DNA from: Candidatus Latescibacterota bacterium
GTDB lineage: Bacteria; Latescibacterota; UBA2968; UBA8231
Direction: 5' to 3'
Assembly: GCA_965223905.1 (NCBI GenBank)
Contig: CBDCXV010000010.1
Location: forward strand, 192,001 to 256,000
DNA: 64,000 nucleotides
Part shown: piece after piece, positions 1 through 64,000 of the stretch
How the letters are laid out: each line of letters opens with the position of its first letter
Position numbering within the stretch: position 1 is the first letter of the stretch
The notes under the pieces: generated by a model
Told to the model about the DNA's origin: nothing
Databases searched by the model: none
Seen by the model: the letters and a program-made list of their open reading frames with translations, nothing else
Position numbers and translations under genes: made by a program

Positions 1-1
1 C

Positions 2-517
2 GTCCTGGCCGCGGACCTGTCCGACTACCGGTTGCGGCGGGCGCGGGAGTGCGGCATCGAGCGGACCGTCAATTCCGGAGTAGACGATCTCGGCGAGGCA
101 GTGGACGAGTGGACGGAGGGCCGCAAGGCCCGCATCGCCGTCGAGGCGATCGGGGTCAGCGAAGTCATCGACCAGGCGGTTGCCCAGACGGCCCGGTACG
201 GGGAGGTGATCCTGCTAGGGAGCCCGAGGGCGCCGGCGACCTTCGACGCCACCCCGATGCTGCTGCGCATCCACCTGGAGGCGATCCGCATGATCGGCTC
301 CCTGGAGTGGCGCTGGCCCATGCACGAGAGCGAACGGACCCGGGACCTGGTGGCCAACTACCGGCAGATCGCCGACTGGATCGCCGCGGGGCGGCTGCAG
401 GTGGCCCCCCTGCTCGACCAGCTCGCCTCGCCGGCGGACTGCCAGCGCATCTACGAAGGGTTGACCTCGAAACGGGAGGAGTACCTCGGGGCCGTTTTCG
501 ACTGGAGCCGGCTGTAA
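2..517 (+). CDS. Zinc-binding (MDR) alcohol/sugar dehydrogenase, C-terminal part (5' runs off window)
   Basis: Frame open from position 2 (VLAADLSDYRLRRAREC...IAVEAIG...GEVILLG), typical MDR C-terminal half. Confidence 0.8.
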   Translation, partial: VLAADLSDYRLRRARECGIERTVNSGVDDLGEAVDEWTEGRKARIAVEAIGVSEVIDQAVAQTARYGEVILLGSPRAPATFDATPMLLRIHLEAIRMIGSLEWRWPMHESERTRDLVANYRQIADWIAAGRLQVAPLLDQLASPADCQRIYEGLTSKREEYLGAVFDWSRL

Positions 518-677
518 CAGCCCGTTGAAAAAGTCCATCCTGGCTGCGACCGGCCCTGGGGGCCGAATACGGCGGTGCGCTCCCTCCCCGAATCCCATGC
601 GCTTCGAATCGGTCGCGCGTCTTGTCTTCGACCGCCATGACTGGGCCTCGCCGCAGAGCAACTTTATCAACGGGCTG
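518..677. mobile_element. MITE-like element, copy 1
   Basis: Terminal inverted repeats cagcccgttgaaaaagt (518-534) / actttatcaacgggctg (661-677); internal 22-mer shared with the element at 10767-10891. Confidence 0.7.
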
Positions 678-827
678 CCAAGCGCTGTCCGGGGCGCTCC
701 CCGGATCGGAAACCCCTGTGCGCCGATTCCTTGCACCGGTGGCCGGGGCCCAGAGCAGGTCGCGCACGTTCCGGGTCCGGCACTGACACCTGCGGTTTTC
801 CGCCGCCGGATATCCGGTCAGAAACTT

Positions 828-1649
828 TCAGCTGTTCGGCCGATACTCCCCACGGGCATTCCAACCCGGGTACTGCTCCTCCAGCAAGGCGAGGGTCTGG
901 CCGGTGTAGTAGAGGTGGTCCGGTGGCGGAAACCAGAAGACCTCCCGCTCCTTCGCCGACAGGGAACCGATGAAGGCTCGAAAATGAGGGTTTCCTCCCT
1001 GATGGGTGTAGTGCTTTACGCCTTCCCAGTAGTGGTCGGCGCGTCCGAACCCGAAGCTCCAGGAATAGCGCTGGCCGTCCGGCCTGAGGTAATTGCTGGC
1101 CGAATGCCAGGTGTAGGTGTGAAAGATGGCGACTGATCCGCCGGGTACCGCGGCCACTTCGGCCTTGCCGAGATCAGGGCCGTCGGCTGTGGCGATGAGG
1201 CGAAGCGGAGCCTGGTCCTCGTCGACGTCTTCGGGGAAGACCCAGAAAACGATCTGCGCGTGGCGCCGGTCGGACAAGGTGGTGGGCAGCAGGGAGTTGT
1301 TGCCATTGTCGATGTGGGATTTGCCGGCATCACCTTCGAAGCCGGGGTAGCGCACCATGGCCAATCCCTGGCGGTAGTGGATGTGGTCTGTCCCGTGCCA
1401 GCGTCCGGCAAACCCGAGGGCTTCGGGATGGAGGATGGCCTGATTCAGACAGGGTTCGGGGTAGGGGAAGTAGCAATGGTCGCTGCGATTTTCAGAAGCA
1501 TCACCCTTTATCTCATCCCAGGGTTTGAGCAGCTTGCGCAGTGCTGCTGCCATTTCCCGGCGCTGCATTTCGGGGATGAAATCGCGCACGATCAGGTAGC
1601 CTCTGTCACGGAATTCTTCGAAGTGAGCGTCTGTGAGTCGAGTCGGCAT
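828..1649 (-). CDS. Phytanoyl-CoA dioxygenase (PhyH) family Fe/2OG oxygenase
   Basis: F.DRGYLIV N-terminus, HID facial motif, distal His in YTWHSAS. Confidence 0.85.
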   Translation of the reverse strand: MPTRLTDAHFEEFRDRGYLIVRDFIPEMQRREMAAALRKLLKPWDEIKGDASENRSDHCYFPYPEPCLNQAILHPEALGFAGRWHGTDHIHYRQGLAMVRYPGFEGDAGKSHIDNGNNSLLPTTLSDRRHAQIVFWVFPEDVDEDQAPLRLIATADGPDLGKAEVAAVPGGSVAIFHTYTWHSASNYLRPDGQRYSWSFGFGRADHYWEGVKHYTHQGGNPHFRAFIGSLSAKEREVFWFPPPDHLYYTGQTLALLEEQYPGWNARGEYRPNS

Positions 1650-1695
1650 TTCAGGTCCTGATTACGGTGACTGGAAAAACTGAGGGTCCGCCTAG

Positions 1696-2778
1696 ATGAC
1701 CGCACCCGACCAGGACACCCTCTTCCCCACCATGGTGGTGGGCAGCCTGCCCCGTCCGCGATGGGTGCAGGACGTCATTGCCGACCGCATCGCCGGGGGC
1801 CTGAGCGGCCCCGAGGCGGACCGGCTCCTCGATACCGCGGTCCGGTCGGCGGTCCTGATGCAGGAGCGCGCCGGCCTCGACTACCTCTCCGACGGGGAGT
1901 GCCGCCGCGAGAACTACACCCGCGTATTCGCCGACAAGGTGGGCGGCTTCCGGCGCGGGAAAGCCCGGCGCGGCCCCCTGCTGCTGCATGCCTTCGCCGT
2001 CGACGAGCTCCGGCCCCGAGGCCCCATCGTCAGCGACGAAGCGGAGTTCCTGCGGCGGCAGACCGATCGCCGGGTGATCGTCGCCCTGCCCGCCCCCTGC
2101 ACGGTCGCCGACCTCCTGTGGCATCCTCGGCACTCGGCAGAGGCTTACCCGACCCGGGAAAGTTTCGTCCGCGCCTGCGTGCCGATTCTCCGCAACGAGA
2201 TCCTCGCGCTCTCCCGGGCCGGCGTCGACGCGGTCCAGCTCGACGAACCGCTGTTGCCCCGGCTCGCCGACCCCGAGACCTACGGCCTGGAAGCGGATCT
2301 CCCCTCGCTTCAACAAGCGGCGGAGTTCTCGGTAGAAACGATCAGCGAGGTCGCGAAGGGACTCAACGACATCTTCCTCAGCGTCCACCTCTGCCACGCG
2401 CACGGGGAACAGCACCGGGTCGTGCCGCAGGCCCGCGACCTGATCATGGGCGCGGTGCGGAGAATGCCGGTGGACCGGTTCGCGATGGAGTTCAACAGCC
2501 CGGTTGCCCGGCAGCTGCAGTCGCTCGAGGGATTTCCCGACGACAAGCTGCTGGGACTGGGGGTGATCGCCCCCGGCAGTCCCGAGGTGGAGACGCCGGA
2601 GACGGTCGTCCACCTGGTGGAAGCTGCGATGCGGTTCGTCGACAAGGAGCGGCTCACGCTCAATCCGGACTGCGGCTTCGCCACCACCGCGGGAAACGGC
2701 GCCAACTCCGACCGCGCCTTCCTCAAGCTCTCCGCCATGTGCCGGGGCGCCCGCCTGCTGCGGGACAGATACCGGTAA
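1696..2778 (+). CDS. Cobalamin-independent methionine synthase II family protein (single-barrel MetE-like)
   Basis: VGSLPRP, SDGE.RR, QLDEP, HLC Zn ligands, NPDCGF motifs. Confidence 0.85.
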   Translation: MTAPDQDTLFPTMVVGSLPRPRWVQDVIADRIAGGLSGPEADRLLDTAVRSAVLMQERAGLDYLSDGECRRENYTRVFADKVGGFRRGKARRGPLLLHAFAVDELRPRGPIVSDEAEFLRRQTDRRVIVALPAPCTVADLLWHPRHSAEAYPTRESFVRACVPILRNEILALSRAGVDAVQLDEPLLPRLADPETYGLEADLPSLQQAAEFSVETISEVAKGLNDIFLSVHLCHAHGEQHRVVPQARDLIMGAVRRMPVDRFAMEFNSPVARQLQSLEGFPDDKLLGLGVIAPGSPEVETPETVVHLVEAAMRFVDKERLTLNPDCGFATTAGNGANSDRAFLKLSAMCRGARLLRDRYR

Positions 2779-2888
2779 GCCTGCTGTCTGGAAGCTGCCA
2801 TTCCTGGCCGGGAAGTCATCCACCAAGCCGTCGCTGGCGATGGTGGCCCGGTGTCGTCGGGGACGGCTCTGACAGCGTCCCCGCGATC

Positions 2889-3734
2889 TCATGGCCGTGC
2901 CGGCGGAATACCGTCCAGAATCTCCAGCGCCTCGTTCGCAGAAACCTCCCCGCGCGCGGCCGTGCGCTCCAGGTAGGTCCGGGTTTTGCCGTTGAGAACG
3001 CCGTAGAATCCACGGACTTCCGCGTCAGGGTGGTCCCGCCAAAGCGAGGGCGGGATATAGGTATGGTCGCTGTGGTACTCCCGGTGCCGGTGGCCGTAGT
3101 AGATCCCTACGGTTTTTCGTTCGGCCTTTGTCGGACGTATGCTGACGGTATGCAAACAGGATATGTTGAACAGTACCGCCGTGCCCGCAGGGCCCTGCAG
3201 GTCGCGGATTCCGCCACGCGCCAGCTGAGCTTCCTTGTTCAGGATCTCCTGATCGATCGATTCGGGCGAAATGGCGAAGCTGTGAGTCGTATCGCTGACG
3301 TCGGTCAGGTAGACCTGCAGCCTCATGAAGCCGATGCGCAGCGGATGTTCCCGCCACATGAGCCGTGCCCCCCCGTCGCGATGCCAGCGGCGCCCTACGG
3401 GTCCATCCCACGACGTCATACCGGGTACCGGCTCACCCTCGTACGGCCCCATGTTGTTGATGCAGATTTGCCCGAAACAGACTTCGCCGCCCATCAACCC
3501 CCGGAGGGGCTCCATGACATTGGGGTGGCGGATGACTTCATCGAACTCGGGCGCCGTCAGCAGGGACTGGCAGTACTGGGTCTGCCAGATGCCGTTGTCG
3601 GTCCAGAAACGGCCGAAGTCCCGCCGTTCCCGTTCGAAAACATCCAAAAAGCGGGCTACCTCGTCGTCGCTCAGAAACTGTTCGAGCAGGAGGTAGCCGT
3701 TTTCCTTGAAGAAATCGAAATCTTCCTGTTTCAT
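2889..3734 (-). CDS. PhyH-family dioxygenase
   Basis: FFKENGYLLL, WHRD, CLHT motifs. Confidence 0.85.
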   Translation of the reverse strand: MKQEDFDFFKENGYLLLEQFLSDDEVARFLDVFERERRDFGRFWTDNGIWQTQYCQSLLTAPEFDEVIRHPNVMEPLRGLMGGEVCFGQICINNMGPYEGEPVPGMTSWDGPVGRRWHRDGGARLMWREHPLRIGFMRLQVYLTDVSDTTHSFAISPESIDQEILNKEAQLARGGIRDLQGPAGTAVLFNISCLHTVSIRPTKAERKTVGIYYGHRHREYHSDHTYIPPSLWRDHPDAEVRGFYGVLNGKTRTYLERTAARGEVSANEALEILDGIPPARP

Positions 3735-3931
3735 TGCGGCTTCCTTTCATTGCATTCCAGTGGCCTATGCTTCACAACCCCGGATCCACCCCGCATTTCT
3801 CCGACAGCTCCTTCATGTCCCCGGCCCACTCCATCCCATCGGAACGGTCGGAGCCAGTGTCTGCGCGCCCAAATTGGCGGGAATTCGTCCGCCGCTGCGC
3901 CCTCGTTCGTACGCTCTAACGCCGCACTATA

Positions 3932-4603
3932 TCAGTAGGAGCCCGGTCCCCAGACCATCAGGTGGCAGTCGGATGCGGTCGCGGCCTGCAGCCTGGACAG
4001 GCCGCTCCCATCCAGTTGCCGTCGGACTTCATCCAGGCGGTATGCGGCGCGCAGTGAATTGCAGTAATCCCGCTGCAGCACCTCCGGCTCGTCGCGGTAG
4101 GTCGCCGCGAGTTCTTGAAGCTGACCCTCGCTATCGGGGCGCATCAGGTCCATGACGAACACCCGGCCTTTGGGCCCCGCGTGAAGCCGGACCGATTCCC
4201 ACAGAATCGCCGGATCTTCGAGGTGGTGGAGAAGGCTGTTGGAGAACACGAGATCGTATGCCCCGGCAGCGAGGGCCTGTTCCTGCAGCCGCGCTTCGAC
4301 CAGCTCGATGCGGTCCCCGAGGCCGGCGCCGTCGACCGCCTCGCGCGCGAGCGCCAGCATGGCGCCCGAGCCGTCGAGGCCGTGCACCCTCCAGCCTGGA
4401 AAGGCGCGCGCGAAACGGATGCCGATGTCCGCGGGCCCGCAGCCGAGATCGAGCGCCGTTCCCCGCTCCGGCAGCCCGGGAAGCCGTTCCTGCAGGCGGC
4501 GGATGAAGTTGCCGTGCGGCTCCTCGAAATCGGCGCCGGCGTAGGCCCGGGCCTGTTCCGCGCCCGACATCAGCTCCGGCTCGGGAACCCGCTGAAGGGT
4601 CAC
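3932..4603 (-). CDS. Class I SAM-dependent methyltransferase
   Basis: LDLGCGPAD motif I, GLDGS, SNSLLHH. Confidence 0.85.
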   Translation of the reverse strand: MTLQRVPEPELMSGAEQARAYAGADFEEPHGNFIRRLQERLPGLPERGTALDLGCGPADIGIRFARAFPGWRVHGLDGSGAMLALAREAVDGAGLGDRIELVEARLQEQALAAGAYDLVFSNSLLHHLEDPAILWESVRLHAGPKGRVFVMDLMRPDSEGQLQELAATYRDEPEVLQRDYCNSLRAAYRLDEVRRQLDGSGLSRLQAATASDCHLMVWGPGSY

Positions 4604-4835
4604 GGCGGCGCTCCTCGGGAACCGGGTTTCATCACTCCCGCCAAGCGCCGAATCTCTTCAGGAATCGGGCGCATCGACCAGGGACGGAACATCAGGGAAC
4701 CCGTGGTTTCCGGACTTTGGCCGGGGCACCACGGCCTCTCGTTGCCCTGCTTGCGGGTACTCCACAAATATGGCGTGTCCCGCCTCGCGAGCCGGGCGCC
4801 TCGGCAGCCGTAAAGCCCCATTCGGATACCGACCC

Positions 4836-5567
4836 CTAGATCTCTACGCCGGCCAGCCGGGCGACCGCGATGTTGGCCTGCAGCAGCGACTCGTGGTTCT
4901 CGCCGGCGTCCATCCACCAGCCCTCGAGCATCTCGAACTGCATCTCGCCGCGGTCGATGTAGGCGTTGTTGACGTCGGTGATCTCGAGCTCGCCGCGGCC
5001 GGAAGGTTCCAGGGTGGGGATGATGTCGAATACGTCGGGGGGATACATGTACACCCCGATGACGGCGAGGTCGGTCGGGGGATCCTGCGGTTTCTCGATG
5101 ATGCGGGCGACGCGGTCGCCGTCGGTTTCGGCGATGCCGTATTCCCAGGGGTGGTCGACCTGCTTGAGAAAGATGCGGGCCCCGGCTTCCTGGGAGGCGA
5201 AGGCCTCGACGCCGGCGGCGATCCCCTTCTCGAGGATGTTGTCCCCGAGGACGACGATCAGCTTGTCGTCGCCGGCGAACTCCCGGCAGAGGCCGAGCGC
5301 CTCGGCGATCCCCCCCTCCCCTTTCTGGTAGGCGTAGTTGATCCGCGACAGGCCGAAGTCCTCGCCGTTGCGTATGAGGCGTAGGAAGTCCCCCGCGGCG
5401 TTGCCGCCGGTCACCACCATGATGTCGGTGATGCCGGCGTCGACGAGCATCTGTATCGGGTAGTAGATCATCGGCCTGTCGTACACCGGCAGCAGGTGCT
5501 TGTTGGTTATGCGCGTCAACGGCTGCAGGCGCGTACCCAGGCCGCCTGCGAGAACTACACCTTTCAT
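4836..5567 (-). CDS. Sugar-phosphate nucleotidyltransferase (glucose-1-phosphate thymidylyltransferase-like)
   Basis: MKGVVLAGGLGTRL.P.T...NKHLLPVYD, EKP, RGELEITD; start taken at ATG 5567. Confidence 0.9.
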   Translation of the reverse strand: MKGVVLAGGLGTRLQPLTRITNKHLLPVYDRPMIYYPIQMLVDAGITDIMVVTGGNAAGDFLRLIRNGEDFGLSRINYAYQKGEGGIAEALGLCREFAGDDKLIVVLGDNILEKGIAAGVEAFASQEAGARIFLKQVDHPWEYGIAETDGDRVARIIEKPQDPPTDLAVIGVYMYPPDVFDIIPTLEPSGRGELEITDVNNAYIDRGEMQFEMLEGWWMDAGENHESLLQANIAVARLAGVEI

Positions 5568-5605
5568 CTCGATCCTTTCATCAGTCGATTCCCCGGAACC
5601 GGGTA

Positions 5606-6433
5606 TCACTCGGTGACCTCGGCGGCGAATCCGAGCTCCTTCTCTATACCCGTCACGTCGTACGCCGAGTCGAACTCCCGCCCCGGCTGCTCGAAGCAGC
5701 TGACGTCGACCTCGTCTCCCCACCATCCGCGCAGGATGTCGGCCACAGGGTCGGCCACCCAGGCCCTGGGAGAGGCGGCATTCAGGGTTCGGACGCCAGC
5801 GCGGTGAGGCGCCTCCGCGGCGAGCGCAAAGGCTCTGACCGCATCCGACAGGCACATGAAGGTGATCGACCCCAGGCTCCAGTTCCGCAGCGGAGAGACG
5901 GTGCGCTTCTCCGGCATCCCGTCGTCGGGCGCCACGGAGGAGAGCCGCAGGTTGATGACGTCGACCTCCTCGTTCTGGCGCTGGCAGTACCGGGTCACCT
6001 CTTCCATCATGTACTTGGAGAACCCGTACCCCGAGCGGTCGAGGCAGGGATGGTCGTCGGGCACCGGCAGTTGCACAGGGCGGAACCGCGTATCCTGGAT
6101 ACCGACGGCGGCGATCGAGCTTGCGGTCACGAATTTCCTGCAGCCGCGATCGATCAGGTAGCGCATCAGGCAGCGGGTGCCCTCGACGTTGACCCGCATC
6201 TGCTCGCGCTCGTGGACGTTCGACAGCACCGCGGCGAGGTGCACGGCGACGTCTATTTCGTGCCCGTCGAGCCGGCGCAGGTCCTCCCAGGCGAAGAACT
6301 CCCCCTTCACCCAGGGCAGGTCGAGCCCCGGATCGTTGCGGCTCATGGCGATGACGTCGTGGCGCCCGGCAAGTTCCCCGGCCAGGCTGCGGCCGATGAA
6401 TCCGCTGGCGCCGGTGACCAGGACTACCGCCAT
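5606..6433 (-). CDS. NAD-dependent epimerase/dehydratase
   Basis: VTGASGFIG, YGFSK (YxxxK). Confidence 0.85.
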   Translation of the reverse strand: MAVVLVTGASGFIGRSLAGELAGRHDVIAMSRNDPGLDLPWVKGEFFAWEDLRRLDGHEIDVAVHLAAVLSNVHEREQMRVNVEGTRCLMRYLIDRGCRKFVTASSIAAVGIQDTRFRPVQLPVPDDHPCLDRSGYGFSKYMMEEVTRYCQRQNEEVDVINLRLSSVAPDDGMPEKRTVSPLRNWSLGSITFMCLSDAVRAFALAAEAPHRAGVRTLNAASPRAWVADPVADILRGWWGDEVDVSCFEQPGREFDSAYDVTGIEKELGFAAEVTE

Positions 6434-6498
6434 CGGTTCAAACCTGTTCTGCTCTGAAGCGGGGCCATTTCCGCCACCTTGTTCCTGCGCGCAGTAAT

Positions 6499-6574
6499 GC
6501 GTACGAACGAGAGCGCCGCACCCTGCTCGCGGGGCGCCAGAGCGAATCGTACCGGGGGTGTACGGCGAGCGAAT
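6499..6574. repeat. Dispersed intergenic repeat (gcgtacgaacg family)
   Basis: Aligns in reverse complement to ~37467-37539, and over 18 bp to 3897-3914. Confidence 0.55.
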
Positions 6575-6599
6575 TCACGCGAAATTTGCGCGCGCAACA

Positions 6600-8204
6600 C
6601 TACAGCAACCCCACGATGGCGCGCGCCTCGTCGAGAGAATCGGGACTGTCCAGCCGGACCAGCGCCGGGTCGGGCAGCGACCAGTCGATGGCCCCCCAGA
6701 AGAGGCGGTCGTCCCCTCCGGGGGAACGTCCCAGGAAGCCCACCAGCCAGTAGCTCTGCGCCCTGTTCAGCACGCGCACCGAGCGCGGGGCAGAGACGCC
6801 GCAAAAGGGCAGCGGTTTCAGGGCGACCCCCTCGGCGGCGGTATCCCGCGTCAGGGCGTAGTGCGGCAGGGTCCCTTCCCCGGCAGGATCTCCGAGATCG
6901 GCGACGAAGGCGCACTCGGTCTCCGAGTACTGCGCCGCGATCGTGACATCGGCGATGCGCCGGCCTTCCGGGGCGCGGGCAGCAAGCGACTGCGTCTTCC
7001 AGGCCGCGGCCTCTTCCCAGCGCTCCCCCCAGGTGCAGAGGATTTCCTCAGGCCTGCCCACTGGGACGGTGAACAGGGTGTGGTTCTTCGCCAGCTTGCT
7101 CGCGTACTTGAAGTAGGTGAACCACGGGGTCGCGGTCTCGCAGCCGTCGACGATACCGGTCTCCCTCCAGGCTGCGCAGTCCCGCGACGAGTGCAGGACG
7201 ACCCGGCCTTCAGGCGAGGTGACCGCGAGGATGACGTCGAGGCCGTACTGGTGCACCTCCAGGGAGCGCACTTTCGCCGCGGCGATTCCGGCCACCGGCC
7301 TGCGCTCCCAGCGAACGAGGTCGCGGCTGAAGAGATGGCTCACCCCGGCCGCATGATCGGCGGCGTGGAACAGGTGAACACCGCCCCCGTGATGGAGCAG
7401 GGCGCAGGCGGCCACACTGCCCAACCCGGGCAACCCTTCGGCGAGGACCGCGCAGGTCTCGGGGTCGTCTCCGGTCGGCGCCGGCTGCGGGCGTTGCCGG
7501 CGATGGGCCGAGTAGCGGGCGGAGTTCGCCTTCTCGACGGTCGTCATGCCGGCCAACGGCTTCATCCCGGGGACGATGCGCCGCTGCGGGCACCAGCGGG
7601 TCAGCACGGCGTGCCGGGTCACCTCCGGGTCCGAGACGTTGGGAGAGCCGCAGTGCCCCATGAGGTGGTGAAAGAGGATGGCGTCCCCGGGCTCGGCGAG
7701 GAATTCCCGCGGCGGCCCGGAGTTCTCCGGTAGCGCCACCGCATCCTTGGCGGCCTGCCAGTTCTCCTCCATCAGCCCGCGGTTGCGCCAGGGAGAGCCG
7801 GGAAAAAAGATGAAGGCACCCCCCCGGGATCTGACGCGGGTCAGGAAGAGGAAGCAGCCGATGGCCCAGCCGTTCGGCATCAGGGTGGGATAGGCGTCGT
7901 CGACGTGGGCGGTCGCCCCGGCCCATTCCGCTTCCGGCTCGTAGGGGCGGACCATGTCCCTCCCGCTGGTCTTGCGCACCGGTTCGTTGCCGGGACCGAG
8001 CAGCTCGGCGACCGCGGCGATCAGGCGCTCGCTGGCGCAGGCGCGGATCCCGGGGAGGTCCCGGCCTTTGTCGTTGTCTTCCTCCAGCTCAGGAAGCACC
8101 GCGGAAATCGTCTCGGGAGAGACGGCGTTGGCCACGACGACGTACCCGTGCTCGAGAAAGTGCTCGTGGTCCGCCGCGGACAGTACCGTCCCGTTGCCGC
8201 TCAC
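6600..8204 (-). CDS. PhyH-family dioxygenase fused to a C-terminal probable beta-propeller domain
   Basis: N-half HFLEHGYVV, HVD, LMGHC; C-half has Asp-box-like SRDLVRW and SRDCAAW. Confidence 0.7.
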   Translation of the reverse strand: MSGNGTVLSAADHEHFLEHGYVVVANAVSPETISAVLPELEEDNDKGRDLPGIRACASERLIAAVAELLGPGNEPVRKTSGRDMVRPYEPEAEWAGATAHVDDAYPTLMPNGWAIGCFLFLTRVRSRGGAFIFFPGSPWRNRGLMEENWQAAKDAVALPENSGPPREFLAEPGDAILFHHLMGHCGSPNVSDPEVTRHAVLTRWCPQRRIVPGMKPLAGMTTVEKANSARYSAHRRQRPQPAPTGDDPETCAVLAEGLPGLGSVAACALLHHGGGVHLFHAADHAAGVSHLFSRDLVRWERRPVAGIAAAKVRSLEVHQYGLDVILAVTSPEGRVVLHSSRDCAAWRETGIVDGCETATPWFTYFKYASKLAKNHTLFTVPVGRPEEILCTWGERWEEAAAWKTQSLAARAPEGRRIADVTIAAQYSETECAFVADLGDPAGEGTLPHYALTRDTAAEGVALKPLPFCGVSAPRSVRVLNRAQSYWLVGFLGRSPGGDDRLFWGAIDWSLPDPALVRLDSPDSLDEARAIVGLL

Positions 8205-8253
8205 CTGCGCCGCTTTCCCCGCTGGAACCGGTTGGCGGTTTCGGCGATGCGGA

Positions 8254-8994
8254 TCATCCGGACTCCGGGATGTCGCGTCCCAGCGCCCAGTGGGCGCCGC
8301 GCCAGTACAGCTTCCGGTAGGTGGCGTGGCGCCAGGCGGTGTAGGTGTGCCCGGCGACGAGGCCGACGACGCGGCCGTTGCCGTTCTCCAGGGCCCAGCC
8401 GGCGATGTCGTGCCTCTTGTCCCTGGCGCCGAGGGTCTCGTAGAGCGGGACCGCGTCCGGGTGCTTGAGGATGACCCCGAAGTTCTCGTCCTCCGGCAGG
8501 ACGAAATCCTCGATCCCGGAGCTGATCGGGTGATCGGGGTTGAAGTTGTACATGGAGACGTCCTGCACCGGCCCGTGCATGATCCCCTCGATCCCCATCA
8601 TCTCGCTGAACTTCACCTGGTCGGGGGACCAGCAGGTGCAGTGCAGGGACATGAACCCCATGCCGCGGTTGACGACGTTGTCGACGATCGCCTCCTCGAG
8701 CCCGGCGCTCATGTACCCGTCGCTCTCCATGGAGCCCTCGTGAAAGGGGTCGGGGCACCATCCCTCGATCGGGCCGCCCCAGCGCGTGATCATCAGCAGA
8801 TCGGTGCCGGCGACGACCTCGGGCGTGACGTGGCGCGCGTCCTGGGTGAACAGCAGCCGCCACCCGGTCCCGTCGAGAACCTGCTGAATCGATTGGCGCT
8901 GCCCCATGTAGTTGTGCAGCTGATCTCCGCCGAGGTAGACGACTCGCGTTTCCCCCGCTTCCTTCGGCGGGATTCCGTTGCCGCTGGCACTCAT
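8254..8994 (-). CDS. ThuA-like domain protein (class I glutamine amidotransferase fold)
   Basis: GGD..H, GMGFMSLH, HPI..GIEDF...DE, GNGRVV...GH. Confidence 0.8.
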   Translation of the reverse strand: MSASGNGIPPKEAGETRVVYLGGDQLHNYMGQRQSIQQVLDGTGWRLLFTQDARHVTPEVVAGTDLLMITRWGGPIEGWCPDPFHEGSMESDGYMSAGLEEAIVDNVVNRGMGFMSLHCTCWSPDQVKFSEMMGIEGIMHGPVQDVSMYNFNPDHPISSGIEDFVLPEDENFGVILKHPDAVPLYETLGARDKRHDIAGWALENGNGRVVGLVAGHTYTAWRHATYRKLYWRGAHWALGRDIPESG

Positions 8995-9010
8995 CTCGAA
9001 TCCTCCTTTG

Positions 9011-9841
9011 TCATCTTCCGTTTTCCGGATACGGCCGGAAGAGGTTGTACTGGTCTTCGCTGAGCCGGGTTTTCGTCGCCGCGGTGATGTACGGCAGCTC
9101 GTCCATGGTGGCGATGTTCTGCGACATCATGAAGTGCGGGCCGTACCCCACGTGCAGGGTCTTGCGCACCTGGGGCGAGCGATTGGTCAGCCCCCCGTGG
9201 CGCAGGCTCTCGGTGAAGAAGACGGCGTCACCGGCGCGAACCTCGAGGCCGACCACTCCCGGCTCGACGTCCGGGTCGTTGTCGTACGGGCACTCGAAGT
9301 TGGCCTTGTGGGTGCCGGGCACGACGCAGAAAGCCCCTTGCTCGTTGTCGACGTCGTGCACGAAATAGACCATGCGCACCATCATGCAGTCGATGCCGTG
9401 GCTGTTGAAGGTGTAGCGGTACTTGCCGTTCGCCTCGCGCGCGCCGCTGCCGTGACTGCCGCTCTGGTTGCCGGTGTAGCGGATGCGGATCTCCGAGTTG
9501 TTGATCGTCGGCCGCCCCTGGACCACCGCGTGCACGTACTTCATGGTCGGCCCGTGGCCGAGCAGCAGGTCGAAGGCGGGGTCGGCGTTCCAGAAATCCT
9601 CGATGATGATCGTCCTGCCCTCGGCGTTCGATCCCTGCACGTGGTACCCCATGTCCGGATTGCGGTGGTACTCCGGCCCCCAGGGGCTTTTCTTGCGCGG
9701 CGGCTCGTCGACGTGAGCGACGGCGTGCTCTTCCAAGAGGTCGACCGCCTCCGCCAGGGAGGCGACTTCGTCCGGGGTCAGCAGCTCCTCGATGACGAGA
9801 TACCCCTGGCGGTCGAATTCGTACAGCTCTGCAGCATTCAT
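9011..9841 (-). CDS. PhyH-family dioxygenase (H-x-S variant)
   Basis: YEFDRQGYLV, VVPGTHKAN, GDAVFFTESLRHG. Confidence 0.85.
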   Translation of the reverse strand: MNAAELYEFDRQGYLVIEELLTPDEVASLAEAVDLLEEHAVAHVDEPPRKKSPWGPEYHRNPDMGYHVQGSNAEGRTIIIEDFWNADPAFDLLLGHGPTMKYVHAVVQGRPTINNSEIRIRYTGNQSGSHGSGAREANGKYRYTFNSHGIDCMMVRMVYFVHDVDNEQGAFCVVPGTHKANFECPYDNDPDVEPGVVGLEVRAGDAVFFTESLRHGGLTNRSPQVRKTLHVGYGPHFMMSQNIATMDELPYITAATKTRLSEDQYNLFRPYPENGR

Positions 9842-9850
9842 CGGTGGACC

Positions 9851-20640: not shown

Positions 20641-21301
20641 TCAGGCGATCCGCTCCAGCATGTCCGCGGTCACCGGGTGCAGGGGGCTGCCGCCGTTCAG
20701 GTATGCCTCGATATCGTCGACCACCTGGCGGCCGATCTTCCAGTCCCTGCAGCCGGCGAGGTGGGAGTTGTACACCACATTCGAAAGCCGCCGCAGCGGA
20801 CTGCCCGCGGCGGCCGGCTCCGGATTCGAAACGTCGAGGAAGGCGAACAGCCGCCCCTTCGCCAGCTCGTCGGCGAGGGCCTTCTCATCGACGCACATCC
20901 CCCGGGAGGTGTTGATGAAGACGGCGGCGTCCTTCATCGCCCGGAACTGGGGCGCCCCCATCAGGTTCGCGGTCGCCGGCAGGGCCGGGGTATGCAGGGT
21001 CACGGCGTCGGACCGCGAGCAAAGCTCGACGAGATCGGAGACCGGCTCGACGCCGGTGCGGCGTCCCCCAGGAGCCGATCCCGACGTGACACTCCGACAG
21101 CAGGGCGACCGCTTCCGTCACCGTCAGGTTTTCGCCGGAGCCGGTCCAGGTGACGTCGGCCAACCCGTTCAGCCGCTCCTCGTCCGCGGGTCGAAACAGG
21201 TCCCGGCGCAGCCCAGCCGGTATGATCACGCCGACACACTTCGTCGGTTCGCCGACATACTTCGCCCCTCCGCCTACTGGCTTCGCCGGTCCGTCCATCA
21301 T
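20641..21301 (-). pseudogene. D-2-hydroxyacid dehydrogenase with an internal deletion and frameshift
   Basis: N-terminal ...GIGSWGTP joins out of frame at ~21060 to ...SDAVTLHTP...FINTSRG...LDV...HLAG; the NAD-binding GxGxxG region is absent. Confidence 0.7.
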
Positions 21302-22116
21302 CACACCCCGCAGTTTGCGGAAAACCCGCCGTCCACCGGGACGACCGCCCCGGTGACGAAGCTCGCCTGGTCGGACAACAGCCACAGGGCGGCGCCGACG
21401 ATCTCGAGCGGATCCCCGAAGCGCCCCATCGGCACGTTCCCGACCACGGTCTCGCCCCGCTCGGTCAACTGCTGCGTCTCTTCGTCGAGCAGCAGGAAGC
21501 GGTTCTGGTTGGTGATCATGAAACCGGGGGCGATGGCGTTGACGCGGATTTTCGGCGAGTAGGTCGTCGCCATGTGCACGGCGAGCCAGCGCGTGAAGCT
21601 GTCGGCCGCGGCCTTTCCGTTCGAATAGGCCAGGGCCCTGCCCAGGGGAAGCCCACCGCCGATCGAGGTGATGTTGACGACGGCTCCCTCCTGGTTCTGC
21701 GCGAACACCCGGCCGACTGCCTGGGACGGGATCACCCCGGTCAGGTAGTTGAGATCCATCACCTTCCTGACGTTCTCGGGGTCGATGTCGAAGAACTCCA
21801 GGTCCGGGGAGGTGGTCGTGGTGGGATGGCTGCCGCCGGCGCCGTTGACGAGCTGATGGACGGTCCCGAACCGCTCGAGGGTTTCCTCCAGCGCCGCGGC
21901 GACGCTCTCCCTCGACATGGCGTCGCACCGGACCGCCATCGCCTCACCCGCGGGCCCTTCTCCGTTTATCTCATCCGCCTTGTTCCGGGCCGCCTCCTCC
22001 GAGATGTCCCATATCGCCACCCTGGCGCCTGCCCCTGCGAGGGCGCGGGCGATCTCGCCGCCGATCGCTCCGCCGGCCCCGGTTGTCACGGCATTCTTTC
22101 CGCTGAAATCGAACAT
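21301..22116 (-). CDS. SDR oxidoreductase (D-mannonate oxidoreductase-like)
   Basis: TGAGGAIG, NGAGG, YSNGK, RVNAIAPGF..TNQNR. Confidence 0.85.
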   Translation of the reverse strand: MFDFSGKNAVTTGAGGAIGGEIARALAGAGARVAIWDISEEAARNKADEINGEGPAGEAMAVRCDAMSRESVAAALEETLERFGTVHQLVNGAGGSHPTTTTSPDLEFFDIDPENVRKVMDLNYLTGVIPSQAVGRVFAQNQEGAVVNITSIGGGLPLGRALAYSNGKAAADSFTRWLAVHMATTYSPKIRVNAIAPGFMITNQNRFLLLDEETQQLTERGETVVGNVPMGRFGDPLEIVGAALWLLSDQASFVTGAVVPVDGGFSANCGV

Positions 22117-22136
22117 TTCGGCTCCCTGCGTTGCGG

Positions 22137-23387
22137 CTACGGTGGGCTGTCGTCCCGGATCAGGAGTTGCGGCCACCCCGCCTTCGCCTTCTCCGCGTTC
22201 CCGGGATTCGGCCACTGCTTCGGCTCGGTTATCGCCGCCGGCTCCCCCGCTCTCCAGACCGCATCGGCCGCGAGGCGCCGGGAAACCCGCCGCGTCTGCC
22301 CCTGGCAGTCCTCCAGCTCGGCATCCACCTCGTTCAGGGAGAGCACCGCAACGTCCGCTTCCCGGCCGACTCCCAGGGTTCCGATGCGATCCTGCCAGCC
22401 TATCGCGGCCGCGGCATTCACCGTGGAGGCGCGGACCACCTCGATCAGCGGCATTCCCACATGAAGGAGCTTGGACATGACCGTGGGCAGGTCGTACCCG
22501 GGCCCCTCGCAGGTGAGGCTGTGCATGTCGGTGCTGACCGCGTCGGGCCAGAAATTCCGGGCCGCACAAATCTCGGCCACCGTCCAGTTGAACGCACCCA
22601 TTCCATGCCCGATATCGAACAGGACTCCGCGTTCGCGAGCCTCCGTGACGGAGGGGTGAATCGCGTGTGTGTCCGGGTCGATGATGGTGCTCTCATACCC
22701 GTGGTAGCAATGGGTGTACACGTCCCCGCGCCGCATATGTCCGGGGGCCTCTTCCACCGGCACGGTGGAGAAGCTGTGATGGACCATGAGCGGCGTGCCG
22801 GCAGCAGCGGCCGCCTCTCGCGCTTGCCGGTACGCCAGCGCTTCGTTGCGGCCGTTGTCGGCGATCGAGGCGGACAGGCGCACCTTGACGCCGACGAGGA
22901 GATCGCGATTCGCCTCGATGCAGGCGGCGCAATCTCCGGCATGGATGAACTTCGGCGATTCAAGCTCCCCGGCCGCGTCCCTGTCCGTAGCCCCGCCGAC
23001 GGCGAGGCCGGCCCGCGATATGTTGAGAAACGCCAGAACCCGGGTGCGGAAGCGCTCCACCGAGAAGGCCCGGAAGCCGGGGAAGGTGTCGCAGCCGGCG
23101 CTGCCGGTGTCGATGGCCGTGGTGACCCCGCGTCCGAGACAGTAGTGATCGGCGTCGATACCGAGCGGGGTCACCAGGTCGTAGGTGTGGGCGTGCAGAT
23201 CGACGAGCCCCGGAGTCACGAGCTTGCCGCCGGCATCGTAGGTGTTGCGGGCGGAGCCGCTGTCCAGGTTCGCATCGACCGCGGCGATCCTTCCATTTGA
23301 GACCGCCACATCGAAGGGGCCGTCCAACCCGTTGGCCGGGTCGATCACCCGCCCGCCCCGAATCAACCAGTCCCAGTCCCGGCTCAT
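22137..23387 (-). CDS. Amidohydrolase/deacetylase family metallohydrolase (dihydroorotase-like)
   Basis: PGLVDLHAH, GVKVR, MVHH, THCY, DIGHG, STD. Confidence 0.85.
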   Translation of the reverse strand: MSRDWDWLIRGGRVIDPANGLDGPFDVAVSNGRIAAVDANLDSGSARNTYDAGGKLVTPGLVDLHAHTYDLVTPLGIDADHYCLGRGVTTAIDTGSAGCDTFPGFRAFSVERFRTRVLAFLNISRAGLAVGGATDRDAAGELESPKFIHAGDCAACIEANRDLLVGVKVRLSASIADNGRNEALAYRQAREAAAAAGTPLMVHHSFSTVPVEEAPGHMRRGDVYTHCYHGYESTIIDPDTHAIHPSVTEARERGVLFDIGHGMGAFNWTVAEICAARNFWPDAVSTDMHSLTCEGPGYDLPTVMSKLLHVGMPLIEVVRASTVNAAAAIGWQDRIGTLGVGREADVAVLSLNEVDAELEDCQGQTRRVSRRLAADAVWRAGEPAAITEPKQWPNPGNAEKAKAGWPQLLIRDDSPP

Positions 23388-24514
23388 TGCAGTGTCCAGC
23401 GAATGGCGTAGAAGTCGGTGGCGTCCCTGACGTCATCCCAGGTCCGGCCTTCGCTGGAGCCGGCCACCGTGACGATGGTGCCGTCCTCCGGAGCGGCGCT
23501 CGCCGCGTAGCTGCCGGTGAAGTTGGTGGCGTCGAGGTAGTAGACCTCGTCCTCCCAGGTCCTGCCCCCGTCGCGGCTGACCATCCCCCTGCTGCCCGGC
23601 GGCCCCGGGCCGTAGCGGGTGTCGTGAACGACGAGGACCGAATTGTCCCCGAGCGCCACCGGGTGGCCCCGCGTCTGTCCGAAACGGGTCACCAGCAGCC
23701 GCGGGTTCGTCCAGGAACGGCCGCCATCGTCGGAATCGACGAGGCAGACGTGTTTGTACGGCCACCCGGCCATGCCGCGGTTCCGCTGTTCGAGGTCGGC
23801 CGGATCGCCGGGCAGGGTGGGCCGCTGATAGCGGATCGCGGCCAGGAGCCTGCCCGACGGCGTGAGCGTCACCCCACCTTCGCTGAACCAGTCGTGCACG
23901 CGCGCCGGATGCGACCAGGTCAGGCCTTCGTCGCCGGAGCGATACGCGAACTGGGCGCCGCTCCCGGAGATGAGCACCAACCTGCCGTCTCCCTGCTCCT
24001 CGAAGACGTGATCGGAGCGGCCGACTCCGGCCAGCAGCGTTCCGTCTGGGAGTCTGTGGATCCAGCAGGCGCCACCGGAGCATCCGGGCGGGTTGTCGAT
24101 GGCCGACATCGTTTCGATGGTCCGGCCCTCGTCCTCCGACCGGCAGACGATCACGCGAGCCGGGTCTCCCCCCTCCGTCGACAGCCCGACGAGGGCGCCG
24201 CCGGGAAGCAGTTCGAACAGCCCGAGCCCCTCCGCTTTCCCGTGGGCACTCCAGGACCTGCCGCTGTCCGTGCTCTTGCAGATAGTGTGCCGCCGACGGC
24301 TGTAGAGAGTGCCGTCCGGGGCCCGCTTGAGGTCGACGGACTGCGGGCTTGTGTTGGTTTCGCGGGGAAGCAGGACTTTCTCGGCCGGCACCTCCTTGAG
24401 CTCGCCGCCGCGGGCGTGGAGGATGTACGGACTCCCGTGCATCTCCCGCAGCCTTTCGGCCGAGGGGACGTCGACGCCGCCGAGCCGTTCCGTGTCGCGG
24501 TTCGCCTGTTTCAT
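23384..24514 (-). CDS. Sialidase-family (BNR/Asp-box) protein
   Basis: Repeated SxDxGxxW boxes (STDSGRSW, SGDEGLTW, SDDGGRSW, SRDGGRTW). Confidence 0.8.
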   Translation of the reverse strand: MKQANRDTERLGGVDVPSAERLREMHGSPYILHARGGELKEVPAEKVLLPRETNTSPQSVDLKRAPDGTLYSRRRHTICKSTDSGRSWSAHGKAEGLGLFELLPGGALVGLSTEGGDPARVIVCRSEDEGRTIETMSAIDNPPGCSGGACWIHRLPDGTLLAGVGRSDHVFEEQGDGRLVLISGSGAQFAYRSGDEGLTWSHPARVHDWFSEGGVTLTPSGRLLAAIRYQRPTLPGDPADLEQRNRGMAGWPYKHVCLVDSDDGGRSWTNPRLLVTRFGQTRGHPVALGDNSVLVVHDTRYGPGPPGSRGMVSRDGGRTWEDEVYYLDATNFTGSYAASAAPEDGTIVTVAGSSEGRTWDDVRDATDFYAIRWTLQ

Positions 24515-24769
24515 TCGGGCTCCCTTGGTGTCCTGTCCCCCTGAATTTAGTTCAAAAAGAGCGACAAGAGCCTTACCGAGGAGGAGATTTCCATCGCGAT
24601 CGGGTAACCCTGGAGGGGGTCGAAATCCGCCGGGACTCGAGCAGGCGGCAACCGGGAACGAGCGGGTTTGCCCTCGCTTTCTGTTCCTCCCAAAAAGGCA
24701 ACGGTCCGTGGGGCTGTCGACCCGCCCGGATTCGCGATCGCAGTCTTTCGCCGAGGGGGGAGGCGATTC

Positions 24770-25019
24770 GGCCAACACCCTCGGACAGGCCAGGATGCAG
24801 ACCGGGGATCTGGACAGGGCCGAGAAGCTGGTGCGGCAGGCGTTCGACCTGGATCCCACCACCGTGCAGGTGGTTTACAATCTCGCCCTGATCTTCCACT
24901 ACCAGGGGAGATTGGACGCAACGATTCGCCTGCTGCAGACCAGGGAGGACATCGACGCTCATCCACCTACAGCGCGCCTGGTGGAAAGCCGCAAGCGCCT
25001 GAATGCTCCGGTTCGGTGA
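24770..25019 (+). pseudogene. TPR-protein fragment
   Basis: LGQARMQTGDLDRAEKLVRQAFDLDP...YNLALIFHYQGRLD; no convincing start. Confidence 0.5.
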
Positions 25020-25120
25020 GCGCGCCCCGCCAGAACGGACGGACCGGCTGGCCGGCCACATGCTCATGGCCGCCAGGCCGAGGATAGTGATGACGAGCGC
25101 CGGCAGCGTCCAGGACCGCC

Positions 25121-25939
25121 TCATTCCACAACTGCGTAGTCCGTTCCGGTCAATTCATGCAATGCCTGACGCGCTGCCTGATGGTCGGGTCCGTCGTTCC
25201 GCTCGAGCAGTTCCACCAGGTCCTTTACCGCTGAGGCGTCGCCGATCATCCCCAGGGCTCGCGCCGCCTCGGCGCGCACCCAGACGCTGGTGTCGCGGAG
25301 CGCCGAGCGCAGCAGGTCCCGAGCCTGCAACGTCCGGTGGGCCCCAAGTGCCTGCGCCGCGATGAAGCGCACGGTTTCATCCGGATCCTCCAGCGATCGA
25401 GCAACGGCGGCACTGGCATCGGCAGTCCAGAGTCGATTCAGCGCCGCCACCACATTCTGCCGCACGACAGGAGCGGGATCGTCGAGGGCGGTGACCAGCG
25501 GGGCTACGGCCACCGTGTCGAGCAGATTTCCCATGGCTTCCGCGGCGGCGGCGCGAGCCGCGGCCGACGAGTCGCCAGCCAGGACCGCAACCAGACCGGT
25601 GATGGGAGCCGGATCACCCATCCTGCCCAGGGCGAGGATGGCCTCGCGGCGCACGTAGTCGTTCGGGGAGTGGGTGAGTTGCTGCAGGAACGGGATCGCC
25701 CGCCTGTCCCCGATGCGGCCGAGGATCTGCGCGGCGATGTAGCGCAGGCTGTCGGAGCCGGAGGCGGCGCGGAGGACAAGAGGCTCGACCGCGGCGCTGC
25801 CGGCCGATAACAGGTCGTAACTGGCGCCTTGGCGAACGCGGCGGTCGGGATGGGAAAGGCGGTCGATCGTTTCGCTCGGATCCGGACTGCCGCAGCCCAG
25901 CAAGACGGTCGGCAACAGGACCAGGGGAATCAATGGCAT
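25121..25939 (-). CDS. HEAT-repeat lipoprotein
   Basis: Lipobox LLGC; repeated D..VR..AA.ALG units. Confidence 0.85.
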   Translation of the reverse strand: MPLIPLVLLPTVLLGCGSPDPSETIDRLSHPDRRVRQGASYDLLSAGSAAVEPLVLRAASGSDSLRYIAAQILGRIGDRRAIPFLQQLTHSPNDYVRREAILALGRMGDPAPITGLVAVLAGDSSAAARAAAAEAMGNLLDTVAVAPLVTALDDPAPVVRQNVVAALNRLWTADASAAVARSLEDPDETVRFIAAQALGAHRTLQARDLLRSALRDTSVWVRAEAARALGMIGDASAVKDLVELLERNDGPDHQAARQALHELTGTDYAVVE

Positions 25940-26029
25940 GAAACGGCGCCGGGAAGGGTTGCTGCCGCTGGATCGCCGCCTCCAGCAACCCGGGATGGGG
26001 GAAGTCGACGGGGTACGGTGGTTTCCAGC

Positions 26030-26197
26030 GGCGCTGTGAGAATTTGCAGGATTTCGGAGAGACTGCGGTCGACTTGCAGCTGCTTCTTCACGATGGCCAC
26101 GAACACGTACCTGCTGATGGCGATCCAGATCTGAGTCTTTACCGCGTTCTCGGAGGTACCGAAGAATGCCTTGATGCGCAGGTGCTGCTTGATCCAA
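26030..26197 (-). mobile_element. IS4-family transposase C-terminal remnant
   Basis: Minus strand reads WIKQHLRIKAFFGTSENAVKTQIWIAI...SLSEILQIL. Confidence 0.8.
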
Positions 26198-26362
26198 ATG
26201 CTGTAACATCAACGATGTTAATGCCTTACGGAAAAATCTTCAGACAACAACGGGACACTGCTGGCATCGTCATTTCTGATCTCCCTTCGATGGAGCACGT
26301 CTGCGATAGTCTACCGGTGCGACTCGATGGGCGGAAGAATGGCCAGGATATGAACGGGACAC

Positions 26363-27145
26363 CTACACGCAGCCGGGAAACGAGCGGCCCCGCACCTGGC
26401 GATAGGGGGGCACCCTGGGGGCGTCGGTGACCGACTCGTCCCTTACCGTGGTCGCCCGCATGTAGTGCACGGCGTAGCCGCGCCGGCGCGCCGCCGAACT
26501 GTTGGCGCCGCTGCGGTGCAGGGTGAGGCTGTGGTGAAAGCTGATGCTGCCCGGCTCGAGGGGAGCCGGAACGATCGGCCAGGGATCGCGCCCGAGAAGG
26601 GGGATGTGCGGGGCCAGCTGCTCCCGCTTCATCATGCCCCAGCGATGGGTGCCGGCGGCGAACTCGAGGCAGCCGTTCTCCCGGGTCGCCGCGTCGATGG
26701 CGGTCCAGGCGGTTACCAGGTCCATCGGGAAGAGGTCGCGCCAGGAGGCGGAGTCCTGGTGCCAGGGCTGCGCGCTGCCGGTCTCCGGCCCCTTCATGAA
26801 CAGCTGGTCGGCGTACATCTTGATGTCGCCGGTTCCCAGCAGGTCGGCGGCGATGTCGACGATCCTGTCGTTGGTCGCGTGAGCCCACAGGAAGTCGTCG
26901 TACACGGCGATGTTGTAGAGCTTGCGCACCGCCAGCACCTGGTCGCAGACCTCCCTCTTCCCCTCGCGGAAAACCGGCTCGAGCTGGATGCTGGAATCGG
27001 GAATGTGCGCGGCATTCCCCGAGGCGATCAGGTCGGTCCGTTCCGCCAGCAGGGCGGTTTCCGCGGCCGACAACACGTCCTCGACGACGAGGAAGCCGTC
27101 GCGCCGGAAGGAATCGACCTGCTGCTGCGTCAGACGGCGCGGCAT
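26363..27145 (-). CDS. PhyH-family dioxygenase
   Basis: FRRDGFLVV, QPWHQD, LTLHRSGAN. Confidence 0.9.
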   Translation of the reverse strand: MPRRLTQQQVDSFRRDGFLVVEDVLSAAETALLAERTDLIASGNAAHIPDSSIQLEPVFREGKREVCDQVLAVRKLYNIAVYDDFLWAHATNDRIVDIAADLLGTGDIKMYADQLFMKGPETGSAQPWHQDSASWRDLFPMDLVTAWTAIDAATRENGCLEFAAGTHRWGMMKREQLAPHIPLLGRDPWPIVPAPLEPGSISFHHSLTLHRSGANSSAARRRGYAVHYMRATTVRDESVTDAPRVPPYRQVRGRSFPGCV

Positions 27146-27155
27146 TGCCCCAACC

Positions 27156-28418
27156 TCACTTGACGTCGTACACGAGGGCAGGCGTGTCGTGGAAGGCGGC
27201 CTGGGCAACCTCGAGCGCGTGCGACTCGCTCAGCAGGCCCTCCTCGATCATCTCGGACAGGGCGACGGCGAAGTTCCGGCGCGCCATCTTGAGATGGCCG
27301 TACACCACCTCGGCGTGCATGACGTCGTCTCCGAAGGCGATGATCTTGTTGCTCGGCACCATGCGCAGCCACTCCTTGAGGTCGTGCCGGGAACCCTGGG
27401 GCGAGATGATGTGAATCCAGGACATGTTGAGAAAGCAGTTGGGGAAGGTCTTGCCGAGCACCGCCCCTTCCCGCAGGTAGGGGTAGCCGGCGTGCGAGAG
27501 GTCGAAGCGGGCCTCGGGAAAGCTGCGCATCAGCTCGGTGAGGCCCGCCGGGCTGCAGCCCTCCATGCCGCCGAAGTTGCCGGCCCGCATCCCCATGTGA
27601 AACTGGATCGTCAGGCCGGACTCGGCCGCGGCGCGGCAGCACTCGAAGACGAGGTAATCCTCCAGCACGATACCTTCGGGGGTATTGAGTCCGTTGTACT
27701 CCCCGCGCAGGAGCCGGTCGTACACCGCGGCTGCGTCCTCCCGACTGCGCTCGGTGAAATCCATTGCCCGGTGATACGACTGCGACAGCTTGATGCCCGC
27801 CACCACCGCGGCCTTCCAGTCGCCGCACACCTGGCGGATGACGGAGACGTGGTCGTCGAGACTGCCGATGTCGGCCTCGTAGTCCCGCTCGATCGCCTCG
27901 ACGTCGGCGGCCGAGTTCAGCATGCTGAAGCGGTTGAGGCGCGGCAGCCCGAGAAAGAACTCGCGGTCGACCTCGACGAGGTCGTTCATGTTGACGACGG
28001 AGAGCTCGATGTTCGCCCGCGTTTTCAGCACCTCCCGGTACAGCCCCGGCCTGTTGCGGCGCTCCAGCTCCCTTGAGATCCCCTCGACCGTACCGGGGCC
28101 GAGCTCGTCGAAACCGAGCAGGTCGCGGATCCCCTCGGAAATCGCCTGCGAGTACCCGGTGAGCCGGATCGATTTCCACCAGGGCTCGAAGATCTGCCAG
28201 CGCTCCCCCATCGGCCGGCCCGGCTTCAGGGCGGCATCCATCGCCTCTTCGGGCATTCCTGCCGAGCGCAGGTCGGCGCCGGGGTAGGCGTGGCTGAAGA
28301 ATTCGAGGATGTCGGGATTCGCTTTCAGGCGCTCGGCTTCCGGCATCAGGTGGGAGTGCGAGTTTATGCACGGGATGCGGCTGATTTCCTCGAACAGCTG
28401 GTCGGCGAGCGGGTTCAT
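27156..28418 (-). CDS. Amidohydrolase_2 family protein
   Basis: NSHSH, QFHMG, SHAGYPY, FGDD; start ATG 28418. Confidence 0.8.
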   Translation of the reverse strand: MNPLADQLFEEISRIPCINSHSHLMPEAERLKANPDILEFFSHAYPGADLRSAGMPEEAMDAALKPGRPMGERWQIFEPWWKSIRLTGYSQAISEGIRDLLGFDELGPGTVEGISRELERRNRPGLYREVLKTRANIELSVVNMNDLVEVDREFFLGLPRLNRFSMLNSAADVEAIERDYEADIGSLDDHVSVIRQVCGDWKAAVVAGIKLSQSYHRAMDFTERSREDAAAVYDRLLRGEYNGLNTPEGIVLEDYLVFECCRAAAESGLTIQFHMGMRAGNFGGMEGCSPAGLTELMRSFPEARFDLSHAGYPYLREGAVLGKTFPNCFLNMSWIHIISPQGSRHDLKEWLRMVPSNKIIAFGDDVMHAEVVYGHLKMARRNFAVALSEMIEEGLLSESHALEVAQAAFHDTPALVYDVK

Positions 28419-28687
28419 GCTGTCTCCGGTGAGTCTGTCCTGCTCCTTGGCGTGGCTTTCAGGGAATGTAGGAAGATCGGTTGCGGCCATCGACCCGGGA
28501 TTTCGAAGAATTCGGACAGGTGAAGCGAGATCGACAATCGCCACGATCCCGGATTCGACCATTATTGCCAACCGCGTGTAGCGGTTCCGTTTGTATGCAA
28601 TGGTGCTCTCCGACGCCGGGAAGTTCGTTTTTGCGGGAGAAATGGCTGCATGGGGGTCCATGGATTACCCCTCCATAGCCCGGGTGA

Positions 28688-28773
28688 TTTCATTTGTCCG
28701 GTTGTTTCCGTTTTATTTGACCGGTTGTTTTCGTTTCATTTGACCGGTTAAACCTGTTTCATTTGACCGGTCG
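28688..28773 (+). repeat. Four tandem copies of a 23-bp AT-rich unit (tttcatttgaccggt core)
   Basis: Units start at 28688, 28711, 28734 and 28757. Confidence 0.85.
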
Positions 28774-28800
28774 ACCTGCTCGGATGAAGGGAAGGCCATC

Positions 28801-30057
28801 ATGCAGAGCGCATATATCCCGCGAATCGGGGACCGGGAGCTTGCCCGCCGACTGGAGTCCGCCGGCGCCGTGCTGATCGAGGGTCCCAGGGCCTGCGGCA
28901 AGACCGCCATGGCCCGAGAGGTAGCGGCCAGCGAGGTGTTGCTCGACGTCGACGAGAACGCGCGGCGCGCCGCCGCCGTCGATCCGTCCCTGGTATTGGC
29001 CGGGGACAGCCCGCGGCTGATCGACGAATGGCAGATCGAGCCGGGGCTGTGGAACCACGTCCGGCGGGCGGTCGACAGAGGCACGAAACGCGGGCAGTTC
29101 ATCCTGACCGGTTCGGCAGCCCCGGCGGACGACATCACCCGCCATACCGGGGCAGGGCGCATCTCCCGGCTCCGGTTGCACACCATGACCCTGCTGGAAA
29201 TCGGTAATTCCACGGGCGAGGTCTCCCTGCAGAACCTGTTGCAGGGTGGATTCGAGAGCTGCCAGAACCCCGGCCTGTCCTTGCAGGAGGCCGCGGTGCA
29301 GCTGTGCCGAGGGGGTTGGCCAGGCGACCTGGAGCGTTCCGATGCGGCATGCCAGGGCGCCCGCATCGACTACCTCGAGGAGATCCGCCGCGCCGACATC
29401 TCCCGCCCCGATGGAGTCCGGCGCGACCCGGAGAACGTCGGCAGGGTGCTGCGCTCGCTGGCGCGGAACCTGGCGACCCCGGCCAGCGTCCGCACCATCG
29501 CCGCCGATGCCGGTGGCGACCGCGGCCCCCTCGACGTCGACACGGTGAGCGGCTACCTCGACGCCTTGCGCCGCCTGATGGTCTACGAAGAGCAGTCTTC
29601 CTGGTCGCCCCACCTGCGCTCGCGGTCGCTGCTGCGCCGGGCGCCGAAGCGGCATTTCGTCGACCCGTCCCTGGCCGCGGCCGCTCTCGGCGCGACTCCC
29701 GAGCGGCTGCTGGCGGATCTCGAGCTGCTCGGTCTGCTGTTCGAGTCGCTGGCCCACCGCGAGCTCTCCGTGTACGCCCGGGCCTGCGGCGCCTCGGTGT
29801 ATCACTACCGGGACAACACCGGTCTCGAAGTGGATGCAATAGTGGAAACCCCCGGGGGCGACTGGTGCGCCTTCGAGGTAAAACTGGGGGGCGGGCAGAT
29901 CGACGCTGCGGCAGCAGCCCTGCTGAAATTCCGCGACCGCGTGGACGCGGAGAAGACCGGAGTGCCGCAAACCCTCGGGGTGATCGTGAGTTCCGGGTAC
30001 GGGTACCTTCGCGACGACGGAGTGGCCGTAATACCGATCGCCGCCCTGGGACCATGA
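28801..30057 (+). CDS. AAA+ ATPase with C-terminal DUF4143 (restriction-endonuclease-like) domain
   Basis: GPRACGKT Walker A, LIDEWQ, ILTGS, PKRHFVDPSL, YRD..GLEVDAI...FEVK. Confidence 0.9.
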   Translation: MQSAYIPRIGDRELARRLESAGAVLIEGPRACGKTAMAREVAASEVLLDVDENARRAAAVDPSLVLAGDSPRLIDEWQIEPGLWNHVRRAVDRGTKRGQFILTGSAAPADDITRHTGAGRISRLRLHTMTLLEIGNSTGEVSLQNLLQGGFESCQNPGLSLQEAAVQLCRGGWPGDLERSDAACQGARIDYLEEIRRADISRPDGVRRDPENVGRVLRSLARNLATPASVRTIAADAGGDRGPLDVDTVSGYLDALRRLMVYEEQSSWSPHLRSRSLLRRAPKRHFVDPSLAAAALGATPERLLADLELLGLLFESLAHRELSVYARACGASVYHYRDNTGLEVDAIVETPGGDWCAFEVKLGGGQIDAAAAALLKFRDRVDAEKTGVPQTLGVIVSSGYGYLRDDGVAVIPIAALGP

Positions 30058-30324
30058 TACGGCAACCGACCGGGATTCTCCCTGCGGGACTTCGGCAGGA
30101 TGGAGGTCGGCCTCGGACCGGTGTCCGATCCTGTCGATTTCACAGGGTGGGCCGGGGGGGTGCGCGTGAGGACCAGGCAGGCGGGAGGGTACGGCAGAAC
30201 CCGGAAACCGTCGGCAAGGCTGCTGCTCTCACTGATGTAACTACCGGCCGAGTCCGCCTTACTGCGGGGGCTGCCCCGGAGATGGACCTGGACGGATACC
30301 GGCAACAGGTGAGATTTTTGGCTC

Positions 30325-32235
30325 ATGATACCTGAGGTCACCCTGACAGGAGGCCGCATTCGCGTCGGCCTCGACGACGAGTTGCGGATGGCGGTCCATC
30401 GGGCCGACGGGCTACCCCTGTGGGAAAGCTCGCGCTTGCGTCCCCCCAGCCTGATAGCCGCGGGCCGCCGCGGCCGCGTCGAGTCCCCCCTCGCCGCGGC
30501 CTCGAACGTCGCTTCCGAATCCTGGGAGGAAGGGCGCTTCCGAGGGCAGCGGCTGCGCCTGGAGGGATACGATGGAGCCGACGTCGTCGTCGGCCTCTTC
30601 CTCGGCATCGACGGGGATGCCGGAGAGCTCCTGGTACAGGTGGAGCAGCTAGGCGGGGACGACACCATCAGCGCCGTTCGCGACCTGTACCGGATCGAGA
30701 AGCCGGTGGGACACGGCGGGTGGATGCTCCTCCCCCACGGCTCCGGGTACCTGATACCGGCCGACTGCAGGGACGAACTGCCGGGCACGGCTCCCCCCGG
30801 CGGCTTCGTGGGAGCCCGCTGGACCCTGCCGCTGTTCGGGCTCGCCGCCGGCGACCGGTCGCTCTGCGCCCTCGTCGATACCTGGTGGGACTGCGACGCC
30901 GCCGCCGAACACATCCCGGGTGAATTCTCGGCGATCAGCTTCAACTGGGAGGCCAGCCTCGGCCGGCTCGCCTACCCGCGGCGGCTGCTCCTGCGGTTCG
31001 CCGGAAAGACCGATTTCACCGGCATGGCGAAATGGTACCGCGGCCACGCCTCGGCGAGCGGTCTGGCGCGCCCCCTGCGGGAAAAGGCGGAGCAGACTCC
31101 GGCGATCCGCGACTACGCCGGCAACGTCCTCTACCGCTGGCCGGCCTGGAACCCCGACGACGGAGTGGCCGTTCTCGAGGACGTGCGCCGCCTTCGCGAC
31201 GACGGAATCGGGATCAACTTCTTCTTCCCCAAGTGGTCGCCGGCCGGGTACTCCCCCGAAGAGGGGAGGCCGACCTCCTGCAGCGCCGGCTGGCAGGCCT
31301 ACCTGCACCCGGACCCGGTTCCCGGCGGCTGGAACACCCTGGTGCGGCTCGAGCGCCGGCTTCACGACCTCGGCTGCCTGGTTCAGGGGTTCGTGAACCC
31401 GGGAATGCAGGTGCCGGAAGGGGCCGCGTACGACCCTGACCGGTACCCCCTCGACGGCGAGGGCAGACGCGGCCGGCTACTCGGCTGCCGGGACGCCGTC
31501 GAGCGCATGGGGATGATCTTCGACTCGCTGGAGCACCACGGTCTCGACCTGGATGCGATGTACTTCGACGGCTTCGCCGCTCACGCCGGCCTGCCCGAGG
31601 ATTTCTCGCCGCCGCACCGGATGACGCGGCGCGGCAACATCGAGGCGGAAACCGCCTGTTTCGCCGAGACCCGGCGCCGCGGCCTCATGCCCGGGGCCGA
31701 GGTCGCCCGTTTCTGGGCCATCGGGGAGTGCGATTTCTTCTTCTTCACCGACTGGGCCGGCGACCGGCTGGCGAACGAGCCCAGCCAGGGCTGCTCCGCC
31801 CCGGCCGGCCGGCCGGTGCCCCTTTTCCAGCTCGTCTTCCACGACTGCTTCATGGCCGGCTTCTCCGGGGGCGGGTACACCGCCTACGCCAAGGGGTACG
31901 ACTGGTGGAAAGACCGCACCCCGCGTCTCTACGAGCTGATGTACGCCTCCGCCCCGTCGTACAACTGGCTCCCCTACCCCGTCGTGCCGATGGCCAACTG
32001 GGGGAGCGAGCAGCAGCGCGCCAAGCAGCGGTGGCTCGTCCGCTGGAGCGCCTTTCATCGCGCCGTCGCCTTTTCCGAGATGGTGTCCCACCGATTCCTC
32101 GACGGGGAAGGTTCCAGGCAGCGCACCGAGTTCGCCAACGGAGTCGCCGCGGAATTCGACCTCGCGGAGAACCGCTTCCGCATCGAGGGTGCCGGCGGCT
32201 TCGACGGAGCCTGGGAGGTGCCCCCGGAGCTGTGA
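30325..32235 (+). CDS. Putative glycoside hydrolase (DUF5696 / GH129-GH101-like)
   Basis: MYFDG, PVPLFQLVFHDC, EMVSHRFL...QRTEFANG C-terminus. Confidence 0.6.
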   Translation: MIPEVTLTGGRIRVGLDDELRMAVHRADGLPLWESSRLRPPSLIAAGRRGRVESPLAAASNVASESWEEGRFRGQRLRLEGYDGADVVVGLFLGIDGDAGELLVQVEQLGGDDTISAVRDLYRIEKPVGHGGWMLLPHGSGYLIPADCRDELPGTAPPGGFVGARWTLPLFGLAAGDRSLCALVDTWWDCDAAAEHIPGEFSAISFNWEASLGRLAYPRRLLLRFAGKTDFTGMAKWYRGHASASGLARPLREKAEQTPAIRDYAGNVLYRWPAWNPDDGVAVLEDVRRLRDDGIGINFFFPKWSPAGYSPEEGRPTSCSAGWQAYLHPDPVPGGWNTLVRLERRLHDLGCLVQGFVNPGMQVPEGAAYDPDRYPLDGEGRRGRLLGCRDAVERMGMIFDSLEHHGLDLDAMYFDGFAAHAGLPEDFSPPHRMTRRGNIEAETACFAETRRRGLMPGAEVARFWAIGECDFFFFTDWAGDRLANEPSQGCSAPAGRPVPLFQLVFHDCFMAGFSGGGYTAYAKGYDWWKDRTPRLYELMYASAPSYNWLPYPVVPMANWGSEQQRAKQRWLVRWSAFHRAVAFSEMVSHRFLDGEGSRQRTEFANGVAAEFDLAENRFRIEGAGGFDGAWEVPPEL

Positions 32236-32633
32236 GGCCGGGGCCGCCTGGTCCCACATGCCCGGCCTCTCTACTACCGGTTGGAGAGCTGCGGTTTCGG
32301 GTTGCGGCGGCCGCAGCCCGGGCTGACCGCACCTTTCTCGATCACGGGAGCACCGCCGGCCGAGGCTTCGAAACGGTGCTCCAGGCCCGAGACCGGCTTT
32401 CGCGGCATTGACCGGCTTCAGTTCCTACATTTGGCGCCGATTCGACTGCGTACTCCCAAAAAGGCAGTGCAAGATGGAGTACCGCCGATTCGCCCCGGTC
32501 GGCGACACGAAACGGCCGGAGGATATCCGCGCTCCGCTCCGACGGCAGTCTCGGTGTCTGCCTCGGGGTGCGCGTCTGGCACGGCCGGGATCAACGAGCC
32601 GTACCGACCCATAGCGAACAGGAGGTATTCCGT

Positions 32634-33884
32634 TTGGAAAAGGTTGAACTGGCGGTGATCGGTTGCGGCGGCATGGGCGGCCGCCACCTGAGCGGGTTGA
32701 ACGAGTTGTTGAGCACCCCATTCGCCAACATCGAGCTGGTGGGGTTGTGCGACATCAACCGGGACAACGCCGTAGTGGCCGCGGCGCAGGTCGAACAGAT
32801 GATGGGGTTCAGGCCCCCCGTCTTCACCTCCGTCGAAGAAATGAAGGCGGCCGTTCCCGGCCTTCGGGCCGTCGACGTCGTCGTCGATCCCTGCTTTCAC
32901 GAAGAGGTGGTGTGCCAGTCCCTCGACCTCGGCCTCCACGTCATGGTGGAAAAACCGATGGCGATCACCGTCAAAGGGTGCCTGGCGATGATGGAGGCCG
33001 CCGAACGCAACGGCCGCCTGCTGTCGGTCGCCGAGAACTTCCGCCGCGACCCTTCGGCGAGGCTGGTCAACCACCTGCTGCGGGAGGGCAGGATCGGCAC
33101 CCCGTACATGGCCACCTTCCACCACCTGAGCGGCGGCGACAGGGTTTTCATCACTCCGTGGCGCCACCTGAAGGACCGGGGCGGCATGGTCCTCGACGTC
33201 GGCGTTCACTTCACCGACCTGATCCGCTACCAGCTCGGCGACATCGAGGAGGTGTACGGAGACGTGCGCCTCGTCGAGCCGGTGAGAAAGAAGCCGGAGG
33301 GGACCGGAATCCAGAACGAGTTCTACCGCAAGCGCCTCGAGGCGATGGCGGCCCAGTACCCGGCCACTGCCGAGGACGTGTCCATCGCCAGCATGCGCCT
33401 CGAAAGCGGGGCCTTCGTAAGCTGGATGGTCGGCATCGGCGGGCACGGGGACTGCGGCGGCGAGATGATCTTCGGCGATGAGGGCGCCCTGCGCGGCTTC
33501 GGAACCCGGGGGGGAAGTACCTGCCTGGTCAGGACCGGTGAGGAGGAAGTCCCATACGAAGAGCTCATGGCCTCTGCCGAGGGGCTGGAGCTCGAGCCCC
33601 TGGCCGCCCACTTCTTCCCCGACAAGGTGACCGGGGAAAACATCGACTTCAGGCTGCTGGCCCTGGAGTATTTGGAACTCGGCGAAGCGATCCTGAACGG
33701 GCGCCAGCTCGAGGTCGACGGCGTCGAGGGGATGAAGGACGTCGCCGCGGTCTACGCGATCTTCGAGTCTTCGGTGGCGGGCCGTCCGGTGAAGATGAGC
33801 GAGGTGGAGAGCGGTGAGCTCAGCACCTACCAGGACGAGATCGACGCCGCCCTGAAGACGACTTTCCGAAATCGTCGGCCATGA
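32634..33884 (+). CDS. Gfo/Idh/MocA oxidoreductase
   Basis: aggagg RBS + TTG; IGCGGMG, VEKPMA, DVGVH. Confidence 0.9.
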   Translation: MEKVELAVIGCGGMGGRHLSGLNELLSTPFANIELVGLCDINRDNAVVAAAQVEQMMGFRPPVFTSVEEMKAAVPGLRAVDVVVDPCFHEEVVCQSLDLGLHVMVEKPMAITVKGCLAMMEAAERNGRLLSVAENFRRDPSARLVNHLLREGRIGTPYMATFHHLSGGDRVFITPWRHLKDRGGMVLDVGVHFTDLIRYQLGDIEEVYGDVRLVEPVRKKPEGTGIQNEFYRKRLEAMAAQYPATAEDVSIASMRLESGAFVSWMVGIGGHGDCGGEMIFGDEGALRGFGTRGGSTCLVRTGEEEVPYEELMASAEGLELEPLAAHFFPDKVTGENIDFRLLALEYLELGEAILNGRQLEVDGVEGMKDVAAVYAIFESSVAGRPVKMSEVESGELSTYQDEIDAALKTTFRNRRP

Positions 33885-34074
33885 CGTTCAACTCTACCCA
33901 ATCCCCCCATCGCTCCCCCCCGCGGCCGCGGAAAGTAAGGAAACCCATCCGCTCCCGGCTCCGGCTGCGATGGCGGAAACTCAGGCGGAAGATGCCTTCA
34001 TCTGCGGCGTCACCCGCCCCAGGTCATCCAAAATCGCCGGTAGTTTTCGAAACCCGGAACCACCCTGGAGATTC

Positions 34075-35055
34075 ATGAAACGAGTCGCCAAACCAGCAGG
34101 CCGGTTCAACGTCGTCATCGAAGAGGCTCCGATCCCGCAGCCGCGAGCGGACGAAGTACGCGTCCGGGCGATCCGCAGCCTCATCAGCCGCGGCTCGGAA
34201 ATCGGGGCCCGCTACACCCGGGAGCACGCCATAGATCCCGAGCGCATGGGGTACTCCCTCGCCGGGGTCGTCGACGAGGTCGGGCCGGATGTCCAGCACC
34301 TGCGCGAGGGGGACCGCGTCGTCGCCGTCGCACCCCACGCCCAGTACGTGGTCAGGCCCGCGGGCCCGAGGGGACCCGGTGAGCAGGCCAGGGTCGTGCC
34401 GATGCCGGACGATCTCGGATTCGAAGCTGCGACCTACTTCCCTCTTTCCGGGGGGGCCGTGGCCTGGACGGAGATCGAACGGATTCAGCCGTTCGACACG
34501 GTAGTCATTCTCGGACAGGGCCTGGTCGGCAGCCTGATGCTGCAGGTGGGCAAGGCCAACGGAAAGGGGCGCTTCATCGCCGTCGACGCGCTTCCCGAAC
34601 GGTGTGCCCTCGCCGCGGGGCTCGGAGCCGACCACGTGATCGACGCGGCGGCCGAAGACCCGGTGCGAGCGGTGCAGCGGCTCACCAACGGCGCCGGGGC
34701 CGACATCGTCGTCTACGCCGTCGGCGGCCCCGCGGGACCGAAGGCCTTCGACCAGGGCCTCGACATGCTCGCCGTCGGCGGCCTGCTGCACCTCATCGGC
34801 CTGTACGAGGACCAGCCCCTGCCGCTCTCCTCCGGGAAGATCCAGAGGCGGCGCCTCCTCGGCGGCTACTACCGCCAGATCGTGGACCCCGGCTGCGCCC
34901 GCAGGGCGATGGAGCTGCTGGCATCCGGCGCCATTGGGGCGGACCGCATGACCAGCCACCGCTTCCCGTACCGGAATGCGGCCGACGCCTTCGACCTGCT
35001 CTACAACAGACCGGGGGAAGCGATGGGGGTCCTGCTCGACTGGGAGGCGGAGTGA
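34075..35055 (+). CDS. MDR (zinc-binding dehydrogenase family) oxidoreductase
   Basis: [21 protein letters not shown]. Confidence 0.85.
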
Positions 35056-35074
35056 AGTCACTCCGGAGCAGCGA

Positions 35075-35518
35075 ATGAGCGCGCTTGCCGACTGGGTTTC
35101 CCAGTATTGCTCCTCGGAACAGTTCGCGCTGTTCGAATCCGAATCGAAACGCGCAGCCGAGCTGTTGCTGTCCGTCTGGTGCGACGAAGCCGGCGATGAC
35201 CCTTCCGTCGAGGGATTCGAGGCCGGCCTGAAGAGGGTAGCCAGGCTCGACCTGCCTCTTGCGAGCCGCAAGGCCTTCCCGGAACTGCTCGGCGCCTTTC
35301 TCGAATACGTCACCTCCACCGGGAATTCGCCGCAGGAAGGACGCTGGCTGAGCTATCTGTCCCAGGTCGAGCGGCGCTACGCCGAGAGCTTTCGCGATGA
35401 CGGCTCCGTTCGCGGGGAGACGTACCGCAAACCGTATGAAAGCGTCGGCCGCAACGATCCCTGCCCATGCGGGAGCGGGATGAAGTTCAAGAAGTGCTGC
35501 ATCGGTTTGTTGTCCTGA
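35075..35518 (+). CDS. SEC-C motif protein
   Basis: C-terminal [18 protein letters not shown]. Confidence 0.85.
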
Positions 35519-35639
35519 GCCTCCTCTCGAATAGATCACCTGCTGCAAACTGCTTTATGTTTCCTGTCTCGCGTTTTTTCCGGCGGTGCGGCTTTTCGGT
35601 ACGCACCTGTCACATTCCAACCGACCTCAGGGAAGAGAG

Positions 35640-36632
35640 ATGAGCGAAAACGAACAGCACCAGCCTGTAGCCGAGTGGATTTCGTACCGGGAAGAGATCC
35701 GCGTTCTGGACTGCACGATCCGGGACGGGGGCCTGATGAACGACAGCCAGTTCGAGGACGAGGTCGTCCGCGGCGTGTACACCGCCTGCGTCGAGGCCGG
35801 GGTCGACTACATGGAGATCGGCTACATCAACTCCCGCGAACAGTTCCCGCCCGGCGAGTTCGGACCCTGGCGCCACAGCCGCGAAGAGGACATCCGCCGC
35901 ATCGTCGGCGACAACGACACCGGCCTCAAGCTGTGCGCCATGGCCGACGCGGAGAAGAGCGACTACAAGGAGGATATCCTGCCGAGCGACCAGAGCGTCC
36001 TCGACATGATCCGCATCGCCACCTACATCCACCAGATTCCGCTGGCGCTGGACATGATCCGGGACGCCTGCGACAAGGGGTACGAGACCACCCTCAACCT
36101 GATGGCGGCGTCGACGGTCCAGGAAAACGAGATGGACGAGGCCCTTGCCCTGCTGATGGAATCCCCGGTCGGCAGCATCTACGTCGTCGACAGCTTCGGC
36201 TCGATGTACGGGGAGCAGATCGAATTCCTGATGGACAAGTTCCTCGGCTTAACCAGGGGCTCGAGCAAGGAGATCGGCATCCACTGCCACAACAACCAGC
36301 AGCTCGCCTTCGCCAACACCGTGCAGGCGATCGTCAAGGGGGCCAACATGCTCGACGCCAGCGTCGCCGGGCTCGGGCGCGGCGCCGGCAACTGCCAGAT
36401 GGAGCTGCTGATCGGCTTTCTCCACAACCCGAAGTACCGCCTCCGCCCCATCCTCAAGTGCATCCAGGAACACATCGAGCCGTTGCGCTCCAAGCTGCTG
36501 TGGGGATACGACTACCCCTACATGCTGACCGGAATGCTCAACGAGCACCCGCGTTCCGGCATGGCCTTCAACCAGTCGGAGGACAGGGGGGACATCATCA
36601 AGTTCTACGACCAGATCACCGCCGAGGAGTGA
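35640..36632 (+). CDS. HMGL-like aldolase catalytic domain protein
   Basis: LDCTIRDGG, VDSFG, GIHCHNN, GLGRGAGN. Confidence 0.85.
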   Translation: MSENEQHQPVAEWISYREEIRVLDCTIRDGGLMNDSQFEDEVVRGVYTACVEAGVDYMEIGYINSREQFPPGEFGPWRHSREEDIRRIVGDNDTGLKLCAMADAEKSDYKEDILPSDQSVLDMIRIATYIHQIPLALDMIRDACDKGYETTLNLMAASTVQENEMDEALALLMESPVGSIYVVDSFGSMYGEQIEFLMDKFLGLTRGSSKEIGIHCHNNQQLAFANTVQAIVKGANMLDASVAGLGRGAGNCQMELLIGFLHNPKYRLRPILKCIQEHIEPLRSKLLWGYDYPYMLTGMLNEHPRSGMAFNQSEDRGDIIKFYDQITAEE

Positions 36633-36744
36633 GCCCGCCCGCGGGCGCCATCCCCGGGGCGATTTCGAGCTTCGCTGTCACCCGGCCCCCTTCAGCGCAG
36701 GCCGCAACCATACACCTTCGACTTGGCCGCACGGAGCACCGGTT

Positions 36745-37407
36745 ATGAGCAGCCGCAACAACTACATAGACGCAGCGCTCTACGACTACATCCTCGCCAA
36801 CTCGCTGCGCGACACCCCGCTGCTTGCCCGGCTGCGCGAGGAGACCGCGGCGAGGCCGGGCGGCATGATGCAGATCTCACCCGACCAGGGGCAGTTCATG
36901 GCCCTGCTGGTCAAGCTGACGGGGGCTACCCGGATCCTGGAGATCGGGTCCTTCACCGGGTACAGCGCCCTCGTCATGGCACAGGCCCTGCCCGAAACCG
37001 GCAGGCTGACCGCCTGCGATGTAAGCGAGGAATACACGTCGACGGCGCGCCGCTACTGGCAGGAAGCGGGGGTGGCCGGCAAGATCGACCTGCGACTGGG
37101 GCCGGCGGCCGATACCCTGTCCGCCCTGCTCGGCGACGGCGCCGCCGGCAGCTACGACCTCGCCTTCATCGATGCCGACAAGGTCAACTACGGTTCGTAC
37201 TACGAGAGCTGCCTCGAGTTGCTGCGCCCGGGGGGACTGATCCTGATCGACAACGTGCTCTGGAACGGCCGCCCGGCGCGCCCGGAGGAAGTGGACGAGG
37301 ATACGGTGGCCATCCGCGAGCTCAACGCCGCCCTCCACCGCGACGAGCGCGTCGACCTGTCGCTGCTGTCGATCGGGGACGGCCTGACGCTGGCGCGCAA
37401 ACGCTAG
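36745..37407 (+). CDS. O-methyltransferase (caffeoyl-CoA OMT-like)
   Basis: LEIGSFTGYS, FIDADK, DNVLW. Confidence 0.9.
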   Translation: MSSRNNYIDAALYDYILANSLRDTPLLARLREETAARPGGMMQISPDQGQFMALLVKLTGATRILEIGSFTGYSALVMAQALPETGRLTACDVSEEYTSTARRYWQEAGVAGKIDLRLGPAADTLSALLGDGAAGSYDLAFIDADKVNYGSYYESCLELLRPGGLILIDNVLWNGRPARPEEVDEDTVAIRELNAALHRDERVDLSLLSIGDGLTLARKR

Positions 37408-37560
37408 AACCTGATTGCCTTCGCGCGCAGTTTTCGGGTGACTTCCGCCCGTCTCGGTGCGTCGCCTTCGCTCCCAGTACTCACTCCGTACGACGCTGCG
37501 CCTCGCGGGCCCGGGGCTTCGGTGCCCGCGTTCGTACGCTTGCGTACCCGGGCAGGGCAC

Positions 37561-38334
37561 CTAGCCGCGGAACGAGGGGTCCTTGTCTTCGACCAGGCGC
37601 ACCAGCGCGTCGAACTCCAGCTGGCCGGTGTCGGCGGCGCAGCGCGCGAACTCCCGCATCTGGCGCGCCGAGCGCTCGACTGCTTCCTGCGGAGGGTACT
37701 GCAGCCGGCCGCAGGCCATGGCGTCGAGCTGAACCCGGCAGGCGCTTTCGAGGCGGTACAGGTAGAGGAAGGCCTCGGCGATCGTGCGGCCGACCGACAG
37801 CAGGCCGTGGTTGCGCAGGATGAGGGCGTCGGCGCTGCCGAGGTCGCCGGCCAGCTTCTCCCGCTCCTCGAGCAGGAGCATGGAGCCCTCGAAGTCGTGG
37901 TAGGCGAGGTTCCCGTGAAAGCTCATCCCGTTCATGCTGACCGGAAGCAGCCCGCACTCCAGCGCGGCGACCGCCATGCCGGCGCGCGTGTGGGTGTGCA
38001 TGACGCAATGCGCGTCTTCCCGGTGCTCGTGGATGGCGCTGTGGATGACGAAGCCGGCCGGATTGAAGGAGTACTCGGAAGGCTCGACGAGGTTGCCGTC
38101 GAGATCGATCTTCACCAGGCCGGAGGCGGTGATCTCGTCGTAGCGCAGGCCGTACGGGTTGATGAGGAAGTGGTGCTCCGGTCCCGGCACCCTCATCGAG
38201 ATGTGGCCGTAGATCAGCTCGCACCAGCCGAGGTGGTCGAAAATCCGGTAGGCCGCGGCGAGCTGGACGCGCAGGTCCCGCTCGGCGGCGTAGGCTTCGT
38301 TGGTCTCGAATGTCGCCGGCAGCGTCGTGGTCAT
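37561..38334 (-). CDS. Class II aldolase/adducin family protein
   Basis: GHIS.R, IHSAIH, MHTH, LRNHG. Confidence 0.9.
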   Translation of the reverse strand: MTTTLPATFETNEAYAAERDLRVQLAAAYRIFDHLGWCELIYGHISMRVPGPEHHFLINPYGLRYDEITASGLVKIDLDGNLVEPSEYSFNPAGFVIHSAIHEHREDAHCVMHTHTRAGMAVAALECGLLPVSMNGMSFHGNLAYHDFEGSMLLLEEREKLAGDLGSADALILRNHGLLSVGRTIAEAFLYLYRLESACRVQLDAMACGRLQYPPQEAVERSARQMREFARCAADTGQLEFDALVRLVEDKDPSFRG

Positions 38335-38456
38335 GGTCGTCTCACTTGTTCCGAAGTCCGCGGCCGGACGCCCCTCCCGGGCGCGGCCGATTGGCGTTTT
38401 CCTGAGTATATCCCTTCTGCCACGATCCCGCCAAGCTCCCCGAGGGAGGTTTTTCA

Positions 38457-39587
38457 ATGGTAACCGACAACCGCAGCGCCGGCCCCTGGAAGCCGGTAGA
38501 GCGCGAGGGCTACGATCCGCTTCCGATCACCGCCCTCAAGGTCCACATGCTCGACGATCCGCATTCCGGCACCCGCGACGGCCTGCTCCGGATCCTCACC
38601 GAGGACGGCATCGAGGGCTGGTGCAACGAGATCGACGCGGAGACCGCGCGCGTGATCACCACCCGCTTCCGCGAGCACCTGGTCGGCCGCGACGCCCTCG
38701 GGCGCGAGCGGCTCTGGCACGACCTGCTGATGTTCGAGCGCCTCACCTGGCCGCCGAAGAAGCTGCGCGGCGCCATCGACACCGCCCTCTGGGACATCGC
38801 CGGCAAGCGGCACGGCCTGCCGGTCTGGCGCCTGCTCGGGGCCTGCCGCGACAAGGTGCCGGCGTACCGGACCCAGTCCGGCACCCTGGGCCCGGAGGGA
38901 CTGAGGATGGACCACTTCCTCGATTTCGCCCTGCAGGTCAAGGAAGAGGGGTACCTCGGAAGCAAGGACCACTGCTACGCCGGTCCCAGGTTCATGATCG
39001 ACCTCGCGGGGGAACTGCGGGATGCCGCGGGGCCGGATTTCCACCTGATGCACGACGCCGTCGGCTACTACGACGTCAAGGAAGCGATCCGGGTCGGCAG
39101 GGCCCTGGAGGAGCACGAATTCACCTGGTTCGAGGAACCGCTGCGCGACCATGACTTCACCGGGTACAAGCAGGTGCGCGACGCCCTGGAGATCCCCGTC
39201 GTCGCCGGCGAGTACTTCCCCCACCAGCTGCACAGCTACGCGCAGATGGTGGCCATGGGGGCGGTCGACACCCTCAAGCCGGCGATCGACATGGGGGGAA
39301 TCACCGAGATGCTCAAGCTCGCCCAGCTCACCTTCGCCTTCGGAGCCACCCTGCACGTGTCGGCGCACGGCCACATGTGGGGGTTCTCGTCGATCAACGT
39401 CAACGGCGCCATCGAGAACGGGTCCCTGCTCGAGGTGCACCCTCCGTTCGAGAGCCACACCAACCCGGCGATCAGGAACCCCCTGCGCATGTCCGGCGGC
39501 TACGTCGAGATGCCGGAAGCTCCCGGTCTCGGGGTCGACCTCGACTGGGACGCGATCGAGGACATGACCGTCGAGGTGATCGAGTAG
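38457..39587 (+). CDS. Mandelate racemase/muconate lactonizing (enolase superfamily) enzyme
   Basis: DTALWDIAGK..GLPV..LLG, MHD, WFEEP, AGE, PGLG. Confidence 0.9.
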   Translation: MVTDNRSAGPWKPVEREGYDPLPITALKVHMLDDPHSGTRDGLLRILTEDGIEGWCNEIDAETARVITTRFREHLVGRDALGRERLWHDLLMFERLTWPPKKLRGAIDTALWDIAGKRHGLPVWRLLGACRDKVPAYRTQSGTLGPEGLRMDHFLDFALQVKEEGYLGSKDHCYAGPRFMIDLAGELRDAAGPDFHLMHDAVGYYDVKEAIRVGRALEEHEFTWFEEPLRDHDFTGYKQVRDALEIPVVAGEYFPHQLHSYAQMVAMGAVDTLKPAIDMGGITEMLKLAQLTFAFGATLHVSAHGHMWGFSSINVNGAIENGSLLEVHPPFESHTNPAIRNPLRMSGGYVEMPEAPGLGVDLDWDAIEDMTVEVIE

Positions 39588-39657
39588 GTTGCCGGCGGAT
39601 CACCTCGGGGAGCCCCATGAAACCCAGCTGCGGAAAAACACCCGAACGAGGAGAGCC

Positions 39658-40611
39658 ATGAATACCCTGCCGCTGTGCGATCCCCACTTCCACATGTGGG
39701 ACCTCGACGACCGCCCCAACCCGAACCTCGGTCCCGAAGCCGAAGAGCTGATGCGGGCTTACCGGGCAGCGGATTACGACGCCGATGCCGCTAGCCTTCC
39801 CCCGCGGCTGAACCTGGTTTCGCGGGTCCACGTCGAAACCGTGGTCGGGCAGATGGAGGGGGGCCCCGTGGTGGACACGGTCTCCGAGACCGGGTGGGTC
39901 TGCGCCCAGCTCGAGGCGACGCAGGCGGAGCGGCCTTCCTACGTGGTCGCCTACCTCAATCTCGCCGGCGATCCCGCCGCGGCCGAGCGCACCCTCGAGC
40001 GGCATATCGAGGCCTCCTCCTCGCGGCTGCGCGGAGTGCGCATGATCCTCAACCACCACCCCGACAACCCGGACCTCACCTGGCCGCAGGTCGCCGGCGG
40101 CGAGCTGATGCACATTCCCCAGTTCCGCGAGGGCCTCGAGTTGCTCGCCGGCCGCGGCCTCTCGTTCGACCTCTCCTGCAATCCCCACCAGATCCCCGGG
40201 GCCGTCAGGGTTTTCGCCGACTTCCCCGGGCTGCGGGTCGTCGCCAACCACCTCGGGTTCCTCCACGACGGCGAGGACGCCGCTCACGAGGAGCTGTGGC
40301 GCGACGGCATCGAGGGCCTGGCGTCGCTGCCGAATGTCTGCATCAAGCTGTCGATGCTGTGGTTCGCCCGCGCCGGGTTTCACAGCGACCCGGGAAAGCA
40401 GGCCAAGGTGCGGGATCTCGTCCGCGAGGTGATCGACGTCTTCGGCCCGGAGCGCTGCATGTTCGCCAGCAACTACCCGGTCGACAAGATTCGCGGGATC
40501 TCGTTCTCGAATCTGTACGGGCTTTTCCTGGACTGGACGCAGGACCTGGAGGAAGACGAGCTCAGGGCCCTGTTCCACGACACCGCGGCGCGCGCCTACA
40601 ACCTCGATTGA
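39658..40611 (+). CDS. Amidohydrolase_2 (sugar-lactonase-like); its 3' end is the island attachment site
   Basis: DPHFHMW, NHLG, IKLS, FASNYPVD. Confidence 0.85.
   Translation: MNTLPLCDPHFHMWDLDDRPNPNLGPEAEELMRAYRAADYDADAASLPPRLNLVSRVHVETVVGQMEGGPVVDTVSETGWVCAQLEATQAERPSYVVAYLNLAGDPAAAERTLERHIEASSSRLRGVRMILNHHPDNPDLTWPQVAGGELMHIPQFREGLELLAGRGLSFDLSCNPHQIPGAVRVFADFPGLRVVANHLGFLHDGEDAAHEELWRDGIEGLASLPNVCIKLSMLWFARAGFHSDPGKQAKVRDLVREVIDVFGPERCMFASNYPVDKIRGISFSNLYGLFLDWTQDLEEDELRALFHDTAARAYNLD
40563..40611 (+). repeat. Left direct repeat (att-like, 49 bp)
   Basis: cagggccctgttccacgacaccgcggcgcgcgcctacaacctcgattga, identical to 45540-45588. Confidence 0.95.
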
Positions 40612-41085
40612 GCAGGGACACCTAAGACCAAGGGCACCCCATTGCATTCAATTCAATTAGGTAAAGGTCGAGGCGACTTCAAGTGCTAAAGGCACGCACG
40701 GACCAGAATAGATCCCTGAAGATCGTTTGCGGGACCTTTGGCGGGCTCTCAGTACCGTTGGGTTTGCGGCGGGAACGAATCCTTGCCCGTCCCTGGATCA
40801 ACCCGGGACACGAAGGGGCTTTCGGCGCATCGACACGGGCCCCGCCGGTGACAGTCGGCAAGGCAGATCAGATGACCTACTATAACTGAGGCCCCGCCCG
40901 GATTGAGGCTCAGAGCAGGCAGGATCCTCAGGCGACCCCTACATGCCGCCCATTTGTTGACCTCTTCGGAAACACGCACCGGCCTCGACTCATGAAGGTG
41001 TAGATAGGTTTTTTACCCCGTACAGTTAACGCGGTCGCAAGTTTCGCTAGCACCTCGACTGTACCGCCATCATTATTTCCCAGTT

Positions 41086-42480
41086 TCAAGCTGTAGTACC
41101 TGTTGGTCCCCCATGCTCCCAAAGGTCACCGACGACAGGTCCCCGAGGGTAATTCAAACCTGATCGCCGAATGATCGCTCCACGCGATAAAGGAACTTGG
41201 GCCCCCTTCTCGCAAACAAGGTTGAACTGACATGACGCGCAATGCGGCCCAACACATGCGGGAAACCCTTCACTAGCCGCGAGCCGTCTAGCCCACCGCC
41301 TTAACGCAAGTGTTATCTGACGGACGTCTTGCGCTGCAAACATAAACCGTTCCTCCTCACCGGTCGGGAGCATAATTCGACGAGCAATCACCGAACCCAA
41401 ATTGAATTCCAGCAGAACCGCTGCACTGTAAGCTGCAATCTGTAGCCAATCAGGAATCCGGGGCCGGGATGTCAACTCTCGATTCGAGGCTTTATAGTCG
41501 ATTACCTCGATTATGCCTGATGGGTCGAGCGCGACCCGATCGATCCGACCTACAAAGATCATGCCTTCACCTAGCTTCATCCGGACAGCCTTTTCAACGG
41601 CGATCGTTCTGAACTTCTCATTTCGAAACACAACGTCATAGTGAAAGGCTAGTATGTCCCTGCCCGCGTCGTACAGACGTTCTGCCGTGTCACCCTCCAC
41701 CTCATTGGGCAGCGTTTCCGCCAACCTGCCTTTGAACCAGCTAATGACCTCGTCCTTGACAGGGCCGTCGCCCATAGCGCCATACAGCCATGCAAGCGTC
41801 TCGTGCAGACGACTGCCAAGGAACATCTGTTCTGATTCCACAATCTCGGGAACGCGATCAACATATTTCAGCTGGTAAGAAAGGGGGCAAACCTCAAAGG
41901 ATGCCAACTGCGAAAAGGAAAGCTCACTCGGGATGTTGTGGGACCTGTTGTGGGACCTTGTGTTCTTGACATCACACACTGTCTCCCACGCCCAACGAAT
42001 TGCAGACGCAAGGTATGATGGGCTATAGTTCTCCGACGAAAGGGTAAGGTCGGCAGGAACCAGCCGTAACCTGGACTCAGTCCAACGAAGTTGGGACGCC
42101 CACGACCCGCCAGCCTGAGGTCGGCTCCACCCCGAACGCTCCCGAATGCGGCGTATGGCCGTACCGATACTGCAGTCTAGCAGCACAACGAAGGAGGTAA
42201 GTCCATGCAAGCGAATCCGCTCGATGATCTCTTCAAAGTCCCTAGAGGCGCCGCTGCACTCAAAAATGACCGGCGATGAAGACGCCGACGATGTGATTTG
42301 TTCAGCGATGGCAGATGGACATTCTTCAGGAGTATGCAACCGCCGAAAGTCCTCAACGGGAAAGTAGCGTGCGCCCAACGACGATGCGAGCCTCCGACAT
42401 ACCGCGGATTTCCCGGCACCTATTTGGCCGATGACCACAAGAACCGAGTCACTAATACCCTTTAGCTCGTCCCTATGCAT
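41086..42480 (-). CDS. P-loop (nucleotide kinase-like) domain fused to a Cas4/RecB-like PD-(D/E)xK nuclease with a 4-Cys motif
   Basis: GQIGAGKS; LSFSQL...CP; GRIDRV...IDYK...QIAAY; HCASCQFNLVC; ATG 42480 overlaps the upstream stop. Confidence 0.85.
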   Translation of the reverse strand: MHRDELKGISDSVLVVIGQIGAGKSAVCRRLASSLGARYFPVEDFRRLHTPEECPSAIAEQITSSASSSPVIFECSGASRDFEEIIERIRLHGLTSFVVLLDCSIGTAIRRIRERSGWSRPQAGGSWASQLRWTESRLRLVPADLTLSSENYSPSYLASAIRWAWETVCDVKNTRSHNRSHNIPSELSFSQLASFEVCPLSYQLKYVDRVPEIVESEQMFLGSRLHETLAWLYGAMGDGPVKDEVISWFKGRLAETLPNEVEGDTAERLYDAGRDILAFHYDVVFRNEKFRTIAVEKAVRMKLGEGMIFVGRIDRVALDPSGIIEVIDYKASNRELTSRPRIPDWLQIAAYSAAVLLEFNLGSVIARRIMLPTGEEERFMFAAQDVRQITLALRRWARRLAASEGFPACVGPHCASCQFNLVCEKGAQVPLSRGAIIRRSGLNYPRGPVVGDLWEHGGPTGTTA

Positions 42481-43387
42481 CGTCGCCCTTAGACCTTGGT
42501 GCTCTAGAGCCAATTACCTTCGACAGTGTGTCGTTGAACAGCTTGTCGGAAAATCCGGCGCCAAACCCAAAAACCACAAAAAACCCAAGCCGGGCAGGGG
42601 CATCATCTGGCAGTTTTATTGGGAAAAAACCCGAGAGCAGCATGGACACGACGAATAGAGCGGCGCATGCCCCAAGACAAGCTCTAGCACCCATGTCTGA
42701 CCTAAAGAGCTGGGAGAACTCATAGCGCACTCGTTCGCTTCGGACACTCTTGAGCCGGGAGAAAACAGCACCCATACCGCCTGACAGGACACCTGATCCC
42801 AGGGACATGAGCGTCGATGCCCAACTCGGGATCTCAAATGTCGAAATCATGAAGCAAACCACAAGCAATACAAGAAGGATGGAAATAATCCAAATGGCCA
42901 GTCTGTTGACATCACGGGTTACAGTTGCACGTTCTTCGTTCAGCCGGTTATATCGTGACGCCGATTCCTGCAACTCCAAGGTAAGTTGCCGTAGGCGCTG
43001 GCGGACGGTCTCCTCTTGAACTATCTGGCCATTGATCGAGATGAGACTTGAGATGTCCTCCTTCCATGCGTCACGTCGGCCCTCGTCAAAGCGGTACAGG
43101 GTTTCCCTGAGTCGCACCCATGTCGGATAAAGCAAGACCTCCGGCTTGAGCAGGCATAGTTCTGCTTCGACCTCGTGGATCGCAAGGACACGTTGGCCAT
43201 GGTCCTCCAGCGTTGAGACCTCCTCCAGCCTGAGCTGAATCTCCTGTAAACGCTCATCAAGACGTTCCCCTTGGGCGGTCAACTGCATTGCTTGCGCTAA
43301 CTCACTTCGCAAACGCGACAAACGCGCATCTAGCTCTGCATCGACTGGCTTTAGTTCGCCCGATCCTGTAGATCTTCGACGCTTCAT
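42473..43387 (-). CDS. Membrane protein: N-terminal helical/coiled-coil region + ~4 C-terminal TM helices
   Basis: Leu/Glu/Arg heptads in the first ~150 aa; hydrophobic segments with GGMGAVFS and FGAGFSDK; ATGA overlap with the RT stop. Confidence 0.8.
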   Translation of the reverse strand: MKRRRSTGSGELKPVDAELDARLSRLRSELAQAMQLTAQGERLDERLQEIQLRLEEVSTLEDHGQRVLAIHEVEAELCLLKPEVLLYPTWVRLRETLYRFDEGRRDAWKEDISSLISINGQIVQEETVRQRLRQLTLELQESASRYNRLNEERATVTRDVNRLAIWIISILLVLLVVCFMISTFEIPSWASTLMSLGSGVLSGGMGAVFSRLKSVRSERVRYEFSQLFRSDMGARACLGACAALFVVSMLLSGFFPIKLPDDAPARLGFFVVFGFGAGFSDKLFNDTLSKVIGSRAPRSKGDDA

Positions 43388-45048
43388 TCCGCTACTCGCA
43401 GCAAGGCCTCCCTGAGCTCGAACCCCATCGGGCCCGAGAATGGAACGGTTGGTTCGCTATGGTTGTCTGCCGGCGGGTAAGCGTGTTGTGACTTACCGTC
43501 CGCCATTGCAGGCAAGGCTGCCAATCCACGCACGGTATGGCTGGTGTCTTTGGCAGTGAGTTCAACCAAGAGTCGCCGATGTTCCGGGATGAGCCACATA
43601 AACTCGATTGCAATTCTTCGCGCCATCGGGGACCGTGAATCCGTCAACAGTGGGAAGATTTGTTTCGCGATTGCCGAGCGTTCATGTTTTGGTTGCTGGG
43701 CCATTAAACAGGCATGCAAGAGCACTAAGGCATATGGATGAAGGTTTCCGCAGGCGGAATAAGACATGTCCTTCAGCGCGTTACGAGTGGACACATCGGG
43801 GGGCTGGTCTGCACTGAGAAGCGCATGCAAAAGGCAAATGGATTCGCTGTCCGTCACTGCCCGCGCGATTTGCTTGACTGCTTGGATCCCCGTACCACTT
43901 GGCCAGTTAAGGATGCGAAGGTAGGACGATATTTCCTTTTCAGCGGTTGGGAAACGCGTTAGGTCATCGATGGCTTGTGTGGCTAGTACCGAAGAATGTA
44001 AGTGTGAAGCCAAGGTGTAGATCCTCTTCCACAGTCGGGCGTGTTCCATCGACTGCCCCCGATCCGTCTCGACAAGCTTCTTAAACGCATCACCCTGCGA
44101 TCTTGACAGGGGTCCGCGCGAACTCGCCATCATTAGGCTGGTGACCATTCGGTGTTCGTACGTGAGTACTTGACGTTCGAAAGCCACTAGCGAGCTCATT
44201 ACCCGTGTCTTGCCCTCATTTATCCGAAGTCCTATTGGTTCCAGTGCGGTGGACAGTGCCATCAACGCGCCCTCGACCGCGCCCGAGTCTACGGCGATGA
44301 AAAAGTCGTCAACCCACCTGAGGTGTCCAGCGATTGCCGGCTCGCGAACGAGCTGTTCGTCGACCGGTCCTAGGACAAGGTCCGCTATGATCCAAAACAG
44401 GCTGTCTTGCGTAACGGGGAGTCCCGAACGAGTCTTACCGAGGTGGTCCGGGATGGAATTGATATCTCCGATCGTGTGGAGAGCCCTTTCGATTATCTCT
44501 TCTTCGAGCTGGGCATCCCGTAAGGCGAATTCAATTCTGCAAATCGGGATGGACGCAAAATAGTCTTGGACATCAGCGACAACTACAGTCTTGCCTCCTA
44601 CCAGCATGTGGCGGATCCACATCGGGACGGTATCCGACCAGAGTTCGTAAAGCTGTCCTTCCATACATTTCAGCCACAATTGCGAAGCAGAAACGGAGTG
44701 TGGCAGCGCGAGATCCCGCTCATCCATTTGCTCCGCGATCACTTGGAGAGCTACGGAGGTTACGAAGTCGGGGACCACTTCTAAACGTGTTCCGCCGCCT
44801 TGTTTTGGGAGAGTAATCGACTCCAACTCCACAGGGCTTGACGTGGCGAAGTTGCGTGCCCCGGATTCCCCGTCAAACTCAGCGTAGCCCAGTGGGTCCG
44901 CAAGCAGGCTTTTTGCCCACCTCTGTCGGCAGACCTCAATTGCAGCCAACACATCAGCTATCCTGTTGTTCATGAACCTGTCGTAACGTTTCTGGGCTAT
45001 AGCCTGGTTATAGCCGATCGTGAAGGCAAGCGTAAGCACGAGCGGCAT
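43384..45048 (-). CDS. Reverse transcriptase (UG/Abi/DRT-like) with helical C-terminal extension; alternative start ATG 44973
   Basis: LPKQGGGTR, VADVQDYFASI, GLPV, RWVDD, GLRINEGKT in canonical RT order. Confidence 0.85.
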   Translation of the reverse strand: MPLVLTLAFTIGYNQAIAQKRYDRFMNNRIADVLAAIEVCRQRWAKSLLADPLGYAEFDGESGARNFATSSPVELESITLPKQGGGTRLEVVPDFVTSVALQVIAEQMDERDLALPHSVSASQLWLKCMEGQLYELWSDTVPMWIRHMLVGGKTVVVADVQDYFASIPICRIEFALRDAQLEEEIIERALHTIGDINSIPDHLGKTRSGLPVTQDSLFWIIADLVLGPVDEQLVREPAIAGHLRWVDDFFIAVDSGAVEGALMALSTALEPIGLRINEGKTRVMSSLVAFERQVLTYEHRMVTSLMMASSRGPLSRSQGDAFKKLVETDRGQSMEHARLWKRIYTLASHLHSSVLATQAIDDLTRFPTAEKEISSYLRILNWPSGTGIQAVKQIARAVTDSESICLLHALLSADQPPDVSTRNALKDMSYSACGNLHPYALVLLHACLMAQQPKHERSAIAKQIFPLLTDSRSPMARRIAIEFMWLIPEHRRLLVELTAKDTSHTVRGLAALPAMADGKSQHAYPPADNHSEPTVPFSGPMGFELREALLRVAE

Positions 45049-45360
45049 CTAGTGCTGCCGGCACATCGCTTGGTCGGGTGCCTTCCTCATCGAGCAGGGT
45101 AGCTGTCGGCGTTTGGCGACGTCGATTCCGAGGGTGTACATGGGACGCTCCCTGCCAAAAAGGGGCTGAAGTTGCCCAAGATCGGGTGACGCTAGCGGGC
45201 ACGTCTTCGTAGCCAGATCAGGGAACTGGGTCCTTGTCGCAGGGGAACCTGCTCGAGGAAAAAATCAGTCAAACCCCAGCAGACTCGCTGGAGACAGGAT
45301 CGCTTCAAGTCCAGAACCAAGCAAGCGCACCTTACGTGCTCAGGTATCCTCGTACGAGGA
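44995..45360 (-). ncRNA. Putative structured ncRNA upstream of the RT
   Basis: Dense hairpins and a long-range stem (45083-45098 with 45248-45260); no credible ORF; strand and ends inferred. Confidence 0.45.
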
Positions 45361-45539
45361 ACGCCCATGGCTGGTTCACTCGTCTCGAAACTTCCGTAGA
45401 TATCTGTAGGGAAAATAAGCCACTTTTTTGCCCCTCAATCAAAAGCGCTAAACGCACGCACGGGGTCAACTTCGGGGCGGGGTCGACAGCCCTATCCCGG
45501 CTGACAGCGGCGGATCGAGGGCGGATCGGTCAGAGAGGC

Positions 45540-45588
45540 CAGGGCCCTGTTCCACGACACCGCGGCGCGCGCCTACAACCTCGATTGA
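45540..45588 (+). repeat. Right direct repeat (att-like, 49 bp)
   Basis: Identical to 40563-40611. Confidence 0.95.
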
Positions 45589-45607
45589 CCTGACCGCCGC
45601 CCCGCGG

Positions 45608-46900
45608 TCACAGGCCCTGCAGCTCGATCTCCTGCTTGCGGTGGCAGGCGGCGACGTGCGGAAACCCGCCCTCGCTGCCGGTCTCCTCGAGCGCCGGCTC
45701 CCGGCTCCGGCAGAGGTCGACGCCGTGCCGGCATCGGGGCGCGAAGGCGCAACCCCCCTCCACCGCATCGGAAGCCCCCGGTTCCCCCGCGGCATCGGCG
45801 TCCTCCTCCCCGGCGACCCTCCAGGGAGCGTGCGGGTCGGGCGGCGGGGGCCGCGTGCAGCAGGGTGGCGGTGTCAGGTTGAGGATCTGCGCCTGCACGC
45901 TGACGTCGAGAGCGGAGACCGGCTCGTCGGCGACGATCAGCGAGGGGCTAACCGCCAGGGCGCGGGCGATGCCGATGCGCTGCCGCTGGCCGCCGCTGAA
46001 GGCGTGGGGGTAGCGGCGGATGTAGCGCGGGTCGAGCCCAACCCGCTCCATCAGCTCGGCGACGCGGCGCTCGCAGCGGCCGCGGTCCCAGCCCCGGGCC
46101 CTGAGCGGCTCGGAGATCAGGTCCATCACCGGCATGCGGGGGTTCAGGGAGGAGTACGGGTCCTGGAAGATCATCTGGATGTCGCGGCGCGCCTCCACGA
46201 TCTCGCCGCCCTCGAGCCGAGCCAGGTCGACCACCTGTCCGTCGCCGCGCCGGAACAGGATGCGGCCCGCGGTCGGGTCGAGAGCGCGCAGTATCAGGCG
46301 CCCGGTGGTGGTCTTGCCGCAGCCGCTCTCCCCGACCAGCCCCAGGGTGTGGCCCGCGTCGAGGCGGAAGCTGACGCCGTCGACCCCCCGGACCGTTCCC
46401 GCGACCCGGCGCAGCAGCCCCCGCCGCACCGGGAAGTGCTTGCTATGGCCCGGCCGCACCGCGGCGCGCCCCGGCATCTCCCGTTCGCAGACCTCCCCCA
46501 CCTTCTCCCGGCAGCGGGGGTGGAATGGGCATCCGGACGGCAGCGCATGGGCGCTGGGAACGCTCCCCTCGATCGGCTCGAGCTTTTCCGCCCTGGCCGC
46601 GAGGTTGGGTATCGAGCGCAGCAGGGCCGCGGTGTACGGGTGCGCCGGGGCATCGAAGATCCTCTCGACCGGGCCCTCCTCGACGACGCGGCCGAGGTAC
46701 ATCACGTAGACGTAGCTCACCGTGTGCGCGACCACCCCGAGGTCGTGGGTGATCAGCATCAGCGCCAGGTCGAGCTCCGCCGCGGATGGCGCGCATCTCC
46801 CTGCCGCCGGGGTCGAGCCGGGCGAGGTCGACCGCGGATCCGCCGTTCCCGGGCCGGAACAGCATCTCGCCAGCCCCCCCGTCAGGGCCGCCGGAGACAC
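45608..46900 (-). pseudogene. Degraded oligopeptide ABC ATPases (DppD C-terminus joined to DppF) with internal deletions
   Basis: [10 protein letters not shown]...HPYT...GCPFHPRC then [24 protein letters not shown]; the H-loop region of the second domain is missing. Confidence 0.75.
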
Positions 46901-46998
46901 GGAGAGGAAACCGGTGAGCCTCGTCCGCTTCCGACGTCCTGTCCTGCCCTGCGGCCCCTCTCGCGGGGCGTGATGCCTGGATCAGTCAATGGCTCCTG

Positions 46999-49674
46999 TC
47001 ACCGCAGCAGGGTCATCTTGCGTACGATGGCTTTGTCTCCTGCGGTGAGCCGGTAGAGGTAGACGCCGGCGGCCACGGGGCGGCCCTGCTCGTCGCGGCC
47101 CTCCCAGAAGACCTCGTGTATCCCGGCCTTCAGGGTGCGTCCGGGCAGCAGGGTCTTCACCACCTGCCCGGCGAGGCTGTAGATGACCAGGGAGGCCTCC
47201 CCGGTTTCGGTCAGCTGGAAATAGAGGGTCGTACTGGAGTTGAAGGGGTTGGGGGCGGCCAGGGCGGCCAGTCCTTTCATCCCGGTCATTGCCAGCTGCC
47301 CGGCCAGGGCCTTGGCCGCGGCCGAGTGGGTGCGGCCGGTGGCCCGCGCCGACCAGCCGCTGGTGCCTTCGGCGTTGCGGGCCCGCACCCGCACCGTGTA
47401 TCCGGTGTGGGAGGACAGTCCGGTCAGCAGGGTGCCGGTGGCCGAGCCGCCGGCCGTCAGCGAGGACCAGATGCCGTAGCTGTCGCAAAAGAAGACCTCG
47501 TTGGTCTTGCAGTAGTGCACGTCGTTGCCGCTGAGCGCCGGCCGGCCGCGGTTGTCCGGGGCCGTCCAGCTCACCTCCAGGCGCTCATGGCCCATGTTGT
47601 CCGGCGCGCTCACCCTCACCCCGGAGGGCGGGTCCGGCGGCTCGGACACGTCGGTTACCGTCACCCTCACCGTTCGCTCCGCCTGCAGCGACCCGTCGCT
47701 GACCTCGAGGGTCACCTGGTGGGACCTCCCGGCCTCGTAGTCGGGCGCCGTGTCGAAGGTGAGGGTGCGCGTCGTGCCGGTCCCCTCCAGCTGGAAAGCG
47801 CTCGCCTCCGTACCCGTCCTCGACCAGGTGATGGCGTCGCCGTCCGGGTCCCTGGCCGTGTACCGGCCCACCGGGCCGCTGCCGTTCTCGGCGAAGGAGA
47901 CGCTGGTGGGGCCACTGGTGAAATACGGGCCCCGGTTGGGCTGGACCGGGGTCGCCGAGGCGCGGGCCGCCGCACCCGCCCCGGCCGCGTTGCGCGCCCG
48001 CACCTCGAAGCGGTAGCGAGTGCCGTTGCTCAGCCCGGTCACCGTCCGGGTCGTATTCGTGCCCACCCCGGTCCAGCCCGACCAGGAGCCGCTGCCGGCC
48101 CGGCGCCGGTACTCGTAGCCCGTCAGGGACAGGCCGCCGTCGGAGACCGGCGCCCGCCACGACAGCGCCACCTGCCTGTTGCCGGCTTCTGCGGTGAAAT
48201 CCCTCGGCACCGACGGCACGGTGACCACCGGGGCGGTCTCGCCGCTGGCCGCCGCCTTGTCCGGCCCGTGCCCGTCGTCGTAGTCCACCCGCGCCCGCAG
48301 CTGCTTCCCCACATCCGCCGTCACCGGCGTGTAGCGGGACGTGGCCGCAATGGGGTAGCGCGCCGACCGCTCGATAGGCACCCACCCCGAACCCGCGTCC
48401 GCCCGCCGCTGCCACTGCCAGGCCACCGCCTCCAAGTGGCCGTCGACGTCCGTCAGGGTGGCCGTCATCCGCTGATCCACCTCCGGCGACGCCGTCGACA
48501 GTCGCACCGTGCCGGGGGTGTCGGCCGGCCTCACCGACGACGTCGCCGCGCTCTGCGCGCTCTTGTTCGGACCGTGCCCGTCGGTGTAGCCGACCGTGGC
48601 CCGCAGCTGCTTGCCCCGGTCGGCGGCCACCGGCGTGTAGTGGGACAGGTCCACAATGGGGTAGCGCGGCGACCGCTCGATAGGCACCCACGCCGAACCC
48701 GCGTCGGCCCGCCGCTGCCACTGCCAAGCCACCGCCTCCAGGCCGCCGTCGAAGTCCGTCAGGGTGGCCGTCACCCGCTGATCCACCTCCGGCGACGCCG
48801 TCGACAGTCTCACCGTGCCGGGGTGGTCCGTGTCGTCGACCAGGGTTACCGTCGCGCTCGCCGGCGTGCCCGCCTCGACCCTCTCCGGCAGAGCCCCGAA
48901 TCCCACAAGCACCGTCTCGTCATCCTCGTCGTCGTCCTCGGTCGCCGTGATCGTAAACGACTGCGAGGTCGTGCGGCCCGAAAACGACAGCGTGTCTTCC
49001 ACCCCCGGCCACGTCACCGTGTAGTCCCCCGACGCAGGGTCTCTCGTGATCGGGACCTTCACCAACTGTTCCGCCTCTGCCGACAGCCGCACCGTCAGCG
49101 TCGCCGCGGCGCCCCCTTCACTCGCCGAATACGTCGAATCGCCGTAGGTGACCGTCAGCGGCGGCCACGTCACCGCGTCGGTGGCCGCGCTCTGGGCGCT
49201 GTCCGGGCCGTGGGCGTCCGTGTAGCTCACCGTCGCCCGCAGCTGCTTGCCGACATCGGCGGCCACCGGCGTGTAGCGGGACAGGTCCGCAATGAGGTCG
49301 GGGTTGCGCGCCGACCGCTCGATAGGCACCCACCCCGAACCCGCGTCGGCCCGCCGCTGCCACTGCCAAGCCACCGCCTCCAAGTGGCCGTCGAAGTGCG
49401 TCAGGGTGGCCGTCACCCGCTGACCCACCTGCGGCGTCGTCGTCGACAAGCTCACCACGGGCGTGCCCACGTCGTTGTCGACCAGGGTCACCGTGGCGCT
49501 CGCCGGCGTGCCCGCGCTCACCTCCTCCGGCAGATCCCCGAACCCCAGAAGCACCGTCTCGTCGACCGTGTCGTCATCCTCGGTCGCCGTGACCGTAAAC
49601 GTTTGCCGCTCCGCGCCCGAAGAAAACGACAGCCCTCCGTCCGTCAGCCCGGCCACCGTGAAGTCCCCCGACGC
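46999..49674 (-). pseudogene. 5'-truncated large secreted adhesin-like protein (Calx-beta-like, 3 internal repeats, FN3 x2, cadherin-like, FlgD-Ig C-terminus)
   Basis: W.AP.SDGG...GYEY and YRFEVRARN FN3; PDYEA cadherin; PNPFN...VRKMTLLR; N-terminus replaced by unrelated DNA at ~49675. Confidence 0.8.
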
Positions 49675-50053
49675 GAATTGAAAAATCATGGGGGCGATGA
49701 TTTGCTCGATCGCGGGCTGAAAATCGAGGAACTGGACAGTGAGGGGGTCCTTCACGCCCTTGGCTTCCGGCGAAAGCAGCCGTCTCTTTCGCTTCCGCGA
49801 CAGCTTTGCCCTTGCCTTGCGGCAAGGAACGGTTGGACCCTGCTCACCGGCGACCGTACGCTTCGTGAATTGGCCAGCGAGGAGAATGTCGATTGCCACG
49901 GGGTTCTTATGGCTTCTCGACCGCATGTTCGAGGCTGCAGCTCCCAGCGCCAGCAAGCTGTACGCAGGCCTGGAAGCGATCAGTTCGCACCCTCGGTGCA
50001 GGCTACCCAGGTCGGAAACCCGCAAGCGTCTCGTGCGCTATTCAACCACTTGA
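49674..50053 (+). pseudogene. PIN-domain (DUF3368-like) remnant with frameshifts
   Basis: Across frames: [26 protein letters not shown]...DCHGVL/WLLDRM...RCRLP. Confidence 0.65.
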
Positions 50054-50084
50054 TCAATCGGCGTTAGCACCCGCACCGATTGAC

Positions 50085-53021
50085 CTGAGAAGAGAGAAAG
50101 ACATCGACCGCAAAAAGCTCATAGAAGTCGCCCTGCCCCTCGACGCCATCAACGCCGCGTCGGCGCGGGAGAAGTCGATCCGGCACGGGCACCCGAGCAC
50201 CCTGCATCTCTGGTGGGCGCGCCGGCCCCTGGCCGCGGCGCGGGCGGTGATCTTCGCGCAGATGGTGGACGATCCCTCGGCCTGCCCCGAGGAGTTCCCC
50301 ACGGAGGCGGACCAGAAGCAGGAGCGCGAGCGGCTGTTCCGCCTCATCGAGGAGCTGGTCCGCTGGGAGAACACCACCAACGAGAAGGTGCTGGAACGGG
50401 CGCGGGCGGAGATCCGCAGGAGCTGGCGCCGCACCTGCGCCGACAATGGCGGGCATCCGCGCGCCGCCGAGCTGTTCGACCCGGACAGGCTGCCGGCCTT
50501 TCACGATCCCTTCGCAGGCGGCGGCGCCCTGCCGCTGGAGGCGCAGCGCCTGGGGCTGGAAGCCCATGCCAGCGATCTCAACCCGGTGGCGGTGCTCATC
50601 AACAAGGCGATGATCGAGATCCCGCCGAAGTTCGCTGGCAGGCCGCCGGTCAACCCGGTAGCCCGGCCCGGAGGGTCGTCGGCCAAGGCGTCGCTGCTCG
50701 AGCGCGGCTGGACCGGCGCCCAGGGGCTCGCCGAGGACGTGCGCTACTACGGGCAGTGGATGCGCGACGAGGCGGAGCGGCGCATCGGACATCTGTATCC
50801 GCCGGTGGAGGTCACCGCGGAGATGGTGCGGGAGCGGCCCGACCTCAAGCAGTACCAGGGCCGCAAGCTGACGGTGATCGCCTGGCTGTGGGCGCGCACG
50901 GTGAAGAGTCCGAACCCGGCCTTCGCCGACGTCGAGGTGCCGCTGGCCGCGACTTTCATGCTGTCGACGAAGCGGGGAAAGGAGGCGTATGTCGAGCCGG
51001 CGATCGAGGGGCGCGGGTACCGGTTCGCGGTGAAGGTGGGGGAGCCGCCGGATGCCGAGGCGGCCAAGGCCGGGACCAAGTCTGGAGGAAGTGGCAAGCC
51101 ATTTCTCTGCCTCCTCTCGAGTACCCCCATGCCGTTTGAATACTTGCGGTCGGAGGCAAAATCCGGGCGGATGGGTGCCCGTTTGATGGCCATTGTCGCC
51201 GAAGGAGACCGAGGGCGCGTGTATCTGACGCCAACGGCGGAGCACGAGGCCATGGCAGAAGAGGCAGAACCGCAATGGACACCTGATACGAATTTACCGG
51301 AGCGGGCGCTGGGCTTTCGAGTACAGGAATACGGCATGATTATGTGGCGCGACCTTTTCACTCCCCGCCAACTCGTCGCCCTGACCACCTTCTCCGACTT
51401 GGTGGCGGAAGCGATGGAACAGGCCAAGCAGGATGCCGCCAGCCCCGACCCGAACGAGGACAGCATCGGCCTGAATGAGAACGGGGGTGGGACCACAGCC
51501 TATGCCGAGGCAGTGGCTGTGTATCTGGCGTTTGCTGTGGACAAGATGTCCGACCGGCACTCAATGTTGGGTAGGTGGGATCCGACTCCAACTGCTAGTG
51601 GCGTTATCAACACCTTTAGTCGCCAAGCATTACCGATGACCTGGGATTTCGCGGAAGGCAACCCGTTCAGTAAAGCATCAGGTAATTTCCACGGTGGGAC
51701 TGGTTGGATCGCCAAAGTTGTCGATATGTCACTCCCGGCCACTAGAGACGGTGTTGCAAGCAATCAGGATGCATCTGTTCAGAGTGTCTCAAGAGACAAA
51801 GTCGTTTCTACCGACCCGCCCTACTACGACAACATCGGATACGCCGACCTGTCAGATTTTTTCTACGTCTGGCTGCGCCGCTCGTTGAGATCAACTCTTC
51901 CTGGTCTCTTCGCAACGATGGCCGTCCCGAAGGCGGAAGAACTGGTCGCTACACCATACCGACATGGGAACATGGAAAAAGCGGAAGCATTCTTCCTCGA
52001 CGGCATGACCAAAGCGATGCTCCGCCTCGCCGAGCAGGCACACCCCGATTTCCCGGTTTCCATCTACTACGCCTTCAAGCAGTCCGAGACCAAGAGCGAC
52101 TCGGGGATTTCCAGTACCGGCTGGGAGACCTTCCTGGCTGCGGTAATCCAGTCAGGCTTTGCCATCACGGGCACATGGCCGATGCGTACCGAACTCGGCA
52201 ATCGTATGATTGGAATGGATACAAATGCCCTCGCCTCCAGCATCGTCCTCGTCTGCCGCCGGCGCCTGCAAGATGCACCCCTGGCCACCCGACGCGAGTT
52301 CGTCGCCGCCCTGAAGGCCGAGCTTCCCGCGGCCCTCGCGCATCTGCAATCCGGCAACATCGCCCCGGTCGATCTCGCCCAGGCCGCCATCGGCCCCGGA
52401 ATGGGGGTCTACACCCGCTACGCCAAGGTGCTCGACGCCCAGGGCAACCCCGTGTCCGTGCGCGACGCCCTGGCGCTGATCAACCATACCCTCGACGAGG
52501 TCCTGGCCGAGCAGGAAGGGGAGTTCGACGCCGACACGCGCTGGGCCCTGGCCTGGTTCGAGCAGCATGGCTTCAGCGCCGGCGAGTACGGCGTGGCCGA
52601 AACCCTGTCCACCGCGAAGAACACCAGCGTCGCCGGCATGGTGGAAGAGGGCATCTTGGAGTCAAAGGCCGGGGAAGTGCGGCTGCTGCGCCCCGAGGAG
52701 TTGCCCGAGGACTGGGACCCGGCCGCCGACCGCCGTCTTCCCGTCTGGGAAGTCGTCCACCACCTCGTGCGGGTTCTGGAGTCCGCCGGTGAAACCGGGG
52801 CCGCCCGCCTCGTCATGCAACTGGGCGGCGTCGCCGAAACCGCCCGCGAGCTGGCCTACCGACTGTACGCAATGTCCGAGCGCAAGAACCGCGCCGCCGA
52901 GGCGCTGTCCTACAACGCCCTGGTTCAGAGCTGGCCCGAGATCGCGCGCCTGGCGCAGCAGGAGGCGCCGGCCGAGCAGGGCGGGCTGTTCCGGGATGGC
53001 GAACTGGGAGGGACAATATGA
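50085..53021 (+). CDS. DUF1156 adenine-specific DNA methyltransferase (start uncertain)
   Basis: [25 protein letters not shown] (SAM binding), TDPPYYDN (catalytic). Confidence 0.9.
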
Positions 53022-54191
53022 ACGGATTGTTATTTCCGAAGGGAGTAACCGGGTCTGGCACGTACATTTTCCCACGAATTTGACCCCCCTCAGTCCAGCC
53101 CTGTTTCTGGACGGAAAGTACAGCTTACTGTTCAGGAGATCGAGGACGCGGGGACACGTGAAGTCGTCCAAAGTCAAGGGCCGAAATTCGGCCCCTGGGA
53201 ATTCCTCGATACCCTGCTTCAACCTGGAACTCCTTTTTTTGTTTTCCGAGAGCCTCTCGGCCAAGCACGTGAAGTCAAGGTCGCTCTATTTGGGCTACTT
53301 GGCCGCTTCGTCGCCCGCGCCTATCTCCAACGATACTTCGGTCTCTCCATTTTCTACCATCCCAACCTTTCAAACCCCGAGCTCGATGGCAAGAGGCAAA
53401 TCAAAATCTGCAGGGTCAGAGATGGTGACCTCCCAGACTGGGTTGCCTGTGATTCCTCTTTCAATCTGTTCGTTGCCGAAGCCAAAGGGAGTCATGAATC
53501 GGGAAGGGCAACGCGAGTCCTCAACAGGGCCTGGAAGCAAACTGAGCGCATCGATGTCTTGGTGGGCGGAACCCGCGCTCCCGTCAAACGGCTGGCAATC
53601 GTAGCACGCTGGGGAATGGCCATGGGGGGGCCACGTGAGCCTTGGCTCAGGGTACAAGATCCCATCGACGAGGGCGATCCGCTTGGACCTGATGACCGGG
53701 GCGCGATTTTCGTGGGTCTATTCCGCCATCATGTTGCCAACATCATGTCGGGTCTCGGTCAGGCAGAACTTGCAGAGTTACTTCGTGACCTCACGAAGGA
53801 GGGCGTCCTGCGCAATGGTCAGGAAGAAGGGGCTAAACAAGAACAAGCGAAGGGCTTGGTGGACACAGCTGTAGAAGATTTTCATCGGCTCGCTGACGGT
53901 ATAGGAATACGGAGAGCTGACTTAATCGGCAGATTCGTCACTCGCGGTTCGCTGCTAATCGATGCTCCCAGCGTTTCGCGCGCCAATTTGGAAGTACTCT
54001 CTCGTCTCGGTCTGCGTCCTGTGGTGGTTGGTTTCGATAGTGAACTGGTGCGCCTCGCGGTCGAGGGCGATCCGTCATCCATTCGAGAGGCCCTTGCTGA
54101 TCACCAACGGCTTACAGTTGCGGACAGGGCGCGAAGCGACGGAGCGGGTTTCTGGATTATCCCCCTCGACGATGCAGCAGCACGCCCGTAG
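53018..54191 (+). CDS. Putative PD-(D/E)xK endonuclease; one frameshift near 53067
   Basis: Frame open from 53049 reads GDLPDWVAC...FVAEAKG; ATG 53018 overlaps the methylase stop in another frame. Confidence 0.6.
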
Positions 54192-54218
54192 AACACCAAC
54201 GGATAAGAGAACCAGCAA

Positions 54219-57534
<3,316 letters not shown>

Positions 57535-57683
57535 TCGACCGGAATCGCTCGGAGGTAGAGACAGCTCCGAATGAACCGCGCTTCCGACCCTCACCACCCA
57601 TTACGGCCCCTTCCCGTCGCCGTAGCCGCTTCAGTCCCTGTCATCCAAGGCCTCACCGCCTTGGGAGCTAACCCGGCCCCTTT

Positions 57684-57731
57684 GGTAGTGTCTCGTCGGG
57701 AAATTTGGGTAGTGTCTCATCGGGAAATTTG
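57684..57731. repeat. 24-bp tandem duplication
   Basis: ggtagtgtctc(g/a)tcgggaaatttg x2. Confidence 0.85.
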
Positions 57732-57810
57732 CCACCAGAGCAGGTGGGAGCCGTCATGAGGCGTCCGGCTCGACACATTAACTGATCCGAAAGAGAGGAA
57801 TCGATTCGCC

Positions 57811-58632
57811 ATGGCCATCGTGATGTTCACCAAGAGCGTCAAGGACCACACCGTTCCGCAGCTGATCGAGCTCGCCCACGAGCTAGGCCTCGAGGGGTAC
57901 GACCTCTGCGTGCGTCCGGAGTACCCGATCAACCCGGACAACGCCGCCACCGAGCTGGCCGGGGCGGTGCGCGCCCTCGGCGAGTACGGGCTCTCCGTCC
58001 CGATGGTCACCGGCAACTTCGACCTGCTGCTTCCCGACGACGAGACCGCGGAGCCGATCCTGGGGGCGATGGACGCCGCCAACGTGCGCATGCTGAAGCT
58101 CGGCTACTTCAAGTTCGATCCGCTGTCGCAGGAATACTGGACCGAGGTCGACCGCATCCGGACCGCCTTCGACGGCTGGAGCCGGCTGGCGCAAAAACAC
58201 GGGGTCAAGGTCTGCTACCACACCCACTCGCGCGGCTGCATGGGCCTCAACGCCGGCATGATGGCCCACCTCGTGCGCGACTTCGACCCTCGGCACATAG
58301 GGGTCTACCTCGACCCCTGCCACCTCGTGGTCGAAGGGGAGGAGTTCCCGACGGCGACCGCCATCGTCGGGGAATACCTGTCGATCCTCGGCCTCAAGGA
58401 CGCCCTGCTGGTGCGCGGGGAACGGAACGGCCACGGCAGCAAGCAGGTGCGCTGGGTGGAAGCGGGCCGCGGCATGGTCGACTGGACCGGCGTCTTCGCC
58501 GAGCTGGACCGCCTCGGTTTCGACGGCCCCCTGTCCGTGCACTGCGAGTTCGAGATCCCCGAGGACGGGTACAGGGCCGCCTTCGAACGGGAGGTGGCGT
58601 TCTTCCGCGAGGTGCGCGCCCCCCGGGCTTAA
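57811..58632 (+). CDS. Sugar phosphate isomerase/epimerase (xylose isomerase-like TIM barrel)
   Basis: DLCVRP, YHTH, DPCH, LKD, G.G.VDW, HCE. Confidence 0.85.
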   Translation: MAIVMFTKSVKDHTVPQLIELAHELGLEGYDLCVRPEYPINPDNAATELAGAVRALGEYGLSVPMVTGNFDLLLPDDETAEPILGAMDAANVRMLKLGYFKFDPLSQEYWTEVDRIRTAFDGWSRLAQKHGVKVCYHTHSRGCMGLNAGMMAHLVRDFDPRHIGVYLDPCHLVVEGEEFPTATAIVGEYLSILGLKDALLVRGERNGHGSKQVRWVEAGRGMVDWTGVFAELDRLGFDGPLSVHCEFEIPEDGYRAAFEREVAFFREVRAPRA

Positions 58633-58727
58633 CCTTCGGTCAGCCGCACGCGGCCGTCCTCGACCAGGCGGCAGATTCCCTGAGCCGACCTCGACGCCCT
58701 GCCGGTCAACCACCTGGTAAAGGTGCG

Positions 58728-59465
58728 TCAGGGAGAAGAAGGGACGCTGGTGGCGGTCGACTGACCCGCCTCTGGCTGGCGCCCCGACGCCTTCAGTCTC
58801 CTGAACAGCTCGAGATGCCTGGCCCCCTGCTCCTTCTTCCCCTGCTCGAGAAGCAGCCGTCCCAGCCGGTAGTGGGCGGAAGCATGGTCCGGGGACAGCT
58901 TCAGCGCCTTGGCGTAGAGCCCGGCGGCGCGCAGGCCGTTGCCCCGCTTTTCCGAGATCAGCCCGAGGCGGTAGTAGGAGGATCCGAAGTCGGGAACGAC
59001 CTCTATCGACTGCCGGTAGTAGCGCTCCGCCTCGTCGAGGAGGTTGCGGCGCTCGCTGATCACCCCGAGGTCGAAGTACGGCTTGGCCCTGCGCAGGCCG
59101 AGCTCGATCGCCCGTTTGTACGCCTTCTCGGCGCGGTCTCCGTCGGTCAGCAGCATGTAGGCCTTGCCCAGGTGCATGTAGAAGAGGCCGTTGTCCGGCT
59201 CCAGGGAGATCGCCCGGCGGATCGGCTCCAGCGCCTTGCCGGGCTCCAGCCGCAGGGCGTGGCAGAGCCCGAGCCTGGCATGGGCGTTGGCAAACCCGGG
59301 ATCCAGCTCGGTGGCGCGGCGGTACTCTCCGGCGGCGAGGAGGTAGCGGCCGGCGCGGAGGTGCGCCTGCCCGCGCTCGTAATGGCCGGCCGCCGACTCG
59401 GAGGAGCCGCAGCGGAGCAGCGAGGCGGCGAGGAGAAGTGGGGCCACTGCAAGGAGGGCTTTCAC
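58728..59465 (-). CDS. Exported TPR-repeat protein
   Basis: Signal/lipoprotein-like N-terminus (GTG 59465), about six TPR units. Confidence 0.8.
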   Translation of the reverse strand: MKALLAVAPLLLAASLLRCGSSESAAGHYERGQAHLRAGRYLLAAGEYRRATELDPGFANAHARLGLCHALRLEPGKALEPIRRAISLEPDNGLFYMHLGKAYMLLTDGDRAEKAYKRAIELGLRRAKPYFDLGVISERRNLLDEAERYYRQSIEVVPDFGSSYYRLGLISEKRGNGLRAAGLYAKALKLSPDHASAHYRLGRLLLEQGKKEQGARHLELFRRLKASGRQPEAGQSTATSVPSSP

Positions 59466-59765
59466 GCCGCCCACTCCCCTCGCCGGCCCGGGCGGCGTCC
59501 CGCAGGCTTCCCCCACCTTTCTGGTACAGGACTCGCCGAGCGCCCCGGACCGGCCAGAGTGGCGCCCCGCACGCCCCCCGGCCCTTCTCCGGCAGGGATC
59601 TCCGAGCCCCCCGCCACGGGCGGAACCCGGTTCGGGGCGGACCCGGGGACCGGCAGGAATTGCATTTCCGCAAATTCTCGGCTGGTCATGGCAGCAACAG
59701 TGTCGCGCCGAGCCGGCCGGGTCAAGACCGCCTCTCGCTGCCCTGAATCCGTAGATTTCGGGAAA

Positions 59766-60580
59766 ATGAACTTCGACAAGTCGATCGACCCGCATCGCCC
59801 GCTCTACCACTTCTCCCCGCCTCTCGGGTGGTGGGGCGGCGGTCCGGACGGGACCATCCATCACGACGGTGAGTACCACGTCTTCTACCAGTTCGACCCC
59901 TACATGGGCTCGACCTCCGGCAACGCCTCCTGGGGGCATGCGGTCAGCCGCGACCTCGTGCACTGGGAGCATCGCCCGGTCGCCATCGGACCCACTCCGT
60001 TCGGCGCCGGGCGCTACGCCGCCTTCGCCTGCTCGGACCTGGTGAAGAGCCTGGACCGCTCCCGCCTTCCCGCCATCCTCTACGACCGCGAGGTCTGCTT
60101 CAGCGGTTCCGCGGTGATCGACCGCGGCGTCCCCACCCCCGTCTACACCGGCATCCTTCCCGGCCTCCAGGACGCGCCTGTGATGCTGGGCAGGTCGCAG
60201 TGCATCGCCACCAGCGACGACGGCATGCAGCTCACCGCCTGGCACGACCCCCACGTCTGGCGCGAGGAGGAGACGTGGGTACATGGGACTGGGGTGCGGT
60301 TTTCTCGGCGTCGGGGGAGCCGTGCTGCTCTGCCGGTCCCCCGACCTGGTCTCGTGGGAATACATGCACCCCCTCTGCGTCGGCGCCGAACCGGGGTACA
60401 ACCGCTGGCTTGTTCCGGACTTCTTCCCGCTCGGGGACAGGCACGTGCTCCTCGCCACGGCCACCTCGCGAGGCCGCTCCGGCAAGGCGATCTACATGGT
60501 GGGCGAGTACCGCGACCACCGCTTCACCCCGGAAGTCGAGGGCTACCTCGACACGCACCCGATGGCCTGCTTCCCGCGAG
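59766..60580 (+). pseudogene. GH32 glycoside hydrolase remnant
   Basis: RPLYHF, WGHAVSRDLVHW, FSGSAV, HDPHVW, SPDLVSW across a frameshift; C-terminal domain absent. Confidence 0.7.
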
Positions 60581-60760
60581 CCTCAGGGTGTGGCGCAGGA
60601 GGTCGATCTTCTTTCCCCAGGAATGAGAGCCTGGCAACCGGCTCCCGCCGGGCATCGACGACACGGACCGGGCGAGTCACCCCCATCCAGAAAAGAGCAC
60701 GTCAGGCCGCGGGCCGTCCTTCCGTGCCTGGAACCGTCCCTGAACCTGCAATTGATCTCT

Positions 60761-60789
60761 ACCCATATAACCATATCCTTACCCATATG
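60761..60789 (+). promoter_or_regulatory. Probable antitoxin operator (three ccatat repeats)
   Basis: acccatataaccatatccttacccatatg directly at the antitoxin start. Confidence 0.45.
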
Positions 60790-61026
60790 AAGACGACGAT
60801 CGAGCTTCCCGATAATCTCCTGCGGGCAGCGAAGGCCATGGCGGTCCGCCGCGGCACCACTCTGAAGGCCATCATCACACACGCTCTCGAACGAGAGGTG
60901 CACGATGGCGCTTCAACGCCGGCGGTCTTCGAATTGGACGAAGACGGTTTGCCGCACCTTCCTCCACGGGGTGCCCGCGTGACCGCCGAAATCGTCGGCA
61001 GGCTGCTGGACGAGGAGGCCGGGTGA
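60787..61026 (+). CDS. VapB-like ribbon-helix-helix antitoxin
   Basis: MKTTIELPDNLLRAAK..A...G.TL; GTGA overlap with the PIN gene. Confidence 0.85.
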   Translation: MKTTIELPDNLLRAAKAMAVRRGTTLKAIITHALEREVHDGASTPAVFELDEDGLPHLPPRGARVTAEIVGRLLDEEAG

Positions 61027-61454
61027 ACCTGCTGGACGTGAATCTCCTCGTCGCCCTCTGCGACGCCGATCACGTCCACCATCGGCCGGCCGCGCAATGG
61101 TTCCGCGCACACAGGGCCGAAGGCTGGGCAACCTGCCCACTGACGGAGAACGGACTGCTGCGGGTCATGGGTCACCCCGGGTACCCGGGCGGGCCCGGGT
61201 CGCCTGAAAAGGTCCGGCTTCTGCTCCAGCGCCTGCGCTCGGTTCCCGGGCACCTGTTCCGGGAGGACAGCATCTCCGTGGCCGACAGTCGCACGCTGCC
61301 GTCACTGCAGGGCATCACCTCGAAGTAGCTCACCGACATCTACCTGCTTGCCCTGGCCGTCCATCGCGGCGGCGGTTTGGCAACCCTGGATTCTCACATC
61401 GATCCCTCACGAGTCCCCGGCGGGCACCGGACCCTGGTTCTGATCCAGCACTGA
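61023..61454 (+). pseudogene. vapC: VapC PIN toxin with premature TAG (61326-61328)
   Basis: LLDVNLLVAL, TCPLTENG.LR; continues in frame as *LTDIYLLALAV...LATLD. Confidence 0.85.
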
Positions 61455-61707
61455 TCTTTCTGCGCAAGCACCGGAGTTCCTGCCGGCACCTGCGGCTGGG
61501 AGGGGTACGCCTGCGCAATCGGGAAGGGGGCGGGACCAGGCCGTAAAGCCATGCAGAAGTGGCGGGCCAATGGTCCAAGCCGGCGCAGGGGCCGCAATGG
61601 ACGCTCCCGGCGGTCCCGGCCTATCTTGGGCCTGCACCGGTTCCCAGGCGAGCATCGCAGCTCCATCCGCCGCAATGCAGGCAGCCCCGAATCCCACAGG
61701 AAGCACC

Positions 61708-62082
61708 ATGGCACTGACCATCATCCGCACCGTCCGCCCCAGCCCCGAATGGCAGGATACCCTCATCCGCCTGCGCCAGGGACAGCGGGTGGTGATCGAC
61801 ACCGAGGAGGTCTGGTCGCCGGACATGCGCAACCAGACCGTATGGTGCGGGGCCGACGGGGTGTACAACCTCCCCGCGGACGAGGGGTACCTGATGCCCG
61901 GGGCCAACGTCGGCATGCTGATCGCCCGCGTCGGCGACGGGCCGCCCTTCGCCGTCGGCAGCCGGCACGACTTCCTCTGCGACCGCGACGGCCTGCTCCA
62001 CCTGGCGATGAACGAGAACCCCGAACACAACAACCAGGCCGGCAAGCTCTCCTCCCAGATCATCCTGTTCGGGGAAGAGTGA
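61708..62082 (+). CDS. Small LecA/PA-IL-like fold protein
   Basis: W.DT, GADG, P.ANVG.LIARVG..PF.VG, G.L.LAMNE...N..G pattern. Confidence 0.5.
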   Translation: MALTIIRTVRPSPEWQDTLIRLRQGQRVVIDTEEVWSPDMRNQTVWCGADGVYNLPADEGYLMPGANVGMLIARVGDGPPFAVGSRHDFLCDRDGLLHLAMNENPEHNNQAGKLSSQIILFGEE

Positions 62083-63187
62083 CCGCGACCGAGCTGTCAG
62101 CCGGGGTCTGGAGGGTCGACCTCAACGGCGGCCGCCGCGTCGTCGCCAAGCGCCAACCGTTTGCCGGCCTCACCCGGGGCCGGGCCGACGACCTGCTCGC
62201 CGTCGAGCAGCGGGTTCTGACCCTGCTGAAGGAGCGGAATTGTCCGGTGCCGCAGGTTGTCGGCGCCGATCCGGCCGCGGGCTTCATCTTCTTCGAGCAC
62301 CTGGGAGACGAAACCCTGGACGATGCCGTCCGCAGCGCCGGCCCCGACCGCCTCCAGCGGTTGCGGGAGCGGCTCGTCAGCGGATTCCTGCGGCTCGAGC
62401 AGGCCTTCGCCGACTGCCGGCGGGAGCTGGAGCAACACGTCTCTCCCGCTGCCTCCCGCGACCGGCTCCCGGCCGCCCTCGACCAGGCCCGCGACGGCGC
62501 CCGGGACGGTCTGCAGGGGCTCCTGCGCCGGTGCGGGCGGGCCTCCGGGGCTGATCTCCTTGAGCTCGAGGAACGGCTCGACGAGCTCTGCTCCCGGCTC
62601 GCCGGGGAGGAGGCGAGCCTCGGCAGCACCGACTACAACGCCCGCAACGTCGTCGTCGAACCCGGCAGCGACGCCGTCAGCTTCATCGAGTTCGCAAAGA
62701 TCGGCTGGGACTGGCCGGAGCGCCGGCTTGTTCAGTACGCCACCGGCCTGGGGGCGGGCGCGGAAGGGGGCTTCGCCGGCCTCCTCGACCGCACCGCGGC
62801 CGGCCAGTACGCGAGCTCCGCCCCCGGAGACCGGGCTTGCAGGGGGTTCGCCCTCGACGGCCACCACCTGCTCTTCCACCTCAACGCCGCGGCCAGGCTC
62901 TGCGGCGCCCTGGATCGTCCCGGCCTGGAGCCGAACCGCGCGCTTCTGAAGTCTGGCGGCAGCCGCGGCTGCGCCTGCGCCAGCTCTGCGAGGCCATCTC
63001 CTTCCCTCTCGGCGACGACTCCCTGGCCACCGGCTTCAGAAGCCGGTTCGCCAACCTCCTGTCCCGGGAATGGACCGGACACGATGCGGGCGGCCAACGG
63101 GTCCGGGGAACCCGGAGTGAAGAGGAACCAGTGAACGGACCGCCTGTTGTCACCCTCCCAACCCCTGATACAGGAGCGCAACCATGA
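62079..63187 (+). CDS. Aminoglycoside phosphotransferase/kinase-like protein; probable frameshift near 62945
   Basis: VVAKR, PVPQV, FEHLG, TDYNARN, FIEF kinase-like motifs. Confidence 0.6.
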
Positions 63188-63462
63188 GCGAATCGGACAA
63201 CCTCGACTTCAAACCCCGGGCCCGGGGACTCGTGATCGGCAGCATACCCTGGCTCGCCCGCATAGCGGACAAGGCGCGCGCCTGGCACGGCGGGCGCATC
63301 GGCGACTACGTCTTCCCGTGACCTGCCGACCAGCGCTTTCTGGAGGAAGCGGAGCTGCAGTCGGAGGAGTTTTCGGAGATGGTGCTGGCGAGCGCCGACG
63401 ACGACGAGTTGATCGCCAGAATGAAGGAACACCTCGGCGGGCGGACCGTTAAGGGTCCCTGA
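63184..63462 (+). CDS. DUF5069-like protein with in-frame TGA (codon 46), candidate selenoprotein
   Basis: caggag RBS; PWLARIADKARA...GDYVFP[TGA]PADQRFL...SADDDELIA; hairpin at 63331-63357. Confidence 0.75.
63331..63357 (+). promoter_or_regulatory. Putative bacterial SECIS hairpin
   Basis: cagc-gctttc-tgga-ggaagc-gga-gctg; apical loop 19 nt after the TGA, with G in loop position 2. Confidence 0.55.
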
Positions 63463-63471
63463 GCGCTGGCC

Positions 63472-64000
63472 GTGCTGGAGGACCGGATAGCCGTCGTCAC
63501 CGGGGCCGGCCAGGGGATCGGGCTGGGCGTCGCCCGAGCGCTGGCCGCCCAGGGGGCCTGCGTAGTCATCGGCGAACTGGTCCCGGAGCGCGGTGAAAAG
63601 GCCGCGGCCGGCATTGTAGCGGAAGGGTACCGCGCCGGGGCGATACAGCTCGACGTCAGCCGGCCGGAGTCCTGTTCCGCCCTCGTCGACGCCGTGCTGG
63701 GGGAGCACGGCCGCATCGACATCCTCGTCAACTGCGCCGGCATCTTCACCGCCCACCGGTCGGAGGAGTTCCCCGAGGAGGACTGGCGGCGGCAGATCGA
63801 CGTCCTGCTGAACGGCGTCTTCTTCACCACCCAGGAGGTGGTCCGCCGGGCCATGATCCCGCAGCAGTCCGGCAGCGTCGTCACCGTCGCCTCGATCGGC
63901 GGCATGGGCGGGTGGCCGATGCGGGCGGCCTACAACGCCGCCAAGGCCGGGGTCATCGTGCTCAACGAGGTGCTGGCGTCCGAGTGGGCACGGCACGGCA
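63472..64000 (+). CDS. SDR oxidoreductase (runs off window)
   Basis: VTGAGQGIG, DILVNCAG, YNAAK. Confidence 0.85.
   Translation, partial: MLEDRIAVVTGAGQGIGLGVARALAAQGACVVIGELVPERGEKAAAGIVAEGYRAGAIQLDVSRPESCSALVDAVLGEHGRIDILVNCAGIFTAHRSEEFPEEDWRRQIDVLLNGVFFTTQEVVRRAMIPQQSGSVVTVASIGGMGGWPMRAAYNAAKAGVIVLNEVLASEWARHG

What the first reader, a model, noticed from the sequence alone, without database searches (positions are those of the whole stretch)
41086..45360. Candidate undescribed RT defence system: RT (WVDD) + coiled-coil/4TM protein + kinase-Cas4/RecB-like nuclease fusion
Seen: three minus-strand genes are translationally coupled (ATGA overlap at 43384-43387, 8-bp overlap at 42473-42480) and are essentially the only cargo of a discrete lower-GC island. 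The RT has the core motifs, no group II intron maturase or DGR context, and a ~270-aa helical C-terminus. Known: retrons and DRT/UG/Abi RTs are anti-phage systems, often pairing an RT and ncRNA with a membrane or nuclease effector (e.g. DRT10 with SLATT), and Abi-like RTs carry helical-repeat tails. Inference: I do not recognise an RT paired with both a TM protein and a nucleotide-kinase/PD-(D/E)xK fusion as a described system. The RT product could activate the membrane effector and/or be processed by the nuclease.
Basis: partly seen in the sequence, partly recalled or inferred. Interest (0 to 1): 0.92.

Follow-up and report, generated by a model that had tools for sequence, protein, structure and literature searches.

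The report
Three-gene reverse-transcriptase defence candidate
A small piece of foreign DNA carries three tightly linked genes (a reverse transcriptase, a membrane protein of no known family, and a kinase fused to a DNA-cutting enzyme) that stay together in distant bacteria and look like an undescribed type of anti-virus system.

Summary
Three overlapping minus-strand genes (RT 43384-45048, membrane protein 42473-43387, kinase-nuclease 41086-42480) are the only intact genes of a 4,977-bp low-GC insertion. It is flanked by a 54-nt direct repeat and absent from 2 of 2 same-genus genomes.

The RT belongs to the defence-associated UG/Abi reverse transcriptases. It is a sister clade of group UG13a, not a member: it scores 79 bits in a partial match, against 316-614 bits for true UG13a. 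At E<=1e-30, 0 of 21 family representatives hit the UG13a model, against 77 of 82 neighbouring sequences.

All 4 of 4 relatives with enough flanking DNA keep the order RT, membrane protein, kinase-nuclease. They come from Pseudomonadales, Spirochaetia and a metagenome. No conserved non-coding RNA, SLATT domain or known defence model fits the partners. The literature searches found no such triad.

A defence role is inferred, not shown. The most likely mechanism is untemplated DNA synthesis by the RT, handling of that DNA by a Cas4-like Fe-S nuclease-kinase, and a membrane effector.

The island's arms are debris of IS110-family and IS91-family elements.

Verdict: a real, conserved, apparently undescribed variant of the DRT kind. 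Interest is moderately high.

The parts
40558..40611 (.). Direct repeat copy 1. It is the native 3' end, with stop codon, of the amidohydrolase-like gene 39589-40611.
40612..41085 (.). Kinase-nuclease-distal arm, with no intact gene. Positions 40681-40764 resemble part of a repeat unit that lies next to IS91-family (Y2_Tnp) genes elsewhere in the genome. Positions 40681-40701 repeat 45443-45463 (19 of 21).
41086..42480 (-). Kinase-nuclease fusion, 464 aa. The N-terminal part (~1-175) is a P-loop kinase fold with Walker A GQIGAGKS. The C-terminal part (~185-435) is a Cas4/RecB-type PD-(D/E)XK nuclease with D314, D328-Y329-K330, Q347/Y351 and four invariant Cys (198, 414, 417, 423).
42473..43387 (-). 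Membrane protein of no known family, 304 aa. It has a conserved cytoplasmic helical domain (~14-160) followed by 3-4 hydrophobic helices (~162-280).
43384..45048 (-). Reverse transcriptase. The longest ORF is 554 aa; relatives begin to align near residue 26-33, so the start may be the ATG at 44973. It has an RT core with RWVDDF and a helical C-terminal domain that is homologous over its whole length to UG13a RTs.
45076..45464 (-). Remnant of the 5' end of an IS110-family element: the non-coding leader plus about the first 22 codons of the transposase. The ATG is at 45141, and a 4-nt gap shifts the frame. It is 73% identical to an intact copy elsewhere in the genome.
45484..45539 (.). 57-nt stretch, 79-81% like the sequence just 3' of IS91-family (Y2_Tnp) transposase genes found at many places in this genome.
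45535..45588 (.). Direct repeat copy 2, a duplicated gene end, 52 of 54 identical to copy 1.

Best explanation
The three genes are one horizontally moving, single-copy operon. It most likely encodes an anti-phage system of the defence-associated reverse transcriptase (DRT, UG/Abi) kind, with a partner set not described so far.

Shown:
- The RT is a sister clade of UG13a and shares its whole architecture.
- The partners are a Cas4-like nuclease with a predicted Fe-S cluster fused to an apparently intact small P-loop kinase, and a membrane protein of no known family.
- The triad and its tight gene junctions are conserved across phyla.
- The cassette is an insertion absent from close relatives.

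Inferred:
1. Like the studied Class 1 RTs (AbiK, Abi-P2, DRT4, Drt3b), the RT makes DNA without a dedicated RNA template, probably protein-primed. No room or conservation for an ncRNA exists.
2. The nuclease domain threads single-stranded DNA ends, as Cas4, AdnB and Exo5 do. It either trims the RT product in uninfected cells or attacks phage DNA once triggered.
3. The kinase domain spends ATP on a nucleotide or on a 5'-OH DNA end, which could license a 5'-phosphate-dependent nuclease.
4. The membrane protein is the effector or anchor. It stops the infected cell, or places the enzymes where phage DNA enters.
For: Triad conserved:
- tblastn finds RT, membrane protein and kinase-nuclease in that order in L002, L003 (Pseudomonadales MAGs), L004 (Spirochaetia MAG) and L008 (metagenome). 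That is 4 of 4 loci with downstream DNA. L007 is cut.
- Junctions are tight.
- Indirect support: 36 of 47 RT hits share their longest-contig length with a hit of one of the partners.
- Adjacent locus tags F4X40_06180 and F4X40_06185 name the two partners in a Chloroflexi MAG.

RT identity:
- Best PADLOC model is RT_UG13a, 8.6e-23.
- hhalign of the family against UG13a gives probability 100, E 6.4e-48, 486 aligned columns.
- The catalytic motifs are invariant.

Nuclease and kinase:
- PDDEXK_1 at 2.4e-29.
- Foldseek matches to ACE1, AdnAB, Cas4 and Exo5 for the nuclease, and to shikimate, gluconate and adenylate kinases for the kinase. The model has pLDDT 89.
- Catalytic residues and Cys residues are invariant in 38 relatives.

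Accessory, mobile character:
- Low GC and an empty site in 2 of 2 congeners.
- Single copy in four genomes.
- The only family-type RT among the 168 genomes searched in its phylum.
- Some defence-type neighbours: an AbiEi-like gene beside L004 and a patatin-like gene beside L008.

Class 1 RTs making untemplated DNA: abstract of 10.64898/2026.05.04.722794 (search listing) and introduction passages of 10.64898/2026.10.27.754916.
Against: - No experiment, and no expression data.
- The defence context is weak. L002 and L003 are flanked by ordinary genes: HupE/UreJ and a P-type ATPase beside L002; Opp permeases, glyoxalase and acetyl-CoA synthetase beside L003. The window flanks are metabolic genes.
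- Mestre et al. 2022 rated the defence prediction for UG13a as 'inconclusive'.
- The α-repeat nature of the RT tail rests on profile homology and on one precomputed HEAT_2 hit among 47 relatives, not on a structure.
- The role assigned to each partner is by analogy only.
- Only four full loci could be read. The contig-length test is indirect.
Confidence: 0.6

Rival explanations
1. It is the same kind of system, but already catalogued. The family would have been lumped into UG13a, or into an unclassified group, in the UG/Abi survey, with these partner clusters listed only in the figure or supplement.
For: UG13a is the best PADLOC model, and homology spans the whole length. The survey says 40 of 42 groups have fused or associated genes, and gives the details in Figure 2 and Table S2. 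These could not be seen.
Against: - At E<=1e-30, 0 of 21 family representatives reach RT_UG13a, against 77 of 82 neighbours.
- The family sits on its own branch with support 100.
- The main text names no kinase, Cas4-like or such membrane partner for any group.
- 'UG13a' occurs in only one work in the library.
- The one UG13a-like RT in the same phylum whose neighbourhood was read sits between hsdM and hsdS and has neither partner.
Confidence: 0.15
2. The cassette is a selfish element rather than a defence system. It could be an addiction (toxin-antitoxin-like) module, or a retroelement that moves by its own RT and nuclease. The long flanking duplications would be its footprint.
For: - RT plus a PD-(D/E)XK nuclease recalls retrotransposons with a restriction-like endonuclease (recalled, not from a call).
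- Direct repeats flank the cassette in two unrelated loci: 54 nt in the window and 73 nt in L003.
- There is no integrase inside.
Against: - It is single copy in all four genomes searched.
- The arms outside the three genes are not conserved between loci, so no element ends are shared.
- In the window the arms are debris of IS110-family and IS91-family elements that are multi-copy in this genome. These offer an ordinary route of transport.
- L002, L004 and L008 show no flanking repeat.
Confidence: 0.08
3. It is a DNA-metabolism or stress module with no role in conflict with phages, for example membrane-associated repair or nucleotide salvage.
For: Cas4/AddB/Exo5-type nucleases and small nucleotide kinases act in repair and salvage (fold matches). 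Several loci lie among housekeeping genes.
Against: - The distribution is sporadic across phyla at 38-61% identity, and it is absent from congeners.
- It has foreign composition.
- Every studied member of the UG/Abi RT lineage acts in defence (passages).
Confidence: 0.07

Closest known systems
UG13a reverse transcriptases (UG/Abi family, Mestre et al. 2022; uncharacterised)
   Same: Best-scoring named group. Profile-profile homology runs over 486 columns, including the C-terminal helical domain. The catalytic box is similar: RWVDD here, RWMDD in the UG13a consensus.
   Different: The match to the group model is only 55-79 bits and partial, against 316-614 bits and full length for true members. 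It forms a separate clade. It is ~520-555 aa against ~600 aa. The one UG13a-like RT whose neighbourhood was read lacks the two partners.
Class 1 stand-alone RTs: AbiK, Abi-P2, DRT4 (UG15)
   Same: An RT-like domain followed by a helical domain, with no ncRNA. This is the expected model for the chemistry: protein-primed, untemplated DNA synthesis (passages).
   Different: Those act as single proteins, whereas here two conserved partner genes are translationally linked. Sequence likeness is weak: Drt4 39 bits and AbiP2 32 bits; UG15 structures at E 0.004.
DRT10 (UG17 RT + ncRNA + SLATT membrane effector)
   Same: An RT paired with a small membrane protein as the presumed effector (abstracts in the search listing).
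   Different: That is a Class 2 RT with a templating ncRNA. Here RT_UG17 scores only 29.6 bits, no conserved ncRNA exists, the membrane protein is not SLATT (0 of 38), and there is a third gene.
UG7 (PADLOC model named Drt8) variant with a PD-(D/E)XK partner
   Same: A Class 1 RT with a neighbouring PD-(D/E)XK nuclease gene (passage in Mestre et al. 2022). Drt8 is the third-best model, at 54 bits.
   Different: That partner is a stand-alone nuclease-like protein. No kinase fusion, no four-Cys Cas4-type domain and no membrane gene is described in the text seen.
Cas4-family nucleases outside CRISPR (ACE1 of Argonaute systems; AdnB/AddB nuclease domains; Exo5)
   Same: Best fold matches of the C-terminal domain, E 1e-9 to 6e-6. 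It has the RecB-type motifs and four Cys.
   Different: It is fused to a shikimate-kinase-like P-loop domain and linked to an RT. There is no helicase, Cas1/Cas2 or Argonaute nearby.

Membership tests
UG/Abi reverse transcriptases (defence-associated RTs) | RT palm motifs with catalytic aspartates, and best matches to UG/Abi group models rather than to intron, retron or CRISPR RTs | tested here: met
   The top hits are DRT/UG models: UG13a 79 bits, UG33 59, Drt8 54, UG36 41.5. D159, D247, D248 and K280 are invariant.
UG/Abi Class 1 | C-terminal α-helical repeat (αRep) domain fused to the RT | tested here: inconclusive
   Homology to UG13a continues through the tail. A HEAT_2 hit is precomputed for 1 of 47 relatives. 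That UG13a is in Class 1 is recalled, not read in the text seen.
UG/Abi Class 1 | [quoted passage not shown] | not testable with these tools
   This needs biochemistry. The only support here is the absence of a conserved ncRNA.
UG13a group | Strong, near full-length match to the group profile (PDLC03749) | tested here: not met
   The window RT scores 79 bits over model positions 159-445 of 589. Four other family members score 55-73 bits, whereas four true members score 316-614 bits at full length. At E<=1e-30, 0 of 21 family representatives match against 77 of 82 neighbours.
UG13a group | Placement inside the group in a tree | tested here: not met
   In a FastTree of 103 rows, the 21 family rows form one side of a branch (support 100, stem 0.81). 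The 75-row cluster holding the four checked UG13a members is separate. Caveats: midpoint root, no other UG groups included, and FastTree only.
DRT10 (UG17 + ncRNA + SLATT) | SLATT-domain membrane partner | tested here: not met
   0 of 38 membrane-protein family members hit any SLATT model at E<=0.05.
DRT10, DRT2, DRT9 and retrons | Conserved structured ncRNA next to the RT | tested here: not met
   Rfam finds none at E<=1 in 40000-46200. Upstream regions of 6 loci do not align beyond the near-identical pair L004 and L007. The arms have no significant match in the other loci. Intergenic space in L003, L004 and L008 is short.
Group II intron RT/maturase | Match to the maturase-RT equivalog, and an intron RNA | tested here: not met
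   TIGR04416 scores 27.8 bits against a cutoff of 300. There is no intron RNA.
Cas4 / RecB-type PD-(D/E)XK nucleases (C-terminal domain of the third gene) | D...(D/E)xK and QxxxY motifs plus a four-Cys cluster site | tested here: met
   PDDEXK_1 at 103.5 bits. Cas4 models at 1e-11 but below the NCBIfam cutoff, 41.9 against 65. D314, D328, K330 and C198, C414, C417, C423 are invariant, and Q347 and Y351 are nearly invariant. Fold matches.
CRISPR-associated Cas4 | Neighbouring cas1/cas2 genes or a CRISPR array | tested here: not met
   There are no such ORFs or repeat array in 38000-48500.
P-loop small-molecule/nucleotide kinases (N-terminal domain of the third gene) | Walker A plus a full kinase fold | tested here: met
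   G18, G23 and K24 are invariant. Profile matches to shikimate kinases cover residues 5-161. Fold TM-score (target) is 0.6-0.67 to shikimate and gluconate kinases. The substrate is unknown.

The most novel reading that the evidence does not exclude
This is a new mechanistic type of DRT. DNA made by a Class-1-like RT would be both the substrate and the switch of a Cas4-like nuclease. The nuclease's own kinase domain would phosphorylate 5'-OH DNA ends (or recycle dNMPs) to license digestion. The whole machine would be tied to a new family of membrane effector. That would be a three-part immune logic (polymerase, kinase-nuclease, membrane gate) with no described counterpart.
Probability: 0.2. 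Interest if true: 0.8.

Novelty: new variant of a known kind. Interest (0 to 1): 0.62.

Why it matters
Defence-associated reverse transcriptases have repeatedly shown unexpected chemistry, such as gene synthesis, poly-dA decoys and telomerase-like repeats. Many UG groups remain unstudied, and Class 1 is the least understood.

This locus gives a compact (about 4 kb), cleanly bounded, cross-phylum conserved operon. It pairs a Class-1-like RT with two partners whose active-site residues are intact, so it can be tested directly.

If it defends, it adds a new DRT type. It would also link RT-made DNA to a Cas4-family nuclease outside CRISPR and Argonaute systems, and define a new membrane-effector family of 82 clusters at 90% identity, with no Pfam domain precomputed for any of them.

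The kinase-Cas4 fusion (87 clusters) would gain its first biological context.

Tried and rejected
Conserved ncRNA:
- Rfam found nothing in 40000-46200 at E<=1.
- Upstream regions of six loci do not align, except the near-identical L004 and L007.
- tblastx and blastn of both arms against L002-L004, L007 and L008 gave only chance-level hits.
- Rejected as a conserved part of the system.

Membrane protein:
- SLATT or any Pfam domain: none.
- PDB by sequence: best E 0.28.
- Foldseek against PDB and BFVD: 0 matches at E<=0.001.
- The ESM Atlas gave only unnamed clusters.

Other searches that led nowhere:
- Promoter and terminator scan of 40400-45700: fewer sites than in shuffles.
- Plasmids: only distant hits. 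The RT matched 3 Leptospira records at 22.8% identity, and the nuclease matched 1 Desulfomonile record at 25.7%.
- Viral contigs: no relative.
- Complex prediction (kinase-nuclease 1-445, RT 296-554, membrane protein 1-165 as the partner): verdict 'no answer'. This is no evidence either way.
- The look-up of sequencing runs: no RNA holder listed.
- The PDB entry 9wy8, the best solved relative of the RT (E 8e-11), could not be traced to a paper.

Retrotransposon reading: it was considered because of the flanking repeats, and judged unlikely (single copy, arms not shared).

Empty site for L003: the only relative with the same oppC gene (G173, L039) has a different downstream context, so the origin of the 73-nt repeat is unresolved.

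How the 49-54-nt duplication in the window arose is not explained. By recall, IS110-family and IS91-family elements do not make such duplications.

Supplements of papers were closed, so Table S2 and Figure 2 of PMC9226505 were not seen.

Full report
**What is there**

One search lists three minus-strand ORFs:
- 43384-45048, 554 aa: the RT.
- 42473-43387, 304 aa: the membrane protein.
- 41086-42513: the kinase-nuclease, 464 aa if it starts at the ATG at 42480.

The junctions were read directly. ATGA lies at 43387-43384, and ATGCATAG at 42480-42473.

GC is 0.52-0.58 across 40750-45499, against 0.62-0.74 on both sides.

**The island is a true insertion**

A 54-nt direct repeat lies at 40558-40611 and 45535-45588. 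It is 52 of 54 identical with 49 nt exact, and the copies are 4,977 nt apart. It is the 3' end, with stop codon, of the gene 39589-40611.

Two same-genus genomes carry the orthologous flanks at 89-97% identity, directly joined through one copy of the repeat. Window 40611 corresponds to L014 position 1498 and window 45540 to L014 position 1546; L015 behaves the same.

The RT, the membrane protein and the kinase-nuclease are each single copy in the genome.

Logan contigs of three runs from two studies hold the island: a 4,988-nt contig spanning 40582-45569 with no differences in X1 and X2, and a 4,750-nt contig with 9 differences in X3.

**The RT**

- Pfam sees only a sub-threshold RVT_1 match, 16.3 bits against a cutoff of 29.6.
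- PADLOC models place it among the defence RTs: RT_UG13a 79.1 bits (protein 153-435 against model 159-445 of 589), UG33 59.2, Drt8 53.6, UG36 41.5.
- NCBIfam gives nothing near a cutoff. The group II maturase scores 27.8 against 300, Drt3a 19.5 against 200, and Drt4 19.1 against 450.

A word-indexed search found 47 clusters at 47-61% identity (the window's own cluster at 100%), almost all from metagenomes. In 29 aligned sequences the motifs ADV (D159), RWVDDF (D247, D248) and LNxxKT (K280) are invariant.

A profile search of 1.84 billion representatives gave 31 hits at E<=1e-30 and 196 at E<=1e-10. Scores drop sharply from the family (124-773 bits) to proteins of about 600 aa at 116 bits or less.

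Those outer proteins are true UG13a. Four tested members score 316-614 bits over nearly the whole model, whereas four further family members score 55-73 bits in partial matches. At E<=1e-30, 0 of 21 family representatives hit any PADLOC model, and 77 of 82 outer rows hit RT_UG13a.

In a FastTree of 103 rows of 450 aa or more (shorter hits were left out), the 21 family rows form one side of a branch with support 100. The four verified UG13a members lie in a separate 75-row cluster. The tree has a midpoint root and includes no other UG groups.

Profile-profile comparison shows that homology to UG13a runs through 486 columns, including the helical tail. Probability is 100, E is 6.4e-48, and identity is 18%.

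The RT is therefore a sister group of UG13a with the same architecture, not a member of it.

Mestre et al. 2022 (PMC9226505; passages and section 22 read) split UG13 into a and b and rated the defence prediction for UG13a as 'inconclusive'. The main text names no partner genes for it. Its Figure 2 and Table S2 could not be seen.

**The partners**

The third gene has a PDDEXK_1 domain at 2.4e-29, covering residues 198-435 of the 475-aa reading. It also has sub-threshold P-loop kinase hits: AAA_18, SKI and CoaE.

Its family has 87 clusters at 31-69% identity (the window's own at 100%). All carry PF12705, and many have precomputed AAA_33, AAA_18, SKI or Zeta_toxin hits.

In 38 aligned members the following are invariant:
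- Walker A residues G18, G23 and K24.
- D314.
- D328-Y329-K330.
- Four cysteines: 198, 414, 417 and 423.
- Q347 and Y351 are nearly invariant.

The predicted structure has pLDDT 89.2 and pTM 0.87. The nuclease half matches ACE1, AdnAB, Cas4 SSO0001, Exo5, RecE, MGME1 and Dna2. The kinase half matches shikimate, gluconate, adenylate and UMP/CMP kinases. PDB profile hits and the Atlas agree.

The second gene has 82 clusters of about 300-320 aa, with no Pfam domain precomputed for any of them. None of 38 members hit SLATT or anything else above noise.

Its model has pLDDT 81.4. It is all-helical, with a four-to-five-helix N-terminal part and a long helix that runs into the first of 3-4 hydrophobic helices. 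It has no fold match in PDB or BFVD.

**Is the triad conserved?**

Pattern scans found three full relatives among 185,579 species genomes: L002 and L003 (Pseudomonadales MAGs) and L004 (a Spirochaetia MAG). They also found two in metagenomes: L008, and L007, which is cut.

tblastn finds all three proteins in the same order in L002, L003, L004 and L008. That is 4 of 4 loci with downstream DNA. In L002 the membrane gene is split over two frames. Junctions are overlaps or gaps of 0-33 nt.

An indirect test uses the longest-contig length listed for each hit. 36 of 47 RT hits share that length with a partner hit, and 20 of the 24 whose contigs are 10 kb or more do so. Two partner rows counted as 'not recurring' are the L004 genome and the L008 contig, where adjacency was seen directly, so the test undercounts.

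**No ncRNA**

Rfam finds nothing. The upstream and downstream regions are not conserved. Several loci leave little intergenic room.

This fits what recent papers say of Class 1 systems, that they carry out untemplated synthesis (abstract of 10.64898/2026.05.04.722794; passages of 10.64898/2026.10.27.754916). Those texts name DRT1, DRT3, DRT4, DRT9, DRT10 and DRT11, and none has this make-up.

**Context**

- L004 lies beside an AbiEi-like gene, and L008 beside a patatin-like gene.
- L002 and L003 lie among ordinary genes.
- Among the 168 genomes searched in the window's phylum, 11 (including the window's own genome) match the UG13a model at E<=1e-12. Only the window's RT is of this family; the others are 27% identical or less.
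- One UG13a-like RT in that phylum (202 bits) sits between hsdM and hsdS/Dam and has neither partner.

**The arms of the island**

Window 45076-45464 is 73% identical to the 5' leader plus about the first 22 codons of an intact IS110-family transposase gene elsewhere in the genome. That gene is C10:1628903-1629889 and carries DEDD_Tnp_IS110 and Transposase_20. The remnant is frameshifted and ends 28 nt before the RT ORF.

Window 45484-45539 and 40681-40764 resemble a repeat unit that lies next to IS91-family (Y2_Tnp) genes. That unit occurs at about 28 places, in arrays spaced 3-6 kb apart with varied cargo, including a GmrSD gene.

The cassette has therefore travelled in insertion-sequence-rich DNA. 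How the 49-54-nt duplication arose is not explained.

**Mechanism: shown and inferred**

Shown:
- Gene content and conserved linkage.
- Intact catalytic residues.
- Mobility.
- Relatedness to defence RTs.

Inferred, in falling order of confidence:
- An anti-phage role.
- Untemplated, protein-primed DNA synthesis.
- Handling of single-stranded DNA ends by the nuclease.
- A kinase step on a nucleotide or on a DNA 5' end.
- A membrane effector or anchor.

**Verdict**

The cassette is cleanly bounded, conserved across phyla, and unmatched by the defence models and papers searched. It is a new variant of the DRT kind rather than a new kind, and its function is untested.

Noticed in passing
window 45076-45464 (minus strand); own genome C10:1628596-1629889 (L056 596-1889): The region upstream of the RT is a truncated, frameshifted 5' end of an IS110-family element: the leader plus about 22 codons, with the ATG at 45141. 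An intact 328-aa paralogue lies elsewhere in the genome. The leader of such elements is where bridge RNAs are encoded (recalled). Whether the remnant still drives or regulates the RT operon is unknown.
   Followed up: partly
own genome, e.g. C10:546000-562000 (L055), C10:1601000-1647000 (part in L056), C10:343000-383000, C1:928000-955000, C11:524000-553000: About 28 copies or fragments of an IS91-family (Y2_Tnp) element lie in arrays spaced 3-6 kb apart, with varied cargo between them. The cargo includes GmrSD, a PDDEXK_4 protein, a DUF2971 protein and an IS3-type transposase. It looks like a gene-capturing array that may collect defence genes.
   Followed up: partly
window 45608-46900 (minus strand): The ABC-transporter ATPase gene beside the island lacks 160 nt and 85 nt that both same-genus genomes have (L014 1050-1209 and 389-473). 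Its translation has an odd proline-rich middle. It is probably broken or misassembled.
   Followed up: partly
L003 5203-5275 and 9916-9987: A 73-nt direct repeat (94.5% identical) also brackets the cassette in a Pseudomonadales MAG. One copy lies inside the oppC-like gene upstream, and the other 140 nt after the kinase-nuclease gene. The empty site could not be reconstructed from the one relative found.
   Followed up: partly
L004 1252-1441 and 5595-5773; L004 4602-5594: A 190-nt repeat (76% identical) lies just upstream of the RT and again 4.3 kb further upstream. It brackets DUF1828, Nudix_N and AbiEi-like genes, which may be a neighbouring island at the same site.
   Followed up: no
L002 7545-8451: The membrane-protein gene of this locus is read in two frames (residues 14-119 and 104-303 of the query). 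This is a frameshift or a sequencing error.
   Followed up: no
window 40582-45569 against its flanks, runs X1-X3: The island contig has lower depth than the flanking contigs in all three runs: 12.6 against 30-34, 5.2 against 7.5-8.3, and 3.1 against 36-39. This would fit a population in which only some cells carry the island. Contig depths are a weak measure.
   Followed up: no
window 45531 joined to 40923, runs X2 and X3: Contigs join these two places with 11 other letters between them. They may come from other copies of the IS-related repeats rather than from a circular form. This is unexplained.
   Followed up: no
L034 (G012:C2:3651000-3665000) 6551-8332: A 593-aa UG13a-like RT (202 bits) in the same phylum sits in a low-GC stretch between hsdM and an hsdS-like gene, followed by a Dam-type methylase. 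It is an RT embedded in a type I restriction-modification locus.
   Followed up: partly
window 46999-50025 (minus strand); repeats at 48256-48823 and 48531-49674: A 1,008-aa ORF has internal tandem repeats of about 300-640 nt at 82-88% identity. It looks like a repetitive surface protein.
   Followed up: no

Follow-up and report, generated by a model that had tools for sequence, protein, structure and literature searches.

Near the 3' end of the DNA analysed here (the window, 64,000 nt long, C10:192001-256000 of a Candidatus Latescibacterota genome of 7.92 Mb in 11 contigs with 64% G+C), a short forward-strand gene, termed gene C in this study, is interrupted by an in-frame TGA, and the question raised by this locus is whether that codon ends a truncated product, is decoded as a standard amino acid, or is read as selenocysteine (Sec). 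Selenocysteine is rare, and usually marks the reactive residue of the protein that carries it. A sequence-only reading of the window had favored the last possibility, based on the start signals of the gene, the resemblance of its translation to DUF5069 proteins, and a hairpin shortly downstream of the TGA. In this study, we followed up that reading with translation, profile searches, structural modelling and RNA folding, and with comparisons of the locus across its own phylum and beyond.

Gene C and its in-frame TGA

Gene C (63184-63462, + strand) closes a compact series of three genes, A-B-C, and is followed by two SDR genes. A Shine-Dalgarno-like AGGAG (63172-63176, +) is read 7 nt 5' of the ATG at 63184, and both start signals described earlier were thus confirmed in the sequence. 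Translated from this ATG with codon 46 (TGA, 63319-63321, +) taken as Sec, the gene yields 92 residues; the context of the TGA is GDYVFP-U-PADQRFLEE, in agreement with the motif Y-x-[FY]-P-U-x-x-D, and the 46 sensible codons said to follow it were recovered by translation, before a terminal TGA at 63460-63462. When the same DNA is read with translation table 11, two ORFs of 45 aa and 27 aa result, and it is because this table splits the gene at the TGA that gene C is missing from the ORF track, an absence that had already been remarked upon.

With Cys placed at the TGA, the gene C product matches Pfam family DUF5069 (PF16798) at E = 1.6e-14 and 54.6 bits, twice the gathering cut-off of 27, so that the family likeness proposed at first holds. 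The match is partial, extending over profile positions 4-78 of 133 rather than the whole domain, and the gene C protein is, judging by its sequence, a short form of the DUF5069 domain. Residue 46 is the sole Cys-type position in the chain. The column of the TGA is an invariant Cys in 32 database homologues, and is also Cys in the solved relative 3omd, as expected from the alignment with the family Cys proposed at the outset.

Alternation of TGA and Cys at this column, one of the checks recommended by the sequence-only reading, was found at every scale of comparison. In a first protein search, 51 of 61 related genomes proved to have a strong orthologue (E ≤ 2.2e-18), mostly with one TGA inside the match. 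Of the 50 copies of gene C that were parsed by translation (30 loci and 20 further fetched regions), 40 have TGA at this column and the other 10 a Cys codon (TGC or TGT), with the sequence beyond the column conserved in all of them. Phylum-wide, an orthologue was found at E ≤ 1e-12 for 119 of the 168 species genomes, and 105 of these carry one TGA while 14 have no TGA inside the gene (13 without any stop, plus G024, in which a TAA inside the match is the terminal stop). The orthologues are confined to four families of one class, and none was found in the ten other families of the phylum. In a second, Poribacteria-type phylum, the survey of which started from a Poribacteria-labelled record (L118), 117 of 121 genomes contain gene C at E ≤ 1e-10, in 112 cases in a TGA form, and all nine copies that were fetched have the TGA at the same column, within GEYIYP-U-PQDKMFLEEH. 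Homologues in Chloroflexota and Clostridia/Bacillota are Cys forms in every copy that could be parsed, a result to be read with the scope of the 80-locus scan, which left 13 loci unclassified and used patterns biased toward Cys forms and toward the Latescibacterota N-terminus, such that Sec forms elsewhere could be missed. A triple-DUF5069 paralogue in the window genome has no Cys at the Sec column, and for this reason the Sec/Cys position is a trait of one DUF5069 subfamily, and not of the whole domain. We also considered a second Sec in a tandem-DUF5069 gene of another genome (G010), and rejected it, as the TGA there aligns with Gly, not Cys.

These comparisons bear directly on the simplest alternative, i.e., that the TGA is a plain stop, and that gene C is either a pseudogene or a gene for a 45-residue peptide, trailed by a non-coding remnant of the frame. 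Table 11 does give a 45-aa ORF, and public gene callers yield truncated products of this kind: in public protein collections the Cys forms are titled 'DUF5069 domain-containing protein', while the Sec forms are cut at the UGA, e.g., P0056 and P0057, which stop exactly at ...YVYP, just short of it. The adjoining gene B is, moreover, frameshifted in the window assembly. Yet the TGA column is kept throughout two phyla in the proportions given above (105/119 and 112/117), the 46 codons beyond it are open and conserved at the protein level in all parsed copies, and a nonsense mutation would neither be common to genera at 45-70% protein identity nor alternate only with Cys. We therefore regard a plain stop as barely credible.

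The codon itself is also seen in independent assemblies. Short-read contigs from two runs of different studies bridge gene C (X1, 62975-63869; X3, 62766-63999), and neither has a listed difference at 63319-63321, although one of them may come from the window's own source sample; the TGC or TGT that would have pointed to a sequencing error was not seen in these contigs. Contigs from RNA libraries flank the UGA (X11, 63120-63306 and 63372-63529; X10, 63368-63548); none of them covers 63307-63367, and hence none crosses the UGA, and such libraries can hold DNA.

The genome carries the machinery that selenocysteine insertion calls for, the presence of which had been named as a check. We identified SelA (468 bits), SelB, with the SelB-specific wing-3 domain inside a 645-aa frame, SelD (367 bits), the gene of which holds one in-frame TGA of its own, and tRNA-SeC(tca). 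Across the phylum, 102 genomes out of the 105 with a TGA form also gave a match to the SelB marker, and the three that did not are drafts (G005, 81% complete; G032, 98%; G133, 92%). In g7 and g10, the two genera that gave no match to SelB, all three orthologue-bearing genomes (G008, G022 and G024) have Cys forms.

The same evidence can be set against the possibility that the UGA is decoded otherwise, by lineage-wide reassignment (to Trp or Gly), by near-cognate read-through, or by insertion of Cys. No result of the analysis pointed to a reassignment, whereas Cys insertion has a known basis, as the Sec machinery can place Cys at UGA under selenium scarcity. However, TGA serves as the ordinary stop of genes A, B and C within the same operon, the residue aligned to the UGA in homologues is always Cys and never Trp or Gly, the genome holds a full set of Sec machinery, and a SECIS-type hairpin is conserved in the TGA forms only (see below). 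Decoding of the UGA as anything other than Sec is, in our judgment, very improbable.

The hairpin downstream of the UGA

Bacterial SECIS elements are hairpins that lie a few nucleotides past the UGA and have a G-containing apical loop. Minimum free energy folding of 63316-63385 recovered the stem-loop with a TGGA loop noted in the sequence-only reading: the UGGA loop (63341-63344) begins 19 nt past the UGA and closes a 6-bp stem (63335-63340 paired with 63345-63350), which together form the apical stem-loop at 63335-63350 (+). Below it, a middle stem (63331-63334/63354-63357) and a lower stem (63326-63330/63360-63364) complete the predicted hairpin, which occupies 63326-63364 on the same strand. 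This is the usual bacterial layout, and the genome's own selD offers an internal comparison, with an element consisting of a 6-bp apical stem and a 4-nt GGUC loop located 17 nt past its UGA. The hairpin of gene C is built from the codons of the conserved F-L-E-E, and part of its conservation could be at the protein level.

Taken alone, the window hairpin has z = -0.66, and 45 of 200 shuffled sequences fold equally well; it is the comparison between genomes, and not the single-sequence fold, that places the hairpin above chance. In an ungapped RNAalifold analysis of 40 Sec forms (36 distinct), the six apical pairs are kept, with only one of 240 cells unpaired, in a single sequence. In the 7-bp apical helix as specified (columns 16-22 with 27-33), pairing reaches 94%, and RNAalifold returns its inner six pairs. 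Compensatory changes are seen at pair 17:32 (AU 15, GU 14, GC 7) and at pair 18:31 (CG 22, GC 14), the latter not broken in any sequence. Covariation over the whole structure is 0.247, compared with 0.144 ± 0.013 in shuffles and reached by none of 500 of them, and drops to at most 0.085 when the pairing partners are slid by 1-3 columns. The lower stem is more variable, being 59% paired in the fixed register of the window, and its register shifts among lineages. In the Poribacteria-type phylum, the core UUCC-UGGA-GGAA is unchanged in all nine fetched copies, and the flanking pairs are different (AUG/CAU).

The difference between Sec and Cys forms was equally pronounced. Of the 58 distinct Sec forms, 57 keep all six pairs, compared with one of 24 distinct Cys forms, counts that come from mutually related genomes and not from independent samples. 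The Sec forms show just four distinct 12-mers over the apical element, with TTCCTGGAGGAA identical in 53 of the 58, and encode FLEE in 55, while the Cys forms have 20 distinct 12-mers and 12 different tetrapeptides. Since the Cys forms drop F-L-E-E together with its codons, the constraint is tied to the UGA and not to the protein.

This contrast also bears on the possibility that the hairpin is not a SECIS element at all, being instead a by-product of coding or some other regulatory structure, with read-through brought about by a different signal. In keeping with such a reading are the location of the stem in the codons of a conserved tetrapeptide, the non-significant fold of the single sequence, and an Rfam search of 63100-63600 that returned only a chance lncRNA match (E = 5.1) from a collection that may hold no general bacterial SECIS model. 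Against it stand the loss of the motif in the Cys forms, which links the constraint to the UGA, and the spacing, stem length and G-containing loop, all of which resemble the genome's own selD element and the general description of bacterial SECIS elements. A hairpin of non-SECIS nature thus seems highly unlikely to us.

Taken together, the Sec machinery, the TGA/Cys alternation and the conservation of the hairpin support the original proposal of Sec incorporation, and on this comparative basis we consider gene C to be, with high probability, a genuine selenoprotein gene of the DUF5069 family, decoded through SelB and a SECIS element. According to this model, SelB carrying Sec-tRNA(Sec) would recognize the hairpin just past UGA-46, and selenocysteine would be inserted in place of termination, giving a mostly helical DUF5069 protein of 92 residues.

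Residue 46 and the neighboring genes

In order to place residue 46 in a structural context, the gene C protein was modelled with Cys in place of Sec from a 33-row alignment (pLDDT 83.4), and in the resulting structure, which has four helices and an N-terminal segment in extended form, residue 46 directly precedes helix 47-55. The only solved relative is 3omd, a DUF5069 protein from Leptospirillum rubarum, which matches by profile (E = 3e-14) as well as by structure (VIA-align Z 11.5, rmsd 2.1 over 88 residues; Foldseek TM 0.72) and has Cys at the Sec column, in YNCPLDQ. It differs from the gene C protein in being a Cys form and in its length of 145 residues, which include a C-terminal part absent from the 92-residue mini form, and its title states no function. 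All other PDB matches to the model are weak (Foldseek E ≥ 3.9 or VIA Z ≤ 3.6), and as 3omd alone stands out, the fold yields no functional lead. Because residue 46 is the only Cys-type residue of the protein and is set just before helix 47-55, Sec-46 is most likely the reactive centre, nucleophilic or redox in character, with a single selenol at a helix N-cap that would act jointly with a partner and not by way of a disulfide inside the protein. A redox or metal-binding function, as suggested by the sequence-only reading, is putative.

The likeliest candidate for a partner, or for the pathway to which gene C belongs, would be gene B (62079-63187, +; GTG start at 62079 proposed), whose stop codon TGA at 63185-63187 overlaps the ATG of gene C (ATGA), an arrangement that would couple the translation of the two genes. 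In the window, gene B carries a 1-nt deletion near 62948-62949 relative to two other loci (L064 and L016), which results in a frameshift. Profile searches, alignment and modelling indicate that the product of gene B belongs to an undescribed family with an APH-like kinase fold: four B proteins matched no Pfam family at E ≤ 0.1, the APH model PF01636 included, and gave only faint NCBIfam matches to Bud32/APH(3') (E 0.009-0.05). The model of B (pLDDT 95) is a bilobal kinase fold, and its top 50 Foldseek matches comprise APH, homoserine kinase, macrolide and other small-molecule kinases (E down to 1.2e-7, TM 0.40-0.58). K52, E71, D205 and N210 do not vary across an alignment of 25 sequences (A4), in which D231 is almost invariant as well, and we infer that these residues represent the catalytic Lys, the Glu, the catalytic Asp...Asn pair and the metal-binding Asp, respectively.

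The linkage of genes B and C extends beyond the phylum. With an HMM of seven B proteins, 74 of 80 loci proved to have gene B immediately upstream of gene C in the same orientation, among them loci of Chloroflexota and Clostridia/Bacillota. The six loci lacking B at this position are L093, L118, L119, L120, L122 and L133, the last of which has only 70 nt of upstream sequence, and where the two genes are not adjacent, a single copy of B was present elsewhere in all five genomes tested. Gene B is not within ±1.5 kb of gene C in 10 Poribacteria-type loci, nor in Latescibacterota family f2. Of the 168 genomes surveyed in the phylum, 161 have either both genes (115) or neither (46), and the seven discordant genomes (four with C alone, three with B alone) are all drafts of 150-820 contigs. 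Genomes without either gene include assemblies of one or two contigs from three families (G012, G042, G056 and G097).

This linkage and co-occurrence point to B as a partner of C. A complex prediction with the Cys-form pair of one locus (L066; alignments A4 and A5) returned a score of 0.01 (mark 0.32), and speaks neither for nor against binding. We tentatively propose, while holding it to be somewhat less probable than its opposite, that C and B constitute a two-gene module shared by at least Latescibacterota, Chloroflexota and Clostridia/Bacillota, and co-occurring unlinked in the Poribacteria-type phylum and in families f2 and f4, in which a novel selenium-dependent reaction, centred on the single selenol or thiol at the helix N-cap, would be tied to phosphorylation. 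Under the same tentative proposal, the gene C protein might be the substrate of kinase B, a carrier, or a redox regulator.

Several other candidate participants in this system were examined and discarded. A conserved Cys of B, in the motif G-C-P-V-P, was considered as the resolving partner of Sec-46; it is found in Latescibacterota family f1, and is absent from Chloroflexota, Clostridia, f2 and f4. In one genome (G057), gene B itself was suspected of encoding a Sec, but the TGA that had been counted turned out to be the terminal stop. Gene A (61708-62082, +), an ORF of approximately 124 residues that was aligned with five Latescibacterota copies and whose stop codon shares bases with the GTG start of gene B (GTGA), has no Pfam or NCBIfam match at E ≤ 0.1; as a universal third partner it was dismissed, given that it is conserved in Latescibacterota only and that the gene upstream of B in a Chloroflexota locus (L134) is unrelated. 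The genes downstream of C vary, being two SDRs in the window's genus and, in several other genera, an FNR-like NAD(P)H-flavin reductase, a GT2, an ArgC-like dehydrogenase and TatD.

Gene C among known selenoproteins and operons

The sequence-only reading did not know DUF5069 as an established selenoprotein family, and this agrees with the literature. Table 1 of a May 2026 review (PMC13188914) gives a domain accession for each of 119 selenoprotein families and subfamilies, and PF16798 is not in any of its rows. DUF5069 or PF16798 is named in no paper of the literature that we searched, a set beyond which subscription papers and further supplements may name them. Neither term occurs in the portion of the BSepDB supplement consulted (PMC13326102), and DUF5069 is not among the nine new families of deep-Sep in the part of that report consulted (PMC12013277). 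A search of the gene C protein against 18,950 NCBIfam models gave no match at E ≤ 1, which places it outside those selenoprotein families that have a model in the NCBIfam copy searched.

If gene C is decoded as proposed, DUF5069 would be an addition to the selenoprotein families of bacteria. Gene B would represent a kinase family of the APH-like type that has so far gone unrecognized. The occurrence of Sec at one column of DUF5069, a family of unknown function with a solved member (3omd), would indicate the likely active site of these proteins. There are also consequences for annotation, as gene C is cut at the UGA or left uncalled in more than 200 species genomes of the two phyla examined; because this mis-annotation is systematic, counts of the selenoproteome are probably too low for Latescibacterota and for Poribacteria-type bacteria. 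The linkage and co-occurrence of B and C open a concrete, testable way toward what both genes do, and the two-gene module, if true, would place a new family of selenoproteins and a new family of kinases in one pathway.

With regard to small selenoproteins predicted in a similar manner, the hypothetical proteins GOS_B, DG and DF (PMC13188914) resemble the gene C protein in being small, in having one Sec, Cys homologues and no UxxC/CxxU motif, and in their origin as predictions of comparative genomics; they have no sequence relation to it, as far as these families have NCBIfam models in the copy searched.

The decoding proposed for gene C has a well-known counterpart. Bacterial selenoprotein genes with an intragenic SECIS element are read by SelB, and their prototype is E. 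coli fdhF. Gene C is like these genes in that its UGA stands at the Cys of homologues, a hairpin follows soon after with its apical loop about 17-19 nt on, and selA, selB, selC and selD are all present in the genome; it departs from fdhF in having a UGGA tetraloop, and not a loop of the fdhF type.

The arrangement of genes B and C likewise recalls a known operon. In E. coli, yihE/rdoA (srkA), a gene with an APH-like kinase fold, lies directly upstream of, and is co-transcribed with, dsbA, the gene of a small thiol-redox protein. The B-C pair resembles this arrangement by analogy only, in that DsbA is a thioredoxin-fold protein with a CxxC motif, whereas DUF5069 proteins are helical and contribute a single Sec or Cys.

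Genes upstream of the selenoprotein gene

The selenoprotein gene (63184-63462, plus strand; UGA/Sec codon at 63319-63321) lies directly downstream of gene B (62079-63187), which encodes a protein with an APH-like kinase fold, and this is in turn preceded by gene A (61708-62082). Gene A encodes a protein of ~124 residues that is highly conserved among Latescibacterota and has no match in either Pfam or NCBIfam, and a GTGA overlap couples its translation to that of gene B. At the Chloroflexota locus L134, gene A was not found upstream of gene B.

At 62940-62955 of the window, gene B has one base fewer than in both same-genus genomes (CTGAAG in the window versus CTGGAAG in theirs), and as a result its reading frame is shifted. 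An extra base at this spot was present in a contig assembled from X3, a short-read DNA run, and in a contig from the RNA library X10, which may contain DNA; X1, a DNA run from a different study than X3, yielded no contig spanning this stretch. Either the assembly is wrong here or the gene has truly been inactivated by mutation. Further along, at position 63105, the contigs of both X1 and X3 lack one base relative to the window, whose sequence is matched here by the same-genus genome L064; this position falls in the 3' tail of gene B, where conservation is poor.

Genes downstream of the selenoprotein gene

In several Latescibacterota genera other than that of the window, a gene for an FNR-like NAD(P)H-flavin reductase lies immediately downstream of the selenoprotein gene (loci L071, L073, L086, L066 and L089, at about 3267-4160 in each), an arrangement that hints at a redox context. 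The assignment of the reductase comes from Pfam NAD_binding_1, with weak matches to the NCBIfam PaaE/NADH-oxidoreductase models. In the window's genus, two SDR genes occupy the place of the reductase gene. Contig depth in X1 and X3 rises sharply at 63681-63774, to ~830-1590, and numerous contig ends hang loose at 63708 and 63740; this jump is the conserved SDR core common to many organisms in these samples, and not a feature of the locus.

DUF5069 paralogues and a second selenoprotein

The window's own genome also encodes a protein with three full-length DUF5069 domains in tandem (58-89 bits each; L009:544-2358; C1:1152074-1153321), and many relatives have a similar protein, 430-600 residues long. 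Cys is absent from all three domains at the Sec column, i.e. the alignment column holding Sec or Cys in orthologues of the selenoprotein. The tandem paralogue of one related genome, G010, carries a single in-frame TGA (L145, G010:C1:2154800-2157200, minus strand), which we rejected as a Sec codon because its counterpart in the alignment is a conserved Gly (EFL-U-IDVD versus ETL-G-IAEE); a nonsense change or a sequencing error seems the likelier origin of this TGA.

SelD of the window's own genome (C10:1272233-1273156; L012:1528) is also a selenoprotein, with an in-frame TGA within the motif …KTCG-U-AAKA… and a SECIS element whose apical stem of 6 bp carries the loop GGUC, 17 nt after the UGA.
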